A stretch of 64,000 nucleotides of DNA from Bacteroidia bacterium (GTDB taxonomy: Bacteria > Bacteroidota > Bacteroidia > NS11-12g > UBA9320): assembly GCA_965216465.1 (NCBI GenBank), contig CBDCFW010000006.1:853244-917243 (forward strand), given 5' to 3'. Shown piece after piece: positions 1 through 64,000 of this stretch. Positions within the stretch are counted from its first letter, which is position 1, and each line of letters starts with the position of its first letter. The position numbers and the translations under genes were made by a program. Under the pieces are notes generated by a model that did no database searches, was not told the DNA's origin, and saw nothing but the letters and a program-made list of their open reading frames with translations.

Positions 1-3000
1 AAAAACTGATACCAATCCCGAAAACATTCTTTGTTTAACCTTCACAGAAGCAGCAGCTACTTCATTGCGCAATAGACTATATCAGTTTATCGGTTCTGCT
101 TCTCACCGGGTAAATATTTTAACTTATCACGGTTTTTGTAATCAGGTGATACAAGAGAACAAAGATTTGTTTGGGGTTCAGAATTTAAATCCGGTATCCG
201 AGCTTGAAGTAATTGAATTGCTCAAAGAAATTATTGATGAACTTCCCAACTCAAGCGTCCTTAAAAGATTTAGAGGCGACGTTTATTATGACTCCAATAA
301 TCTTAAAAAATTATTCTCACTTCTAAAGAAAGACGACATCAGCCCGCAAGATATACAACAAAGAGTGGCCGAGTATCTAGAAGAATTAAAAAATGATGAA
401 AGCTTCTATTACAAAAGAAAGTCGGGGAACTTTCAAAAGGGCGACTTTAAAATTGACCATTTTAACAAGGAGAAAGAAGCACTTGACAAACTCATTGAAG
501 CAAGCAGATTGCTCCATGTATACGAGCAAAAACTAGCCCGTATTCAATGTTACGATTTTGATGATATGCTGAAATGGGTTTTGAACATGTTTAACAAAAA
601 CCCAGACCTTCTTTTAAATTATCAAGAGCAGTTTCACTATTTCTTAGTCGATGAGTACCAAGACACGAATGGAGTTCAAAACAAACTTTTATATGATCTA
701 ATATCATACTGGGACAATCCAAATGTATTTGTCGTTGGAGACGATGACCAATCAATTTATAAATTTCAGGGAGCGAATGTCGAGAATATATATCAGTTCT
801 ATAAACGTTATGAGCAGTATGCTCAACTCATAGTCTTGGATGAAAACTATCGCTCAAGTCAAAATATACTGGATGGGAGTAACAGCATTATTTCTAAAAA
901 CGAAGAACGGTTGGTAGGCAAAGTACCTGGCCTAACCAAAAACATCAAAGCATCAAATCCAGAAGTAAGCTCAATAACTCAAGCCGTAAAAGTCGTAGAA
1001 TATCCAAATGCTTTTCAAGAAATTGTGAGTATTACTTCGAAGATTAAAAAACTGAAAACAGAAGGAGTCAGTTATAAAGATGTGGCTGTGCTGTATCGAA
1101 ACCATGCCCAGAGCGATGAACTAATCCGTTTTTTGGAAGCAGAGCGAATCGACTTTAACGTTACACGAACACAAGATGTCCTCGAAGTGATAATTGTTAA
1201 ACAGCTCAATGACTTTTTAAACTACCTCAAGCTAGAAGACAAGAAGTTAGACTCAGGTCAACACTTGTTATTTTCAATCCTGAATTTTAATCATTTCAAA
1301 CATCTTTCAGCATTCGACATTGCCCGCATCAGTCGTTACTGCTACACTTATAAAAAAGAAGGAGGATGGAGAACGGTTCTGAACCAACTTCCAGGTGAGC
1401 TCAATATTTCAGACGCAGCAACCAAAGAGCTAAATCAATTTGTATCGGATACTGAGTATTGGTTAAAAGAAATGCACAATTTAACCTTACAAGTTCTGGT
1501 TGAAAAGGTAATGTCTAAGATGGGATTTGTTTCTCGCGCACTTGCAGGAAGCGATGCCACCTTTGAGATGCAGTGTCTTAAAACGTATTTCAATTTCTTG
1601 AAAGAAGAAACCTCACGTAATCCTTACCTAAGCTTGTCTGAGTTTTTGGTGAAGGTTGATTTATTGATGAACAACGGAATCGGGTTAAAATTAAATCGAG
1701 TTGTGCATGGATTGAATGGCGTTAATCTCATGACTGTACATGGATCTAAAGGATTGGAATTTGACCATGTGTTCTTATTGGGTTGCACAGAAAAGAAATG
1801 GGAAAAAGATCGAACCAGTCTTCCTTTCGGTTTAAATAAAATTTGGGCAGGTGAGCCAAAGTCGGCTACAGAAGAAGAAGCCCGTCGATTATTTTATGTT
1901 GCCTTAACCCGAGCTAGAAAAGGAATTGAAGTTAGCTATGCTTTGAAAAATGAGAAAGACAAAGACATGGCTAAAAGCGTTTATGTTGTTGAGCTCGAGG
2001 AAAGCAATGCTGCAGTAATTTCAAAGGAGATGGCCAAAGAAGATGATATGCTACACTTCTTCGATTTTATGCTAAGTTACAATGATGAATCTTATGTTGA
2101 TTTGGTCAATCAAGATTTTGTTAAGGCAATTCTTGAAGACTTTAGATTGAATGCAACTAATCTGAACAATTACCTCAAGTGTCCGGTAACATTCTTTTAT
2201 CAAAACATTATAAAGGTTCCATCTGCGAAAGGTGAAAACATGGCCTTTGGGTCTGCAGTTCATTATGCCTTAGAAGGATTATTTAAGCCAGATATAGAGC
2301 TTAACAATCCAACCGCTATGAAAGAAATGCTTACAACCCGTTTCAAAAACTATGTGCACAATAACAAAGAGTCATTTACAACTGAAGCCTTAGAAAGAAG
2401 ATTGCATTATGGAGGAGAGATTTTAAGAGGATACTATGATCAGTATAGTGATGATTTGATAAGTAATAATCAAGTTGAAACGGAGGTGTATTTCAACACC
2501 AGCGAGGTTGATGGTGTACCTATAAGTGGGGTGATAGACAAAATGATAGTCAAAGACAAGGTAGTTCATGTTGTTGACTATAAAACGGGTAAGTATGAAA
2601 CCGGAAGGAAGAAAGTAAGCCCTCCATCGGTCTTAGATTTAGAAAGCCAAGAGGAGAATTATGAGAAGAAGCATGGTGGAGACTACTGGAGACAAGTGTT
2701 GTTTTATAAAGCACTAATTGAAAGCGATAAGCGTCTAAACTATGACGTGTTATCTGGAGAAATAGACTTCATTGAACCTCACAAAGAGGAATATCAAAAA
2801 GCTAAGATTATAATTCAAGATAATGAATACCAGTTTGTTAGAGCTCAAATCAAACAAGTGTATCAACGTATTATGAATATGGAATTTACCGAAGGCTGCA
2901 ACGAACACGACTGCCAATGGTGTAACTTCAACCGGTATTATCTAGGTAAAAAGCGTTACGAGCACGACGACCTTTTATCAACTCAATCCGTTGATATGGA

Positions 3001-3010
3001 AGAAAGATGA
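1..3010 (+). CDS. UvrD/PcrA-family DNA helicase fused to a C-terminal PD-(D/E)XK RecB-like nuclease with a Cys cluster. 5'-partial: the frame is open from window position 2.
   Basis: The upstream in-frame translation ...LCLTFTEAAATSLRNRL is UvrD motif Ia. DEYQDTN (motif II) and LDENYRS are present. The C-terminus carries VDYKTGK...EGCNEHDCQWCNF, an AddB/Cas4-style Cys cluster next to a nuclease motif. The ORF track starts it at a TTG at 65, but there is no stop upstream. Confidence 0.8.
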   Translation, partial: KTDTNPENILCLTFTEAAATSLRNRLYQFIGSASHRVNILTYHGFCNQVIQENKDLFGVQNLNPVSELEVIELLKEIIDELPNSSVLKRFRGDVYYDSNNLKKLFSLLKKDDISPQDIQQRVAEYLEELKNDESFYYKRKSGNFQKGDFKIDHFNKEKEALDKLIEASRLLHVYEQKLARIQCYDFDDMLKWVLNMFNKNPDLLLNYQEQFHYFLVDEYQDTNGVQNKLLYDLISYWDNPNVFVVGDDDQSIYKFQGANVENIYQFYKRYEQYAQLIVLDENYRSSQNILDGSNSIISKNEERLVGKVPGLTKNIKASNPEVSSITQAVKVVEYPNAFQEIVSITSKIKKLKTEGVSYKDVAVLYRNHAQSDELIRFLEAERIDFNVTRTQDVLEVIIVKQLNDFLNYLKLEDKKLDSGQHLLFSILNFNHFKHLSAFDIARISRYCYTYKKEGGWRTVLNQLPGELNISDAATKELNQFVSDTEYWLKEMHNLTLQVLVEKVMSKMGFVSRALAGSDATFEMQCLKTYFNFLKEETSRNPYLSLSEFLVKVDLLMNNGIGLKLNRVVHGLNGVNLMTVHGSKGLEFDHVFLLGCTEKKWEKDRTSLPFGLNKIWAGEPKSATEEEARRLFYVALTRARKGIEVSYALKNEKDKDMAKSVYVVELEESNAAVISKEMAKEDDMLHFFDFMLSYNDESYVDLVNQDFVKAILEDFRLNATNLNNYLKCPVTFFYQNIIKVPSAKGENMAFGSAVHYALEGLFKPDIELNNPTAMKEMLTTRFKNYVHNNKESFTTEALERRLHYGGEILRGYYDQYSDDLISNNQVETEVYFNTSEVDGVPISGVIDKMIVKDKVVHVVDYKTGKYETGRKKVSPPSVLDLESQEENYEKKHGGDYWRQVLFYKALIESDKRLNYDVLSGEIDFIEPHKEEYQKAKIIIQDNEYQFVRAQIKQVYQRIMNMEFTEGCNEHDCQWCNFNRYYLGKKRYEHDDLLSTQSVDMEER

Positions 3011-3068
3011 CCAAGTAGGGCCAAATTTCTTCAAAACAATACGTACTTTTGCCTTGTTTTTTACAAAC

Positions 3069-3632
3069 ATGGAATTAGCAGACGTAATAACCGTATATTC
3101 TGAAAAGACGCCGAATCCGGAGTCTATGAAGTTTGTGGCAAACAAGATGATTTTGCCAAATGATAGTGTTGACTTCAGAACAAAAGAAAATCTTGACGAA
3201 TGCCCAATGGCAAAAGAGTTGTTTGAATACGACTTTGTAAAAGGAGTGTTTATCATGAACAACTTTGTTTCGGTAACAAAAAAAGCTGACTACGAATGGT
3301 TCGACATTATTCCTCAGCTTAAGAAATTTGTTCAAGACTACCTTGAAGCCGAAAAGCCAATCATTGAGAAAAAAGAGGAGTTAACTGAAGAAGAAGAAAG
3401 TGAAGTAGTGATGAAAATCAAACAACTTTTGGAGGATCATGTTAAGCCAGCAGTTGAAATGGATGGTGGAGCGATTGATTTTAAAAGCTTCGATGAAGGA
3501 GTTGTAACAGTTACTATGAAAGGTTCTTGTAGCGGATGCCCTTCAAGTACCTTAACGCTTAAAGCTGGAATTGAAAACCTACTAAAAAGAATGATACCTG
3601 AGGTTGAAGCTGTTGAAGCTGAAGCCGGATAA
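3069..3632 (+). CDS. NifU/Nfu-type Fe-S cluster scaffold (Nfu_N domain + NifU C-terminal CxxC domain)
   Basis: YSEKTPNPESMKF matches the Nfu_N signature. GSCSGCPSSTLTLKAGIENLL is the NifU-like CxxC motif. ATG at 3069 is preferred over the 2991 start because it does not overlap the upstream gene. Confidence 0.75.
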   Translation: MELADVITVYSEKTPNPESMKFVANKMILPNDSVDFRTKENLDECPMAKELFEYDFVKGVFIMNNFVSVTKKADYEWFDIIPQLKKFVQDYLEAEKPIIEKKEELTEEEESEVVMKIKQLLEDHVKPAVEMDGGAIDFKSFDEGVVTVTMKGSCSGCPSSTLTLKAGIENLLKRMIPEVEAVEAEAG

Positions 3633-3643
3633 ACAATAAAATT

Positions 3644-4318
3644 ATGATTAGAAAAATTACCTTACTTTTATCATTAGCTCTTTTTGCAAGCTTTGGATTT
3701 GCTCAAGTTGAATTTAGCAAAGACTCAGCAGAACTTATTTATGTTGATATGACCAACTTTGAGTATGCAGAAGAGGTTGAGATTACAAATAACAGTACAG
3801 ATCCTGCAGATACTGTATTTACTTGGGAAAGAACTGTTGAAGCAATTCCTGATGAGTGGGGAACAGCGATATGTGACAAAGACCTTTGTTATCCAGAATC
3901 AACCAATACTGCTGGATTTATATTACCAATAGGTAAAACAATAAAGTTTAAGGTAAATTATTACCCATATAATGCGAGAGGTTGTGGTGATGTAACGATT
4001 ACTATTTTCTCAGATTTGAATCCGACTACGAACAATGACACGTTCTATACCGAGGTTTGTGCATTTAATCCAGCATCTGTGAAGGAAGTGCATCAATCAT
4101 TCAAAATTTATCCTAATCCTGCAAAAGATTATATTACCATTCAGACTCAAAATCAAGGTGCATTGAACTACGGTATTTATGACATCCTTGGAAACTTACA
4201 CCAAAGCGATGTGGTTTTATCAGGAGGTCAGATTGACATTCACAACTTGAAAAAAGGAGTTTATGTTCTTAGACTAGAGGGAGATCACTCAAGGTCACAA
4301 GTATTCCATAAGCTATAA
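3644..4318 (+). CDS. Small secreted protein with a T9SS (Por) C-terminal sorting domain
   Basis: N-terminal signal peptide MIRKITLLLSLALFASFGFAQ. The C-terminus KIYPNPAKDYITIQ...GVYVLRLEG is a typical Por_Secre_tail. Confidence 0.7.
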   Translation: MIRKITLLLSLALFASFGFAQVEFSKDSAELIYVDMTNFEYAEEVEITNNSTDPADTVFTWERTVEAIPDEWGTAICDKDLCYPESTNTAGFILPIGKTIKFKVNYYPYNARGCGDVTITIFSDLNPTTNNDTFYTEVCAFNPASVKEVHQSFKIYPNPAKDYITIQTQNQGALNYGIYDILGNLHQSDVVLSGGQIDIHNLKKGVYVLRLEGDHSRSQVFHKL

Positions 4319-4342
4319 AAAAGAAATAACACGATACAAAAA

Positions 4343-4368
4343 ATGGGGCCGAGAGCCCCATTTTTTTT
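4343..4368. terminator. Bidirectional rho-independent terminator between convergent genes
   Basis: The sequence aTGGGGCcgagaGCCCCAtttttttt is a GC-rich hairpin followed by a T8 run. Confidence 0.6.
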
Positions 4369-4386
4369 GTTTAATTTTTAAGTTTA

Positions 4387-5727
4387 TTATGCGTTGATGT
4401 CGAAGGTTTCCATAAACTTCGTAGTGAAGTTACCGTTTCTGAAATCTTCGTTCTGCATTAATTTGATATGCAAAGGAATGGTTGTTTTAACACCTTCAAT
4501 CACGAACTCAGAAAGAGCTCTTTCCATTTTAACAATACACTCTTCTCTTGTTTGAGCTGAAACAATCAGTTTCGCAATCATCGAGTCATAAAATGGTGGT
4601 ATAACATATCCAGCGTAGATGTGTGAATCAACTCTTATGCCGTGACCACCTGGTTTGTGCAGTACTTCAATTCTTCCTGGACTTGGTCTGAAATCGTGAA
4701 ATACATCTTCAGCATTGATACGACATTCCATTGAGTGCTTTTCAGGAAGGTAGTTCTTTCCAGACATCGGAATACCTGCAGCGATCTTGATTTGTTCTTT
4801 AATCAAATCGTGGTTGATTACTTCCTCAGTAACTGGGTGCTCTACTTGAATACGTGTATTCATTTCCATGAAATAGAAATTCTTGTGTTTGTCAACCAAG
4901 AACTCTACAGTACCAACACCTTCATATTGAATAGCTTCACCTGCAGCAATTGCAGCTTCACCCATTTTTTGTCTAAGCTCTTCATCAGCAAACGGAGAAG
5001 GAGCCTCTTCAATTAGTTTTTGATGTCTTCTTTGAATCGAACAGTCACGCTCAGAAAGGTGACAAACTTTACCGTATTGGTCTCCAGCAATTTGAATCTC
5101 AATGTGGCGTGGTTCTTCAACGAATTTTTCAAGGTACATACCATCGTTTCCGAAGGCAGCCTTTGCTTCAGTTCGAGCACTTGCCCAAGCCTCAACAAAC
5201 TCTTCATCATCCCAGATTACACGCATACCTTTACCACCACCACCGGCAGTAGCTTTTAGCATTACAGGATATCCCATTTCATTTGAAAGTGCAATACCCT
5301 CTTTTTCATCTTTCAACAGACCTTCTGATCCAGGTACACAAGGAACTCCTGCAGCAATCATGGTTGCCTTTGCGTTCGACTTGTCACCCATACCATTAAT
5401 CATTTCAGGACTGGCACCAATGAATTTAATTCCATGGTCACGACACATTTCAGAAAATATGGCATTTTCAGAAAGGAATCCATAACCTGGGTGTATGGCA
5501 TCTGCATTTGTGATTTCAGCAGCAGAAATAATCTTAGGCATGCTCAAGTACGATTCTGTACTTGAAGGAGGCCCAATACATACTGCTTCGTCAGCAAATT
5601 TTACATGTAAACTGTCTTTATCTGCCGTAGAGTAAACTGCAACAGTTGGGATATTCATTTCTTTACAAGTACGAATAACCCTTAATGCAATTTCTCCACG
5701 ATTTGCAATTAAGATTTTCTTAAACAT
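4387..5727 (-). CDS. accC: Acetyl-CoA carboxylase biotin carboxylase subunit
   Basis: [27 protein letters not shown]... gives a full-length ATP-grasp biotin carboxylase. Confidence 0.95.
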
Positions 5728-5738
5728 AAGAAAGTATA

Positions 5739-6218
5739 TTAATTAGGTTCAACTAGGAATAACGGTTGGTCGTATTCAACAGGCTTAGAATCATCAACTA
5801 ATACCTTAACCACCTTACCGCTAACTTCAGCTTCAATCTCATTGAAAAGCTTCATTGCTTCAATGATACAAATTACTTGGCCTTTCTCGATTACATCGCC
5901 AACCTCAACAAATGCTGGTTTGTCAGGAGATGATTTTCTGTAGAAAGTTCCGATCATTGGAGACTTAAGCTCAACCGTGTTTGTTGCTGCTGGCTCAGCT
6001 GCTGGTGCAGCTGGAGTTGCTGGTGCCGCCGTTGGAGCTGCAGGAGCTGGAGCTTCAACCACAACTTGTTGAGGAGCTGGCATTGCAATAGGAGCCGGAG
6101 CTGCAACTGGTTGATTTCTTTTTATATTGATTTTAAAATCTTTTTTCTCAATTGATACTTCATCGACTTTAGATGATGAAATAAATTTGATTAAGGTTTG
6201 AATTTCTTTTAATTCCAT
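5739..6218 (-). CDS. accB: Biotin carboxyl carrier protein
   Basis: Pro/Ala-rich linker followed by a C-terminal biotinyl domain with [17 protein letters not shown]. Confidence 0.9.
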
Positions 6219-6257
6219 GATTTAATTTCTTTAACGAAAATAGTACAAATTGTTTAT

Positions 6258-7241
6258 TTATTGGTCGTATGCCCACTTGACATAAACAGATCCCCAAGTG
6301 AAACCTCCGCCAAATGCAGCAAGAACTAAATTGTCTCCTTTTTTGAATTTCTTTTCAAAGTCTGTAAGCAACAACGGAATGGTTCCTGCTGTTGTGTTTC
6401 CGTATTTGTTAATATTAATTAACACCTTGTCTTTGCTTAAATCCATTCGATTTGCTGTCGCATCAATAATTCTCAAATTGGCTTGATGTGCAACAAGGTA
6501 ATCTACTGAATCTCCCGTCAGATTGTTACGATCCATAATATCGCGGCTTACTTGTGCCATATTAGTCACCGCAAACTTGAACACCGTTTTACCTTCTTGG
6601 TAAACGTAATGCATGCGCTTATCGATAGTTTCGTGTGTTGGAGGCATTAAAGAACCACCTGCTTTTTGATGAAGGAATTCTTTTCCAACGCCATCAGATT
6701 TAAGGATACTGTCCATAACCCCTACATTCTCTTCTGTAGGTTCAAGAAGTACAGCACCACCACCGTCACCGAAAATCACACATGTGTTTCTATCTTGATA
6801 ATCGACTATAGCCGACATTTTATCCGCACCACATACAATTACTTTTTTATGTTGCCCGGATTGGATGAATTTAGAACCCGTATCTAAAGCGTATAGGAAA
6901 CCAGAGCAAGCTGCACTAATATCATAACCAAATGCATTAGTAGCACCAATTTTGTGTGATACAATATTTGCAGTCGCAGGGAAAACATGATCAGGAGTAA
7001 CGGTTGCTACTATAATCATGTCAATTTCTTCAGCACTGATCTTTCTTTTTTCAAGAATCTGTTTAATTGCTTCAACGCACATATCAGAAGTTGCTTTTCC
7101 ATCTTCTAATATTCGTCTTTCGCTAATTCCAGTTCTTGTTCTTATCCATTCGTCATTGGTGTCAACCAATTTTTCGAGGTCAAAATTGGTCAGTACTTTT
7201 TCTGGCACGTACCCCCCAACGGCTGTAATAGCTGCTCTCAT
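6258..7241 (-). CDS. fabH: 3-oxoacyl-ACP synthase III
   Basis: MRAAITAVGGYVPEKVLTNFDLEKLVDTNDEWIRTRTGI plus an active-site ACSGF segment. Confidence 0.9.
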   Translation of the reverse strand: MRAAITAVGGYVPEKVLTNFDLEKLVDTNDEWIRTRTGISERRILEDGKATSDMCVEAIKQILEKRKISAEEIDMIIVATVTPDHVFPATANIVSHKIGATNAFGYDISAACSGFLYALDTGSKFIQSGQHKKVIVCGADKMSAIVDYQDRNTCVIFGDGGGAVLLEPTEENVGVMDSILKSDGVGKEFLHQKAGGSLMPPTHETIDKRMHYVYQEGKTVFKFAVTNMAQVSRDIMDRNNLTGDSVDYLVAHQANLRIIDATANRMDLSKDKVLININKYGNTTAGTIPLLLTDFEKKFKKGDNLVLAAFGGGFTWGSVYVKWAYDQ

Positions 7242-7247
7242 ATAATA

Positions 7248-8195
7248 TTATATACTTGTTTGTTCAGAAAACGATAGTTCAATTTTAGAAATTAAGTTTG
7301 AATCTACCACATTTTTAGAGAGTTTTATCATATTGCTAAAAGTTTTCGCTTTCGAAATGCCATGACCAACGATAACCGGTTTTTTAACACCTAGGATAGG
7401 AGTTCCGCCATAGTTTTCGAAGTTGAAACGGCTTAAAAATTCATCTTTTACACCTCTTTTTACAAGGTTATAGAAGAATCCTTCGCAAGTTTTAACCACA
7501 ATATTTCCTGTGAAACCATCACAGACCACAACATCGGCAACATCGTTAAAGATATCTCTTCCTTCAACATTACCAGTAAAGTGAATTCCTTTTTGATTTT
7601 CAAGAAGTGGAAAAGCTGCTTTGGTCAGCAGATTTCCTTTTTCTTTTTCTTCACCAATGCTTAGCAAAGCCACTCTTGGATCAGAAATGTTGTAAACCGC
7701 TTTTGCAAACTCACTTCCTAATACAGCAAATTTGGCAAGCGTTTCTGGCTTTACATCTGAATTCAAGCCAACGTCAAGTAATACTCCTGTTGTTCCGCTT
7801 CTCTGGGGAAGAACTGTTGATAGAGCTGGACGTTCAATGCCGTGAATTGTTTTTACGTTGTAAAGCGACGAAACCATCATGGCTCCGGTATTCCCAGCAC
7901 TTAAGAAAGCATCGATTTTTCCTTCAGCTAAGCTGTGTAAACCAACATTTATACTGGAAGTTTTTTTAGACGCAACGGCTTTAGTGGCATGCTCGCTCAT
8001 GCCAATACTTTCACCGGTGTGAACTATAGTAATGTTGGGGTGATCTAACTCTGAAGAATAGGGTGCCAAGGCTTCCGGTTCTCCAAAAATTACAAAATGA
8101 GAATCGCAATTCTCAGCTCGTGCTTCAAAAGAAACAGCCTTTACACATTCTTCGGGTGCAAAGTCACCACCCATGGCATCAATGCCTATCCTCAT
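7248..8195 (-). CDS. plsX: Phosphate acyltransferase PlsX
   Basis: MRIGIDAMGGDFAPEE N-terminus. The gene sits in the conserved yceD-rpmF-plsX-fabH order. Confidence 0.9.
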   Translation of the reverse strand: MRIGIDAMGGDFAPEECVKAVSFEARAENCDSHFVIFGEPEALAPYSSELDHPNITIVHTGESIGMSEHATKAVASKKTSSINVGLHSLAEGKIDAFLSAGNTGAMMVSSLYNVKTIHGIERPALSTVLPQRSGTTGVLLDVGLNSDVKPETLAKFAVLGSEFAKAVYNISDPRVALLSIGEEKEKGNLLTKAAFPLLENQKGIHFTGNVEGRDIFNDVADVVVCDGFTGNIVVKTCEGFFYNLVKRGVKDEFLSRFNFENYGGTPILGVKKPVIVGHGISKAKTFSNMIKLSKNVVDSNLISKIELSFSEQTSI

Positions 8196-8203
8196 ACTAC
8201 TAA

Positions 8204-8389
8204 TTATTCGCCTACTTTAGGTTCTAATACCTGAACACCGCGGTACATTCCGGTTTCAAGGTTTAGCCTATGGTAAAGGTGAACTTCTCCAGTAGATGGA
8301 TCTCTGTGAAGCTGTCTGTTGCCTAATTTGTAATGAGTTCTTCTCTTGTCTCTTCTCGTTTTCGAGATTTTACGTTTAGGATGTGCCAT
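8204..8389 (-). CDS. rpmF: 50S ribosomal protein L32
   Basis: [22 protein letters not shown]. Confidence 0.9.
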
Positions 8390-8392
8390 TTT

Positions 8393-8887
8393 CTATTCTA
8401 TTAGTTTTTTTAATACGTCCCACCGATCATCCGTTGGCTTCTCAACTTCAGGAGATTGATAGTTTAATTCACATTGGTCTTTGGTTTGTGAAACTTCACA
8501 TAGTTTTCGTACGGGCATGTTCAAGCAAATGAGCTCGTAAATGCTATCATACGTAGAGTATACTTGATGATTTACTGCAAGGTAGTTTTCTTCTTGTAAT
8601 AACTCTTCATTTCCGGTTAATTTAAGCACCACTTTGTTGGTTGCATCTATGTCGATTTTAATCGGTTTCAAGCAACGCTCGCAATTGGTGTTTATATATC
8701 CAACTATATGATAGTCAATACTAACCGTGGCATCTTTCTTTTCACACTGCAGTGTTACAGTGAGGTCACCAGATTGGTACAAACTATTTTCTTTTAAACC
8801 AAAGAACGCATCTTCTATTTTCAAAGATATACTATCCTTTTCGTTTTTGAATTTAATAAAATCAATATCAAAATCGGACAGCTTCAC
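8393..8887 (-). CDS. yceD: DUF177 / YceD-like protein (large-subunit rRNA accumulation)
   Basis: 164 aa with a C-terminal Cys-containing segment. It lies immediately upstream of rpmF, the usual context for YceD. Confidence 0.75.
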   Translation of the reverse strand: MKLSDFDIDFIKFKNEKDSISLKIEDAFFGLKENSLYQSGDLTVTLQCEKKDATVSIDYHIVGYINTNCERCLKPIKIDIDATNKVVLKLTGNEELLQEENYLAVNHQVYSTYDSIYELICLNMPVRKLCEVSQTKDQCELNYQSPEVEKPTDDRWDVLKKLIE

Positions 8888-8937
8888 TTCAAAAAGGGTG
8901 CAAATTTAATAAATTTACACTTATTATTAACAAGAAA

Positions 8938-10014
8938 TCAATTTAAATCAGGCACACCAATACTAAACTTCTCTCTTCTATGCTCTTTGTACCTAAGCGG
9001 GGTTACAGATTTGTCGTAGAAGCTTAGCCTGTTTCGGTGAATTTTATTGATTAGAAACAGTGCGTTTACAAATGAAGAAGGGTCAGCTAAACCTTTACCA
9101 GCAATGTCGTATGCCGTTCCGTGATCAGGCGATGTTCTTATGAATGGAAGTCCTGCAGTATAGTTTACTCCTGATGAGAAGGCTTGTTGTTTGAAAGGAA
9201 TTAAAACCTGGTCGTGATACATGCCCAATACTCCATCAAAATTTTTAACATTATCAGATCCAAAAAATCCGTCAGGGGCATATGGGCCGATAGCCATTAT
9301 TTCATTTTCTTGAGCTGTTTTGATCGCAGGTGCAATAAGATCAATTTCTTCAGTACCCATCAAACCGTTATCACCAGAGTGTGGATTTATTCCTAACACC
9401 GCAATTTTTGGTTTCGAAATGGCAAAATCTGATTTTAAATGTTCGTGAAGTTCGGTAATAGCATCTACTATTTTTTCAGAGCTCAAATTGGCGCTTACAG
9501 CATTCAAAGGAGTGTGTCCGGTAACCATGGCTACGCGCAAATCGTCATCGAGCAAAATCATTTGAACGTTTGATTCAAATTTCTCTGCAAAATATTGCGT
9601 ATGCCCATTGAATGCTAAGCCCGCATCTACGGTGCTTTTTTTATCAATCGGAGCAGTAAGTATGTTATGAATAATGCCATCTTTTATATCTTCAACGGCT
9701 AATTCTAATGCGTCTAATGCAAATTTCCCGGCCTCAGTACTTGGTTCACCTGGGGTGATGTTTATTCGATCGCGGTTGCAAATTCGAATATTTACAGCAT
9801 CCTCTTTAATATCACTCTTTTTACGAACAATATTGAAGTTTATCGGAGCGATATCCAGTAAGGAGGCATAGTGCTTAAACAGATAGGGCGTGCCATACAC
9901 TACTGGCGTGCAGTAGTTGAGTACCAAGCTAGTGCTCAGAGTTCTCAAGATAAGCTCCGGACCTATACCATTAAAATCGCCAACGGTTATGCCTACGCTA
10001 AGTTTTTCGCTCAT
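8938..10014 (-). CDS. pdxA: 4-hydroxythreonine-4-phosphate dehydrogenase
   Basis: VGITVGDFNGIGPEL..., HSGDNGLMGTEEID and GPYAPDG are PdxA-family motifs. Confidence 0.85.
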   Translation of the reverse strand: MSEKLSVGITVGDFNGIGPELILRTLSTSLVLNYCTPVVYGTPYLFKHYASLLDIAPINFNIVRKKSDIKEDAVNIRICNRDRINITPGEPSTEAGKFALDALELAVEDIKDGIIHNILTAPIDKKSTVDAGLAFNGHTQYFAEKFESNVQMILLDDDLRVAMVTGHTPLNAVSANLSSEKIVDAITELHEHLKSDFAISKPKIAVLGINPHSGDNGLMGTEEIDLIAPAIKTAQENEIMAIGPYAPDGFFGSDNVKNFDGVLGMYHDQVLIPFKQQAFSSGVNYTAGLPFIRTSPDHGTAYDIAGKGLADPSSFVNALFLINKIHRNRLSFYDKSVTPLRYKEHRREKFSIGVPDLN

Positions 10015-10043
10015 AGGTAGGCAAAGGTAGGTTTTCTTACCGA

Positions 10044-10520
10044 TTAAGAAATAAGTTTTTGCCTGAGCATGAATTCAAGCTGTTGGTTGGTTTCAACCAG
10101 TCTTGATTTCATAAGGTGGTCTTGTTTCTTTTCTTGGTTTGCGTAAAAGGATGCTTCAATAGTTTGTGTTAAATCGTCTTTAACCCAAGGCTTGGTTAAA
10201 AATCTAAACACTTCACATCGATTTATAGCCTCAATCACAATATTAATGTCGTTACATCCTGTAATTAAGATCCTTCCAATATGTGGATGCTCAGTCTTTA
10301 ATCGCTCTAAAAGATCGACTCCAGAAATGTCTGGCATCATGTGGTCGGTAATTACAACATCAATCTCATTAGCCTCAATAATTTCAAGGGCTTTAGCAGC
10401 ACCATCGGCTAAGTGTACATTGAAAATTTTACGAAAATTTGCTCTGAAAGCTGTAAGATTTTGTGCTTCATCGTCAACGTAAAGCACGGAAATGATTTTG
10501 TTTAAATCCATGGTTATCAA
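10044..10520 (-). CDS. Stand-alone response-regulator receiver (REC-only, CheY-like)
   Basis: LYVDDE...DVVITDHMMPDISG...LTKP contains the phospho-acceptor Asp and Lys. There is no output domain. Confidence 0.8.
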   Translation of the reverse strand: MITMDLNKIISVLYVDDEAQNLTAFRANFRKIFNVHLADGAAKALEIIEANEIDVVITDHMMPDISGVDLLERLKTEHPHIGRILITGCNDINIVIEAINRCEVFRFLTKPWVKDDLTQTIEASFYANQEKKQDHLMKSRLVETNQQLEFMLRQKLIS

Positions 10521-10603
10521 TAAATAGTAGTACTACAAATATACATTAAATGTTGATAACTGCAAAACTTGGATGTATTTATATAGATGTTTGTATGATT
10601 ACA

Positions 10604-12847
10604 ATGACATATAAACCGCATTTCTATAGATTAACTAATTATGATGAAAGCTCCGCTTTTGAGCAACTAATTCGCGATAAATCTCCAAGGAAAATTGACA
10701 CAATTGCCTCACAGTTAAGGGAATTGGTGCTTTGTCAAAATCCGAGCATTGCTAAATCTGACCCTAAAGTCAACGAACTTATTAGCGAAAAATTGAATTC
10801 CGTTGATGGAAAATCTGACCATTATGGCGTGTGGGTTTACTATTCTTGGAGCAACACACTTATTCACATTCTTGATGAGAAAGAATTTATTGAAGTTCGA
10901 ACGAATCGAAACAACTATAAAATTACACCTGAAGAACAAGAGAAGCTCAGATCTAAAGTTATAGGCATCGCTGGATTGTCAGTTGGCCGATCTGCTGCAG
11001 TCACTCTTGCTCTTGAACGTGTGGGCGGTGAAATACGTTTGGCTGACTTTGACGAATTAGAATTGTCGAATCTCAACAGAATTAAAGCACCCTTGGCATG
11101 CATAGGATTGAATAAAGCCATTTCTACGGCACGTGAGATTGCTGAAATGGACCCATTTATTAATGTTGTGTGCTTTGACCAAGGATTGAATGAAGCAAAC
11201 CTCCACGAGTTTTTTACCCAGGGAAGTAAGCTTGATCTTTTTGTAGAAGAATGCGATGACATCAAAATCAAAATTCTATCGAGACAGAAAGCCAAAGAAT
11301 TACAGGTTCCTGTAATTATGGAAACAAGTGATAATTGCATTATCGATATTGAGCGATTTGATCTAGAACCAGAACGTCCGATAATTCATGGTCAGCTAGA
11401 AGGCTTGAGTCTAGAACAAGTAAAAGAACTCAAAACTCAAGAAGAAAAGCTGCCTTTTATTACTCGATTTTCAGGAGTTGATACTTTATCGCCACGAATG
11501 AAAAGTTCAATGATCGAAATTGAACGCACTATTCGTACTTGGCCTCAACTCGCATCGGATGTAACTTATGGAGCAGGCTTAGTAACTTATATGAGTCGAG
11601 AAATTTTGCTTGGACATCTATCCGAATCAGGTAGATATTCAGGTGATATCAAAGATATTTTCAAACAGAAAATGAATGCTCCAAAGCAAAGCAGCGGAGC
11701 AATTTTATCAACTAATGAGCAAGTTGGAGCAGTTATTAAGCGATTAAAGCCCATTGGCACAAGGAGTGAAGTTGAAATTCCAAAATCAATTCTAGAGAAA
11801 ATGGTTAAGGACTCGCTACGTGCTACTACTTTAGGTAACTTACAAATGCTGAATTATGCCTATATCAATAATGTACTTTACCTTCTTTACGATAAAGAAA
11901 GAGGATACTCCTTCTCAGATATGTATGGTATCGGCTCGAAAATTAGTCTTGGTGCAATTTTAGAAGGATTGAACGTGAGTGCGGCTTATCATGGATATGC
12001 ATTGGACATCAATTACCACCCTCATGCAGAAATAGAAGAGGTGGCTGCAGAAATTGTATTTGAACCAAAAACCAAAAACGGTTATCCAACTGAATCGGAA
12101 TACCTATCACTGCACGAACGCTATACGGACCGAAGCAGATCTAACAATGGCAAAGTTTTAGGCAGCAAAATTGATCAACTAAATGTGTCGTTAGCCGATA
12201 CAAACACCAGACTTCAGTATATTGATGATAGCAACAAAGTAGAGGCACTTTCGTCTATACTGGCTGAAATTGATCGCATTCGAATTCAGTATAAAAACAC
12301 ACACGCAGACTTATTTAATGAGCTGAAATTCCCGAAAGAAGGACAAGAGCTTAAGGAGGGGATTAATATCGACGAAGTTGATTTGAAACCATCAGAAAAG
12401 GTGGGCTTCCAAATGACTAAGGACTATAGAGCTATTGAATTACTTAATGATTTAGATTTAGGATCTAGGTTAGGAGAATTAACGTCGCAATTCATATCAA
12501 CTTCCAGCGGTGTAGGATTGCTTACAATTAATAAGCAGTTGGCGAATCAATTTTATGAGGGTGGAAGAGTTGTACAACGATTTTGGATGAAGTGTAGTGA
12601 ATTGGGTGTGGCATTACATCCTTTTACGGCATTAATGTTCTTCCATGAGCATATTAAGCGAGGAAATATTGAAAGCCCTTACAAAGAGAGGCTAGAAAAT
12701 AAAATCAACGAGTTTTATTCATATTTCGAGCTTGAAGATGAAATGTCTGAGCTGTTTATTTTCAGGTTGCTCAATCCTGATAAATCAAGTACGAAGAAAG
12801 TTACTACTAAAAGAAGAGATATAGATGAAATATTATTCACCGAATAA
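10604..12847 (+). CDS. E1-like (ThiF/MoeB-family) adenylyltransferase domain fused to a ~450-aa C-terminal region with two nitroreductase-fold-like halves. Alternative starts exist at 10550 and 10595.
   Basis: GIAGLSVGRSAAVTLALERVGGEIRLADFDELELSNLNR matches the GxGxxG and DxDxVexSNLNRQ motifs, and ...LDLFVEECDDIKIKILSRQKAKELQVPVIMET follows. The C-terminal segments LGNLQMLNYAYINNVLYLL and GRVVQRFWMKCSELGVALHPF resemble the nitroreductase FMN-pocket region. No CxxC, rhodanese or JAB domain is present. Confidence 0.6.
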   Translation: MTYKPHFYRLTNYDESSAFEQLIRDKSPRKIDTIASQLRELVLCQNPSIAKSDPKVNELISEKLNSVDGKSDHYGVWVYYSWSNTLIHILDEKEFIEVRTNRNNYKITPEEQEKLRSKVIGIAGLSVGRSAAVTLALERVGGEIRLADFDELELSNLNRIKAPLACIGLNKAISTAREIAEMDPFINVVCFDQGLNEANLHEFFTQGSKLDLFVEECDDIKIKILSRQKAKELQVPVIMETSDNCIIDIERFDLEPERPIIHGQLEGLSLEQVKELKTQEEKLPFITRFSGVDTLSPRMKSSMIEIERTIRTWPQLASDVTYGAGLVTYMSREILLGHLSESGRYSGDIKDIFKQKMNAPKQSSGAILSTNEQVGAVIKRLKPIGTRSEVEIPKSILEKMVKDSLRATTLGNLQMLNYAYINNVLYLLYDKERGYSFSDMYGIGSKISLGAILEGLNVSAAYHGYALDINYHPHAEIEEVAAEIVFEPKTKNGYPTESEYLSLHERYTDRSRSNNGKVLGSKIDQLNVSLADTNTRLQYIDDSNKVEALSSILAEIDRIRIQYKNTHADLFNELKFPKEGQELKEGINIDEVDLKPSEKVGFQMTKDYRAIELLNDLDLGSRLGELTSQFISTSSGVGLLTINKQLANQFYEGGRVVQRFWMKCSELGVALHPFTALMFFHEHIKRGNIESPYKERLENKINEFYSYFELEDEMSELFIFRLLNPDKSSTKKVTTKRRDIDEILFTE

Positions 12848-13535
12848 AGTGCTGACGGCGGCTCGAAAGATTAAAATCTTTGGTTTTTGGGCAAAAGACA
12901 ACCCTGACTATTGCAATATTTTTGAATATGGTCATAGAAAGGTACTCACAGACCATGGGTTGAACCTGACCTCAAATAACAACGATTGGAAAACGCAAGA
13001 GAATGTGTTTGTATTCTTGGCATTTGAAGGAAACACACCGGTTGGAGGTATTCGGTTTGAAAAATATGACCCGCGTTACAAACTTTCAGTTGAACGAGCA
13101 CTACACATGCATGACAAGAACATCATGGAATCAATCAAGGAGAATAACCTTGGTGAATTTGGAGAGGCCTGCGGCTTATGGAATGACAAAATCGTGTCTG
13201 GTGAAGGACTATCCGTAGTGCTATCTCATCTGTGCTTTATTTACGCACCCATGCTGGCTTGTGATCACATGATAGCCTTCAATGGAATCTATACTTACAA
13301 GATTTCACGAAGTATGGGAGGCCAAATTGTCGATAACATCGGTGATGAAGGCATTTTCAAATATCCAAACGAACGATTCAAGTCGGCGGTCTGGAAATTT
13401 GATCTACAGAACTTCCAAGGAACAACCAAAGAATTTGAACAGCGTGTGTTGCAATTGAGAAAGAATATAGAACCCGAGTTTATTGTAAATAATACCAAGA
13501 ATGGACTACATATTAAGTTGTCAAACAAAATTTAA
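12825..13535 (+). CDS. Hypothetical 236-aa protein, translationally coupled between the E1-like gene and the histidine kinase
   Basis: Its ATG overlaps the last 23 nt of the upstream CDS, and its 3' end overlaps the downstream HK start by 35 nt. No recognisable family, though there is a possible acyltransferase-like beta strand VFVFLAFEGNTPVGGIRF. Confidence 0.45.
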   Translation: MKYYSPNKVLTAARKIKIFGFWAKDNPDYCNIFEYGHRKVLTDHGLNLTSNNNDWKTQENVFVFLAFEGNTPVGGIRFEKYDPRYKLSVERALHMHDKNIMESIKENNLGEFGEACGLWNDKIVSGEGLSVVLSHLCFIYAPMLACDHMIAFNGIYTYKISRSMGGQIVDNIGDEGIFKYPNERFKSAVWKFDLQNFQGTTKEFEQRVLQLRKNIEPEFIVNNTKNGLHIKLSNKI

Positions 13536-15672
13536 ATCACTAATAAAGAAGGGGTTAATTGTTCTATTTGCCTTTCTTTCTTTACAATCTTTTTCACAAG
13601 AGGTAGTAACCATTCAGGCTGCTGATACTTCATTTCAAGTAGAAGGCGAGAAGGTATACCATGGTCTTTTAGCAAATGCTGACATGCTTAAAGACTCTAT
13701 TGCAACGATGGAGTGGGTGACATTCAACGCAACCAAGACTTTCAACTTAACTGAGGCACATACTGACCACGTTCTCCGTGTAACATTAAACAACGAATCT
13801 GCTGAAGAAAATTGGCATATAACCATTCCTGCCCCTCATTTAGACTCTGTAACCTTGGTTTATAACCTCGAAACCGAAAGTCCAGTTAAGCTATTGTCAG
13901 GAGACATGGTCTGTAGATCTGAACGACAAATTGATGATGCAAGTCACTCATTCGCAGTGCAAATCCCAAAGGGTGAAACGAAAACATTTTATGTGATTGT
14001 AAGAAGCGACGGTGCCAAAGTAATGCCGATAGTGATTGAATCACAACAAGCATTTTACGCTGGAGTGTCTACTCGAAACATATTCTTCGGGATTTTCTCG
14101 GGTATCATGGTTATCATGTTTGTATACAACCTAATTGTATTCTCATATACACGTGATAAGAACTATTTGTACTACATTTTTTATGTACTATTTATTTTCT
14201 TGGCTCAGTCTAACCTACTTGGAATCAGTTATTACTTTGCTGGATATTCGCCAACCATTAATAACTTATTGATGTATGTTGGGAGTGCTGTGTCAGGGGT
14301 GTTTGGAGGACTATTTCTACGACACTTCTTAAAAACCTATATCACGGTTCCTAAGTTGAATTTTATGCTATCTGTGGTAATTGCAGTGTACATTGTTCAA
14401 CTCTTGTTGGCCCTTCTCGGTTTCTTTGAATTTAGCTTTATCCTTATACAACTTGCTGGCTTCTTGGTCGTGATCACATTTGCGTCAATCTCAATTAAGC
14501 TTTCTATAGCAGGAGAGCGGTTTGCTAAGATATATCTTGTTGCGTGGACGCCAATTTTTGTAGGATTAGTATTCTTAATTCTCAGAGATAGCGGCGTGTT
14601 GCCTTTCACAGATTTGATCAATAATATGTTCCCTGTTGGTGTGATTTTAGAAACGGTAATGCTGTCTCTAGCATTGGCTAATCAGATTACTGTGCTTAAA
14701 CGCGATAAGGAAACAGCAAATCAGCGAGTAATTGAAGAAGTGAAAAAGAATGAAGAGCTGGTTAGAAATCAAAACATTGTACTTGAAGAGAAAGTGGCAC
14801 TTAGAACCCAAGAGTTAGAAAGTGCCCTTAATAATCTTAAATCGACTCAATCTCAACTGGTGCAATCTGAAAAGATGGCATCTCTGGGTGTGCTCACCGC
14901 TGGAATTGCACACGAGATTAATAATCCGATAAATTTTGTAACGGCAAATGTTATCCCGTTAAGAGAAAATATCGAGTCTTTGAGCGACCTCCTTTCAGAG
15001 TATAAAAATATTGATAGAAGCAATTTTGAAGACGAGCTTGCTCGAATCGAAAAGAAGGAAGAAGAAGTTGAGCTTGATTACATCTTAAAGGAGACTGACG
15101 AGTTAATTAATGGTATTGAAGAAGGAGCAAAACGTACCCATACCATTGTTGATGGACTAAAAACCTTCAGTAGGGGAGATGCTGGTTCAAATAGTCTTGC
15201 AGACCTTAATGTTGGTATTAACAGTACGCTATCGGTACTTAAAAGTCGTTTAAATGGAGTCAAAGTAACTAAACAGCTTGCTTCTGATCTTCCAAGAATT
15301 AATTGTCAAATTGGTAAAATAAACCAAGTATTTTTAAATCTGGTAAACAATGCACTCGACGCATTGGAAATTGTAAATGGTCCAAATTCTAATCAATCTA
15401 ATATCGTAATTAAGTCTTATTCAAAAGAGGATAAGATATACGTTGAAATTCAAGATGATGGTAATGGAATCAGTGAAAATGACCAAAAGAAAATATTTGA
15501 GCCATTTTTTACCACCAAGCCAATTGGAAAAGGAACAGGTTTAGGGCTATCTATTTCGTACGGAATAATTGAAGAACATCATGGTGAAATGAAGCTGGAA
15601 TCTGAAGTGGGCAAAGGCACCACATTTACCGTTATTATTCCTGTAACTGATGACGAGAGCGAGCCTCTTTAA
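13501..15672 (+). CDS. 7TMR-DISM (extracellular DISMED2 + 7TM) sensor histidine kinase
   Basis: Signal peptide, then a periplasmic domain and a 7-TM block. The H-box is ASLGVLTAGIAHEINNPINF. The HATPase N/G boxes are LNLVNNALDA...DDGNGI...GTGLGLS. Confidence 0.85.
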   Translation: MDYILSCQTKFKSLIKKGLIVLFAFLSLQSFSQEVVTIQAADTSFQVEGEKVYHGLLANADMLKDSIATMEWVTFNATKTFNLTEAHTDHVLRVTLNNESAEENWHITIPAPHLDSVTLVYNLETESPVKLLSGDMVCRSERQIDDASHSFAVQIPKGETKTFYVIVRSDGAKVMPIVIESQQAFYAGVSTRNIFFGIFSGIMVIMFVYNLIVFSYTRDKNYLYYIFYVLFIFLAQSNLLGISYYFAGYSPTINNLLMYVGSAVSGVFGGLFLRHFLKTYITVPKLNFMLSVVIAVYIVQLLLALLGFFEFSFILIQLAGFLVVITFASISIKLSIAGERFAKIYLVAWTPIFVGLVFLILRDSGVLPFTDLINNMFPVGVILETVMLSLALANQITVLKRDKETANQRVIEEVKKNEELVRNQNIVLEEKVALRTQELESALNNLKSTQSQLVQSEKMASLGVLTAGIAHEINNPINFVTANVIPLRENIESLSDLLSEYKNIDRSNFEDELARIEKKEEEVELDYILKETDELINGIEEGAKRTHTIVDGLKTFSRGDAGSNSLADLNVGINSTLSVLKSRLNGVKVTKQLASDLPRINCQIGKINQVFLNLVNNALDALEIVNGPNSNQSNIVIKSYSKEDKIYVEIQDDGNGISENDQKKIFEPFFTTKPIGKGTGLGLSISYGIIEEHHGEMKLESEVGKGTTFTVIIPVTDDESEPL

Positions 15673-16702
15673 TAATTCCTCGAATCCAAATAGGAAATAC
15701 AATAATTCCCAAGAATAAATACGGGAAGTAACTAATTAATCGCCACAAAACGGAGGTACTGTTTGCCAACTGTGGGTTGCTGAAGTATTCCCCCAAAAAT
15801 GCAGGAAAAAGCAACTCCGCGAGACCACTTGCACCTGGAGTTACAGGCAACATTAAGGCTCCCCACATGATTAATTGACGAGCAAATATCTCAAGCACTT
15901 CTGTTCCGTGACCAAATGCTAAAATCAAGAAGTTTACTAAGGCAAAGCGAGCAGTCCAAGAAAATAGGGTCGCTCCAAATGCTTTAAACCAAAAAGGTCT
16001 TCTTTTTAGTCTAAATTCTTCTGACGCTACCAATAACTCATCACCCCAAACCTTAGCATTTTCTTTCCATCTTCTTAGTAATGGAAGTCTAAAAATCCCT
16101 TTTAGAATACCACTTACAACTTGGGGACGTATGAAAATCCCGACATAAACAACAACAGCCCAAACGATGAGAATAACGTAAGATGCGATGAAGTATCCTT
16201 TCATCAACGAGCCACTGAAAACCCCAATCTGACCCGGAATTTGACTATTAAGTCCAGTAAAAATTAGAAGAAGTGGAACAGCTAGAACATAGAACAATAC
16301 GTCTAAATAAGATGTAGCGAGAACAATAGCTGTAGATTTTCCTGTTCCAAGTTTTTTCTCTTGTGCCAGTAAGATAAAGGCTGCAGCGGTGCCTCCAACT
16401 ATTCCCGGTGAAATTGCCGAAGAGAATTCCCAGAGCACAACAAGGTGAAAGCACTTTCTCCAACTCAATTTTTCATCACTTAAAATCCGAAGGCGGTATA
16501 CGTATCCCAAGAAACGGAATCCGACCATGATTAAAGCAAGGATAAACCAAAAAAGTACATTAACTCCCCAGTCTATGTCTTTGTAGGCATTTGGATCAAA
16601 ATCTCGATAGAAAAAATAGAACACAACAGCGACCCCTATAACGATAGGAATTATGAGGTTACGTCCCTCAAAATATTTTCGCAGTTGTCGTACTGAACTC
16701 AA
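15635..16702 (-). CDS. UPF0104 / lysylphosphatidylglycerol-synthase-TM-like (flippase-like) integral membrane protein
   Basis: Eight or more TM helices and a GTGKSTAIVLATSYLD segment. It overlaps the IDH stop by 4 nt. Confidence 0.7.
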   Translation of the reverse strand: MSSVRQLRKYFEGRNLIIPIVIGVAVVFYFFYRDFDPNAYKDIDWGVNVLFWFILALIMVGFRFLGYVYRLRILSDEKLSWRKCFHLVVLWEFSSAISPGIVGGTAAAFILLAQEKKLGTGKSTAIVLATSYLDVLFYVLAVPLLLIFTGLNSQIPGQIGVFSGSLMKGYFIASYVILIVWAVVVYVGIFIRPQVVSGILKGIFRLPLLRRWKENAKVWGDELLVASEEFRLKRRPFWFKAFGATLFSWTARFALVNFLILAFGHGTEVLEIFARQLIMWGALMLPVTPGASGLAELLFPAFLGEYFSNPQLANSTSVLWRLISYFPYLFLGIIVFPIWIRGIIKEARSRHQLQE

Positions 16703-18159
16703 GTCAATGCGTTTACTTTTTGTCCTTGTGCTAATGAATATTTACGCTCACCGTTGATGGTAATCAACATTTCAATAGAGCCTATAGTAAGGAAGTCGTA
16801 CATACGAATAGCTTGCTCCATGAAGCGTTTTTTCTTTACTTCCTTGGTTGTGTTCTTTTCAATTCTAACTACATATGTATTTACAAGGTCAGTGAACACA
16901 GACCCTTCAGGCCATACTTGTGTACCACGGTTTGTAATAGTTGTAACTTCCATGTCTTCATCCAAGTTGGCTTGAGCAATTGCAGCAATTCTTTCGGGTT
17001 GCTCTTCAGACTCAATAAATAAATCGATACCTACCGTTTCAATCACATCGTCACTGGCAACAAGCATTCTATTGCTGTCTAACATTTGTGGTTTGTGATG
17101 CTTTTCGGCATCGTGGTCGGTAATGTTTGAAATATCAAGTTCATTTATTACGGCTTGTGCAAATTCTTTGGTACCTAAAGCGTTTGCTCTATCGGCTCCA
17201 AAATCTCCAGTATGAATTCCTTTGTCAATGGCGTCTAAAAGTGCTTTACGAATTGCGTAGCCGTACTCTTCTAATCCCATTTGGTTAAGCATCATCGTTC
17301 CGCTAAGCAATAACGAAGTAGGATTAGCTAAATTTTTTCCTGCAATGTCAGGGGCGGTTCCGTGAACAGCCTCAAATATTTTAATATGGTCTCCAAGGTT
17401 TGCAGATGGCGCAAATCCTAAACCACCAACAAGCCCGGCACAAAGATCTGAAACAATGTCTCCTTGTAGGTTGGTTAAAACAACACACTGAAATTTATCA
17501 GGCTCGTAAACCAACTTCATGCAAAGTGCATCTACAATTACATCATCAGCTTCAATTTGAGGATAGTCTTTAGCAATCTCATAAAATGTATCGAGGAACA
17601 TTCCATCTGTTAACTTCATGATGTTTGCTTTGTGCCCACAAGTTACACGTGTATATCCCTCTTTGATAGCAGTTTCAAAAGCAGAACGAATCACTTGCTG
17701 AGATCCAGGGCGTGATATAATTCTACGGCTAACAGCAACATCTTTTGTCATATAGTGCTCAATTCCTCCGTATGTATCTTCGATGTTTTCCCTAACAATT
17801 GTAATATCAATAGGAATTCCAGCCTTGCTAAATACCGTGTCAACGCCTTTAATCGATTTGAACTTTCTGATGTTCGAATGGGTATTCCAAGTTTTACGGG
17901 CGGTAACATTGATACTTTTTACCCCACCGCCTTTTGGTGTTTCCATCGGACCTTTGAATAAAACTCCAGTGTTCTCAACACTAACCTTTGCTTCATCTGT
18001 CATTCCCGTAGTGAAACCTTGGTCGTAAACACCTTTTCCCATAGCTACAAAATCGTAATCTAAAGGAACATTTGCGGCGTTGAAGATGTCGAGAACGGCG
18101 TCCATAATTTCAGGACCGATTCCGTCCCCTTTTGCTACTGATATTTTTACTTTATCCAT
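16699..18159 (-). CDS. NAD-dependent isocitrate dehydrogenase (isocitrate/isopropylmalate DH family) with a C-terminal extension
   Basis: KISVAKGDGIGPEIMDAVL and NLQGDIVSDLCAGLVGGLG are family signatures. Start is taken at MDKVKISV. The longer ORF start at 18204 runs into the promoter region. Confidence 0.8.
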   Translation of the reverse strand: MDKVKISVAKGDGIGPEIMDAVLDIFNAANVPLDYDFVAMGKGVYDQGFTTGMTDEAKVSVENTGVLFKGPMETPKGGGVKSINVTARKTWNTHSNIRKFKSIKGVDTVFSKAGIPIDITIVRENIEDTYGGIEHYMTKDVAVSRRIISRPGSQQVIRSAFETAIKEGYTRVTCGHKANIMKLTDGMFLDTFYEIAKDYPQIEADDVIVDALCMKLVYEPDKFQCVVLTNLQGDIVSDLCAGLVGGLGFAPSANLGDHIKIFEAVHGTAPDIAGKNLANPTSLLLSGTMMLNQMGLEEYGYAIRKALLDAIDKGIHTGDFGADRANALGTKEFAQAVINELDISNITDHDAEKHHKPQMLDSNRMLVASDDVIETVGIDLFIESEEQPERIAAIAQANLDEDMEVTTITNRGTQVWPEGSVFTDLVNTYVVRIEKNTTKEVKKKRFMEQAIRMYDFLTIGSIEMLITINGERKYSLAQGQKVNALT

Positions 18160-18288
18160 ATGTCTTTTTTGAAAGAGCTGCAAAGGTAGCAAAGTTATAG
18201 CCAAGTTCTAGCGATTTGGGCACACTTTTTGTGCGTTTGGAAATGCGTTAAAATGCTGATTTATATTAGTGTTTATGGTAGAATATGC

Positions 18289-18296
18289 TACTTTTG
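18289..18296 (+). promoter_or_regulatory. Candidate Bacteroidetes sigma-A -7 element (TAnnTTTG) for rpoD
   Basis: tacttttg lies 36 nt upstream of the rpoD ATG. Confidence 0.35.
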
Positions 18297-18331
18297 CAGG
18301 TTCTTAATATAAGCGAGAAAGATTTTATTAA

Positions 18332-19195
18332 ATGAGACAACTTAAAATTTCAAAACAGTTTACCAATAGGGAAAACAAGTCATTAGACAAATACCTTAAT
18401 GAAATTTCTAAAGTGCCGATGATCGATGCTCAAGAAGAAGTGGAATTAGCACGTCGTATTCGAGAGGGTGATCAAGCAGCTTTAGAGAAGTTGGTAAATG
18501 CCAATCTTCGTTTCGTTGTTTCCGTATCTAAACAGTACCAGAATCAAGGGTTAACCTTAGGAGATTTAATCAACGAGGGAAATCTTGGTTTGATAAAAGC
18601 GGCTAAACGTTTTGATGAAACAAGAGGTTTTAAGTTTATTTCTTATGCTGTTTGGTGGATTCGTCAATCTATTCTTCAGGCACTTGCAGATCAAAGTAGA
18701 ATTGTTCGTCTTCCTTTGAACAAGGTTGGATCAATAGGGCGTATCAGTGCAGCAGCTGCTCGTTTAGAGCAATTGCAAGAGCGTGAGCCTACTGCTGAAG
18801 AAATTGCTAAAGAGCTTGAAATTAATGTGACTGAGGTTGAGAATGCATTCAAGTCTTCTGGTCGTCACTTGTCAATCGATGCTCCATTGATTGAAGGAGA
18901 GGATAACAGTTTATTAGGAGTTCTTGATAACAACGATGAGCCTAATCCTGATCAGCCTTTAATGGATGAGTCGCTTAGAAAAGAAATTAATCGTGTAATC
19001 TCGACTCTTTCAGAAAAGGAGCGCGACGTTTTGAAATATTACTACGGCTTAGATGGAGGTCCGGCACATACCTTAGAAGATATTAGCGATAAGGTTGGAC
19101 TTACTCGAGAGCGCGTACGTCAGATTAAAGAAAAAGCGCTTAGACGACTAAGAAAGTCATCAAAAAGCAAAATCCTAAAATCATACTTAGGGTAA
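18332..19195 (+). CDS. rpoD: Primary RNA polymerase sigma factor (Bacteroidetes-type 287-aa sigma-A)
   Basis: Regions 2 to 4 are present: [28 protein letters not shown] and [18 protein letters not shown]. The 287-aa length is typical of Bacteroidetes SigA. Confidence 0.9.
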
Positions 19196-19202
19196 GATAT
19201 TA

Positions 19203-19225
19203 AGGGCCGAAAGGCCCTTTTTTTA
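19203..19225 (+). terminator. rho-independent terminator after rpoD
   Basis: aGGGCCgaaaGGCCCttttttt. Confidence 0.6.
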
Positions 19226-19329
19226 TGGAACAAATTTGGCTTTAAACTTCAAGGCTTTCGAAAATTATTTTTTTATTCGATTGAAATAATACTACACTTG
19301 CAGTCGAATTAAGTTCTTTAACGAAATTT

Positions 19330-19430
19330 TCTTATCAAGAAAAGCCGAGGGAATTGGCCCGATGACGCTTTAGCAACCTACCTCCGGTAAGGTGCTAACT
19401 CCAATCTCACATATGTGGGAACAGATAAGT
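19330..19430 (+). promoter_or_regulatory. SAM-I (S-box) riboswitch aptamer
   Basis: CTTATCAAGAAAAGCCGAGGGAATTGGCCCGATGACGC...GCAACC...GGTGCTAACTCC...CAGATAAG matches the SAM-I consensus. This covers the P1 CUUAUC/GAUAAG closure, the GAGGGA-UGGCCCGAUGA core and GGUGCUAAxUCC. Confidence 0.75.
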
Positions 19431-19471
19431 AGTGAATTGTAACAAATCGTGAGAACACGTTAAGATATACA

Positions 19472-19506
19472 AGGCTCTTCTGCTTATCAGGAGAGCCTTT
19501 TTTTTT
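19472..19506 (+). terminator. Riboswitch expression-platform terminator
   Basis: AGGCTCTtctgCTTATCaggAGAGCCT followed by T9. The left arm contains CTTATC, which can alternatively pair with the P1 3' strand. Confidence 0.65.
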
Positions 19507-19559
19507 GGCTCTTCCTGAGGCTCTTTTTGATAGTTTTTTAACCTAATAATTATTTAAAA

Positions 19560-20729
19560 ATGAGCAGAATTACAGAAATTATTCATTCCGTACCAGTAGA
19601 CGAATTAACAGGATCTATCAGCGTACCCGTTTATCAAACTTCAACATTCGTACAACGTGCACCTGGTGTAAACAAGGGGTACGACTATGCCCGTTCTGGG
19701 AATCCAACTCGTTCAGCCCTCGAAAGTGTGCTTTGCAAACTAGAAAATGGTGCAGGAGTAAGTGTGTTCTCCACCGGGCTAGCAGCTATTGATGCCGTAA
19801 TCAAACTATTTAATGCTGGTGATGAGATTATCGCTGTCGATGACATTTATGGAGGTGCTTACCGCCTCTTTGAACATGTGTTTTCACGATTAGGAATCAA
19901 AGTGCACTATGTTGACACTACCGAGACAGCTAATCTAGTTAATTACATTAGTGACAGAACAAAATGCATTTGGCTAGAAACTCCAACCAATCCTACATTA
20001 AAAGTGAGTGACATTAATGCCGCAGCCAAGTTGGCCCAATCTATTGATGCATTATTGGTTGTAGACAACACATTTGCCAGTCCGATTGCTCAACAGCCGA
20101 TTCAATTGGGAGCAGACGTTGTTATTCACAGTGCAACAAAGTATTTAGGAGGACATTCTGATTTGGTAGCTGGAGCAGTTATTTGTAAATCAGAAAAATT
20201 AGCTGAACGTATTCAGTTTATTCAAAACGCATCGGGGGCTATTCTGGGACCTTGGGATTGTTTTCTAGTGTTGAGAGGAATAGAAACCTTAGACCTAAGA
20301 TTCAGAAGGCAATGTGAAACAGCATTGCAAATAGCTCAATATTTGGACTCGCATCCTGATATTGACCAAGTGCATTACCCCGGATTAGTCTCACATCAAA
20401 ATCATCATATTGCCAAGAAACAACAACGTGGCTTGTACGGCGGAGTTGTATCGTTCTCACTAAAGGAAGATAAAACTTCTGTAGCGTCAAAGTTTGTTTC
20501 GAACACCAAATACTTTAAACTGGCAGAGAGTTTGGGTGGAGTAAAAAGTCTTATTTGTCAACCGGCCCTTATGACACATGCTTCGGTACCCAGAGAGAAA
20601 CGCTTGGCATCAGGAGTTCAAGACTCGCTTATCAGATTGTCTTGCGGTATAGAAGACGTCGAGGATTTAATCATTGATTTAGAAACAACATTTGAATTGA
20701 TCAAACGAAAGGAGGTGGAAGTATTATGA
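19560..20729 (+). CDS. PLP-dependent trans-sulfuration enzyme (cystathionine gamma-synthase / beta-lyase family)
   Basis: Cys/Met-metabolism PLP fold with a candidate PLP-lysine segment (HSATKYLGGHSD). It sits under the SAM riboswitch. Confidence 0.8.
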   Translation: MSRITEIIHSVPVDELTGSISVPVYQTSTFVQRAPGVNKGYDYARSGNPTRSALESVLCKLENGAGVSVFSTGLAAIDAVIKLFNAGDEIIAVDDIYGGAYRLFEHVFSRLGIKVHYVDTTETANLVNYISDRTKCIWLETPTNPTLKVSDINAAAKLAQSIDALLVVDNTFASPIAQQPIQLGADVVIHSATKYLGGHSDLVAGAVICKSEKLAERIQFIQNASGAILGPWDCFLVLRGIETLDLRFRRQCETALQIAQYLDSHPDIDQVHYPGLVSHQNHHIAKKQQRGLYGGVVSFSLKEDKTSVASKFVSNTKYFKLAESLGGVKSLICQPALMTHASVPREKRLASGVQDSLIRLSCGIEDVEDLIIDLETTFELIKRKEVEVL

Positions 20730-21898
20730 GTAAATTTAATATAGGGTTATTTGGTTTTGGAGTTGTTGGGGAAGGAATTTACAATGTTATTTCTCAGCAG
20801 AATCAGCTAGATGCTGAGATTGTTAAGATCGTGGTCAAGCAAGAATCAAAATCGAGAAATGCACCTTCAGAGCTATTTTCTCTTAATCAAGATGAAATTT
20901 TTAATAATTCAGAAATCAACTTAATTGTAGAGTTAATAGACGACGCCGATGCGGCCTATCAAATTGTAAAGCGAGCACTGCTATTGGGTAAATCGGTGGT
21001 GAGTGCAAACAAGAAAATGATAGCCAACCACCATCAAGAATTAATTGCATTGAGCAAAAAGCGAAAGGTGTCTTTTCTTTATGAAGCTGCGGTGTGTGGA
21101 AGTGTGCCTATTATTCGAAATCTTGAAGAATACTTTGATCATGATGAGTTGTCATCGGTACAAGGCATTGTGAACGGATCAACCAACTTCATATTAAGTC
21201 AAATGAGCAAAAATGGAGTCAGTTTTAACGAAGCATTAACCACTGCTCAAGAAAAAGGATTTGCAGAATCAGATCCCACTCTTGATGTTGAAGGGGTAGA
21301 TGCAGCCTATAAACTTAGCCTTATTTGCTTGCATGGCTTTGGAAGCAGTGTACCAAGCAATCATGTTATACGAAAGGGAATCACGTCGGTCAATGCCTTC
21401 GATATTCAATTTGGCAAAAAACACAATCTTGCTATCAAGCTAATAGCTCAATGCCATACATCGAAAGGAAACGTTCAAGCACTATCTGTATTTCCAACAT
21501 TTGTTCAAGAAGATTCAAATTTTGGGCGAACTGACAACGAGTATAATTCAGTAAAGTTGAATAGTGCGTTCGCAGATGAGCAATACTTTTATGGTAAAGG
21601 GGCAGGAAGATATCCAACTTCAGCAGCCGTTCTCAGTGATATTTCTGCCCTATCGTACGGCTATGCGTATGCTTACAAGAAAGGAGTAGAAAGATGCAAA
21701 CCAAGTAATCAGTTACGGGCAAAGTTTTTTGTAAGCTTTGATGCCAAGTGTAGTCTCGACAGATCAATCTTTGATAAAATTGATGAAGAGTATAATGGGC
21801 ATACACGGAGCTATGTAGTTGGAGCGATATCGTTGAAGAAACTGAATGCTAGTGGCATACTTAATGATGATACAATCTCAGTAGTTTGCTACAATTAG
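20726..21898 (+). CDS. hom: Homoserine dehydrogenase
   Basis: GLFGFGVVGEG NAD-binding loop and LYEAAVCGSVPII. It overlaps the upstream stop by 4 nt (ATGA). Confidence 0.8.
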   Translation: MSKFNIGLFGFGVVGEGIYNVISQQNQLDAEIVKIVVKQESKSRNAPSELFSLNQDEIFNNSEINLIVELIDDADAAYQIVKRALLLGKSVVSANKKMIANHHQELIALSKKRKVSFLYEAAVCGSVPIIRNLEEYFDHDELSSVQGIVNGSTNFILSQMSKNGVSFNEALTTAQEKGFAESDPTLDVEGVDAAYKLSLICLHGFGSSVPSNHVIRKGITSVNAFDIQFGKKHNLAIKLIAQCHTSKGNVQALSVFPTFVQEDSNFGRTDNEYNSVKLNSAFADEQYFYGKGAGRYPTSAAVLSDISALSYGYAYAYKKGVERCKPSNQLRAKFFVSFDAKCSLDRSIFDKIDEEYNGHTRSYVVGAISLKKLNASGILNDDTISVVCYN

Positions 21899-22026
21899 TT
21901 GGCGATAAATTGATCTGGAGCAGTTCAGATGGACCGTTTAGTATGTGACTTTGTTTTACCCACCAACACCTTTGCATCTTTCAGTTTACGTGCAAAGCGG
22001 TCCATTTCTCCTGAAGTGAGAAATGA

Positions 22027-22914
22027 TTACTTGCTTAAGATTTTTTTAAGATCGTCAATACCAGATAAAAGCATAAGATTATTGCATTCTGGCATCGTAC
22101 ACTGACTATTTTGAACGCCGCCTCCACCAATAAGCAATTTTGTTTCCAGAAGCTTGTTTGAGATTTTATCAAGGTATGCAGAAAGTTTATTATCAGGCCT
22201 TGACGTTATAAATAGTGTCAAAATATGCGTTGGGTTGGTTAGCTCTGCACATTCCATTACTCCGTCAAAAGGCACACTTGAACCCAAGTAAATGCATTCA
22301 TATCCAGCCTTGCGAATGAGGTAGTAGCCATAAAGAAGGCCAATTTCATGGTTTTCGTCGTCGGGTAAGTAAAGTAAAAACTTTTTGCTACCCTTTCTTT
22401 GAGGAAGACTGTTTATAGCACTGTACAACTTCTGTCTTAACAATTGACTTGCAAAATGTTCCTGAGCAGGATAAAGCTTATTAACTGACCATAGCATGCC
22501 TATCTTTCCTAAGAGAGGATATACGATTTCTTCAATGGTCTCTTCCAGTCCGAACATTTTTATACATTCAGCATAAGTGTCTTCAAACGCATAAATGTCA
22601 CATTTTAGCGTAGCTACGATAAGCTTGTTCGTCAAGAAAGCGTTGTTGTGGTCTTCATCAAAAGAAATAAGCGATTCAATCTCAGAATGGAGCTGGTCGT
22701 TATTAAGCGAGCTTGCTCTGCTAATCTTCATACCACTATCTAACAATGTGGTTATGTTCAACAGTTTTTTCAGATCTTGATGGCTATACGTCCGAATATT
22801 GGTTGGTGTTCGATCGGGCTCAAAAATGCTATAGCGCTTCTCCCACATCCTAATGGTATGGGCCTTAATTCCGCTCAGATTCTCAAGATCTCGTATGCTA
22901 AGTCTGCTTATCAC
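22027..22914 (-). CDS. CarH/LitR-type transcription factor: MerR HTH + Wx9EH four-helix bundle + B12-binding domain
   Basis: The N-terminal LSIRDLENLSGIKAHTIRMWEKRY is a MerR HTH. MLWSVNKLYPAQEHF is the Wx9EH motif. DENHEIG...LGSSVP...LLIGGGG are the ExHxxG, S/GxL and GG B12-binding motifs. Confidence 0.7.
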   Translation of the reverse strand: MISRLSIRDLENLSGIKAHTIRMWEKRYSIFEPDRTPTNIRTYSHQDLKKLLNITTLLDSGMKISRASSLNNDQLHSEIESLISFDEDHNNAFLTNKLIVATLKCDIYAFEDTYAECIKMFGLEETIEEIVYPLLGKIGMLWSVNKLYPAQEHFASQLLRQKLYSAINSLPQRKGSKKFLLYLPDDENHEIGLLYGYYLIRKAGYECIYLGSSVPFDGVMECAELTNPTHILTLFITSRPDNKLSAYLDKISNKLLETKLLIGGGGVQNSQCTMPECNNLMLLSGIDDLKKILSK

Positions 22915-23009
22915 TTACTTTCTAAAAGGAATAACAGTGCAATAATGTTTGTTTTGGGGCATAAAAAAAAGGCTGCTACAGCAACCTTTTCTTCATTTTG
23001 TATACGCTA

Positions 23010-23747
23010 TTACTTCGAAAGCAAGAAGCGATAGAGTCGTTTCTTTTCTGCTTTTTGTGATTTCTTATGCGTTTTTCGAGGTTTAACGTTTTGCTCAGAT
23101 GCAATTTCTTGTCTTTGCTTTTCGGCTTCATCAAAAACAGGTTTTAGATCTACCATAATTGCATCTAATTCTGTTTGATGAGCTGAAATAATGGGGTCAA
23201 GCATTTGATTAATTTCCTGACGCTTTGCTTTGAGTTCTTCCCTTTCTTGCTCTGTAAGTGTCTTACGCTCGCCTTTCTTATGCTTTGGCTTTAAAGCTCT
23301 TGCTTCTTCTATGATCTGCTTTTCATCTTCGGTGAGCAACTTGTCAAATTCAACTCTTTTGGCTTGTACTTGAGGCTTAACATGCTCTTTGTGGTACTGT
23401 TTAATCTGCTGATGAGCTTCTTTTCTCTCCGTTTTCATTTGTTTATGAACTTCTTTCAGGGCTATTATTTGATCCTCATCAAGAACTTCATGAATGGCAG
23501 TTCGTTGGTCTTTTTTAATGGCTTTGAAGGCTTCTTTATTTTTCTCCCCACTTAATTTTAGGGCTTTAATTTCTTCAGCACTTTTCAGCATAATTTGGTA
23601 CACATCAGTTTTTTGATCTTCACTTAATTGAACTTTTTGATCAAGTAGTTCTACGTGTTTTTTCGCTCTCTCTTCTGGAGATACTTTTTGAGCTATTACC
23701 GCCTGGCAGAATAACATCAGTACTAGTGTTAATTTAATTACCTTCAT
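23010..23747 (-). CDS. Periplasmic coiled-coil protein with LTXXQ-like repeats (Spy/CpxP-like)
   Basis: Signal peptide, Lys/Glu-rich sequence, and LSEDQKTDV and LTEDEKQII motifs. Confidence 0.5.
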   Translation of the reverse strand: MKVIKLTLVLMLFCQAVIAQKVSPEERAKKHVELLDQKVQLSEDQKTDVYQIMLKSAEEIKALKLSGEKNKEAFKAIKKDQRTAIHEVLDEDQIIALKEVHKQMKTERKEAHQQIKQYHKEHVKPQVQAKRVEFDKLLTEDEKQIIEEARALKPKHKKGERKTLTEQEREELKAKRQEINQMLDPIISAHQTELDAIMVDLKPVFDEAEKQRQEIASEQNVKPRKTHKKSQKAEKKRLYRFLLSK

Positions 23748-23812
23748 ATCTTATCGTTTATTTCTTTGACATGAATAACACAAGTTTTATTCCATTTAGT
23801 GCCAGAGTCGGC

Positions 23813-24223
23813 CTATTTATGCTCAGAATGGCGAGATCTTTGGCGGTCATGACGTGGTCCGTGAGGAGGTCTCGAAGCCCTATGTTCCTTAATTCTTTCT
23901 AGTTTTTGAATCTGATTATCTTTCAGGTGTGGAGTTATTTTTTGAAACATTTCATTTCGCAGCGAATCCATCTCTGCACGATGTTTTTGCCGTACTTCTT
24001 TGTGTACAGGTAACATAGAATCTAGAATAGGTTTTATCTCTGATTCTTGTTCTTCAGTTAAATCAAGGCGTTTCATCCAATGTCTTCCTTCTGCTTTTGG
24101 ATTGTGGGTCATTTCATGGATGTGCTTGATTCTTTTTTTGGCCATTCTCCCAGAAATGAAAAAACCAAGTACAAACCCCATCAGTAGGGTTAAGGTTAGT
24201 GTAAGTATCAATTTTTTACTCAT
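23813..24223 (-). CDS. Periplasmic LTXXQ-motif protein (Spy/CpxP-like), membrane-anchored
   Basis: N-terminal TM or signal sequence, LDLTEEQESEI motif and a basic C-terminal tail. Confidence 0.5.
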   Translation of the reverse strand: MSKKLILTLTLTLLMGFVLGFFISGRMAKKRIKHIHEMTHNPKAEGRHWMKRLDLTEEQESEIKPILDSMLPVHKEVRQKHRAEMDSLRNEMFQKITPHLKDNQIQKLERIKEHRASRPPHGPRHDRQRSRHSEHK

Positions 24224-24225
24224 GA

Positions 24226-24486
24226 TTATAGATATTCAAAAATGTCTGTTGATGATGAAAAGCTAAGTTGATCAACGCCCAATAGCGTGTCGTAGTTTAT
24301 TGAGCCATCTTGAAAGTAGATGAGCCCAAGACAAACGGCAATCGATGCGGCAATACCACTAACCAGCCATTTGTAGCTTGGTAAATGTATAACTTTGGCA
24401 GGTTCAATACTCTCCATAACAAGTTCTTCGAAGCTTGCATCAAAGCTGTATTGCATCTTTTTTAATTGTTCGTCTGTGTTATTCAT
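24226..24486 (-). CDS. Small single-pass membrane protein, likely the anti-sigma factor for the adjacent ECF sigma
   Basis: 86 aa with one TM helix (GIAASIAVCLGLIYF). Its start overlaps the ECF sigma stop. Confidence 0.45.
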   Translation of the reverse strand: MNNTDEQLKKMQYSFDASFEELVMESIEPAKVIHLPSYKWLVSGIAASIAVCLGLIYFQDGSINYDTLLGVDQLSFSSSTDIFEYL

Positions 24487-25036
24487 GCTGATAGTTTAAA
24501 TCTTTTTCGAGGATTAATTTTAATTTTTCCATTCCGCGTTTTAATCGAGAAAGGACGGTTCCTTTTGGAACTTCTAGAATATCTGCTGTTTCTTGCGTGC
24601 TAAAGCCTTGTATCATTCGAATAACAACAACACTGCGGTGCTTATCGTCGAGTCGCTTTAAAGCTTGAGCAATTATTTCTTTGCTTTCGAAATCATCTGA
24701 ACCTGTTGTTATCCGGTGGCTTGCTTTGGATAAGTCTAAACTTCTCTTGGCAAAGTTTTGTCTCCTTTTAAGCACGTTAATGCTCAAATTCATTGTGATA
24801 CGGGTTAAGTAAGTTGCAAGTTTTGCATCTTTTCTAAACTGGGGTAAAGAACGGTGAAGCCGAATGAATACCTCTTGACCAACTTCAGTGGCATCGTGGT
24901 AATCTCCAACCATATTCATTGCAACAGTTGCAACCATACTTTTATGTCTGGTTATAATCTCTTTGAACGCAGCCTGATTGCCCGATTTAGACAAATCGAC
25001 AAGTTCAAAATCAGATAGTTTGGTTACAGATTGCAA
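24479..25036 (-). CDS. ECF-type RNA polymerase sigma-70 factor
   Basis: Region 2 (HDATEVGQEVFIRLHRSL) and region 4 (FSTQETADILEVPKGTVLSRLKRG). Confidence 0.85.
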   Translation of the reverse strand: MQSVTKLSDFELVDLSKSGNQAAFKEIITRHKSMVATVAMNMVGDYHDATEVGQEVFIRLHRSLPQFRKDAKLATYLTRITMNLSINVLKRRQNFAKRSLDLSKASHRITTGSDDFESKEIIAQALKRLDDKHRSVVVIRMIQGFSTQETADILEVPKGTVLSRLKRGMEKLKLILEKDLNYQHE

Positions 25037-25274
25037 TTGCTTTTACCTTATTGACAATGTAAAGCATTAAAAGATTCCAAGAAAATTAGTGAATTTTACA
25101 TCCAGCCCATTTCGACTTTGGTCTTATTTCTCGTGTTGCATTTATTTCTTGAGGCACAAGAACTCAACACGGTAGCGAGACCGAAAAGTGCTAGAAAAAA
25201 GATAGCTTTTTGCTTAGAAGACATATGCAAGTATAACGTTCTTGAAACAATATGTATTATTCAGATATGCCATT

Positions 25275-26426
25275 TTAGTGCAAGAGCTGTATAGCGTCTA
25301 GGTATCGGTCCGGCAAATCGCCACTTGTAGCCTGCTGATAATCAGAGTATAAGCAAGGAATAATCAAGTTTTTATCGCGGTTGTTTAGACTTCTGGGATG
25401 TGGAATCTCCATCCACCATCTATTCGTTCTTTTGCTTTTATGAAAGATGATGTCCTGGTGATTGTTTTCAAACCCACATCTATAACGTAAAAACTCGTCG
25501 TGCAAACTGGGGTGATCTTGTCTTCTATTAGCGTATCCATCAATGAAGTACCAAATAATTTGGGCTGCAAGTTGAGAAGTTAAGTTTCGGTTATCTAATC
25601 GAGGGTTTACTTCAAATAAGCCAAAGCATTGAGAAGTATCACTTACTCCAGCATACCATGCTAATTGACAAGCCATGTCACCTTCTAGTCCCAATTGGAT
25701 TTCCATTTTCATTACCAGGAGCATCAGAACTCTTAATAGCACTGATATCCATCAAGGTAAGATGGTTGTTTCTCAAAAGCAGTTCGGCCTCCTCAACATT
25801 TTTCTTTAAAGCACCTAAGCGGAGATGTCCCAAAATTCAAATTCTGAAGTACATCGAGCATTTTGGGAGGCACTGTAGTGCCCTTGAAATGCTAAGGCAT
25901 TTAAGCGTAGCAAGTGGTTTGGCTCGTTTCGAATTATACCATCGAGTAATTGTCCTTCCAATATTGGAATACGCGACGAGATGTACGAGATTTCAATGCT
26001 TTGATTGTGGTTGGCAAAACTTTCATAAAGGGCTTGACCAAGCTGATAGCTTCCTCCAATAACAATGCTGACAATGTTTTGCTCATGAAGTTGCTCAACA
26101 ATATCTTTTAATCCAACAAGCGTATCATCGAAAGTTTCACCGCTTTTTAGGTTTCCAAGATCAACTACAGATTTTTCAATGTAGGTGTTAGAAACCAATT
26201 TATACAGTTCCTTTCTAATTTGGTTAGGAGCTTCAATGGTTCCTTCGTTTTGCAATTCGAGATTTTCGGGTACCCCAATTATTGCAAGATTAATTTGCTC
26301 TAGAGATGGGAATTTTTCATCGTACTTAGCAAGCGAAGCACCGAGCTCGAATGGCTGATATTCATTAGATATTTTTAATCGTTTCGAAGTATTCCTGAAA
26401 CATTGAATATATTCGTGATTCAACAA
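25275..26426 (-). pseudogene. Arginase/formiminoglutamase-fold gene disrupted by two frameshifts. TTG start, no ATG anywhere in the N-terminal ORF, and metal-ligand motifs substituted.
   Basis: The N-terminal ORF (25815..26426) and C-terminal ORF (25275..25742) are in the same frame but separated by TAG, TAA, TGA and TGA stops. A second frame across 25716..25816 reads ...LTLMDISAIKSSDAPGNENGNPIG, the SxDxDxxDP...APGTG region. The C-terminal ORF has the GLFEVNP signature. GGDHS has become GGSYQ and DAHAD has become FQGHY. Confidence 0.45.
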
Positions 26427-26444
26427 AAGTAATCATAGAATAAC

Positions 26445-27455
26445 GTGACTTTTGCCGTAACCGGAGCGAATGGATTTTTAGGTGTATATATTTTACATCA
26501 CTTGGTTAAAAAAGGACATCATGTGAAAGCTTTAGTGCGGCCTTCCTCCTCTCTTAATTTGTTTAATCAGATCAGCGATTATTACCAACTAACAGATAAT
26601 CAGAAAGAATTAATTGAATGGGTTCATGTTTCTTTATATGACACTTATGCACTCAATGAAGTTTTTGAAAATGTAGATTATGTAATCCATCTAGCAGGTA
26701 AAATTTCTTACTTAAAAAGAGAGCTTCCAGACTTAATTCATGTTAATCGAGATTTTACTGCCGCAGTTGTTGATGCATGCTTGTCAGCCAACGTAAAGCG
26801 ATTGATTTATTGCAGTAGCACCTCGGCAATTTCTAAGAACAATACAAACGCGGTTGTAGTTGAGTCAAAAGAATGGGACGATAAGTTAGAGCATAGCAAT
26901 TATGGTTATACGAAGCACCTTGGCGAAATGGAAGTGTGGCGAGGAATAGAAGAAGGCTTAGCAGCTAATATTATCAACCCAGGGGTTATTTTAGGTTATG
27001 CCAATTGGAATGACGGTTCGAATAAGCTTTTTCGAAATGCATTTCAATCTTTCCCTTTTTTCAGTGAGGGTATTACCGGTTTTGTTGGAGTTTCAGATGT
27101 AGCCGATATCGTATATAGATTATGCAACTCTGAAGTGGTAGGAGAGCAGTTTCTAGTTATCTCTGAGAATAAGTCGTACGGTGATATTGCTCGCATGATG
27201 GCCAAACACTTTGATAAAAAACCACCTCGATTTGAAGTTAAAGGATTGCTGTATCGTTTGATTTATGGCTTTATAAGCCTAAAAGAAAGATTAGGTTTAG
27301 GTGGTTTACTTTCAAAAGAGACCGTAAAGGCTAGTATTGCTAAAAATCAATTTTCAAACCAGAAGATTAAAGACGCTTTAAACTATGAGTTTGAATCGAT
27401 GGAAGAAGTAATTTCAGCAGCAACGGAGGCATATAAAAAAAGCCCACCGAAGTGA
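26445..27455 (+). CDS. NAD-dependent epimerase/dehydratase family protein (extended SDR)
   Basis: GTG start. VTGANGFLGVYILHHL is the Rossmann GxxGxxG loop, and a catalytic YxxxK region is present. Confidence 0.8.
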   Translation: MTFAVTGANGFLGVYILHHLVKKGHHVKALVRPSSSLNLFNQISDYYQLTDNQKELIEWVHVSLYDTYALNEVFENVDYVIHLAGKISYLKRELPDLIHVNRDFTAAVVDACLSANVKRLIYCSSTSAISKNNTNAVVVESKEWDDKLEHSNYGYTKHLGEMEVWRGIEEGLAANIINPGVILGYANWNDGSNKLFRNAFQSFPFFSEGITGFVGVSDVADIVYRLCNSEVVGEQFLVISENKSYGDIARMMAKHFDKKPPRFEVKGLLYRLIYGFISLKERLGLGGLLSKETVKASIAKNQFSNQKIKDALNYEFESMEEVISAATEAYKKSPPK

Positions 27456-27482
27456 GCTTTTTCATTGTATTTAAATTCTAGA

Positions 27483-28109
27483 TTATTCTTCTGAATTTCC
27501 TTCTTCGCCTTCAGCTCCTTCTTCTCCTTCTTCTTCTTCATCAAGACCATCAGCAGCACTTTTAGCGGCTCTCGTCACAACACAAGAAACGATTGAATTT
27601 GAATCAGAATCAAGCAAATCAAGCTTATCAACTGAGATATCCTTAACTTTAACACTCTTACCAATTTCAAGATCGTTAATATCAACTTCTATAAATTCAG
27701 GTAAGTCAGAAACAAGTCCTGAAACTAATAACTTTTTGATCTTCAATTGTAGCTTACCACCGGCTCTTACACCTGGAGAGTTTCCTACGATTTTTACAGG
27801 AACGTGGATGCTAACTGGTTGAGCAGTATCGATTTCGTAAAAATCTGCGTGAATAATATCTTCAGAAACAGGGTGGAATTGAAGCTCTTGAATTTTAGCA
27901 AGCTTCATGTCGTTACCTACTTCAATTTTAACCAAGTATGTATTTGGTGTATATACCAAGTTTTTGAAGTCTGCTTGGTATACAGCAAAATGCTTGTTTT
28001 CTCCACTTCCGTAGATTACGCAAGGCACTTTACCTTCTTTTCTTAATTGTTTGGTGCTTGACTTTCCTAGTCCAGCTCTTTCAGCACCTTTTAATGCAAT
28101 TACTTTCAT
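27483..28109 (-). CDS. rplY: 50S ribosomal protein L25 / general stress protein Ctc, with an acidic C-terminal tail
   Basis: MKVIALKGAERAGLGKSSTKQLRKEGKVPCVIYG. Confidence 0.85.
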   Translation of the reverse strand: MKVIALKGAERAGLGKSSTKQLRKEGKVPCVIYGSGENKHFAVYQADFKNLVYTPNTYLVKIEVGNDMKLAKIQELQFHPVSEDIIHADFYEIDTAQPVSIHVPVKIVGNSPGVRAGGKLQLKIKKLLVSGLVSDLPEFIEVDINDLEIGKSVKVKDISVDKLDLLDSDSNSIVSCVVTRAAKSAADGLDEEEEGEEGAEGEEGNSEE

Positions 28110-28135
28110 TGTTAATTATTAAAAATCTTTGTTAA

Positions 28136-29107
28136 TTAAATTAAGTTCTTCTGATACGAATCGTTGACGTTGAATAGCGAGCTGATTGACCCAAACTCAC
28201 TTACATTTCTAATGGCGTTTGCAAACAAACTGTCTACGCTCAACATCTTAATTTTCTTATAGTTTCCTGCTTGAATAGGAATAGTATTACATAATGCTAT
28301 TTCTTCAAGTACAGAATTTTCTAAATTTTCGTATGCTTTGCCGCTCAATACAGGGTGGGTACATACGGCTCTTACAGAATTTGCTCCTTCTTCTTTGATT
28401 AACGCAGCAGCTTTGCAAAGTGTATTAGCAGTGTCGCAGATATCATCAATTAAAACAACATCTTTACCTTTTACATCACCAATAACAGTCATTGAAGCAA
28501 TTTCATTTGCTCTTTTTCTTGCTTTGTCGCATATTACCATTTCAGCACCTAAGTACTTAGCAAACTCTCTAACTCTTTTAGTCGCTCCAACGTCTGGGGC
28601 TGCAAGAAGAAGGTTGTCAAGTTTTAGACTCTTAATGTAAGGGATAAAAATTACAGTAGAATCAAGGTGGTCAACTGGGATGTCAAAGAATCCTTGAATT
28701 TGTGGAGCGTGTAAGTCCATAGTCATAACACGATCAGCACCAGCAGCAGTCAAAATATTAGCTACCATTTTTGAACTGATTGGTACACGAGGCTTGTCTT
28801 TTCTATCTTGTCTTGCTAATCCGAAGTAAGGAATTACGGCAACAACTTTATGAGCAGATGCACGCTTAGCAGCGTCAATTAGCATCAATAACTCCATTAA
28901 GTTGTCGGCAGGAGGGAAGGTAGATTGAACAATAAACACATCACAACCTCTAACAGATTCGTCTAATGACGGTTGGAACTCGCCATCACTAAATTTACTT
29001 AGTGTAACAGTTCCGCAAGCTTGTCCGTAAGAATTTGCAATTTTTTCTGCGAGATAGCTCGAAGCCGAGCCAGAAAAGATCTTTACTTTATTTATAAATG
29101 ATGGCAT
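28136..29107 (-). CDS. prs: Ribose-phosphate pyrophosphokinase
   Basis: KIFSGSASSYLAEKIA..., the PRPP-binding loop VLIDDICDTANTL and the RQDRK flexible loop. Confidence 0.9.
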   Translation of the reverse strand: MPSFINKVKIFSGSASSYLAEKIANSYGQACGTVTLSKFSDGEFQPSLDESVRGCDVFIVQSTFPPADNLMELLMLIDAAKRASAHKVVAVIPYFGLARQDRKDKPRVPISSKMVANILTAAGADRVMTMDLHAPQIQGFFDIPVDHLDSTVIFIPYIKSLKLDNLLLAAPDVGATKRVREFAKYLGAEMVICDKARKRANEIASMTVIGDVKGKDVVLIDDICDTANTLCKAAALIKEEGANSVRAVCTHPVLSGKAYENLENSVLEEIALCNTIPIQAGNYKKIKMLSVDSLFANAIRNVSEFGSISSLFNVNDSYQKNLI

Positions 29108-29155
29108 ATCGTTTTACTTTCACCCTACCAAGAGGATTATCATAAACTTTAATTG

Positions 29156-29228
29156 TTGACCGACCAGGGCTCGAACCTGGACTCTTCTGGACCAAAACCA
29201 GACGTGTTGCCAGTTACACCATCGGTCA
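29156..29228 (-). tRNA. tRNA-Gln (anticodon UUG)
   Basis: Cloverleaf with a U1-A72 acceptor, D stem GTGT/ACAC, anticodon stem TCTGG/CCAGA, loop TTTTGGT (anticodon TTG) and T loop TTCGAGC. No encoded CCA. Confidence 0.85.
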
Positions 29229-29258
29229 ATTTTGGCCTGCAAAAGTAATATTCATTTT

Positions 29259-31451
29259 TTAATTTGCAACATCACTCATGAATTGAATTTGAAAAACTTT
29301 CATTTCCTCATGAGAGAACTCGCCTCCAAACTCATTTACAGCCTCATCTATGTTGTTTGTTTCGGTAGATTTAAAGTAATCAAAAATCTCATCTCTACCT
29401 TCTTCGTCAATTATATCGTCTATGTAATAATGAAGATCTACTTGAGTTCCGGAGTATACAATTGCTTCGAGTTCGTCGACCAATTCATCGTATTCCATTC
29501 CTTGTCCTTTAGCAATATCTTCTAGGGGTACTTTCTTGTCAATGTTCTGAATGATATGAATTTTTTTCGCACTTCTGTTCACTATCGACTTAAGTACGAG
29601 ATCATCTGGACGTTCGATGTTGTTTTCTTCAACATATTGCCCTATCAATTCAACAAATGGCTTGCCGAACTTTTTAGCTTTATTTTTTCCAACACCCTGA
29701 ATGTTTTCCATTTCTGCAATAGTCATTGGAAACTTAAAAGCCATATCCTCTAATGAAGGTTCCTGGAAAATTACATAGGGTGGAAGTCCCATGCTTTTGG
29801 CTACCGTTTTTTGGAGCTCTTTTAGCTTACCAAATAACACTTTATCGTACACAGCTTCAAGCTGAATTTTTTCAAAATCTTCATCGCTAACTGCATCAAA
29901 TTCTCGGTCTTGAGCCAATTCTACTGGAGTGGGTTGAGCAAGGTATGCACGACCTTCATCACTGATTGATAGTAAGCCATATTGTTCAATGTTTTTAATG
30001 ATGAGGTTATTTACTTGGGCGAATCGAATAAGCGTTTTCCAAAAATTTGGTCCTTGATCTTTGCCTCGTCCATACAACTCATAGGTGTCGTGCTTATATG
30101 CTTTTACTTCAGGGGAAGATTTGCCGACGAGAATATCGACGACATGTTTAATATTCACCTTGCCGTCGGTAAATTGAATGGTTTTCAATGCATCAACCAA
30201 CTCGCTTGTTACATCTTGCTTTTCTCGAGGGTTACGACAATTGTCACACATCTTGTTGCAGTCGTCGGCATCAAAATTCTCCCCAAAATAATGTAAGAGT
30301 GATTTTCTTCTGCACTGTGAAGATTCTGCGAAGTAGGCCATTTCGGAAATTAACTGGGTGCCAATCTCACGTTCAGCTACCGGCTTATCTTTCAAGAATT
30401 TTTCAAGCTTTTCAGTGTCTTTAGGATTGTAAAATAACAAGCAATCGCCGTCTAAACCGTCTCTACCTGATCTTCCTGTTTCTTGGTAGTAGCCTTCTAA
30501 CGATTTGGGAACGTCATAATGCACCACAAAACGAACATCAGGCTTGTCGATTCCCATTCCGAATGCAATCGTTGCACAGATAACGTCAACATCTTCCATT
30601 AAGAACTTATCTTGATTTTGTGCTCGCGTTTTGGCGTCTAAACCTGCATGATAAGGAAGAGCATTTACGCCGTTAGCTATTAATATATCTGCAACTTCTT
30701 CAGTCTTTTTTCTACTTAAACAGTAAACGATTCCGCTTTTGCCTTTTCGTTTATTGATAAAAGAAATAAGGTCTTTCATGGTTTGAGCCTTACTTCCTTT
30801 GGGCATTACTTCGTAATAGAGGTTTGTTCTGTTAAACGACGATTTGAAAACTTGAGCATCAACCATATTCAAGCTCTTTTGAATGTCGAGTTGAACTTTA
30901 GGTGTAGCCGTAGCCGTTAGAGCTACCATTGGAACGTCGTCAATTTCTTTAACAATCTGTTTGATTCGGCGATATTCTGGACGAAAATCATGTCCCCACT
31001 CAGAAATGCAGTGTGCCTCATCTACTGCCACAAAGCTCACACGAACAGATCGAAGAAATTCAATAGTTTCATCCTTCTTTAACGTTTCGGGAGCTACATA
31101 AAGCATTTTGGTATTACCTTGAGCAACATCAGATTTAACTTTTTCTGATTGCGATTTGGTAAGTGAAGAATTGAGAAAATGAGCAATTGAATCACTTTCT
31201 CCAAACCCTCTAATAGAGTCCACTTGGTTTTTCATTAAAGCAATCAAAGGAGAAATGATTATTGCTGTACCATCGCTAATTAAAGCAGGTAACTGATAAC
31301 ACAGTGATTTACCAGCTCCGGTAGGCATAATCACAAAACAATCTTTCCCTTCTATTATGGTTCTAATAACCTCCTCTTGCATCCCTTTAAAGGAATCAAA
31401 CCCAAAAAATTCCTTTAAACTAGCTTTTAAATCTAATGCGTCAGTCGCCAT
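29259..31451 (-). CDS. recQ: ATP-dependent DNA helicase RecQ (helicase + RQC + HRDC)
   Basis: FGFDSFKGMQEEVI..., PTGAGKSLCYQLPAL, the DEAH box VAVDEAHCISEWGHDFRP and a zinc-binding CxxC...C cluster. Confidence 0.9.
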   Translation of the reverse strand: MATDALDLKASLKEFFGFDSFKGMQEEVIRTIIEGKDCFVIMPTGAGKSLCYQLPALISDGTAIIISPLIALMKNQVDSIRGFGESDSIAHFLNSSLTKSQSEKVKSDVAQGNTKMLYVAPETLKKDETIEFLRSVRVSFVAVDEAHCISEWGHDFRPEYRRIKQIVKEIDDVPMVALTATATPKVQLDIQKSLNMVDAQVFKSSFNRTNLYYEVMPKGSKAQTMKDLISFINKRKGKSGIVYCLSRKKTEEVADILIANGVNALPYHAGLDAKTRAQNQDKFLMEDVDVICATIAFGMGIDKPDVRFVVHYDVPKSLEGYYQETGRSGRDGLDGDCLLFYNPKDTEKLEKFLKDKPVAEREIGTQLISEMAYFAESSQCRRKSLLHYFGENFDADDCNKMCDNCRNPREKQDVTSELVDALKTIQFTDGKVNIKHVVDILVGKSSPEVKAYKHDTYELYGRGKDQGPNFWKTLIRFAQVNNLIIKNIEQYGLLSISDEGRAYLAQPTPVELAQDREFDAVSDEDFEKIQLEAVYDKVLFGKLKELQKTVAKSMGLPPYVIFQEPSLEDMAFKFPMTIAEMENIQGVGKNKAKKFGKPFVELIGQYVEENNIERPDDLVLKSIVNRSAKKIHIIQNIDKKVPLEDIAKGQGMEYDELVDELEAIVYSGTQVDLHYYIDDIIDEEGRDEIFDYFKSTETNNIDEAVNEFGGEFSHEEMKVFQIQFMSDVAN

Positions 31452-31533
31452 TTATCTGCCTCTCTAAATATTTTTAATAATTGCAGGTCTAATATACTAC
31501 TTCTTTCCTGATATGCTAAAATAATTTTTTAAT

Positions 31534-32514
31534 TTGCAGTCGATTATCTTGCTTACCGAAAAAGAAATACTTCAGATTGCTTCAGACACCATTCAACTTG
31601 AAAGCAAAAGCCTATCAGAACTGTGCAACAAATTGACCTCGAGCTTTGTTCAGGTCGTTAATTTAATTGACAAATCAAACGGTCGTGTTGTAGTTACTGG
31701 AATAGGAAAAAGTGCAATTGTGGGCCAAAAAATTGTGGCAACATTAAACAGCACTGGAACACCAGCTTTGTTCATGCACGCAGCAGATGCAATTCATGGT
31801 GATTTAGGCATGATTCAAAAAGACGATGTAGTTATTTGCATCTCAAAAAGTGGTGAAAGTCCTGAAATAAAAGCACTAGTACCATTATTAAAATCAGGAG
31901 GCAATAAGCTTGTTGGGATGGTAGGAAATCTAAATTCCTATTTAAGTACCAACAGCGATTATGTGTTAGATACAACTGTCGATAAAGAAGCTTGCCCTAA
32001 CAATCTTGCTCCGACCACAAGTACCACTGCTCAAATGGCTATGGGAGATGCCTTGGCAGTAGTGCTTATCAGCTCTAAAAATTTTAAATCTGAAGATTTT
32101 GCACGTTATCATCCAGGAGGTGCATTAGGTAAAAAACTGTACTTAAAACTGGCTGATTTAGCTCGAGAAAATAGCAAACCAAGCGTTTCACTTACAGCTG
32201 AACTCTCTGATTGCATTTTAGCTATTAGCAAGTCGCGACTAGGTGTAACCGTTGTAGAAGATCAAAATGAAGTCGTTGGTATTATTACCGATGGTGATTT
32301 AAGAAGAATGCTTACCAATCAGAAAGATTGGGGCAATCTTGTAGCAAAAGACATTATGACCAAAAATCCAAAAACGTTGTCAGAAAATACGATGGCAGTC
32401 GATGGAGTGTCATTTATTAAAGAACATAAGATTAATCATATCATATTAACAGATGAAGGTGCGTTAAAAGGCATTGTTCACATTCAAGATTTGATTAGAG
32501 AGGGACTTATATGA
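31534..32514 (+). CDS. kpsF: KpsF/GutQ-family arabinose-5-phosphate isomerase (SIS + tandem CBS)
   Basis: VVVTGIGKSAIVGQKIVATLNSTGTPALFMHAAD is the SIS domain, followed by CBS pairs. The track start is a TTG, so the exact start is uncertain. Confidence 0.8.
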   Translation: MQSIILLTEKEILQIASDTIQLESKSLSELCNKLTSSFVQVVNLIDKSNGRVVVTGIGKSAIVGQKIVATLNSTGTPALFMHAADAIHGDLGMIQKDDVVICISKSGESPEIKALVPLLKSGGNKLVGMVGNLNSYLSTNSDYVLDTTVDKEACPNNLAPTTSTTAQMAMGDALAVVLISSKNFKSEDFARYHPGGALGKKLYLKLADLARENSKPSVSLTAELSDCILAISKSRLGVTVVEDQNEVVGIITDGDLRRMLTNQKDWGNLVAKDIMTKNPKTLSENTMAVDGVSFIKEHKINHIILTDEGALKGIVHIQDLIREGLI

Positions 32515-33596
32515 AGAAAATGAAGCATACGTACGTACTGATTCTAGCGGGTGGAATTGGAAGCCGGTTTTGGCCTATTAGCCGAGAAAAAAAACCAAAA
32601 CAATTTCTCGATATTCTGGGTACAGGACGAACACTAATTCAAGAAGCATTTACCCGATATAGCAAGCTGGCTGACAAGGAAAATATTTATGTAATTACTA
32701 ATGAACGCTATGTTTCACTAGTGGCGGAGCAACTTCCAGAACTTGCAAAAGATCAAATACTGGGAGAGCCTTATGGGAAAAATACAGCGGCTTGCGTAGC
32801 CTACGCAGCTCATAAAATATCTGAACTATCCGATGAAGGAATTTTAATTGTTGCACCAAGTGACCATTTAATATTGGATGAAACCACCTTCATCAATCAA
32901 ATGCACAGGGCTCAAAACTTTGCAAAAGAGAATGATGCCCTAATTACCTTAGGTATTAAACCGCATCGCCCTGACACTGGCTACGGTTACATTCAGTTTA
33001 AAGAGAAGGAGATTAAAGATGGGGTTAATAAGGTAGTTACCTTTACAGAAAAACCACCTTTAGACCTCGCAAAGAAGTTTTTGGAAAGCGGTGACTTCCT
33101 GTGGAACTCAGGAATGTTTATTTGGAGCATTTCAAGTATTATGAAAGCCTTAAATGAGCACTTGCCCGAAATGAGCTTGGTTTTTGCAGAAGGCAAAGGA
33201 GCATACAACACTTCAATAGAAGCCCAACACGTAGAGCGAATCTACAGCCAAATAAATAGCATCTCAATAGATAATGGGGTTCTTGAAAAGGCAGAAAACG
33301 TGTATGTACTCCCATCTGACTTTGGTTGGAGTGATTTAGGAACTTGGAAAAGCGTTAATGAACAAATAGAACCCAAAGAAAATAACTCATCACTAAATGC
33401 AATCTTGCATGCAACCAATGCTAAGGATAATTTGGTGGTAACTCAGCAAGAGAAATTAGTTGTACTTAAAGATTTAGATGGCTACTTTGTAATTGACACA
33501 GACGATGCTTTACTTATTTGTAAATCTGATCAAGAGCAAGAAATAAAGAAAATAGCGTCTGAGATTAAGAAAAAGTACAACAAACGCTTTGGTTAA
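32511..33596 (+). CDS. Mannose-1-phosphate guanylyltransferase (GDP-mannose pyrophosphorylase)
   Basis: VLILAGGIGSRFWPISREKKPKQF nucleotidyltransferase N-terminus. It overlaps the kpsF stop by 4 nt. Confidence 0.8.
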   Translation: MKKMKHTYVLILAGGIGSRFWPISREKKPKQFLDILGTGRTLIQEAFTRYSKLADKENIYVITNERYVSLVAEQLPELAKDQILGEPYGKNTAACVAYAAHKISELSDEGILIVAPSDHLILDETTFINQMHRAQNFAKENDALITLGIKPHRPDTGYGYIQFKEKEIKDGVNKVVTFTEKPPLDLAKKFLESGDFLWNSGMFIWSISSIMKALNEHLPEMSLVFAEGKGAYNTSIEAQHVERIYSQINSISIDNGVLEKAENVYVLPSDFGWSDLGTWKSVNEQIEPKENNSSLNAILHATNAKDNLVVTQQEKLVVLKDLDGYFVIDTDDALLICKSDQEQEIKKIASEIKKKYNKRFG

Positions 33597-34752
33597 AAAA
33601 TCGAGATTAGCATACTTATGGGTTTTTCTTCTTGCACTCTTTTCGTTTAAAGAGTCAAATCTGAATATTGATTCTGATCAGAATCAATTGATCAACCATG
33701 AAATCTTGAACTCTTTTTACAATCAACTTGATTCGTTAGTTGAACACGCTGATCGTAAAGTTTCTATAGTTCATATTGGAGATTCGCACATTCAAGCAGA
33801 TTATCTAACAGGTACAGCAAGAAAGAACTTCCAACAGCATTTTGGAAATGGGGGCCGTGGATTTGTGTTTCCATATCGAATTGCTCGTAGTGGAGGAGCC
33901 ATAGATGTTAAATTTAGCCATACGGGATCTTGGGAATACTGTGAGGTCATGCGGAAGTATGCCTATTGCGATTTAGGAGTCTCTGGTTATGCTGTTTCTC
34001 CAATTGATAATTGCTCTGTGCACATAGATGTAATTTCTAAGGCAGTTTCGAATGCTTCATTCAATAAGATAACGGTTTTGGATAATGAAGACATTTATGT
34101 TCCAACAGCTGCAAATGGATCATATCAGATCGATACAACTGGTGAAAGTACAGTGATTGTATTCGATAAATTTCAAGATACTATAGACTTGGCTCCTTTA
34201 CAATCGAACCAGCACGCACAACTAGAAGGGTTAATATTGGAGAATGGGCAACCAGGAGTGCTTTATCACGCTATGGGTGTTAATGGATCGAGCACATTGC
34301 AATATTTACGGAGCAAAACATTTGAGCATGACATAGCTGAGTTAAATGCCAATCTGGTTATTATCTCATTCGGAACGAATGATTGCTACCTGCCGAGATC
34401 TCGATTTTGTCAACATTGCATCAAAGACCGGTACAAGACCATGATTTCTCGAATCAGGTCTCAGAATCCCAATGTTGCAATTTTAATCACTACTCCCCCT
34501 GATCATTATTACTACCGACGATATCCGAATAAGAATATTAAACTTTTAAGAGATGCCTTAGTAGAAATGGCAAATGAAGAAAATGTTGCGGTTTGGGACC
34601 TTTATGGGGTAATGGGAGGAGAGAACTCAATTCGCAGTTGGTACAACGAAAGTTTGGCAAGAAGAGACCTCATTCATTTCACCAAAGAGGGATATTACAA
34701 GCAAGGGGATTTATTGTTTGAAGCTATAATGCACCATTATCAAGAACGCTAA
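33589..34752 (+). CDS. SGNH/GDSL-family hydrolase, probable O-acyltransferase partner of the downstream MBOAT
   Basis: Signal peptide. VHIGDSHIQAD is block I and FGTNDC is block III. The stop overlaps the MBOAT start. Confidence 0.65.
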   Translation: MVKKSRLAYLWVFLLALFSFKESNLNIDSDQNQLINHEILNSFYNQLDSLVEHADRKVSIVHIGDSHIQADYLTGTARKNFQQHFGNGGRGFVFPYRIARSGGAIDVKFSHTGSWEYCEVMRKYAYCDLGVSGYAVSPIDNCSVHIDVISKAVSNASFNKITVLDNEDIYVPTAANGSYQIDTTGESTVIVFDKFQDTIDLAPLQSNQHAQLEGLILENGQPGVLYHAMGVNGSSTLQYLRSKTFEHDIAELNANLVIISFGTNDCYLPRSRFCQHCIKDRYKTMISRIRSQNPNVAILITTPPDHYYYRRYPNKNIKLLRDALVEMANEENVAVWDLYGVMGGENSIRSWYNESLARRDLIHFTKEGYYKQGDLLFEAIMHHYQER

Positions 34753-36260
34753 TGTTGAGTTTAGATCAAATATTCAACTATTCTGAAAAGCACCCGTTGC
34801 TGTTCAACCAATACCTCTTCCTTTTGCTATTTACAGTAATGTTCGCAGGCTATACTCTGGTTCATAAAAGGGTAAGGCTACGTAACTTCTATTTGCTCAT
34901 TTTTAGCTTATTCTTTTACTATAAAAGCAGCGGCTTATACTTCTTCCTGTTGCTGTTCAGTACTGTTGTTGATTATGGATGTGGATATGGCATATTCTTA
35001 TCAAAAAATCAGCTTGGTAAGCGGTTATATTTATTGCTCAGTGTGTTTGTAAACCTAGGAATGCTTGCCTTCTTTAAGTATTCTTACTTTTTCGTGGATA
35101 TTATAAACTCCTCGTTCGATACAAGCTTTAAAGCCGTAAATTTCTTGGCGGTTTTTGCTAATGAATCACTCGGTGCTAGCTTCAATATAAATGAGATATT
35201 TTTACCCGTTGGTATATCGTTCTACACGTTTCAAACCCTAAGCTACAGCATTGATATTTATCGCGAGAAGATTAAACCGTGTGGCAACATATTTGACTTT
35301 GCCTTCTTCGTTTCTTTCTTTCCGCAACTTGTGGCAGGGCCAATTGTAAGAGCTTCCGAATTTTTACCCCAAATCAAAAGGCCCTATTACTTAAGTAAGA
35401 GTGGTTTTGGAATCGCTGTCTTTCTCATAATGACAGGTTTAATCAAGAAGGTTGTAATTAGTGATTACATCAGTGTAAATTTTGTTGATCGTGTATTTGA
35501 TACTCCAGATTTATATAGTGGATTCATGAATCTGATGGCGGTGTATGGATACTCTATACAAATCTATTGTGACTTTTCAGGCTATTCTGATATGGCCATC
35601 GGACTGGCTGCATTACTAGGCTTTAAATTGCCCATAAACTTTAACAGTCCGTACAAAGCCAGAAACATTACAGACTTTTGGAGAAGATGGCACATTTCAC
35701 TGTCTACATGGCTGCGAGATTATCTTTACATTTCGTTAGGAGGAAATCGAAAAGGAAAGATTAGAACATATTTTAACTTGTTCATTACCATGTTGCTGGG
35801 AGGACTTTGGCACGGGGCTGCCCTGAAGTTTATTATATGGGGCGGATTGCACGGTGTAGCATTGGCCATTCACAAACTTTGGATGCGTTTCTCAAACTTT
35901 TCGTTGGGTCGACCTGGCAGGGTTCTGAGCGTGATTTTTACATTCCATTTTGTGGCTTTTTGTTGGCTTTATTTTAGAGCCTCAGATGTTCCTACCGTTA
36001 AAGCTATGTTGAACAACATATTTTTTGATTTTGATTGGTTCGGGGTAACAGAGCGCGTAGTGGCCTACTGGAAAGTATTTGCTTTAATTGTACTAGGATT
36101 TGTTCTTCACCTCTTGCCTAACAATTTGAAAAACAGAGTTCAATGGTGGTTTACAGAGTCGCCAATGTATGTTAAGGTAATGGTGTTTGTTATTGTTGTG
36201 TTTGCAACATTTCAAGCAACTGTTGCTGGCATACAACCATTTATTTACTTCCAGTTTTAA
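34752..36260 (+). CDS. MBOAT-family membrane-bound O-acyltransferase (AlgI/DltB/PatA-like)
   Basis: Multi-TM protein with FWRRWHISLSTWLRDYLYISLGG, which contains the conserved MBOAT His. Confidence 0.85.
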   Translation: MLSLDQIFNYSEKHPLLFNQYLFLLLFTVMFAGYTLVHKRVRLRNFYLLIFSLFFYYKSSGLYFFLLLFSTVVDYGCGYGIFLSKNQLGKRLYLLLSVFVNLGMLAFFKYSYFFVDIINSSFDTSFKAVNFLAVFANESLGASFNINEIFLPVGISFYTFQTLSYSIDIYREKIKPCGNIFDFAFFVSFFPQLVAGPIVRASEFLPQIKRPYYLSKSGFGIAVFLIMTGLIKKVVISDYISVNFVDRVFDTPDLYSGFMNLMAVYGYSIQIYCDFSGYSDMAIGLAALLGFKLPINFNSPYKARNITDFWRRWHISLSTWLRDYLYISLGGNRKGKIRTYFNLFITMLLGGLWHGAALKFIIWGGLHGVALAIHKLWMRFSNFSLGRPGRVLSVIFTFHFVAFCWLYFRASDVPTVKAMLNNIFFDFDWFGVTERVVAYWKVFALIVLGFVLHLLPNNLKNRVQWWFTESPMYVKVMVFVIVVFATFQATVAGIQPFIYFQF

Positions 36261-36573
36261 GCTTTTTCCTGAGCCATACTTTCTGAAAAACGCGATTCCA
36301 ACAAAGCTTCGATAAGTCTTCAAAATAGTTTGCAGTAGTACCTAGTTTCGACTCGTCAATATCGATGCGATAAATCAGGTTTGTTAGAAGCCCCATTTGA
36401 TCAATGTTTTGCAATTCTCGTTTTAGTTCAGCAATTAATCCTAGAGCACTGTTTGATTGAAAGTCGTAAGATGTTCCTGCCATTAGAATGTCTTTTTGCA
36501 TTTGGTCAACCACATCTTGTAAATCTAAGGGATTGATGGATTGAAATTCTATGTCGTTATTTGTCTCAAGCAA
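36241..36573 (-). CDS. Hypothetical 110-aa protein
   Basis: Protein-like composition with no family match. It is convergent with, and overlaps, the MBOAT 3' end. Confidence 0.3.
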   Translation of the reverse strand: MLETNNDIEFQSINPLDLQDVVDQMQKDILMAGTSYDFQSNSALGLIAELKRELQNIDQMGLLTNLIYRIDIDESKLGTTANYFEDLSKLCWNRVFQKVWLRKKLKTGSK

Positions 36574-36579
36574 AACGTT

Positions 36580-37161
36580 ATGGTAAAAGTAGTGTATAGC
36601 CCAAATGATGGCAAGAAAAGATGCGAATGGTGTTTAAAAGATGACCTCTATGTTCGGTACCACGATGAAGAATGGGGTGAAGTGTCTCATAACGATCATC
36701 ATCTTTTCGAACACCTCATTCTAGAAACCTTTCAAGCAGGGTTGAGCTGGTATACTATTCTTAAGAAAAGAGAAAACTTTAGAGCAGCTTTTGATCAATT
36801 TGATGCTCAAAAAATGGCAGCCTACGGAGAAGACAAGATTCAAGAGCTACTCCAAAATGCAGGAATCATTCGAAGTAGGGCTAAAATTGAAGCAGCCATA
36901 AACAATGCAAAGGTTTACCTACAACTACAAGAAGAATTTGGAAGTTTCGACAAGTACATCTGGCAATTCACAAATTATAAAACCTTAAAATTTACCATAA
37001 AATCATGGGCCGATGTACGCACCACTACCCCCGAAAGCCATGCTATGAGCAAAGACATGAAGAAAAGGGGATTCAAATTTGTTGGAAGCACAACTTGCAT
37101 GGCCTATATGGAGGCTGTTGGTATGGTTAGTGACCATTTTCACGACTGCTGGAAAGCTTAA
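36580..37161 (+). CDS. tag: DNA-3-methyladenine glycosylase I
   Basis: KRCEWCLKDDLYVRYHDEEWG...FEHLILETFQAGLSWYTILKKRENFRAAFDQFD aligns with E. coli Tag. Start is taken at MVKVVYS. Confidence 0.85.
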   Translation: MVKVVYSPNDGKKRCEWCLKDDLYVRYHDEEWGEVSHNDHHLFEHLILETFQAGLSWYTILKKRENFRAAFDQFDAQKMAAYGEDKIQELLQNAGIIRSRAKIEAAINNAKVYLQLQEEFGSFDKYIWQFTNYKTLKFTIKSWADVRTTTPESHAMSKDMKKRGFKFVGSTTCMAYMEAVGMVSDHFHDCWKA

Positions 37162-37220
37162 AATCAGAAATCTTTATTCTCGGCATTTACCTTTTTTGGA
37201 CATGAGGTATTGACTAGTAA

Positions 37221-38066
37221 GTGAACAAAAACTTAGTGTCAAATTTTTCAACAGAACTAAATGATCCGAGGTATTTCCAGATATTTTACCTCGGGTCGTT
37301 TTTATGCTATGGAATTCTCTTTCTTGATTGGAGTCTAGCCATAACTAACTATGCTACTATTTTTTTGGCCGCTACAGCTACGCAGCTCTTTTTCGCTCAT
37401 TTCACCACGAAAAAATATTCGTCTATTAAAAGTGGATTGATAACCGCATTGGGTCTATGCCTTTTACTAAAAATGCAAAGCCCTTGGGTCGGAGGATTAG
37501 CCGCGGTTATTGCCATAGCAAGCAAGTTTCTAATTAGAAAGAAAAACAAACATATTTTCAATCCAGCTAACATTGGCATTGTTGCTGCTATTGTGCTTAC
37601 AGGACAAGCCTGGGTTAGCCCAGGGCAATGGGGTAGCAATGTTGTATTGTGGTTTTTTATTGGTTCGGCTGGATTGATGATGATCTTAAAAGTTGGGAGA
37701 TTGGATACTGCTATTTCGTTTCTCCTAACTTTTGGGACATTACTCTTCTTACGTCAAGTAGTTTATTTGGGATGGGAACCTTCTGTTTGGCTTCATAAAA
37801 TGAGCAACGGAACATTGCTTTTGTTCGCATTTTTTATGATTACAGACCCCATGACAACACCAAATCACCCTAAAGCTCGAATCATTTGGGCAAGTATAAT
37901 CGGTATTGCACTTTTCATTGTCTCGAACTTTTTGTATATGCAAAGTGCTGCAATCTGGATTCTCTTCATTATTAGTCCTTTTACAGTCTTATTCGACCGA
38001 ATTTTTAAAGGGGTGAAATATGAATGGACTCAAAATCAATCGAAGCAAAGTTTACCCTCAAATTAA
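37221..38066 (+). CDS. NqrB/RnfD-family-like polytopic membrane protein (short form, no flavinylation motif)
   Basis: HIFNPANIGIVAAIVL and FFMITDPMTTP resemble the NqrB segments RNFLNPALAGRAF and FFMATDPVSAS. No S/TGAT FMN-attachment motif is present. Confidence 0.4.
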   Translation: MNKNLVSNFSTELNDPRYFQIFYLGSFLCYGILFLDWSLAITNYATIFLAATATQLFFAHFTTKKYSSIKSGLITALGLCLLLKMQSPWVGGLAAVIAIASKFLIRKKNKHIFNPANIGIVAAIVLTGQAWVSPGQWGSNVVLWFFIGSAGLMMILKVGRLDTAISFLLTFGTLLFLRQVVYLGWEPSVWLHKMSNGTLLLFAFFMITDPMTTPNHPKARIIWASIIGIALFIVSNFLYMQSAAIWILFIISPFTVLFDRIFKGVKYEWTQNQSKQSLPSN

Positions 38067-38077
38067 AAAATAGTATT

Positions 38078-39544
38078 ATGAAAAAAACAACTTTAATCGT
38101 CTTTGCAATTCTGGCTACACTTGGAGCCAATGCATTTTGTGGCTTCTATGTCGCTAAGGCAGGATCAAACCTGTACAACAACAAATCTGAAGTTATTCTG
38201 GTCCGCGATGGAGACCGCACAACAATTACAATGAGTAACGATTTTCAAGGCAATGTGAAAGATTTTGCCATGGTCGTTCCTGTACCTAATGTTATATCAA
38301 GAAGAGATATTAAGGTGGCAGATAGAGGAATCTTTGAATTTTTAGATGCCTATTCAGCTCCAAGATTGGTAGAATACTTTGATCATAACCCCTGTGCAGT
38401 TCCACCACCTCCAGTCTTAGAAATTGTCGAAGATGACTTGGAAGTGGATGAAGTCGATGTATCATATTTTACGAAACGTGATGTTCGAACAGGAGTTAAA
38501 ATTGAAGCCAAATACGATGTAGAAGAGTACGAGATCTTGATTTTAAGTGCGACAAAGTCTGAGGGTTTAGAAGAATGGCTAATTACCAACGGCTATAAAA
38601 TACCTACAAAAGCAAAGAAGGTATTAGAGCCTTATATCAAGAATAAACTTAAATTTTTTGTGGTTAAGGTAAATTTGAATAAGTATAATCCTCAAGCACA
38701 TGGAGGGTACCTAAGGCCTTTGCAAGTAAGTGTGACCTCAAATAAATTTATGCTTCCAATTCGATTAGGGATGGCCAATTCGAAAGGAGCTCAAGACATG
38801 ATCGTTTATACCTTTTCAAAAAAGGGAAGAGTTGAGTGCACCAACTACAGAACAGTAGACGTGCCATCAAATCGAAACGTTCCAACTTTTGTTAAGGCTA
38901 AATTTGGGAACTTCTATAAAGACTTGTTCGAAACCTCATATCGTCGTCAAGGTAAAGATGCAGTTTTCTTGGAGTATGCTTGGAATGTTACTCCACGTTT
39001 TACCGGAATGAAATGCGATCCATGTGTTGGAAATCCTCCTTACGTAAATGAGTTGTCTAAAGCGGGAGTTCATTGGTCTGGAAGTGGCCAGAATGTTTTT
39101 TTTACAAGAATGCATGTACGGTACGCTCTCGACAAATTTCCTGAAGACTTGTTCTTTCAAGAAACACCAAACAACCAAAACTTTCAAGCGAGATATATTA
39201 TTACACATCCGGCTGGGGGAGACTTAACCTGTGATGAAGGCCAGCAATATTTGGCCAAATTAAAAACCCGCAGGAAAAAGGAATTGTCTGAAATGTCGGC
39301 ATTAACACAATGGGATGCATTGAAGTATCCGGATTATGTATCTACTGGATCTGCCCAAGAGCGGGTGGAAGTGAAGGAGGTGGATGAAATAGAGACCGAC
39401 CCAATTAAAAATGATGTTTTTCCAATAGGCAATATGAACAACGACAAACCAAAGGGCCCGATGCTTTTTTTAGTCCTTTTTGTCACCATGTTTATAGCCT
39501 ATATGGTCAACAATTTAGCGTTGCAGCGTCGCTTGCAACGATAA
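38078..39544 (+). CDS. Secreted conserved hypothetical protein with a C-terminal TM anchor (possibly DUF2330-like)
   Basis: Signal peptide MKKTTLIVFAILATLGANAFC, then a large extracytoplasmic domain and a C-terminal hydrophobic helix GPMLFLVLFVTMFIAYMV. It overlaps the upstream gene's 3' end. Confidence 0.4.
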   Translation: MKKTTLIVFAILATLGANAFCGFYVAKAGSNLYNNKSEVILVRDGDRTTITMSNDFQGNVKDFAMVVPVPNVISRRDIKVADRGIFEFLDAYSAPRLVEYFDHNPCAVPPPPVLEIVEDDLEVDEVDVSYFTKRDVRTGVKIEAKYDVEEYEILILSATKSEGLEEWLITNGYKIPTKAKKVLEPYIKNKLKFFVVKVNLNKYNPQAHGGYLRPLQVSVTSNKFMLPIRLGMANSKGAQDMIVYTFSKKGRVECTNYRTVDVPSNRNVPTFVKAKFGNFYKDLFETSYRRQGKDAVFLEYAWNVTPRFTGMKCDPCVGNPPYVNELSKAGVHWSGSGQNVFFTRMHVRYALDKFPEDLFFQETPNNQNFQARYIITHPAGGDLTCDEGQQYLAKLKTRRKKELSEMSALTQWDALKYPDYVSTGSAQERVEVKEVDEIETDPIKNDVFPIGNMNNDKPKGPMLFLVLFVTMFIAYMVNNLALQRRLQR

Positions 39545-39565
39545 GACTATGTAAATTCGAAAAAA

Positions 39566-39589
39566 GGCCCCTAACCTAGGGGTCTTTTT
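39566..39589 (+). terminator. rho-independent terminator
   Basis: ggCCCCTAaccTAGGGGtcttttt. Confidence 0.55.
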
Positions 39590-39607
39590 CTTTTATTTGC
39601 ATTTGAA

Positions 39608-40099
39608 TTGAAGAACCAACTACCAACTTATCTTAAAGTTTTTTGTGTACTTAGCATTATTGGATTTAGCTACTTAACTGCTATGAATTATGTGATGTAT
39701 TCAACGCCTGAACAGATATCCACAATGCGACAAGATATACTTGTTCAACTTGAACATAGTATAGAAGACATGGAGAACGACTCTAATACCGAAGAATTGG
39801 ATGGCTTTTTTGATAAGGTTACTGAAGATGTAGAAACCCATTTAACCGAATCAAGATACAAACAACATAGCCTATACAGGATGTTGGGAAACTTCTTGAC
39901 ACTCATAGGAGCAATGTTCATGTTCAGAGCGAGAAAGCTTGGATTTCATCTTTACATAGGAGGCTCCATTCTATCAATCGTATTTGGTTTTGTAGCATTT
40001 GGATTCGGTATGATAGGTTGGGCGTTTAACATCCTCTACATTTTCGCGGCTCTCCTATTCGGCTTTATATATTTCAAATCCTTAAAGTACTTAAATTAA
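39608..40099 (+). CDS. Hypothetical polytopic membrane protein
   Basis: One N-terminal TM helix, an acidic soluble segment and C-terminal TM helices. Its stop TAA is immediately followed by the GTG start of the radical SAM gene. Confidence 0.5.
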   Translation: MKNQLPTYLKVFCVLSIIGFSYLTAMNYVMYSTPEQISTMRQDILVQLEHSIEDMENDSNTEELDGFFDKVTEDVETHLTESRYKQHSLYRMLGNFLTLIGAMFMFRARKLGFHLYIGGSILSIVFGFVAFGFGMIGWAFNILYIFAALLFGFIYFKSLKYLN

Positions 40100-41125
40100 G
40101 TGTTTAGCAAGGCTCAAGTAATAGATGGAATTCAGTACGCAAAATCGTTGAATATCAACAGGTTGTTCAATGCGGCTAAGATTTATTTAAGCTACTTTGC
40201 GAGTAAGGCAACGAAGAAAAACTATCACTCCGGCAATCCAATTGCGATCTCAATAGAACCAACAACTTCATGTAATCTTCGATGTCCTGAATGTCCATCA
40301 GGATTGCGATCTTTTTCAAGACCTATTGGAATGTTAGATCCCGAATTGAACAAGACTATAATTGACCAATTAAAAGGGGAGTTAACCTATATCACGTACT
40401 ACTTTCAAGGAGAGCCATACCTCAACACTAATTTTACGGATATGGTTCGGTATGCAAGCGACCACAAAATTTATACAGCCACCTCTACAAATGCACACTA
40501 CCTAACCGACGACAATTGTAAGAAAACGATTGAAAGTGGATTGAGCCGTATGATTATTTCAATCGACGGAGTAACACAAGATAGCTATGGGAAATATAGA
40601 ATTGGAGGAGACCTCAAAAAGGTGATAGAAGGAACCAAAAATATGGTTCGGTGGAAGAAGGAAATGAAGAGTAAGACTCCGTTTATTTTGTGGCAGTTTA
40701 TTGTATTTGGTCATAACGAGCACGAAATAGATGAGATTCGATCGCTAGCTAAGGAAGTTGGTGTCGACCACTTAGCATTAAAAACAGCCCAGATTTATGA
40801 CTTTGAAACAGGAAGTGATTTACTTCCAAAAAACCCCAAATATTCGAGGTATAAAAAGAAGAATGGCAGGTACCAAATTCAGCACAAATTACTGAACCAT
40901 TGCTGGAGAATGTGGCATGCCTGTGTCGCTACCTGGGACGGCAAACTTGTTCCCTGCTGTTTTGATAAAGACGCCGAGTATCAGCTCGGAAGTCTAAACA
41001 ATTTGACGTTCAAGCAAATATGGAAATCGGAAGAATACAATCGATTTAGAAGACTCATCTTGAAATCGAGAAGCAATATTGACATCTGCAAGAACTGTAC
41101 TGAGGGCACTAGTGTCTGGAAGTAA
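40100..41125 (+). CDS. Radical SAM enzyme with a C-terminal SPASM/twitch-like Cys-rich domain
   Basis: SIEPTTSCNLRCPECPS has the CxxxCxxC motif. The C-terminus CWRMWHAC...PCCFDKD...DICKNC is an auxiliary-cluster Cys pattern. Confidence 0.8.
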   Translation: MFSKAQVIDGIQYAKSLNINRLFNAAKIYLSYFASKATKKNYHSGNPIAISIEPTTSCNLRCPECPSGLRSFSRPIGMLDPELNKTIIDQLKGELTYITYYFQGEPYLNTNFTDMVRYASDHKIYTATSTNAHYLTDDNCKKTIESGLSRMIISIDGVTQDSYGKYRIGGDLKKVIEGTKNMVRWKKEMKSKTPFILWQFIVFGHNEHEIDEIRSLAKEVGVDHLALKTAQIYDFETGSDLLPKNPKYSRYKKKNGRYQIQHKLLNHCWRMWHACVATWDGKLVPCCFDKDAEYQLGSLNNLTFKQIWKSEEYNRFRRLILKSRSNIDICKNCTEGTSVWK

Positions 41126-41201
41126 AAAAGTGAAAATTATTTTTGTGATTACCCAAATTGCATTAATATTGCTTGAATCAAAAATAAAGGCTTTTGATAT
41201 T

Positions 41202-42704
41202 ATGAATAGACACTTACTAACTTTATTAGTTGCACTAATACTTTTTACCCCCACCTTAGAAGCACAGAATAACGGAAACAAATTTGGCTTTGAAATCAAT
41301 GGTGGCTTGCGCGAATATCACGGTGATTTGGGTAGTGCACTATATCTACAAAGAAGACCTGATTATCAATTTGTAGGAGGAGCATTTGGAATGTCTCTTA
41401 ATCCTTCATTTGATGTAAACATCTACGGTTCTTCTGGTGATTTAGGGTTTTATAAGAATACATACGACGTTCGTACTACAAGATCATACCGACAAGGTTT
41501 TAGATCTAGAATTACCAACGTAATGCTAGGGGTTACATACAAGTTTAATAATGGTTACATTATGGACGAAGACGCGACCTTTAAGCCGTATTTAAGAGGA
41601 GGTTGGGGTGTAAGCCAATCGATTACCCGTTTGTCACACAATAAAACAGGATACTCAGAAAGTAGAAACTGGTTAGCATCACACTGGAATGCAGGTGTTG
41701 GTGTTAAAATCAGATTAACTCCTTCTATCGATCTTGCTTTAAGCGAAATGTTTAACTACAGTTTCGATGATAACTACGACGGTGAGCCATTCACGCTGAC
41801 AGGTGCGAAACTGAACGATGCAATGGAGGGCAATAAGCCACTTCACGATGCATTCTTAGCTCACTCTATTGGATTTGTATTTAACTTCGGTGGCGGAGGA
41901 AGCGGATACACGATCAAAGACTCTGACGAAGATGGTGTTGCTGATGCGTTTGATATCTGTCCTAATACTCCAGACGGATATGAAGTTGATAGCGTTGGTT
42001 GTGCATTAGACGATGATAAAGATGGTGTACCTAACGAAATTGATAAGTGCCCAACTGTTCCTGGTGAGAAAGACAGAGACGGTTGCCCAATTTTAGATAA
42101 GGATAGAGATGGTATCGAAGATGCTGATGATAAGTGCCCAGAAACTCCAGGTTTAAAAGAGTTCGATGGCTGCCCAGATTCAGATAAAGACGGTATTATC
42201 GATTCTGAAGATAAATGTCCACTACTTGCCGGTACAGCAGAAGGCGAAGGTTGTCCTGATTCTGACGGCGATGGTGTTTATGACCATAAAGATGTTTGTC
42301 CTACAACTCCAGGGGTTGTTGAGAACAAAGGTTGTCCAGAAATTAAAGAGGAAGTTAAGGAAGCTATTAGACTGGCTGCAAAAGGAATTTACTTCGAAAG
42401 TGGTAAAGACGTAATAAAAGCAGAGTCATTCGCTAACCTTGACAAACTAGTAGAGATACTAAACGAATATCCAGAAGCAAAGGTTGCTATTGATGGTCAC
42501 ACTGATAGCCAAGGTGAAGATGCCGACAATTTGCAGCTTTCGCAGGATAGAGCAAGTGCGGTTAAAAGATATTTAGCGTCTAAAGGCGTTGAAGAAACTA
42601 GAATGACTGCCACAGGATATGGAGAGACTCAGCCAGTTGCTGATAATGGTTCAGCCGCTGGGCGAGCACTAAATAGAAGAGTAGACTTTAAACTCTCTTA
42701 TTAA
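41202..42704 (+). CDS. OmpA-family protein with thrombospondin type-3 (Ca-binding DxDxDG) repeats
   Basis: Signal peptide and N-terminal beta-barrel-like region. DSDEDGVADAFD, DDDKDGVPNEID, DKDRDGIEDADD and DSDKDGIIDSED are type-3 repeats. The C-terminal OmpA_C domain is ...DGHTDSQGEDADNLQLSQDRASAV... Confidence 0.85.
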   Translation: MNRHLLTLLVALILFTPTLEAQNNGNKFGFEINGGLREYHGDLGSALYLQRRPDYQFVGGAFGMSLNPSFDVNIYGSSGDLGFYKNTYDVRTTRSYRQGFRSRITNVMLGVTYKFNNGYIMDEDATFKPYLRGGWGVSQSITRLSHNKTGYSESRNWLASHWNAGVGVKIRLTPSIDLALSEMFNYSFDDNYDGEPFTLTGAKLNDAMEGNKPLHDAFLAHSIGFVFNFGGGGSGYTIKDSDEDGVADAFDICPNTPDGYEVDSVGCALDDDKDGVPNEIDKCPTVPGEKDRDGCPILDKDRDGIEDADDKCPETPGLKEFDGCPDSDKDGIIDSEDKCPLLAGTAEGEGCPDSDGDGVYDHKDVCPTTPGVVENKGCPEIKEEVKEAIRLAAKGIYFESGKDVIKAESFANLDKLVEILNEYPEAKVAIDGHTDSQGEDADNLQLSQDRASAVKRYLASKGVEETRMTATGYGETQPVADNGSAAGRALNRRVDFKLSY

Positions 42705-42730
42705 ATCTCAAACTAAAAGCTAAGATTAAA

Positions 42731-42756
42731 GGGGCACGCATTGCGTGCCCCTTTTT
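42731..42756. terminator. Bidirectional rho-independent terminator between convergent genes
   Basis: aaaGGGGCACGCattGCGTGCCCCttttt is a near-perfect palindrome with A-rich and T-rich runs on both sides. Confidence 0.6.
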
Positions 42757-42815
42757 ATTTAATACTTATCCTAGGTCGTGCTTGTTACCCGACCTAAAAA
42801 TCCCGAAAATTCGTC

Positions 42816-43103
42816 TTATTTCTTTTCGTCTTGATCGCCCTCAATTTCTTCAATTTCTGCATCGGGCTTAGACTCTTCAACACTGCCTTCTTTGGCATGA
42901 AATTTCTGATAGTACGACTCATCATCCATTTTAATTAAATAAAGACAATCGTTGAGTTGAAGTTCGAGTGCTTTTAAAAATCCTCCGCCAGAAGTAGGGA
43001 AGTTTACAAATTCAGCGTCGTCTACTCCATTAGGAAATTCCTTCAACAAGAAATTCATAACATCCTTGTTGACGTTCTTCAGTGATGTGATAATCCGTTT
43101 CAT
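42816..43103 (-). CDS. Hypothetical 95-aa acidic protein
   Basis: ORF with protein-like composition and an acidic C-terminal tail. No family recognised. Confidence 0.4.
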   Translation of the reverse strand: MKRIITSLKNVNKDVMNFLLKEFPNGVDDAEFVNFPTSGGGFLKALELQLNDCLYLIKMDDESYYQKFHAKEGSVEESKPDAEIEEIEGDQDEKK

Positions 43104-43169
43104 TGCATACGTCTTGTGTAGTTCTACACAAATATCAAAAGCAATAAAAAGGAGATGTAAACATTGGTT

Positions 43170-43829
43170 TTAGGAGATGTTTGGTTTTGTGAGCAATTCT
43201 TCTTTCCCTATGCGTTGTGCAGCAAAGTACGCAACTACATGGCCAAGGTTCTTTAAATTCTTCTTCATCCACTGTGCTTGCTCAGGACAAGTAAGATCGC
43301 CAAGCTCCAATACCAGTTCGGCATCTTTAGTTATGGTATACTTAAAGTTGTAGTAATTGCTCAAATTTTTAGTGAAATTATCATCATGCCATTTGTACTT
43401 GAAGTAAGAGCTATAAAACTCCTTCCAAGCATCAGCAGCAGGCTTATCTGTCGGGTCGTCGTAACCTATTGAAGCCCCTGAACCGCACACCGTAGCACAA
43501 CCATCGAAGTGAATCGATAATGCTAGATCAACTACGCTATATTTTCTTCTGTCAGCCTTGCTACGAATTACAGATATACCGGCTTCTCTTAGTATTCTGG
43601 TTGCTTCGTCAGCAACTATCGGAGTCCAATCTATTTCTCGACCATAAGAACTTGATGTGCCTGTTGCTCCTCGTGTTCTTCCTTCGTGACCAGCTTGTAT
43701 ATATATTTCTGCTTTGTCATATTTTAAAATACCTTTTCGCGACAACTTGTAATGAGAAGTAAAGTATTGATAGCCGAGTGTTGAAGCACTTAAAAAAGCT
43801 AAAATAAGAATGATTTTTAAACGAGTCAT
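43170..43829 (-). CDS. N-acetylmuramoyl-L-alanine amidase family (Amidase_3-like) secreted protein
   Basis: Signal peptide. IQAGHEGRTRGATG...REIDWTPIVADEATRILREAGISV...DLALSIHFDG follows the Amidase_3 pattern (AGHGG...GA.G...E....i.....L...G..V...R....DlfiSiHaNa). Confidence 0.5.
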   Translation of the reverse strand: MTRLKIILILAFLSASTLGYQYFTSHYKLSRKGILKYDKAEIYIQAGHEGRTRGATGTSSSYGREIDWTPIVADEATRILREAGISVIRSKADRRKYSVVDLALSIHFDGCATVCGSGASIGYDDPTDKPAADAWKEFYSSYFKYKWHDDNFTKNLSNYYNFKYTITKDAELVLELGDLTCPEQAQWMKKNLKNLGHVVAYFAAQRIGKEELLTKPNIS

Positions 43830-43907
43830 AGTTAGATTGAGGTTTCAGTTTATAACGAATGAAGAAAAACTATATTGTTTTTGAGGGGTTGACTAATAAG
43901 TGCATCT

Positions 43908-44249
43908 TTGCACCCCGCTATGCTAAAAATGTGGAACAGTCTTAAATTGAAGTGGAATGTTGATTCTGACTTAAGATTAGGGTGGATATTTATCATTTTC
44001 GCAATTACAGGTAGTTCGATTGTTTTTGTGCGACAGCCCATTCAGGTTTATCTTTATGATGAAGCAAATTTCTGGGATTTAATCTGGTATCAAAAGCTCG
44101 TAATAACACTCGTGGTTTATTTTGTATACCAAATACATCTTTTTGTAATAGGAAGCATACTTGGAGAACACAAGTTTGTAAAGTGGTTTATTCTCAAAAT
44201 GAACAAAAGAATGTTTGGCCGACTTATTAAAAAGCAAGGTAATGAATAA
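43908..44249 (+). CDS. Small membrane protein, hypothetical
   Basis: Two or three predicted TM helices. Co-oriented with, and abutting, apbC. The antisense ORF 44079..44321 is judged spurious. Confidence 0.4.
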   Translation: MHPAMLKMWNSLKLKWNVDSDLRLGWIFIIFAITGSSIVFVRQPIQVYLYDEANFWDLIWYQKLVITLVVYFVYQIHLFVIGSILGEHKFVKWFILKMNKRMFGRLIKKQGNE

Positions 44250-45249
44250 AGAAGATATTTTAAAAGCATTGGGATATGTTGAAGATCCAGACCTAAAAAA
44301 GGATTTGGTAACCTTGAACATGATTCAAAATCTAGAAATTTCAGGGAGTAATGTGAAGTTTGATTTAGTGCTTACCACGCCAGCATGCCCGCTCAAAGAG
44401 ACTATTGCAAATGCATGTAGAAATGCGATAATAACAATGGTCAATGCAGAGGCTGATATCGATATTAATATTACTTCGAATGTTGAGCGAAGCAGAACTG
44501 AAAACGAGGTGCTGAAAACGGTGAAGAATATTATTGCTATTGCATCTGGTAAAGGTGGAGTAGGGAAGAGCACGGTTGCCATCAACATAGCGAAAACTTT
44601 GCAGCAAGCTGGAGCAAAAGTTGGCCTGTTGGATGCAGATATACATGGCCCGTCTATCCCAGTATTGTTAAATACAGAAGAAGAGAAACCTGCACTAGAA
44701 GATAACCTTATGTTGCCAATTGAATCGGATGGTCTTAAAACTATGAGCATCGGATATTTGGTTGACAGACAACAGGCACTTGTTTGGAGGGGTCCGATGT
44801 TGGCGAAAGCAATTTCACAGTTTTGCACCGACGTGAAATGGGGAGAGCTTGATTATTTGATTATTGATTTGCCTCCAGGAACAGGGGATGCACATCTGAG
44901 CATCATTCAGCAAATTCCATTAAGCGGAGTCGTAATCGTAACAACTCCTGAAGATGTGGCAATATCTGACACAGTTAAGGCTGTAGATATGTTTACAAAT
45001 CCACAGATTAAGCAAAATATTTTAGGTGTAGTTGAGAACATGAGCTACTTCCAACCTGAGGGCTCTGATAAAAAACACTACATCTTTGGGAAAGAAGGAG
45101 GAGCAGTATTGTGCAAAGAGAGCAACCTCGATTTATTGGGAGAACTTCCTATTTTAGAAGATAAGTCTTTTCCAAACCAAATTTCACACTACACGCCAGT
45201 AGTAGGAAGCATAGTTCAAAAACTATCAATTTTAGCAGCTAACGGATAA
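44242..45249 (+). CDS. apbC: Mrp/NBP35/ApbC-family Fe-S cluster carrier ATPase with an N-terminal DUF59/MIP18 domain
   Basis: IAIASGKGGVGKSTVAINIA is the Walker A/P-loop, with a CxxC pattern downstream. The N-terminal DUF59 is DPDLKKDLVTLNMIQNLEI. Confidence 0.85.
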   Translation: MNKEDILKALGYVEDPDLKKDLVTLNMIQNLEISGSNVKFDLVLTTPACPLKETIANACRNAIITMVNAEADIDINITSNVERSRTENEVLKTVKNIIAIASGKGGVGKSTVAINIAKTLQQAGAKVGLLDADIHGPSIPVLLNTEEEKPALEDNLMLPIESDGLKTMSIGYLVDRQQALVWRGPMLAKAISQFCTDVKWGELDYLIIDLPPGTGDAHLSIIQQIPLSGVVIVTTPEDVAISDTVKAVDMFTNPQIKQNILGVVENMSYFQPEGSDKKHYIFGKEGGAVLCKESNLDLLGELPILEDKSFPNQISHYTPVVGSIVQKLSILAANG

Positions 45250-45260
45250 AAACAATATCT

Positions 45261-45503
45261 TTGAACCATCAAATGTCGGAATCACAAACTAAAATAGAAG
45301 AAGCACTTGATACCATTAGACCTTTTCTGAAGAAGGATGGTGGTGACGTGGAATTTGTTTCGTACGAAGACAACACCGTAAAAATAAAATTGCTGGGAGC
45401 GTGCAAAACGTGTAGCATTAGTCACATAACAATGAAGGCTGGCGTCGAAGAAAGCATTAAGAAGGTGTTACCTAACGTTTCGTCTGTAGTTGCAGTTAAT
45501 TAA
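45261..45503 (+). CDS. NifU-like domain protein (Nfu-type, 80 aa)
   Basis: IRPFLKKDGGDVEFVSYEDNTVKIKLLGACKTCSIS is a NifU C-terminal domain with a CxxC motif. Confidence 0.7.
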   Translation: MNHQMSESQTKIEEALDTIRPFLKKDGGDVEFVSYEDNTVKIKLLGACKTCSISHITMKAGVEESIKKVLPNVSSVVAVN

Positions 45504-45515
45504 TTTCGTTTCAAT

Positions 45516-46373
45516 ATGAAACGAAGCGATAACTTTCCCAACCTCTTTGATTTCATAAATACTTTTAGCATTTGGGTCGTTCTAGGCTCATTTACTACCT
45601 ACAGCTATTTTGCCTTGGTGTATGGATTTCAGCCGGACTTTCAAGCAGGAGTAATCTTGGCACTCAGTATTTGGGTAATTTATACAGTAGACCATCTTTT
45701 AGATGGTTACAAGCTTAAAGGCAAAGCCATGGCAAAACGACATCAGCAACATTATCAGCTGAGAGGTTGGCTTATGGTATTGGTGGCCTTATCATCACTG
45801 GCCGCAATAATTTTGGTTTTTACCCACCTAGACCGTAACTATTTTACCTTTGGCTTTTTGTTATTAGGATTGACCGTCATGCATTTTTTGATTAATGCGA
45901 CAATATCAAACAAGACAAAGAATCGCATTTTTTTGAAAGAAGTGTTTATTGCATTGGTGGTTACCTTAGGTTTTGCAGGATTACCTTTAGCTATTAATCC
46001 AAGCCAAATAGATTCGAGCCTAATTCCAATAATTGCTTCTTTCTTTTTTATCAATCTAGCAAATCTTTTGTTGTTTTCTTACTTTGATTATGAATCAGAT
46101 GAGCGAAGCAATTTTTTATCGGCTGCACATATTTATGGCAAAGATGTTTCTCGAAATGTAGCAATGGTTCTTCTAATACTTTCTATTGGTATTCAGATTT
46201 ATTTAGGAGCTATACAAGGGTTGTCGCTTGCGGTTTGGCTCACCCCAATCTCAATGGCCGGAACTTTGTTACTGTTGGTTTTTGTACCAAGCTTTTTTCA
46301 GGTGAATGATCGCTATCGTTTTTTTGGCGATCTGATTTACTTGTATCCAGCAGTCGTTATTCCATTGCTTTAA
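45516..46373 (+). CDS. Polytopic membrane protein, possibly UbiA-like prenyltransferase fold
   Basis: Eight or so TM helices. YTVDHLLDG and YFDYESDER resemble the two Asp-rich motifs. The family assignment is weak. Confidence 0.35.
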   Translation: MKRSDNFPNLFDFINTFSIWVVLGSFTTYSYFALVYGFQPDFQAGVILALSIWVIYTVDHLLDGYKLKGKAMAKRHQQHYQLRGWLMVLVALSSLAAIILVFTHLDRNYFTFGFLLLGLTVMHFLINATISNKTKNRIFLKEVFIALVVTLGFAGLPLAINPSQIDSSLIPIIASFFFINLANLLLFSYFDYESDERSNFLSAAHIYGKDVSRNVAMVLLILSIGIQIYLGAIQGLSLAVWLTPISMAGTLLLLVFVPSFFQVNDRYRFFGDLIYLYPAVVIPLL

Positions 46374-46920
46374 AATAGCAACTTCTACATCTGGCCTCGT
46401 AAAGATCCTTCTCACCCAATTCAATTTGAGCCGTGCTTTCTGATTTGCGATAGGTGTATTGAGCTAAAGACCCACATTGATTACAGATTGCATGAACCTT
46501 AGTTACATACTCTGCATCGGCCAGCAATCGAGGCATGGGGCCAAAAGGTTGTGCTTTAAAGTCTAGGTCTAAACCGGCAACAATTATTCGCTTACCGCTA
46601 TTGGCAAGTTCACGACAAACGTAGGCAATTGAGTCGTCAAAGAATTGTGCTTCGTCTATACCTATAACCTCTGATTCTTTTGCAAGGGTTTTTAGTTGTG
46701 ATGAATCAGAAACAGGAGTTGCTTCAATGCCGGTGTTATTATGTGACACCACATTTTTATGGTGGTAACGCGTTTCAATTTCAGGCTTAAAGACGGCATA
46801 ACTTTGATTTGCTATAGCTACTCGTTTAAGTCTACGTATCAATTCTTCTGTTTTTCCACTGAACATAGATCCGCAGATTACTTCAATCCATCCTTTATTG
46901 TTTTTTGGCTCAATAAACAT
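46357..46920 (-). CDS. tdk: Thymidine kinase
   Basis: The P-loop CGSMFSGKTEELIRR and the C-terminal zinc ribbon CNQCGS...CRSC. Confidence 0.9.
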   Translation of the reverse strand: MFIEPKNNKGWIEVICGSMFSGKTEELIRRLKRVAIANQSYAVFKPEIETRYHHKNVVSHNNTGIEATPVSDSSQLKTLAKESEVIGIDEAQFFDDSIAYVCRELANSGKRIIVAGLDLDFKAQPFGPMPRLLADAEYVTKVHAICNQCGSLAQYTYRKSESTAQIELGEKDLYEARCRSCYFKAME

Positions 46921-46978
46921 TTGAAATTAATAACACCAACCGAAAGTAATAATAATTAGCTTTATTCGTACCATAATT

Positions 46979-47626
46979 ATGAGCAGAGATCAGATCCACG
47001 ACAAAATTGATGAACTCCTAGGACTAATAAGTATTAATAACAATCGTCTAAGCTTACATTCAGAGAAACTTTCTCAGTTAGATATTGATGTACTCAGAAA
47101 ACAATGCATTGAATTGTACGACGAGATTAATCGCTTAGCTTTAATGGGACGATCTGCTCAAACTCCAATAAAGAGCAAGCCGGTTAAGAAAGAGGTGGTT
47201 GAAGTACCTCCTGTAAAGGAAGAACCTGTTCAAGTGAAGCAAGTGGTTAAAGAACCGGTTGTAGAAGAAGCACCAGCTGAAGAAAAACCTAAACCAGCTC
47301 CTGTTCTAAAAGAAGAACCTAAAAAGTCAAAGCCAAAATCAAATAAGCAGGTCGAAGAAGAAATGCTATCGCTGTTTGAAAAGTTCAATAGTAAACCAAT
47401 TGATAGTATTGCGAAAGCAATTTCAGTAGCCAAGCGATTCGAATTTCAAAGTAACTTTTTTGATGGTGAGGCAAAAGACTACAAAGATTTTATGGCCAAG
47501 CTTGAGGCTGCTGGTGATCGTGAATCAGCATTTGAAATTTACCACGATTACAAAGACCGTCTAAAGTGGGATAATGAAGAGCTGAAAGATGAGCTTAAAG
47601 CCTTAATGTACCGAAAATATCATTAG
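46979..47626 (+). CDS. Hypothetical protein with a Lys/Pro/Glu/Val-rich low-complexity linker
   Basis: ORF with a KPVKKEVVEVPPVKEEPVQVKQVVKEPVVEE repeat-like segment and no recognised family. Confidence 0.45.
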   Translation: MSRDQIHDKIDELLGLISINNNRLSLHSEKLSQLDIDVLRKQCIELYDEINRLALMGRSAQTPIKSKPVKKEVVEVPPVKEEPVQVKQVVKEPVVEEAPAEEKPKPAPVLKEEPKKSKPKSNKQVEEEMLSLFEKFNSKPIDSIAKAISVAKRFEFQSNFFDGEAKDYKDFMAKLEAAGDRESAFEIYHDYKDRLKWDNEELKDELKALMYRKYH

Positions 47627-47633
47627 TAAGTAG

Positions 47634-49694
47634 ATGTATGTGCTAAGCCACGTACCCCTACTCAAATTTCTTCCTTTTTTTATTCTAGGCATACTTGCTG
47701 GAAACGCCGTTTCTTGTCTATGGCTGTTTTTAATTGTATTGTTGATTGGGGTTGGTGTCCTCGTTATTAGTGATTATTATCTCAGGTCAAATCTTTCCAG
47801 AAAAGGGTTGGTAGCATCAACCGTTCTTGTACAATTTATTTTGATTGTAGCAGGGGCATTATTGGTGAATCTGCATAATCAAATTAATTCACCATACCAC
47901 TTTTCAAAATATCAAAATCCTCAAGCATATGTTGGAGTGGTTTCAAGTGCAGCGAAATATGGTAAAACGGTGTCGTTTGAATTTCAAGTTGATTATGTTG
48001 TTTTAGGAAACAATTTACAAAAGAGTATTGGTAAGGTAAATGTGAATCTTAATATGGATTCTAATAGCGAATTGGTCATTTATGGAGATGAGTTGGTGTT
48101 GAACAAGCAAGTTCAGGAGATTGCGAGACCCAAAAATCCAGGGAGTTTCAATTTCAAAGCTTTCTATCAAATTAAGAATGTAAATCACTCTGTTTGGTTA
48201 AAAAGTTCTGAATGGAGAAAAACGGGAAGACAAAAGAGGAATAAAGTTAAGGCGTGGTCTTATTGCACTCGAAATAAGTTGATCGCTCATTTTGATAAAC
48301 ACCTCGATGAGGATGTTGTAGAATTTGCTAAGGCATTGGTGTTAGGATATAAACAGCACCTCCCAACAGAAGTTAAACAGGATTTTTCTCGTACAGGTAC
48401 AATACATGTTCTTGCAGTTTCAGGACTGCATGTAGGATTAATTTATGGATTGCTTTCAATTATTCTTGCCATGAAGAAAGGCAAACTATGGGTCAGAGTA
48501 ATTAAAGCTTTGATTTTGGTGGGAGGACTATTTGCCTATGAATTAATTACTGGGCTTTCAATTTCTGTTCTTCGTTCGGTAATAATGTTTAGTCTGTTTG
48601 TTATGGCTGAATTGAGTGGGAGAAAATCATCTTCTCCAAATACGGTGTTGTTAGCTGGTTTTGTTCTGCTTTGTTTGGACCCATTGGCGTTATACAATCT
48701 CGGTTTTCAGTTTTCATTTCTTGCGGTTCTTGGAATTGTGTTGTTTGCGAAGACGTTGTCAAAAAAATGGAAGCATCAATGGTGGATTACAGGTAAGTTA
48801 AAAGAGTTGATTGCCGTAAGTCTTTGTGCACAGATTTTTGTGCTGCCATTAAGCCTATATTATTTCCATGCTTTTCCTGTTTATTTTTTGGTAGCCAATC
48901 TACTCGTGGTGCCGTTAGTTACAGTGGGTTTGTATCTAGGAGTTGGGTTTGCAACGCTTGGACTTCTATCATCAGCAGTTTCCAAAATCTTGGCTGATTT
49001 AATGGAGGCCTATTTGAGGTTTTCAATTGGCTTAAATCATATGATTGGATCGTGGCCAAATGCAATAGTGTCTACTCCAGAAATTTCTGTTTTGTGCACA
49101 TGGATGGTTTTAGGATTTATCGCTTCGCTAAGTTTTGGCCTGTTCTATCGTCAGAAGTTATCATTGAACTTGAGCGTTTGGTGCTTTGCGGCGATATTGT
49201 TTGTATATGAATTGGACCGTAAAACTATTCCAGACAGTGAGGTTATAGTGTTTCACCACAATCGTTCATCCCTGATTGGTTTTAGGTCAAATCAGAAGTT
49301 GGTAGTTCTTGCCAGCAAAGAGGCTTACACAGATGATAAGGTGTTTGAATATTTGGTTGAGCCATATAGTGAGATGCACAACGTGAAGTCGATAGTTTAC
49401 CATCCAATTTCAAGAGTTGATGCAACAGGAAGAATTGGAGATTTGGTCTTTTTAGGAAATGGTTGTTTGGGGTTCAAAAATGAGCTGTTTTTTGTAGATC
49501 AGCTAGGGTTGAATTTGGATCTTAAAAACACTAAATTTCGAGGGGTATTTGTGGATGGAAAATGGAGTTCTAATCGGGCAAAATTAATTGATGAAAAACT
49601 GCATTTTGATACGGGCATTTTGATGGGCAGAAACGTAGATTTTGAAGGGAGGAAATGGAAGGCTAACAAACAGAGTTATGTCATAATACGGTAG
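47634..49694 (+). CDS. comEC: ComEC/Rec2-family DNA internalisation competence protein
   Basis: N-terminal DUF4131-like TM region, the competence domain ...RTGTIHVLAVSGLHVGLIYGLLS... and multiple TM helices. Confidence 0.8.
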   Translation: MYVLSHVPLLKFLPFFILGILAGNAVSCLWLFLIVLLIGVGVLVISDYYLRSNLSRKGLVASTVLVQFILIVAGALLVNLHNQINSPYHFSKYQNPQAYVGVVSSAAKYGKTVSFEFQVDYVVLGNNLQKSIGKVNVNLNMDSNSELVIYGDELVLNKQVQEIARPKNPGSFNFKAFYQIKNVNHSVWLKSSEWRKTGRQKRNKVKAWSYCTRNKLIAHFDKHLDEDVVEFAKALVLGYKQHLPTEVKQDFSRTGTIHVLAVSGLHVGLIYGLLSIILAMKKGKLWVRVIKALILVGGLFAYELITGLSISVLRSVIMFSLFVMAELSGRKSSSPNTVLLAGFVLLCLDPLALYNLGFQFSFLAVLGIVLFAKTLSKKWKHQWWITGKLKELIAVSLCAQIFVLPLSLYYFHAFPVYFLVANLLVVPLVTVGLYLGVGFATLGLLSSAVSKILADLMEAYLRFSIGLNHMIGSWPNAIVSTPEISVLCTWMVLGFIASLSFGLFYRQKLSLNLSVWCFAAILFVYELDRKTIPDSEVIVFHHNRSSLIGFRSNQKLVVLASKEAYTDDKVFEYLVEPYSEMHNVKSIVYHPISRVDATGRIGDLVFLGNGCLGFKNELFFVDQLGLNLDLKNTKFRGVFVDGKWSSNRAKLIDEKLHFDTGILMGRNVDFEGRKWKANKQSYVIIR

Positions 49695-49744
49695 CATTCT
49701 TTGTCATTTTTTCGAAGTAAAGTTTTGTTTTTGAAATAAATGTA

Positions 49745-49752
49745 TAAATTTG
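49745..49752 (+). promoter_or_regulatory. Candidate TAnnTTTG -7 promoter element for the giant T9SS cargo gene
   Basis: TAAATTTG lies 45 nt upstream of the ATG at 49797. Confidence 0.3.
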
Positions 49753-49796
49753 ATGCTTTACAATTTAAAAATAAACGTAATTTATCAATCAAGCGT

Positions 49797-52700
49797 ATGA
49801 AAAAAATTTACAATTCGAATTGGCTTTTCAAATTAACAATGATGGCCGCAGCTTGCTTGCTTTTTGCAGGTACAGCAACGGCTCAGCTTAGTGGTAGTTA
49901 TACCATCGACGCAGGTGGTACCGGTGATTTCTTGTCTTTCACCGAACTTGAAGACACCCTAAAAAGTGACGGGGTTTCTGGAGCAGTTACAGTTGATGTA
50001 CTTGCAGGATCAGGACCTTACACTGAAGATTTCAAATTAACTGAAATTACTGGGGCTTCTTCATCTAACACAATTACTATCAACGGTAATGATGAAAAGA
50101 TCACTTTTAACGGTCAAACGTTAGGCTTTAACGGAACTGACTACATTACTTTCAATGACCTTATCATTGAGTCAACATCTACTAGTGCAGCAAGAATTAT
50201 TCGTGCTCATTCTGGTATTAACAACATGACTTTCGATGGATGTGAGGTTATTGCTAACGGTGCTAACTCTTATGGAGGATGGCCAGCTTACTACCAAAGT
50301 GCTTACTTCTGGTTCGGTAACTCTAACTACTATTACAACGATGCTAGTGACGAAGTTTATGACATCACTATCAACGATTGTAAATTATGGAAAGGGAGTT
50401 CCTCAGTAAATAACCAAGGTAAAACTTATGGTATCTACTTTGCAACTGCTTACACTTCTGAAGTTAACTTGACAATTACTAACAATGACATTCAGGACAT
50501 TGGTCAGTTTGCAATGTACTTGAGAAAAGTAAACGGTGGTCTTGTTGAAAACAACCACATTCACAACGAAAACAATAGTGCAAATACTTACATTTACGCT
50601 ATCTATGTTTACAACTACTTCCTTTCAGGATCTGAAGTTGTAACTATTTCTCACAACAACATTCACGACATTTTCACTTCTAACAGAAGCTATGCTTACG
50701 CAAGTGTTTATGGAATTTATGCATATGGATACTATGCGGGTACTAACTGGGAAATTCACAATAACGTAATTGCGTTATGGGGTCCTTACTACCAATATGG
50801 TATTTACAACTACGGTTATAACAGTTCTGGAGACATGAACGTATCTTATAACACGATTAGAATGGATGGTAATGTATCTTATGCATATACTAGACATTAT
50901 GGTATGTATTTCTACTACATCTCAGGTGGAGACGTTGTAAACAATATTATTGTTGATGAAACTGCTAACTGGGGTGCTGGTAATGGTGGATCTTGGTTGA
51001 TTTACATTTACCAAAGTGGACAAACATTTGATCACAACAGTTTAGATAATGAAAGCATGATGGGATCAGCTGTTCCAGGTAATGTATACTATGCATACAA
51101 CGGAGGTAACAGAAAAGAATTTACTGATTGGACAAACGACCAAGGTGGTTCTAACTCTGTAAATCACAATCCAAACTTTACTGACGTAGCTGGTGCGGAC
51201 TTTACTCCTCAGAGTATTGCAATGGCTAACGCTGGTACTCCTACTACAATTACTGAAGATTTAACGTATTCAACTAGAAGTGGAACTACTCCAGATGTTG
51301 GAGCTATTGAGTACTTCGTTGATATCGAAGTTGTAAGTGTTGATATGACTGGTGGTAACGAGTGTGCTCCATATACTGAAGATGTAGTTGTTACTCTTCA
51401 AAATAATGGACCAAACGATATCTCTGGTGTTCCAATGCAATACACTATTAATGGTGGAGCTCCAGTAATGGAAATTGTTACTACTTCAATTACTGCGGGT
51501 GGTACAATGCAGTTTACTTTTGCTCAACCTGCTAACCTTTACGGTTCTCAAACTCACGACATTGATGTTTCTGTTGTAGGTGCTGATGATGTTCCTGCTA
51601 ACAGTGATGGATCTCATACAATTACGACAACTGCTTCTCCATGGGGTGGTGACCTTGCACAAGGTGCTACTTGGAATGGATACTTCAATAATGGTTCAAT
51701 GGGCGATCCTGATGTAACTGTTAAAGATCACGTAATTGAGTACGACATTACTCGTCCAGATGCTTATATGGGTTCTGCTCCTGGTACTTCAACTAGTGGA
51801 GATTACTACTACACTATTCAAGCAACTACTATGAGTGGTGTTGATGTAACTGGTTTTGGATTTAGCTTAACTAACAACGATGAGACTTTAACTGTTGATC
51901 CAGATCAAGCTCTTGCAGATTCTACGATCTTCATGAACATCATTGTTATGGATAACAACACGGGTTGTGATACTTCTTTCGGAAGATACTTATATGTACC
52001 ACATACTCCAGAAGTTGACTTTACTGAAATGGACATCTGCCTAGGCGATGTTGCTCAGTTCAAAAACACTTCTACTTTAGATGGTGACGATTATATGTTG
52101 AACACTTGGGATTTTGATGATCCAGATCCTGCTGTAACTGATGATAACTCTGATATCCTTGACGGATTCTGGAGCTACACTACTTACGGTTCTGCTGATG
52201 TAACTTTAACAGTAGTAAACGGACAGTACCCATTATTTGAGTACTCTATAACTAAATCAATTACTGTTACTCCTAAGCCAGAAGTTGATTACAAAGTATT
52301 GAACGCTTGTGAAGGTTCAGACATTGTTTTCGATAACAACACTGCATTACCTGCAGGTATTACAGGTACAATTACTTACGATTGGGACTTCAACGGTGAA
52401 GGTTCTTCTACTGATGAAGATCCAACATTCATGTTCTCAACTCCAGGTCAAAGAGTTGTAACTCTTACTGCATCTGCAAACGGATGTGACGCTACATTAA
52501 GTAAAAATGCATACCAATTCGAAAACCCAGTTGCTGACTGGAGCTCAGTTGGAGAGTGTAACTTCGTTGATGTTGAATTCGTTAACGAAACTGCAATTCC
52601 AAATGACGCTAACTACGGTTTAGCTTGGGACTTCGGTGACGGAGGAATCTCTAGATTAGAGAACCCATCTCACGCTTTCGCTACTCCAGGTACTAAGACT

Positions 52701-53774
52701 GTTACTTTAACAGCTACTTCTGAGTTTGGTTGTGTGAGCATGCATACTTCAACTGTTGAACTTAAAGAGTCTCCTGAGGCAGACTTCGATTGGGATGCAG
52801 CTTGTAACCTTACTCCAATTAACTTTACAAGAACTGGTTCTGTACCTAACGGTGGAACTGGAAGCTCTTACGCTTGGGATTTCAACGGTGAGTCAGTGTC
52901 TGGAATGGAAAATCCATCACACTTATTCTCTAATGTAGGTCCTAAAACTGTAAGCTTAACTATCTCTGACCTTAACGGATGTTCAAGCAGCATTACTAAA
53001 GAAGTAAACGTTGTATTACAAGCAGTTGCTGATTTCGAAGTTGCTGACGTTTGTGAAGGTGACGAGGCTGTATTTACTAACAAATCATCTGTTGCTGCTG
53101 GTGACCTTGAGTACATGTGGAGCTTCGGAGAAAACAACGCTACTTCTGAAGACCTTTCTCCAAGACACGCATACGATGTTACTGGTAACACTAGACTTGT
53201 TAGTGTAACTCTACAAGCTATCGTTCCTGGTGGATGTTCTGATGAGATTACTTTACCTCTTACTGTAAACGCTGCTCCAGATGCATCATTTACTGCTGAG
53301 ACTCAAGGTAGAACTGTAATCTTTGATGGTCCTTCTGGAAACAGCATTTACCAATGGAGATTCGGTAACGGAGCTTCTGCAACTAGCGAAGATGTTAACT
53401 ATACTTACACTAACGTAGACGAAGGTACTTTCGAAGTTTGCTTAGCAACTAAGAATGCAGAGTGCTGGAGTGAAGAGTGTAACCTAGTTACTATCAACCT
53501 TGCTGGTATCGAAGATCTTACTGAGAACAATGATATGATTAGCGTATACCCTAACCCAACTACTGGATCATTCAACTTAGAAGTTGAAAATGCATCTGAT
53601 GACATGGTTGTTAAGGTTGCTGACATATTAGGAAACGAATTGAACGTTGAAGTAATCAACAACCTTAACGGTAAGTTCATCGTAAACATGTCTGCTGTAG
53701 CTGACGGAGTTTACTTTGTACAAGTTAAGAACGGTGATTTCTATGCAACGAAAAGAATTACAGTTTCTAAATAA
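49797..53774 (+). CDS. Giant secreted protein: right-handed parallel beta-helix repeats + about 6 PKD-like domains + T9SS C-terminal sorting domain
   Basis: Signal peptide MKKIYNSNWLFKLTMMAAACLLFAGTATAQ. Tyr/Asn/Gly-rich beta-helix repeats (NNHIHNENNSANTYIYAIYVYNY). Repeated xVDFT...C.GD.V.F.N.S PKD modules. The C-terminus ISVYPNPTTGSFNLEV...GVYFVQVKNG... is a Por_Secre_tail. Confidence 0.8.
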   Translation: MKKIYNSNWLFKLTMMAAACLLFAGTATAQLSGSYTIDAGGTGDFLSFTELEDTLKSDGVSGAVTVDVLAGSGPYTEDFKLTEITGASSSNTITINGNDEKITFNGQTLGFNGTDYITFNDLIIESTSTSAARIIRAHSGINNMTFDGCEVIANGANSYGGWPAYYQSAYFWFGNSNYYYNDASDEVYDITINDCKLWKGSSSVNNQGKTYGIYFATAYTSEVNLTITNNDIQDIGQFAMYLRKVNGGLVENNHIHNENNSANTYIYAIYVYNYFLSGSEVVTISHNNIHDIFTSNRSYAYASVYGIYAYGYYAGTNWEIHNNVIALWGPYYQYGIYNYGYNSSGDMNVSYNTIRMDGNVSYAYTRHYGMYFYYISGGDVVNNIIVDETANWGAGNGGSWLIYIYQSGQTFDHNSLDNESMMGSAVPGNVYYAYNGGNRKEFTDWTNDQGGSNSVNHNPNFTDVAGADFTPQSIAMANAGTPTTITEDLTYSTRSGTTPDVGAIEYFVDIEVVSVDMTGGNECAPYTEDVVVTLQNNGPNDISGVPMQYTINGGAPVMEIVTTSITAGGTMQFTFAQPANLYGSQTHDIDVSVVGADDVPANSDGSHTITTTASPWGGDLAQGATWNGYFNNGSMGDPDVTVKDHVIEYDITRPDAYMGSAPGTSTSGDYYYTIQATTMSGVDVTGFGFSLTNNDETLTVDPDQALADSTIFMNIIVMDNNTGCDTSFGRYLYVPHTPEVDFTEMDICLGDVAQFKNTSTLDGDDYMLNTWDFDDPDPAVTDDNSDILDGFWSYTTYGSADVTLTVVNGQYPLFEYSITKSITVTPKPEVDYKVLNACEGSDIVFDNNTALPAGITGTITYDWDFNGEGSSTDEDPTFMFSTPGQRVVTLTASANGCDATLSKNAYQFENPVADWSSVGECNFVDVEFVNETAIPNDANYGLAWDFGDGGISRLENPSHAFATPGTKTVTLTATSEFGCVSMHTSTVELKESPEADFDWDAACNLTPINFTRTGSVPNGGTGSSYAWDFNGESVSGMENPSHLFSNVGPKTVSLTISDLNGCSSSITKEVNVVLQAVADFEVADVCEGDEAVFTNKSSVAAGDLEYMWSFGENNATSEDLSPRHAYDVTGNTRLVSVTLQAIVPGGCSDEITLPLTVNAAPDASFTAETQGRTVIFDGPSGNSIYQWRFGNGASATSEDVNYTYTNVDEGTFEVCLATKNAECWSEECNLVTINLAGIEDLTENNDMISVYPNPTTGSFNLEVENASDDMVVKVADILGNELNVEVINNLNGKFIVNMSAVADGVYFVQVKNGDFYATKRITVSK

Positions 53775-53796
53775 ATTGTAAAAAATAAAACTGAAA

Positions 53797-53830
53797 AGCC
53801 TTCTATCTTTCGATAGGAGGCTTTTTTTTT
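53797..53830 (+). terminator. rho-independent terminator
   Basis: aGCCTTCTATCtttcGATAGGAGGCttttttttt. Confidence 0.6.
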
Positions 53831-53836
53831 GTTCTT

Positions 53837-54604
53837 ATGTTAACATCTAGAATTAACAACAGAATAGGCATCATTACGCTAGATAGGCCCGAAAAGAGAA
53901 ATGCGTTTAATGCTGAGTTGGTTACACTACTGCACGAAACCATTGTTAAATTCAATAACGATGATAACGTACGTGCAATTCTTATTCAAGCCAACGGAAA
54001 AGCATTTAGTGCAGGTGCTGACTTGAAATACCTTCAACAACTTAGAGCAAATACACTCAATGAGAACGAAGAAGATAGTAAGCAGCTGGCAGAGATGTTC
54101 AAGGCCTTGTACAATTCTCCTAAGCTTACCATATCTGCAGTCAATGGACATGCTTTAGCAGGAGGATGTGGACTTGCGACAATTACAGATTTCTGCTGGG
54201 CAACTCCTAATTCTAACTTTGGCTATACTGAGGTGAAAATTGGTTTTATACCTGCAATTGTTCTTACCTTTCTTTTGAGAAAAGTAGATGGTCAAAACCT
54301 AAATGAATTATTGTTAACCGGAAAAATAGTTACTGCTCAAGAAGCAAAAGACTTGAGCCTAATTTCGGACGTAATAGACAGTGATTCTTTCGAACACACG
54401 GTAGAAGAGCGAATTCAGCAGTTAATTTCATCAACATCTGGACAAGCGATAGCTAAAACAAAAGAGCTAATTAGGGCTGTAGATGCAAAACAAATTAATG
54501 AGAGTTTAGATACCGCTTCGAAGTATAATGCTATTGCTCGCAGTTCTGACGATTGCATAAAAGGCGTCGATTCTTTTCTAAATAAGACTAAGATAAGCTG
54601 GTAA
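53837..54604 (+). CDS. Enoyl-CoA hydratase/isomerase (crotonase) family protein
   Basis: IGIITLDRPEKRNAFN...KAFSAGADLKYL is the oxyanion-hole motif. Confidence 0.85.
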   Translation: MLTSRINNRIGIITLDRPEKRNAFNAELVTLLHETIVKFNNDDNVRAILIQANGKAFSAGADLKYLQQLRANTLNENEEDSKQLAEMFKALYNSPKLTISAVNGHALAGGCGLATITDFCWATPNSNFGYTEVKIGFIPAIVLTFLLRKVDGQNLNELLLTGKIVTAQEAKDLSLISDVIDSDSFEHTVEERIQQLISSTSGQAIAKTKELIRAVDAKQINESLDTASKYNAIARSSDDCIKGVDSFLNKTKISW

Positions 54605-55365
54605 TGATTGATACACACTCACACCTGTACGCATCTCAATTTGAAGAAGATATTCAAGAAGTTGTTGAAAGAGCTAAAGCTGCTGGATTAACTAAAATTC
54701 TACTTCCGAACATCAATATAGAAAGTATAGAGCAATTAAATAAGTTAGTAGAGCAAGAACCACAGTTCTTTTATAGAATGATCGGACTTCATCCTTGCTC
54801 TGTCGAAGACAACTATAAAGATGTTTTAGCCACGATAAAGGAAGAGTTAAATGCCAAACCTTGTATTGCGGTAGGTGAAATTGGAGTTGATCTTTACTGG
54901 GATAAGTCAACACAAAAGATTCAAGAAGAAGCCTTTTTAATACAATGCGAATGGGCAATCGAGAGCAATTTACCCATTGTAATACATTCTAGAGAGTCTA
55001 TTGACCTCATCATTGATCTGATTAAGGAAAACCTACCAAATGGCATTAGAGGTGTGTTTCATTGCTTTACAGGCACCTTAGAGCAAGCTCAGACCATTAT
55101 AGATATGGGAATGTATTTAGGAATTGGAGGTGTTGTTACTTTCAAGAATTCAAATCTAAGGGATGTGTTAAAAGATGTTTCACTGGATAGAATCATAATC
55201 GAGACCGATTCACCCTACCTTGCTCCTGTTCCTTATCGCGGGAAGCGAAACGAGTCGTCATATATCACCGAAGTGGTAAAAGAGCTCTCAAAAATTTACG
55301 ATTTAAGTTCGGAGGAGATTGACAAGATAACCACCGAAAATGCTCAGAAGTTGTTCGATTTGTAA
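54604..55365 (+). CDS. tatD: TatD-family metal-dependent hydrolase (DNase)
   Basis: MIDTHSHLY (the HxH motif), PIVIHSRES and GVFHCFTG. Confidence 0.85.
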   Translation: MIDTHSHLYASQFEEDIQEVVERAKAAGLTKILLPNINIESIEQLNKLVEQEPQFFYRMIGLHPCSVEDNYKDVLATIKEELNAKPCIAVGEIGVDLYWDKSTQKIQEEAFLIQCEWAIESNLPIVIHSRESIDLIIDLIKENLPNGIRGVFHCFTGTLEQAQTIIDMGMYLGIGGVVTFKNSNLRDVLKDVSLDRIIIETDSPYLAPVPYRGKRNESSYITEVVKELSKIYDLSSEEIDKITTENAQKLFDL

Positions 55366-55383
55366 TTACTTTTGCGGCCATTC

Positions 55384-55470
55384 GGAGAGATGCCAGAGCG
55401 GTCGATCGGGCTACCCTGGAAAGGTAGTGTACCCTTACGGGTACCGAGGGTTCGAATCCCTCTCTCTCCG
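55384..55470 (+). tRNA. tRNA-Ser (anticodon GGA), class II with a long variable arm
   Basis: GGAGAGA acceptor, anticodon stem CTACC/GGTAG with loop CTGGAAA (anticodon GGA), long extra arm, GTTCGAATC T loop and G discriminator. Confidence 0.85.
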
Positions 55471-55478
55471 CAAGTAAA

Positions 55479-55506
55479 GCCAATCCCTAAGAGGATTGGC
55501 TTTTTT
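55479..55506 (+). terminator. rho-independent terminator after tRNA-Ser
   Basis: aaGCCAATCCctaagaGGATTGGCtttttt. Confidence 0.6.
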
Positions 55507-55509
55507 ATT

Positions 55510-55845
55510 GAGCCTGTGCTAAGCTCGCTTAAGCACAGGCTCATAAAAAAGACATTGAGCACGCAGTGCTATGGCTTTACTTGTTAGGCCACCCCTTAGG
55601 GAAAAAGCGACTGCAAGGAGCTTAATCCCCATAAGCACAGGCTCATAAAAAAGACATTGAGCACGCAGTGCTATGGCTTTACTTGTTAGGCCACCCCTTA
55701 GGGAAAAAGCGACTGCAAGGAGCTTAATCCCCTTAATCACAGGCTCATAAAAAAGACATTGAGCACGCAGTGCTATGGCTTTACTTGTTAGGCCCTCCTT
55801 ACGGAAAAAGCAATGGGGGTTAATGAAGGAGGTTAATCCCATCTC
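55510..55845. repeat. Perfect 11-bp-stem hairpin followed by about 3 tandem copies of a 102-bp repeat. Copies 1 and 2 are near-identical and copy 3 diverges in its last third.
   Basis: The unit is cacaggctcataaaaaagacattgagcacgcagtgctatggctttacttgttaggccaccccttagggaaaaagcgactgcaaggagcttaatcccc(a/t)taa(g/t), starting at 55534, 55636 and 55738. The hairpin GAGCCTGTGCT-n11-AGCACAGGCTC at 55510..55542 contributes its right arm to the first unit. Confidence 0.85.
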
Positions 55846-55987
55846 GCTTCGAGTATGTGACTAATTAAAAGACAAAAGCACGTCCTGCTACACCTCCTAA
55901 ATTACCCCCTTTCCCTTCATTTCAATATATTTGAAGTTGTGCTGCAAAAGCACCTATAACCATTATTTAATCGACACCATTATTAAT

Positions 55988-56752
55988 ATGCTTTCAAGAG
56001 TAATACTTGTGTGCTTCATCTTTGTCCTTTGGTCTATAGGCTCAGGATATTACTATGTCTGCCACGTCAAGCAGGCATGTGCTAATCCCTTGCAAACCGA
56101 GATCGTTTTACAAGAACCAATCCAATTCACTATTTCAGAAGAAAAGCCAACTTTAGGCACTGACTTCGAAACTTGGAAGAATGAAATTCTAGCAAAACAA
56201 AACAACGATAACCAACTCCAAATTGTAGGTCTGTATTCTTCTGCAGAAGTGAATAATTCAATACATCGAGATTTGGGTATCGCACGAGCTGTTCAAGTAC
56301 AAGAAGCGTTAGGCATCAGCGTAGAAGAGGTAATTATAGAATCTCGACAAACTGAAATCGACTGGTCTAAAACTTATGCTGAAGCCATAGAGTTTGAATA
56401 TGTAATTAAAAATAAGAACGTAATTGAAAACGATTTTGGAGCGGTTCTTATATTAAGTCCATATGCCGTTCCTGAAGAAGTGCCTGTAGATATTATGAAC
56501 TATTTAAAAGAAATCTGTAAACATGCAGAAAACCAGGTGATTGATATTGTTGGATATAGCCCAGAATTAAACGATGTCGCAGAAAACTACAGTCAAGGGT
56601 ATCACTCTGCAAACTTGATTCGTGATATCTTCGCTGAGCAGGGATATCCATCAGAATTGTTAAACGTAGCTTCCGAAGGTTCAAGAAGAGATAATTTGTC
56701 CATAGATTTTATGCCAGATTCCGTTAACCTTGTTGAAGTAATAATTAGATAA
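55988..56752 (+). CDS. Membrane-anchored hypothetical protein with degenerate OmpA_C-like segments
   Basis: N-terminal TM helix (MLSRVILVCFIFVLWSIG). IVGYSPELNDVAENYSQGYHSANLIRDIFAEQGYP...ASEGSRRDN resembles the peptidoglycan-binding OmpA_C pattern. An alternative upstream start exists at 55931. Confidence 0.45.
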   Translation: MLSRVILVCFIFVLWSIGSGYYYVCHVKQACANPLQTEIVLQEPIQFTISEEKPTLGTDFETWKNEILAKQNNDNQLQIVGLYSSAEVNNSIHRDLGIARAVQVQEALGISVEEVIIESRQTEIDWSKTYAEAIEFEYVIKNKNVIENDFGAVLILSPYAVPEEVPVDIMNYLKEICKHAENQVIDIVGYSPELNDVAENYSQGYHSANLIRDIFAEQGYPSELLNVASEGSRRDNLSIDFMPDSVNLVEVIIR

Positions 56753-56755
56753 AAA

Positions 56756-57433
56756 ATGGAGGAAAGAATTATAGAAGGAGCCAACGGCCAAATGTATTAC
56801 ATAGAAATAGCCATTATTTTATTAGGAGCATTTATTCTAGGTTATGTGCTGAGATGGTTGCTTAACGATAAGTACAAGAAACAAATTAAAAAGCTTGAAC
56901 TCGATATTTCAATGTTGAAACTGAACTCAAAACCGGAGGAAAGTTTTAAAAAACTTGAAACCAATATTATTGCCCAACAAGCCGAAATCGATAAGCTAAA
57001 ATCTTTACTCAAGTTTGCTAAAACAGACAAAGAAGATGCACTTAGAAGTGCCGACCTGCTAAAAAAGGAGATTGAAGCCTTGCAAAAATCAAAATCAGTA
57101 GAAGAAGCAACAGAAACACCCGCATTTGAGCCGGAACAGGTACAGGAGCAAGAAGAAATTGTATTGTCTACTTCACAAAAAGATGACTTAACAAAGATTG
57201 AAGGGGTAGGGCCTAAAATTGAACAAATATTAAACGAAGCAGGAATAGCAACTTTTCGCGATATACTTTCAAAACCGCCATCAGAAATTAAATCGGTGCT
57301 GGTAGCTCAAAGCCCAACATATGCAGTACATGACCCTGCGACATGGGCTGAACAAGCAAAATTAGCTGTTGCAAATAAGTGGGAAGAATTAGCTAGCCTT
57401 CAATTGAAACTTAAAGGAGGAAAGCGTAAGTAA
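56756..57433 (+). CDS. Membrane-anchored coiled-coil protein with a C-terminal helix-hairpin-helix motif
   Basis: One TM helix, an extended coiled coil, and an HhH-like segment LTKIEGVGPKIEQILNEAGIATFRDI. Confidence 0.5.
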   Translation: MEERIIEGANGQMYYIEIAIILLGAFILGYVLRWLLNDKYKKQIKKLELDISMLKLNSKPEESFKKLETNIIAQQAEIDKLKSLLKFAKTDKEDALRSADLLKKEIEALQKSKSVEEATETPAFEPEQVQEQEEIVLSTSQKDDLTKIEGVGPKIEQILNEAGIATFRDILSKPPSEIKSVLVAQSPTYAVHDPATWAEQAKLAVANKWEELASLQLKLKGGKRK

Positions 57434-57928
57434 TTAGCCTTTTCTAATCTTTTCAATAATAGAAGTACTGCTGTGACCTTCTAAGAATGGAATCACTTCC
57501 ACCTTACCACCATCTTTAATGACCTCTGTAGCTCCTACAATGGTTTCAAATGTATAGTCGCCACCTTTTACCAAGATATCTGGCTTAACTGTTGTAATCA
57601 GCTCTAATGGGGTTTCTTCTCCAAAATAAACCACAGCATCCACAAAAGCCATTGCTGCCAATTTAGTTGCTCGAGTTTGTTCTTGAATTACGGGTCTATT
57701 TTCTCCTTTCAGTTTTGAAACCGATTGATCGGTGTTGATTCCAATCACTAATCGGTCACCGAGATCCGCTGCCTTACTTAGGTAATCTATATGACCAAGG
57801 TGTAATAAGTCGAAACATCCATTGGTAAATACAATTCGATCATTGAACGATTTCCATACTTCAACTTGCTCAGCCAATTCGGTGTAGCTTGTATAGATTT
57901 TTTCTTCAATGAGTTGTTTCCACTCCAT
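57434..57928 (-). CDS. D-glycero-beta-D-manno-heptose 1-phosphate adenylyltransferase (RfaE domain II, cytidylyltransferase-like)
   Basis: IVFTNGCFDLLHLGHIDYL carries the HxGH motif. The size (164 aa) is right for the stand-alone RfaE-II domain. Confidence 0.75.
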   Translation of the reverse strand: MEWKQLIEEKIYTSYTELAEQVEVWKSFNDRIVFTNGCFDLLHLGHIDYLSKAADLGDRLVIGINTDQSVSKLKGENRPVIQEQTRATKLAAMAFVDAVVYFGEETPLELITTVKPDILVKGGDYTFETIVGATEVIKDGGKVEVIPFLEGHSSTSIIEKIRKG

Positions 57929-58988
57929 TCTTCTTAATTTTTTGCGATTGAACGATGAACGATATTACAGAGAATATTCCTACTCCAATGATAACAATAA
58001 ATTGCACGGCATGCGTAATTAATGTATAAGAGCCTGCTATTAATGAATCAATTCCATAAAGTGCTAAAGCTGCTGGAACCAATATTTCAAAGGTACCAAC
58101 ACCGCCAGGAACAGGAACAATCATCGCAGCAGTTCCAAAAAGTAAAACGGTTAATCCAGCAGAAACGCCTAAATGTGCAGTTCCTTCCAGTGCAAATAGA
58201 GTAAAGTAAGGCATGCAGAAGTACATGGCCCATATAAAAAGACTATAAAAAATAAATAATCCCTTTTTCTCTAGTGCAAAAATGGTTTTGAAACCATCTA
58301 ATATCCCCTCGATAAAGTCTTTAAACTTATTAATAATAGGCAAGGTGTAAATCCACTTTCTCTTTTTGTATAGAATGCCAATAATGAGCAATCCAAATAA
58401 ACCTACTACAGCATAAATGATGAGCGAATTTGCGTTTATAGGGGAAAACAAGTCAGTTGCAAATTCATAGATGGTGTCAAACAAAAGAAAGAAGATCCCA
58501 ATCGCAATCAACACCGTAATTATTAAATCAATAACTCTCTCAACAACCACAGTTCCTACCAGTTTGTTGAAAGGAATATTCTCCAACTTCGAAAGTACCG
58601 CAGGCCGTGTAATTTCACCAACTCTTGGAAGTGCAAAATTGACCAGGTATCCAAGTATTACAGCATGAAAACTGTTTGTTGGCCTGGCATTATACCCCAT
58701 GGGTGTAAGCAACAGGTTCCATCGCAAAGCTCTAGCTAAATGGCTAAGCACGCCACAAAACATGGAAAGAGCAATCCACTTGTAATCGGCATTTCTGATT
58801 TCATGAACAAGGTCACCCAAGTCTTCCTTTCCCAAGGCCCAATAAAATAGTCCAACACCTAAGGTGAGGAATACAACTGTGTTGATGATGGTTTTAGTTT
58901 TCTTATTCAAGAATAGCTTTGTTTTGATGATCAGGGAATACGAGATGTGGAGTATAAGATTTGGCTTCGTTAAACTCCATGAGTGCAA
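57906..58988 (-). CDS. UPF0104 / flippase-like (LPG-synthase-TM-like) membrane protein, paralog of 15635..16702. The start is uncertain.
   Basis: Polytopic and glycine-rich, with VPGGVGTFE near the C-terminus. The ORF's 5' 85 nt overlap panD, so the true start is probably internal or non-ATG. Confidence 0.65.
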
Positions 58989-59256
58989 ATGATATGATGA
59001 TTACAACATCGCCTTTGGCAGCCTTACGTGCCGCAGCACCATTCAGACAAATCATTCCGCTTCCTCGTTTTCCAGCAATTGCATAAGTTTCAAGTCGTTC
59101 ACCATTGTTGTTATTTACAACCAATACTTTTTCGCCTTCAATTAAATTGGCTGCATCCATAAGATCCTCGTCTATGGTAATACTGCCCACATAATCAAGT
59201 TCAGTTTGAGTAACTTTAGCTCTGTGAATCTTTGATTTTAGTACTTCAATTAACAT
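58903..59256 (-). CDS. panD: Aspartate 1-decarboxylase
   Basis: [44 protein letters not shown]...[19 protein letters not shown] aligns with E. coli PanD, including the self-cleavage Gly-Ser. Start is taken at MLIEV, not the longer ORF. Confidence 0.85.
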
Positions 59257-59356
59257 CTCTTTAATTGGGTCTGGCAAAAGTAATTGATAAACTGAAATAC
59301 CTCTTATCAATTCTATTGACCATCTTATTAATCCGCTATAAGATAGTAACAAAGTT

Positions 59357-59866
59357 GTGCGTCAATTGATTATGCAACGAATATTTAAATCCACACCCGA
59401 GATCACAAGCGGTTCGATGGCAGACATTGCTTTCTTGCTGCTCATTTTTTTCCTGGTCACCACAACCATTGATGTTGATTACGGAATCTCTACTAACATT
59501 TCAAAACCCTTTGATGTGCCCGACAGCCTGAGTTTGGAGGTATCAACACTTGTTCTTAACCAACAAGGGGCAATGCTCTTAGACGATAAGGATGTTAAAT
59601 TCAATGACTTAAGCCAAAAAATTGCTGAAGACTTTAACAATCAGGCCTCAGTAAAAAACGTATTGCTTGTAAAGTCAGAGCGAAATGTCGACTACGAATT
59701 ATTTATCAGCGCCCTGAATGAAAGCAAAAAAGGGTTTAAGGTTTTCTACGACCGAATGGCACGAGAAAAATATAATTCAACATACGTTGAACTTTCAGAC
59801 AGTAACAAAGTTCAGCTTAAGTTGCTTCATCCGGTATCATTGGCTGAAGATGTTATTGAGCTTTAA
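59357..59866 (+). CDS. exbD: ExbD/TolR-family biopolymer transport protein
   Basis: [17 protein letters not shown] is a single N-terminal TM helix typical of ExbD. The remainder is periplasmic. Confidence 0.65.
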
Positions 59867-62304
59867 AACTTAATGAACTTCGCTCTGTATTGAAGATCGT
59901 CATCAGTTAAGTGCAAGTAGTACATTCCAGGAGTTAATTCACCAACAAACAGCTTTTGCTGATTGGTATTGCCGGCCATTACCTGTTTTCCTGAAGTATT
60001 AAGAATGCTATAATCGACACGCTGAACTCCATCCGGAAGTTCAAAGTGTATGTGATTCCAAGTTGGGTTAGGGTAGATGTCTACTTGGCTCTTTAAAGGA
60101 GATTGTGGTACAGAAACCAATTCATTGTCTACAATGGCATAAACCCAATTGGTCAATTCTGGATCGAAGTAATCAAATGTTACATTAGCTTGATTTGTAA
60201 GCACTATGCCTTCACTTATTTCATCTGTCAATCCAAGTTCGAAGGCCACATAGCCTCTGTTGTTAACAATTTCTGGGTTCTTGCTGGGGTTGGGTGGCAG
60301 ATTGATGTTGTTAAAGGTGTATACGATTATTCCAATGTTTGTTCCTGGTTGTCCTGAATAAATTTGAATAGAGTAAGGATGACTCGCTCCCAATTCTCTA
60401 ACATGCGTTAAACTGTGATTAAGTCCTATGGTGTCAACAACGTAAACATTTCGGATAGTGTCGGTGGTGTAATTCGCAAATGAAATTTGATATTGAATTT
60501 TGTCTGAAGTATCTGAAATGTAGGCCGTATCACCTCCAATACTAGGGAATACCTGTTTTTTAAATTCGAAATCACCTTCTTCCAGGTATTGAGTAAGTGA
60601 TGATGAGTTATCAAAGATTTCTTCTTCATTTTCTTGCAGCTCAATCGATGCCTCAAGTTCAACGGTGTTAGATGTGTTATCAGTCAGTTCAAATTCGCAG
60701 GCTATTTGACGTGATTCACCTGAATAAAAATCTGCAATAGTCCAAACGGCACTGTCGCCTGCTATCAAGTCCGGAGCGGGTTTAGCAGCAAGACCATCCA
60801 ACTTTTGGTCAAAGTGCAATACAACCTTGGTTTCGGCAACATCCGAAGAGCCTTTGTTTGTGATGTCAATTCGATAAGCATTATGTCTATTTTTCAAAGC
60901 TGCCAACCCTGATGTCGATGTTAAATTTACACTCAAGTCGTTCTTTCCTAAGTATTGCAGCATTGCAAAGCTTGCTGAATCGTGAACCTGACCTTTTCTA
61001 ACGTTAACTTTAATTTCATCACCGTTACACTCACTGGCATACCAGTATTTGCGGGTTAATATTTTAAATGAGTGATTTCCTTCTTCAAGTATCGCAAAGA
61101 ACCTTCCGTTATCATTTGGTCGGATAATTATGTTTTCGGGCAATACCTGAATCGCCATTATGTTGAGTTGTTCATCGCGATTGTTGAATATACAGTTCTT
61201 GTCTTTATCGAAAAACACACGGCCAGTTACTATTCCGGCGTTTGGAACATATTGGGCAATTCTCCTTAAATCAACAGATGAAAATCCAGTGAAATGACCC
61301 GTTGCAACAAGTGTGTTTTTATAATTTACAAGTCGTGTTAGTCCCAAAAGTGAACCATTTTTTAATGCGTGCCATTTACCTCCATCGAGTACAATCAATC
61401 TTGTTTCAGTTTGGTCATTATCGTCCATGGTAAATACGCCACTAGCATACAATACTCCATCAACTTGAATGAGGTCATAGATTTTTGAAATTTCAGCTAT
61501 TCCGTGTTCAATGGTGTCTATACCAGATCCTGAAACTTTATAAATGCCAGATTGAGAAGAGTTGAGTTTATTTCCAAAAAAGTAAATTAAGCTGTTGTGC
61601 ACCGCTATTTTTTGTGGAATGATTGGATTATTGGTTAAACGGGTCCAAAGACCATTCTTGAAATAAGCTAATTGTGCCGCGGCTTGACCACTTACCTTAC
61701 TGAATCTACCTCCAATTACAAGCATGTCATCTTGTTCAGCATTAATATATCCAATATTCCCTAGCACACCTGTTCCAAAATTTACAGGCATAGCAACAAG
61801 CTCATTCCCATTGTAAACAATTAAATCATCTCCGTTTATCGAAGCAGTATTTTTAAGTGGACCATAAATGAGTAATCGATTGCTATACGTAGTCATTCCA
61901 TCAACAAAAGTGAAACTGGTTAGCTTGCGTTGTATTACTGGAATAGAGGAGTACTTACGATCCTTCCAAACAACAAGATTTCTTGAAGAGTCTAGGTCAT
62001 TTACTTGCTTAAACTTACCTCCAATGTAAAGCTCGCCTTTAAATAATGCGAGCGAAGTAATCAGCCCCAACGAGTCGGTCTTAATTTGTGGCAGCATTTG
62101 CCAATAAATTCCATTCCATACACTTATTTGGTGAGTTCTTGTGCTTCCATCAGTAGAAACAATATGAGCTGTCAGCAACAAATGATTAAAAGTTGCAGTA
62201 GCAGTTGGAGCATTGGTCAAACCTGAGCCCAAAGGTCTCCAAACTTGTGCCTGACTGCCTATAACGGCTATCAATAAGCTATAAACTATTATTAATCTTC
62301 TCAT
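59863..62304 (-). CDS. Large secreted protein with a T9SS C-terminal sorting domain (beta-propeller/Ig-like repeats)
   Basis: Signal peptide MRRLIIVYSLLIAVIGSQAQV. The C-terminus VDIYPNPTWNHIHFELP...[21 protein letters not shown] is a Por_Secre_tail. Confidence 0.75.
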   Translation of the reverse strand: MRRLIIVYSLLIAVIGSQAQVWRPLGSGLTNAPTATATFNHLLLTAHIVSTDGSTRTHQISVWNGIYWQMLPQIKTDSLGLITSLALFKGELYIGGKFKQVNDLDSSRNLVVWKDRKYSSIPVIQRKLTSFTFVDGMTTYSNRLLIYGPLKNTASINGDDLIVYNGNELVAMPVNFGTGVLGNIGYINAEQDDMLVIGGRFSKVSGQAAAQLAYFKNGLWTRLTNNPIIPQKIAVHNSLIYFFGNKLNSSQSGIYKVSGSGIDTIEHGIAEISKIYDLIQVDGVLYASGVFTMDDNDQTETRLIVLDGGKWHALKNGSLLGLTRLVNYKNTLVATGHFTGFSSVDLRRIAQYVPNAGIVTGRVFFDKDKNCIFNNRDEQLNIMAIQVLPENIIIRPNDNGRFFAILEEGNHSFKILTRKYWYASECNGDEIKVNVRKGQVHDSASFAMLQYLGKNDLSVNLTSTSGLAALKNRHNAYRIDITNKGSSDVAETKVVLHFDQKLDGLAAKPAPDLIAGDSAVWTIADFYSGESRQIACEFELTDNTSNTVELEASIELQENEEEIFDNSSSLTQYLEEGDFEFKKQVFPSIGGDTAYISDTSDKIQYQISFANYTTDTIRNVYVVDTIGLNHSLTHVRELGASHPYSIQIYSGQPGTNIGIIVYTFNNINLPPNPSKNPEIVNNRGYVAFELGLTDEISEGIVLTNQANVTFDYFDPELTNWVYAIVDNELVSVPQSPLKSQVDIYPNPTWNHIHFELPDGVQRVDYSILNTSGKQVMAGNTNQQKLFVGELTPGMYYLHLTDDDLQYRAKFIKF

Positions 62305-62307
62305 ATT

Positions 62308-63699
62308 CTACTTGTTTAAATGGTAATACACACCAACTCCAAATCCATATCGAGTAAACTTTTGTTTGATCACTGTAGATGAAAGGGTATTGGTTAAATC
62401 CTGGCTAATGCTGGTGTTAAGTTGCAAGGTAAATTGCTGATTCATGCGATAATTAAGTCGAATAGATCCACCGGCATCTATTAATAGTTTGTTTAGGGGT
62501 AGGTCGTTTAATGAAGTTGGTTTAATTCCTGTAGAAAGTACATCTCCTTTGGCTCCAACTAACACACCAATGTTTGACTGCAGATTGGTTTCTACATTAA
62601 ATCTTGTACTGATATAGAATGTTTTTCCAAGTAGCACAGGAACAGAAATGTAACTATACGTTGGGCTCGAGAACTGACTATTCAGTGTTGTGTCTCTATA
62701 GTTAAAATAGAAGTAATCTACCGTATCTTGGCCAATAATGTGAGGTATGCTATCAAACAGTTGGTACGTCAACGCTTGTGTTGATTGCCCTTTTTGTAGG
62801 AATGAAATACCAGTTCCTAAGTTCAAAGATTTCATATTCATCTTGTACATAAGGTCGTATGACATCAATACGCGACTGGTCTCGTTTTGTGCTCTGTAAT
62901 TCTCATAATCTTGGTGCTCGGCTGCTCCAGCAATTGACTGTGAATTAATCATCGGATTGATGTTAAATCCGATTGTTGGATTTGTAAAGCGTGGTGGTTG
63001 TGGTAATGTACCTGCATTCACTTTGGTGTCTGGTTCCTTTGAAGCTTTAATGGCATTGCGGTCTAAAACGTAAGGTATTTCATCTAAACCAATGGATTTT
63101 ATAGAGAAGCTATGAATCTCAGCTAATGTGTACTCTTTTCGTATAGTAAGATCTGCTATTGAGGGAGTTGGTTTAGGTTCCATTGGTTTTGTTAATGGAG
63201 TTTCATCCGCTGGTACTTCATCTTCCGAACTTGGAGTTGAATTATTTGCTGGCTGCTCAATAACCGGACTTGCATCAACAACTTCAACTTCCTCTGAACT
63301 ACTCGCACTTACTTGTTCCGCTATTGGGTTACTTGGCTCTGAAACAGTCTCGCTTATCGTATTAGAAGTCTCAGAAATGGCTTCTTCAGCTGACAACTCT
63401 TCTTGAGATGTTCTCTCTTCAGTTGAAATTTCATTTAGCTCATCAAAGTTTGTCTCTGCAACAAGTTCCGTTTCGGCGTCATTGTTTTCAGTGGTACTAT
63501 CTGACTTTGAAGCCACAACATACCAAACCCCAGCAGAAAGAAGGAGGGCAGGCAATAACCAAATCCACCATCCAAAGCGTTTCTTCTTAGGATGCAATTC
63601 ATTGGCAATAGCATCCCACTCGTTACCGGTTAATGGTAACTCGCTGTCGTTCAAAAGGTCTTTGAACAAATCGTCGATATGCTTCTTTTGCTTAGCCAA
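62308..63699 (-). CDS. Putative anti-sigma factor: short cytoplasmic N-terminus, one TM helix, acidic Ser/Glu-rich linker and a C-terminal beta-rich (outer-membrane-barrel-like) domain
   Basis: TTG start overlapping the stop of the upstream ECF sigma gene. TM helix WWIWLLPALLLSAGVWYVVA. The C-terminus has alternating hydrophobic strands ending GFGVGVYYHLNK. Confidence 0.5.
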   Translation of the reverse strand: MAKQKKHIDDLFKDLLNDSELPLTGNEWDAIANELHPKKKRFGWWIWLLPALLLSAGVWYVVASKSDSTTENNDAETELVAETNFDELNEISTEERTSQEELSAEEAISETSNTISETVSEPSNPIAEQVSASSSEEVEVVDASPVIEQPANNSTPSSEDEVPADETPLTKPMEPKPTPSIADLTIRKEYTLAEIHSFSIKSIGLDEIPYVLDRNAIKASKEPDTKVNAGTLPQPPRFTNPTIGFNINPMINSQSIAGAAEHQDYENYRAQNETSRVLMSYDLMYKMNMKSLNLGTGISFLQKGQSTQALTYQLFDSIPHIIGQDTVDYFYFNYRDTTLNSQFSSPTYSYISVPVLLGKTFYISTRFNVETNLQSNIGVLVGAKGDVLSTGIKPTSLNDLPLNKLLIDAGGSIRLNYRMNQQFTLQLNTSISQDLTNTLSSTVIKQKFTRYGFGVGVYYHLNK

Positions 63700-64000
63700 T
63701 GTTAAATCTTTCTTTTACAATTGTTTTTAGCAACTTCCGAGCTCTAGCTAATTGAGACTTAGAAGTTCCTTCGCTAATATTTAGTTTCTCTGCAATCTGC
63801 TTATGGGTAAACCCATCTATGGCATACAAGTTAAAAACCATTTTATATCCATCGGGTAATTCGTTGATCGCTTTGTATAAGTCAGCTACTTTGATTTGAT
63901 CATCATCGTATTCAACTTCATCAACATAAGATTCGCCTGAAGCCTTGTAGATGTCTTCATCGCTATCGTAGTAGTTGAATTTAATACTCCCCTTAAAATG
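63692..64000 (-). CDS. ECF sigma-70 factor, 3' portion only (N-terminus lies beyond the window edge)
   Basis: The minus-strand translation ...LPDGYKMVFNLYAIDGFTHKQIAEKLNISEGTSKSQLARARKLLK is sigma-70 region 4.2. Its stop overlaps the anti-sigma start. Confidence 0.75.
   Translation of the reverse strand, partial: HFKGSIKFNYYDSDEDIYKASGESYVDEVEYDDDQIKVADLYKAINELPDGYKMVFNLYAIDGFTHKQIAEKLNISEGTSKSQLARARKLLKTIVKERFNIG

Follow-up and report, generated by a model that had tools for sequence, protein, structure and literature searches.

Background

CIMEs are elements that have kept attL and attR while losing the genes for integration and transfer, and they take part in tandem accretion (PMC5704250). 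In Bacteroides, the integration site of NBU2 is the 3' end of a tRNA-Ser gene (PMC5704250, Table 1).

Here we analyse a tandem repeat array that lies beyond a tRNA-Ser(GGA) gene, the terminator of this gene and a perfect hairpin of 11 bp in a stretch of 64,000 nucleotides of Bacteroidia DNA (hereafter the window). The locus resembles CIMEs and other att-flanked remnants in its position at a tRNA 3' end, in a direct repeat on the far side (perfect in the homologous locus of a relative, L018, and present in the window as a putative decayed copy), in the lack of an integrase and in its patchy distribution. Described CIMEs are kilobases long, whereas the element at this locus measures about 180 bp per unit, carries no genes, and is partly tandemly amplified, and no parent element turned up for it. 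With NBU2-type elements and tRNA-Ser prophages the locus has the target gene class and the phylum in common (PMC5704250); the likeness is one of target only, and the locus differs in having neither an integrase nor a mobilisation gene. Like a minisatellite or VNTR, known here from one strain, it is made of head-to-tail copies of about 100 bp whose inner members are near-identical and whose edge member has diverged.

We put at roughly 0.55 the probability that the locus is a CIME-like, integrase-less att remnant at tRNA-Ser(GGA) in which a segment of two modules, A and B, has been amplified locally. Such an explanation is largely an ordinary one, that of an att-flanked remnant turned minisatellite. 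A preliminary description of the sequence had offered three options (a structured ncRNA array, a REP/BIME-like element or a variable minisatellite), and the last of them, with variability a conjecture, comes closest.

A three-unit array of non-coding DNA

The only array that TRF reports in the window spans 55530-55811, with a period of 102, 2.8 copies, 97 % matches and a score of 529. A repeat search places the copies in register at 55530-55631, 55632-55733 (99 %) and 55734-55835 (71 % without gaps), and a 39-mer of the unit, for which chance predicts 0.00 occurrences, is found 3 times. The preliminary description had given 2.7 to 3 copies of a 102-bp unit, the first two about 99 % identical and the third divergent. 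The array, the identity and the divergence are all borne out by these measurements. When gaps are allowed, copy 3 proves to be a full-size unit that has acquired indels and is longer by about 7 nt net, and the array therefore consists of three units at 55530-55851 (Table 1). Read on the minus strand, the last 57 nt of unit 3 equal those of copies 1 and 2 except at one position, and the remainder has diverged.

Table 1. Positions of the features of the tRNA-Ser(GGA) locus in the window
Feature	Position	Strand	Remarks
-7 box of Bacteroidota type, TACTTTTG	55367-55374	+	10 nt upstream of tRNA-Ser
tRNA-Ser(GGA), intact	55384-55471	+	ARAGORN; Rfam RF00005, 49.4 bits
Trailer module T1	55471-55520	+	CAAGTAAAGCCA, terminator hairpin 55476-55503 with U run, ATTGAGCCTGTGCT
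Perfect hairpin	55510-55542		GAGCCTGTGCT (55510-55520) pairs with AGCACAGGCTC (55532-55542); 11-bp arms, 11-nt loop that pairs further
107-aa ORF	55519-55842	-	Product of the 102-nt period
Unit 1	55530-55631		A1 55532-55583, B1 55584-55631
Minus-strand terminator-like module, unit 1	55545-55583	-	CAAGTAAAGCCAT-AGCAC-tgc-GTGCT-caATGTCTTTTTT
T-arm mimic ending B1	55617-55630	+	GGAGCTTAATCCCC; again at 55719-55732
Unit 2	55632-55733		99 % identical to unit 1
Minus-strand terminator-like module, units 2 and 3	55647-55685, 55749-55787	-	
Unit 3, edge copy	55734-55851		A differs from units 1 and 2 at one position; B' diverged, with indels
Decayed direct copy of tRNA-Ser T-loop and acceptor 3' end	55828-55851	+	GGAGGTTAATCCCATCTCGCTTCG
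-7 box TATATTTG, perfect	55926-55933	+	54 nt upstream of OmpA-like gene (ATG 55988)

The array is non-coding DNA. It yields an antisense ORF of 107 aa because its period is divisible by three, and the earlier view of this ORF as an artefact agrees with the absence of homologues among 5.8 billion proteins and of any Pfam family. Repeat arrays beside tRNA genes call for caution in annotation, as they can yield spurious ORFs and can mimic ncRNA arrays. The locus is likewise no CRISPR, as had been stated, since the 99 % identity of units 1 and 2 extends over their full length and leaves no room for unique spacers. We also recognised no integrase or transposase among the ORFs of 50-64 kb of the window, again as described, and the gene order on both flanks is that of the relatives.

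An insertion between tRNA-Ser and the gene that follows it

We compared the locus with six other lineages (L001; L002/L003; L006; L019; L021; L023-L028), from which 11 loci were fetched. The nearest relative in the protein collection, judged by the upstream TatD, is 70 % identical. The order TatD, tRNA-Ser(GGA), OmpA-like gene, HHH protein and CTP-transferase is common to the window and the six lineages, the fourth gene being a different one in L019. With the start codon of the OmpA-like gene (55988) set by alignment to a relative's protein, the distance from tRNA-Ser to this ATG is 516 nt in the window, compared to 12-20 nt in the sequences of L001, L002, L006 and L019, and the locus is therefore an insertion. 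In the gene tables of L003, L021 and L023-L028 the gap from TatD to the OmpA-like gene is equally short. We found no terminator and no repeats between the tRNA and the OmpA-like gene of L001, L002, L006 and L019, and module T1 is missing in relatives that lack the insertion. For comparison, 47 nt separate the window's own tRNA-Gln from the gene that follows it, and no terminator lies between them.

One promoter box precedes tRNA-Ser and another lies beyond the array. The octamer TACTTTTG that precedes tRNA-Ser is also found 12 nt upstream of tRNA-Gln, at 29240-29247, and the -7 box motif is rarer than expected in the window (43 occurrences vs 78). The perfect box TATATTTG beyond the array is likely to be a substitute promoter, serving the operon which was parted from the tRNA by the insertion.

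Two modules make up each unit

Each unit is composed of two modules, A, which resembles a terminator on the minus strand, and B, a 48-nt sequence (CACCCCTTAGGGAAAAAGCGACTGCAAGGAGCTTAATCCCC) whose end, GGAGCTTAATCCC, mimics the T-arm of the tRNA. A terminator scan finds on the plus strand the hairpin at 55476-55503 (11 pairs followed by a T run), and on the minus strand one terminator-like site per unit, at 55570-55558, 55672-55660 and 55774-55762. The tRNA trailer reads CAAGTAAAGCCA-ATCC-ctaaga-GGAT-TGGCTTTTTTATTGAGCCTGTGCT on the plus strand, and the 3' end of the unit on the minus strand reads CAAGTAAAGCCAT-AGCAC-tgc-GTGCT-caATGTCTTTTTTATGAGCCTGTGCT. The two have 12 nt in common on one side and 21/22 nt on the other and differ in their hairpin cores. 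Aligned with the reverse complement of A1, the trailer scores 41 (z 13.6). Module A is an inverted copy of the tRNA-trailer flanks around another hairpin, forming a predicted minus-strand terminator.

The small palindromes that had been pointed out in the units, AGCACgcaGTGCT and CCCTTAGGG, are both present, and so are the 11-bp arms of the perfect hairpin after the tRNA-Ser terminator; this hairpin can be extended to arms of 19 nt with 89 % complementarity. Its proposed role in seeding the array does not hold in that simple form. T1 and A are convergent terminator modules with shared flanks. T1 and A1 make up an inverted repeat about 50 nt long, of which the hairpin at their junction is therefore the apex; the fold has an energy of -56.5 kcal/mol (z -9.1). 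This inverted repeat of trailer and unit 1 and the T-arm mimic at the ends of the units had both been missed before.

The pair T1 and A resembles back-to-back terminators in that each consists of a hairpin and a U run, T1 on the plus and A on the minus strand. In L018, where the two lie between convergent tRNA-Ser and hxlR genes, the arrangement is also that of such terminators. It differs from them in that the flanks of 12 nt and 21 nt are shared while the hairpin cores are not, and in that the window has no convergent gene and three copies of the minus-strand terminator.

The T-arm of the tRNA is GAGGGTTCGAATCCC, and the mimic GGAGCTTAATCCCC has a loop shorter by 2 nt. In unit 3 the mimic runs on into GGAGGTTAATCCCATCTCGCTTCG, whose match to the 3' half of the tRNA reaches z 3.1 (9 of 2000 shuffles, semi-global alignment with free end gaps). 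It speaks against an att remnant that the core survives in the window only in decayed form, in unit 3, and is truncated to TTAATCCCC in units 1 and 2. We regard GGAGGTTAATCCCATCTCGCTTCG as a probable relic of an attR-like core, homologous to the perfect repeat found in L018. As a further counterpoint, descent from the tRNA is not demonstrable for the portions of B other than its T-loop and acceptor part (z 0.2-1.1), and a reading of the whole of B as a decayed tRNA-Ser 3' half with variable and T arm was dropped as not significant beyond that part. A weak match of B to RF04351, an antisense-trnS artefact, is the sole hint of a tRNA 3' half. Two further candidates were discarded: the minus strand of the unit is not a degenerate tRNA or tRNA 5' half (z at most 1.0, and no tRNA in the Rfam E-value search), and a fourth degenerate unit or inverted B' in 55843-55987 scores 25-29 against a shuffle mean of 20.8 (sd 3.8), which is not significant.

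A related genome holds a single unit

Searched with the whole element of the window, 1.2 Mb of fetched loci return one match, collinear, at 1875-2035 of L018 (nhmmer, E 7e-4). L018, whose TatD is 70 % identical, carries a single homologous unit after tRNA-Ser. The order there is tRNA-Ser, a terminator-bearing trailer, inverted trailer flanks with a different hairpin and the B-like GGTTCCCTTTCCGGGAAAAACCGACCACGGGGAGGTTAATCCCTCTCTCTCCGC; the gene past the element is a convergent hxlR instead of the OmpA-like gene. Module B of the window aligns with L018 1993-2032 with 31 identities in 37 positions (score 41, z 8.6, none of 1000 shuffles), which is the best match within that locus and lies above every other fetched locus. 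The inverted repeat of trailer and A is significant in both genomes (z 13.6 in the window and 8.6 in L018), and the A-B junction is identical. Both loci also fold into the same four-way junction, whose arms are an outer stem (trailer start and A end), a long central one and two small hairpins; the fold has -56.5 kcal/mol and z -9.1 in the window, and -42.7 kcal/mol and z -4.6 in L018.

The last 17 nt of GGTTCCCTTTCCGGGAAAAACCGACCACGGGGAGGTTAATCCCTCTCTCTCCGC repeat the tRNA 3' end perfectly and in direct orientation. This 17-mer, AATCCCTCTCTCTCCGC, has two copies in L018 (2 observed vs 0.01 expected), one within the tRNA and the other where B ends, 183 bp farther downstream, and the alignment of the repeat with the tRNA has a z of about 11. 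A perfect 17-bp direct repeat of a tRNA 3' end is what site-specific integration leaves as its signature.

Among relatives the element is patchily distributed: L018 has it and the other six lineages do not, so that the element-bearing loci number two, the window and L018. None of the further relatives L021-L029 has it. In L029 a different terminator-bearing trailer follows the same tRNA, and the contig ends there. Taken together, the tRNA-Ser site looks like a hotspot.

The tRNA 3' end as a target of tyrosine integrases

An exact scan finds AATCCCTCTCTCTCCGC in at least 120 viral contigs, and in many of them the match lies no more than about 130 nt from an end of the contig. When large ORFs adjoining the core were tested, 9 of 10 proved to be PF00589 tyrosine integrases, and all nine are convergent on the core, stopping 4-132 nt away from it. 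A tRNA 3' end that faces a convergent integrase calls for back-to-back terminators after the tRNA, which is what T1 and A would be. In the viral contig L040, a pair of tRNA-Ser 3' fragments is spaced by 186 bp.

The element itself was not recovered from these sources. Exact-pattern scans found no B module in viral contigs, and other element-specific patterns gave nothing there either; nhmmer found no match to the element among 120 core-bearing viral loci. With searches that were exact-pattern or small-scale, this is a weak negative. No autonomous element with a B module beside an integrase appeared in the viral scans or among the fetched loci, a point against the proposed integrative origin. 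Scans of metagenomes with trailer-module and B-module patterns returned nothing, and the 519-bp insertion has no blastn match among phages and plasmids. The pattern CTTTTTTAT(N)GAGCCTGTGMT gave 11 single matches in genome contigs of unrelated taxa, by estimate about the chance level, in a collection that does not contain the genome of this organism.

A model for the origin of the locus

We hypothesize that an element with a tyrosine integrase entered the T-loop and 3' end of tRNA-Ser(GGA), so that everything 3' of the crossover would be borne by the element. T1 would then be a replacement trailer and terminator that the element supplied to the tRNA, and A the minus-strand terminator of a lost gene that ran towards the tRNA, which in intact elements is the integrase. 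B would be the arm beside the distal att core, with the T-arm mimic followed by the displaced tRNA 3' end. Loss of the coding body would have left a gene-less element of about 180 bp between att repeats, and L018 would keep this single-unit state.

In the lineage of the window, the 102-bp segment of A and B would have been duplicated to three copies by unequal recombination or slippage, and the edge copy homogenised in A only, so retaining a decayed att core. In the usual picture unequal exchange homogenises the interior of an array, and this would be why A is near-identical in all three units and B is identical in units 1 and 2 and diverged at the edge. At present T1 would stop transcription of the tRNA, the OmpA-like operon downstream would be served by its own promoter box, and the three minus-strand terminators would keep antisense transcripts from running into the tRNA.

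If this model is correct, the locus shows that evolution at a tRNA integration site goes on once the genes of the mobile element have vanished. The scar would have given the tRNA a terminator, severed the operon from the tRNA promoter, leaving it in need of its own, and expanded as a minisatellite. That a scar of about 180 bp is common to two genera whose TatD proteins are 70 % identical suggests mobilisation in trans or selection. Two points weigh against the model: the identical A-B junction may mean that the small element is an entity of its own and not the outcome of two independent deletions, and the conservation of blocks between the two genera could reflect selection for some function.

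Alternative explanations

One alternative is a neutral tandem duplication of native intergenic DNA, in which trailer and terminator evolved within the lineage and slippage made the copies with no mobile element taking part. A duplication of this kind would suit a unit that is found only here within the window and has no copies in public collections by exact-pattern scans, the want of an integrase nearby, and the 99 % identity of units 1 and 2, expected if the event was recent. It leaves unexplained why the L018 element is bracketed by a perfect 17-bp copy of the tRNA 3' end, why every unit ends in a T-arm mimic and why the other six lineages lack the element, and we consider it unlikely.

It is also conceivable that the element of about 180 bp, although gene-less, is still mobile, being moved in trans by a tRNA-Ser-specific integrase, and that repeated integration or recombination built the array. 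The perfect 17-bp flanking repeats in L018, an A-B junction and four-way-junction fold that are alike in two genera, and the patchy distribution among relatives are all in keeping with this proposal. The units of the window, however, lack T1 and an intact core and hence are not copies of the whole element; a circle of about 180 bp would be a poor recombination substrate; and no partner integrase was identified. We accordingly rate continued mobility as quite improbable, and give similarly long odds to the broader idea of a functional 'att-only' miniature integrative element that is moved in trans, maintained across genera and amplifiable at its target. Were this idea true, such an element would be the counterpart of a MITE for site-specific recombinases.

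The amplified att remnant that we favour has also to be weighed against an array of three sibling sRNA genes on the minus strand, each with a body of about 50 nt and an intrinsic terminator and possibly antisense to the tRNA-Ser 3' end. A terminator-like hairpin with a U run on the minus strand of every unit would fit such genes, as would a nearly invariant A next to a variable B, one compensatory pair in the B hairpin between window and L018 (AAGC/GCTT vs AACC/GGTT), and the perfect complementarity of the L018 minus strand to 17 nt of the tRNA. Promoters of the types scanned for are missing: TAnnTTTG is absent from the minus strand of 55472-55990 and from either strand within the units, and a promoter scan covering TAnnTTTG and sigma-70 types finds no sigma-70-like site either. 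Furthermore, the first terminator would halt transcription before copies 2 and 1, and the L018 element is simply located where a convergent HxlR gene has its 3' region. No Rfam family matches the array, and single units fold on the minus strand no better than their shuffles (z -0.06 to -0.5, with about -2.3 on the plus strand). RNAalifold on three sequences returns one or two compensatory pairs in a palindromic stem whose folding is the same on either strand, with no real power to detect covariation; a minus-strand G-U stem noticed by eye (GCUCCUU/AAGGGGU) is not kept in L018 and was not chosen by RNAalifold. The structured ncRNA array of the preliminary description is therefore not upheld, and we think sRNA genes very improbable here.

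The least probable reading, a REP/BIME-like or MITE-like dispersed palindromic element present here as a mosaic of inverted modules, draws on the locus being extragenic and rich in imperfect palindromes, with modules in alternating orientation in the space after a gene end as in REP/BIME sequences and with 12 occurrences of AGCAC/GTGCT in the 519-bp insertion, where the frequency in the whole window predicts about 1, and is countered by the lack of dispersal, the unit being much longer than a REP and occurring at one place in 64 kb, with no more copies in the 63.5 kb of flanks (blastn-short, and nhmmer on the masked window), none in genome, metagenome or viral collections by exact pattern or in phages and plasmids by blastn, no RAYT or transposase seen, and a sole homologue that adjoins the same tRNA. 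The hallmarks of a MITE are missing as well: the inverted repeat of trailer and A is not terminal on the right, as B lies outside it, and what flanks the element is a repeat of the tRNA 3' end instead of a short target-site duplication, with no other copies in the window.

Several signs place the organism in the Bacteroidota. TAnnTTTG boxes precede both tRNA genes by 10-12 nt, and the relatives recovered by their TatD are labelled Bacteroidia. The large secreted proteins of the window end like the Por_Secre_tail (T9SS sorting) domain, and Pfam marks this domain on the syntenic homologues of the relatives.

Possible occupants of the tRNA-Ser site

In L029, a fetched locus of a relative, the tRNA-Ser(GGA) gene is succeeded by a different terminator-bearing trailer, and the contig stops 130 bp further on. 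Possibly this trailer marks a further insertion at the tRNA-Ser(GGA) site. The IMG/VR viral contig L040 carries two partial tRNA-Ser 3' ends at a spacing of 186 bp, and ARAGORN found no full tRNA in it. Its sequence is not related to the insertion that holds the array in the window, and we consider L040 an independent case of tandem att cores.

The tRNA-Ser(GGA) genes of the window and the fetched relatives fall into two sequence types. One version of the D-arm and anticodon stem is common to the window, L001, L018 and L022, and another version of these parts is common to L002, L006, L019 and L029.

Sequence directly upstream of the OmpA-like gene

The degenerate tRNA-Ser copy that ends the third unit is separated from the ATG of the OmpA-like gene by 136 nt, which contain a TATATTTG box and a GTGCTgcaaaAGCAC hairpin. 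No counterpart of this stretch was seen in the relatives with intergenic sequence read (L001, L002, L006, L019), and its likeness to the 102-bp unit is weak and non-significant.

Features located in the window and in fetched loci
Feature	Locus	Position	Strand
Octamer before tRNA-Ser	window	55367-55374	
Octamer before tRNA-Gln	window	29240-29247	
Core-to-ATG stretch	window	55852-55987	
TATATTTG box	window	55926-55933	+
GTGCTgcaaaAGCAC hairpin	window	about 55940-55954	
RF04351 match	window	55450-55470	-
RF04351 matches	L018	1813-1859, 1976-2042	-
tRNA-Ser(GGA) and trailer	L029	2360-2502	
Partial tRNA-Ser 3' ends	L040	2930-3165	
SAM riboswitch (RF00162)	window	19329-19431	+
TCCTTCTTC repeat	window	27498-27539	
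ORF with TCCTTCTTC repeat at 3' end	window	27483-28109	-

Promoter boxes and other matches

Sites matching TAnnTTTG, the -7 box of Bacteroidota, are far scarcer in the window than expected (43 observed vs 78 +/- 8 expected). The octamer TACTTTTG is identical before both tRNA genes, 10-12 nt upstream.

The Rfam model RF04351 (plastid psbI-rps4 3' UTR) gives hits on the strand opposite the 3' halves of bacterial tRNA-Ser genes, in the window and in L018, the relative with the homologous single-unit element, with at most 45.5 bits, below the gathering score. Since the model apparently includes antisense trnS, these matches are an artefact.

Elsewhere, a SAM riboswitch scores 83.9 bits, where the gathering score is 44.4, and is unconnected with the repeat array. 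The 9-nt repeat TCCTTCTTC, present in 4.7 copies and overlapping a CTT x 13 run, lies at the 3' end of a minus-strand ORF.
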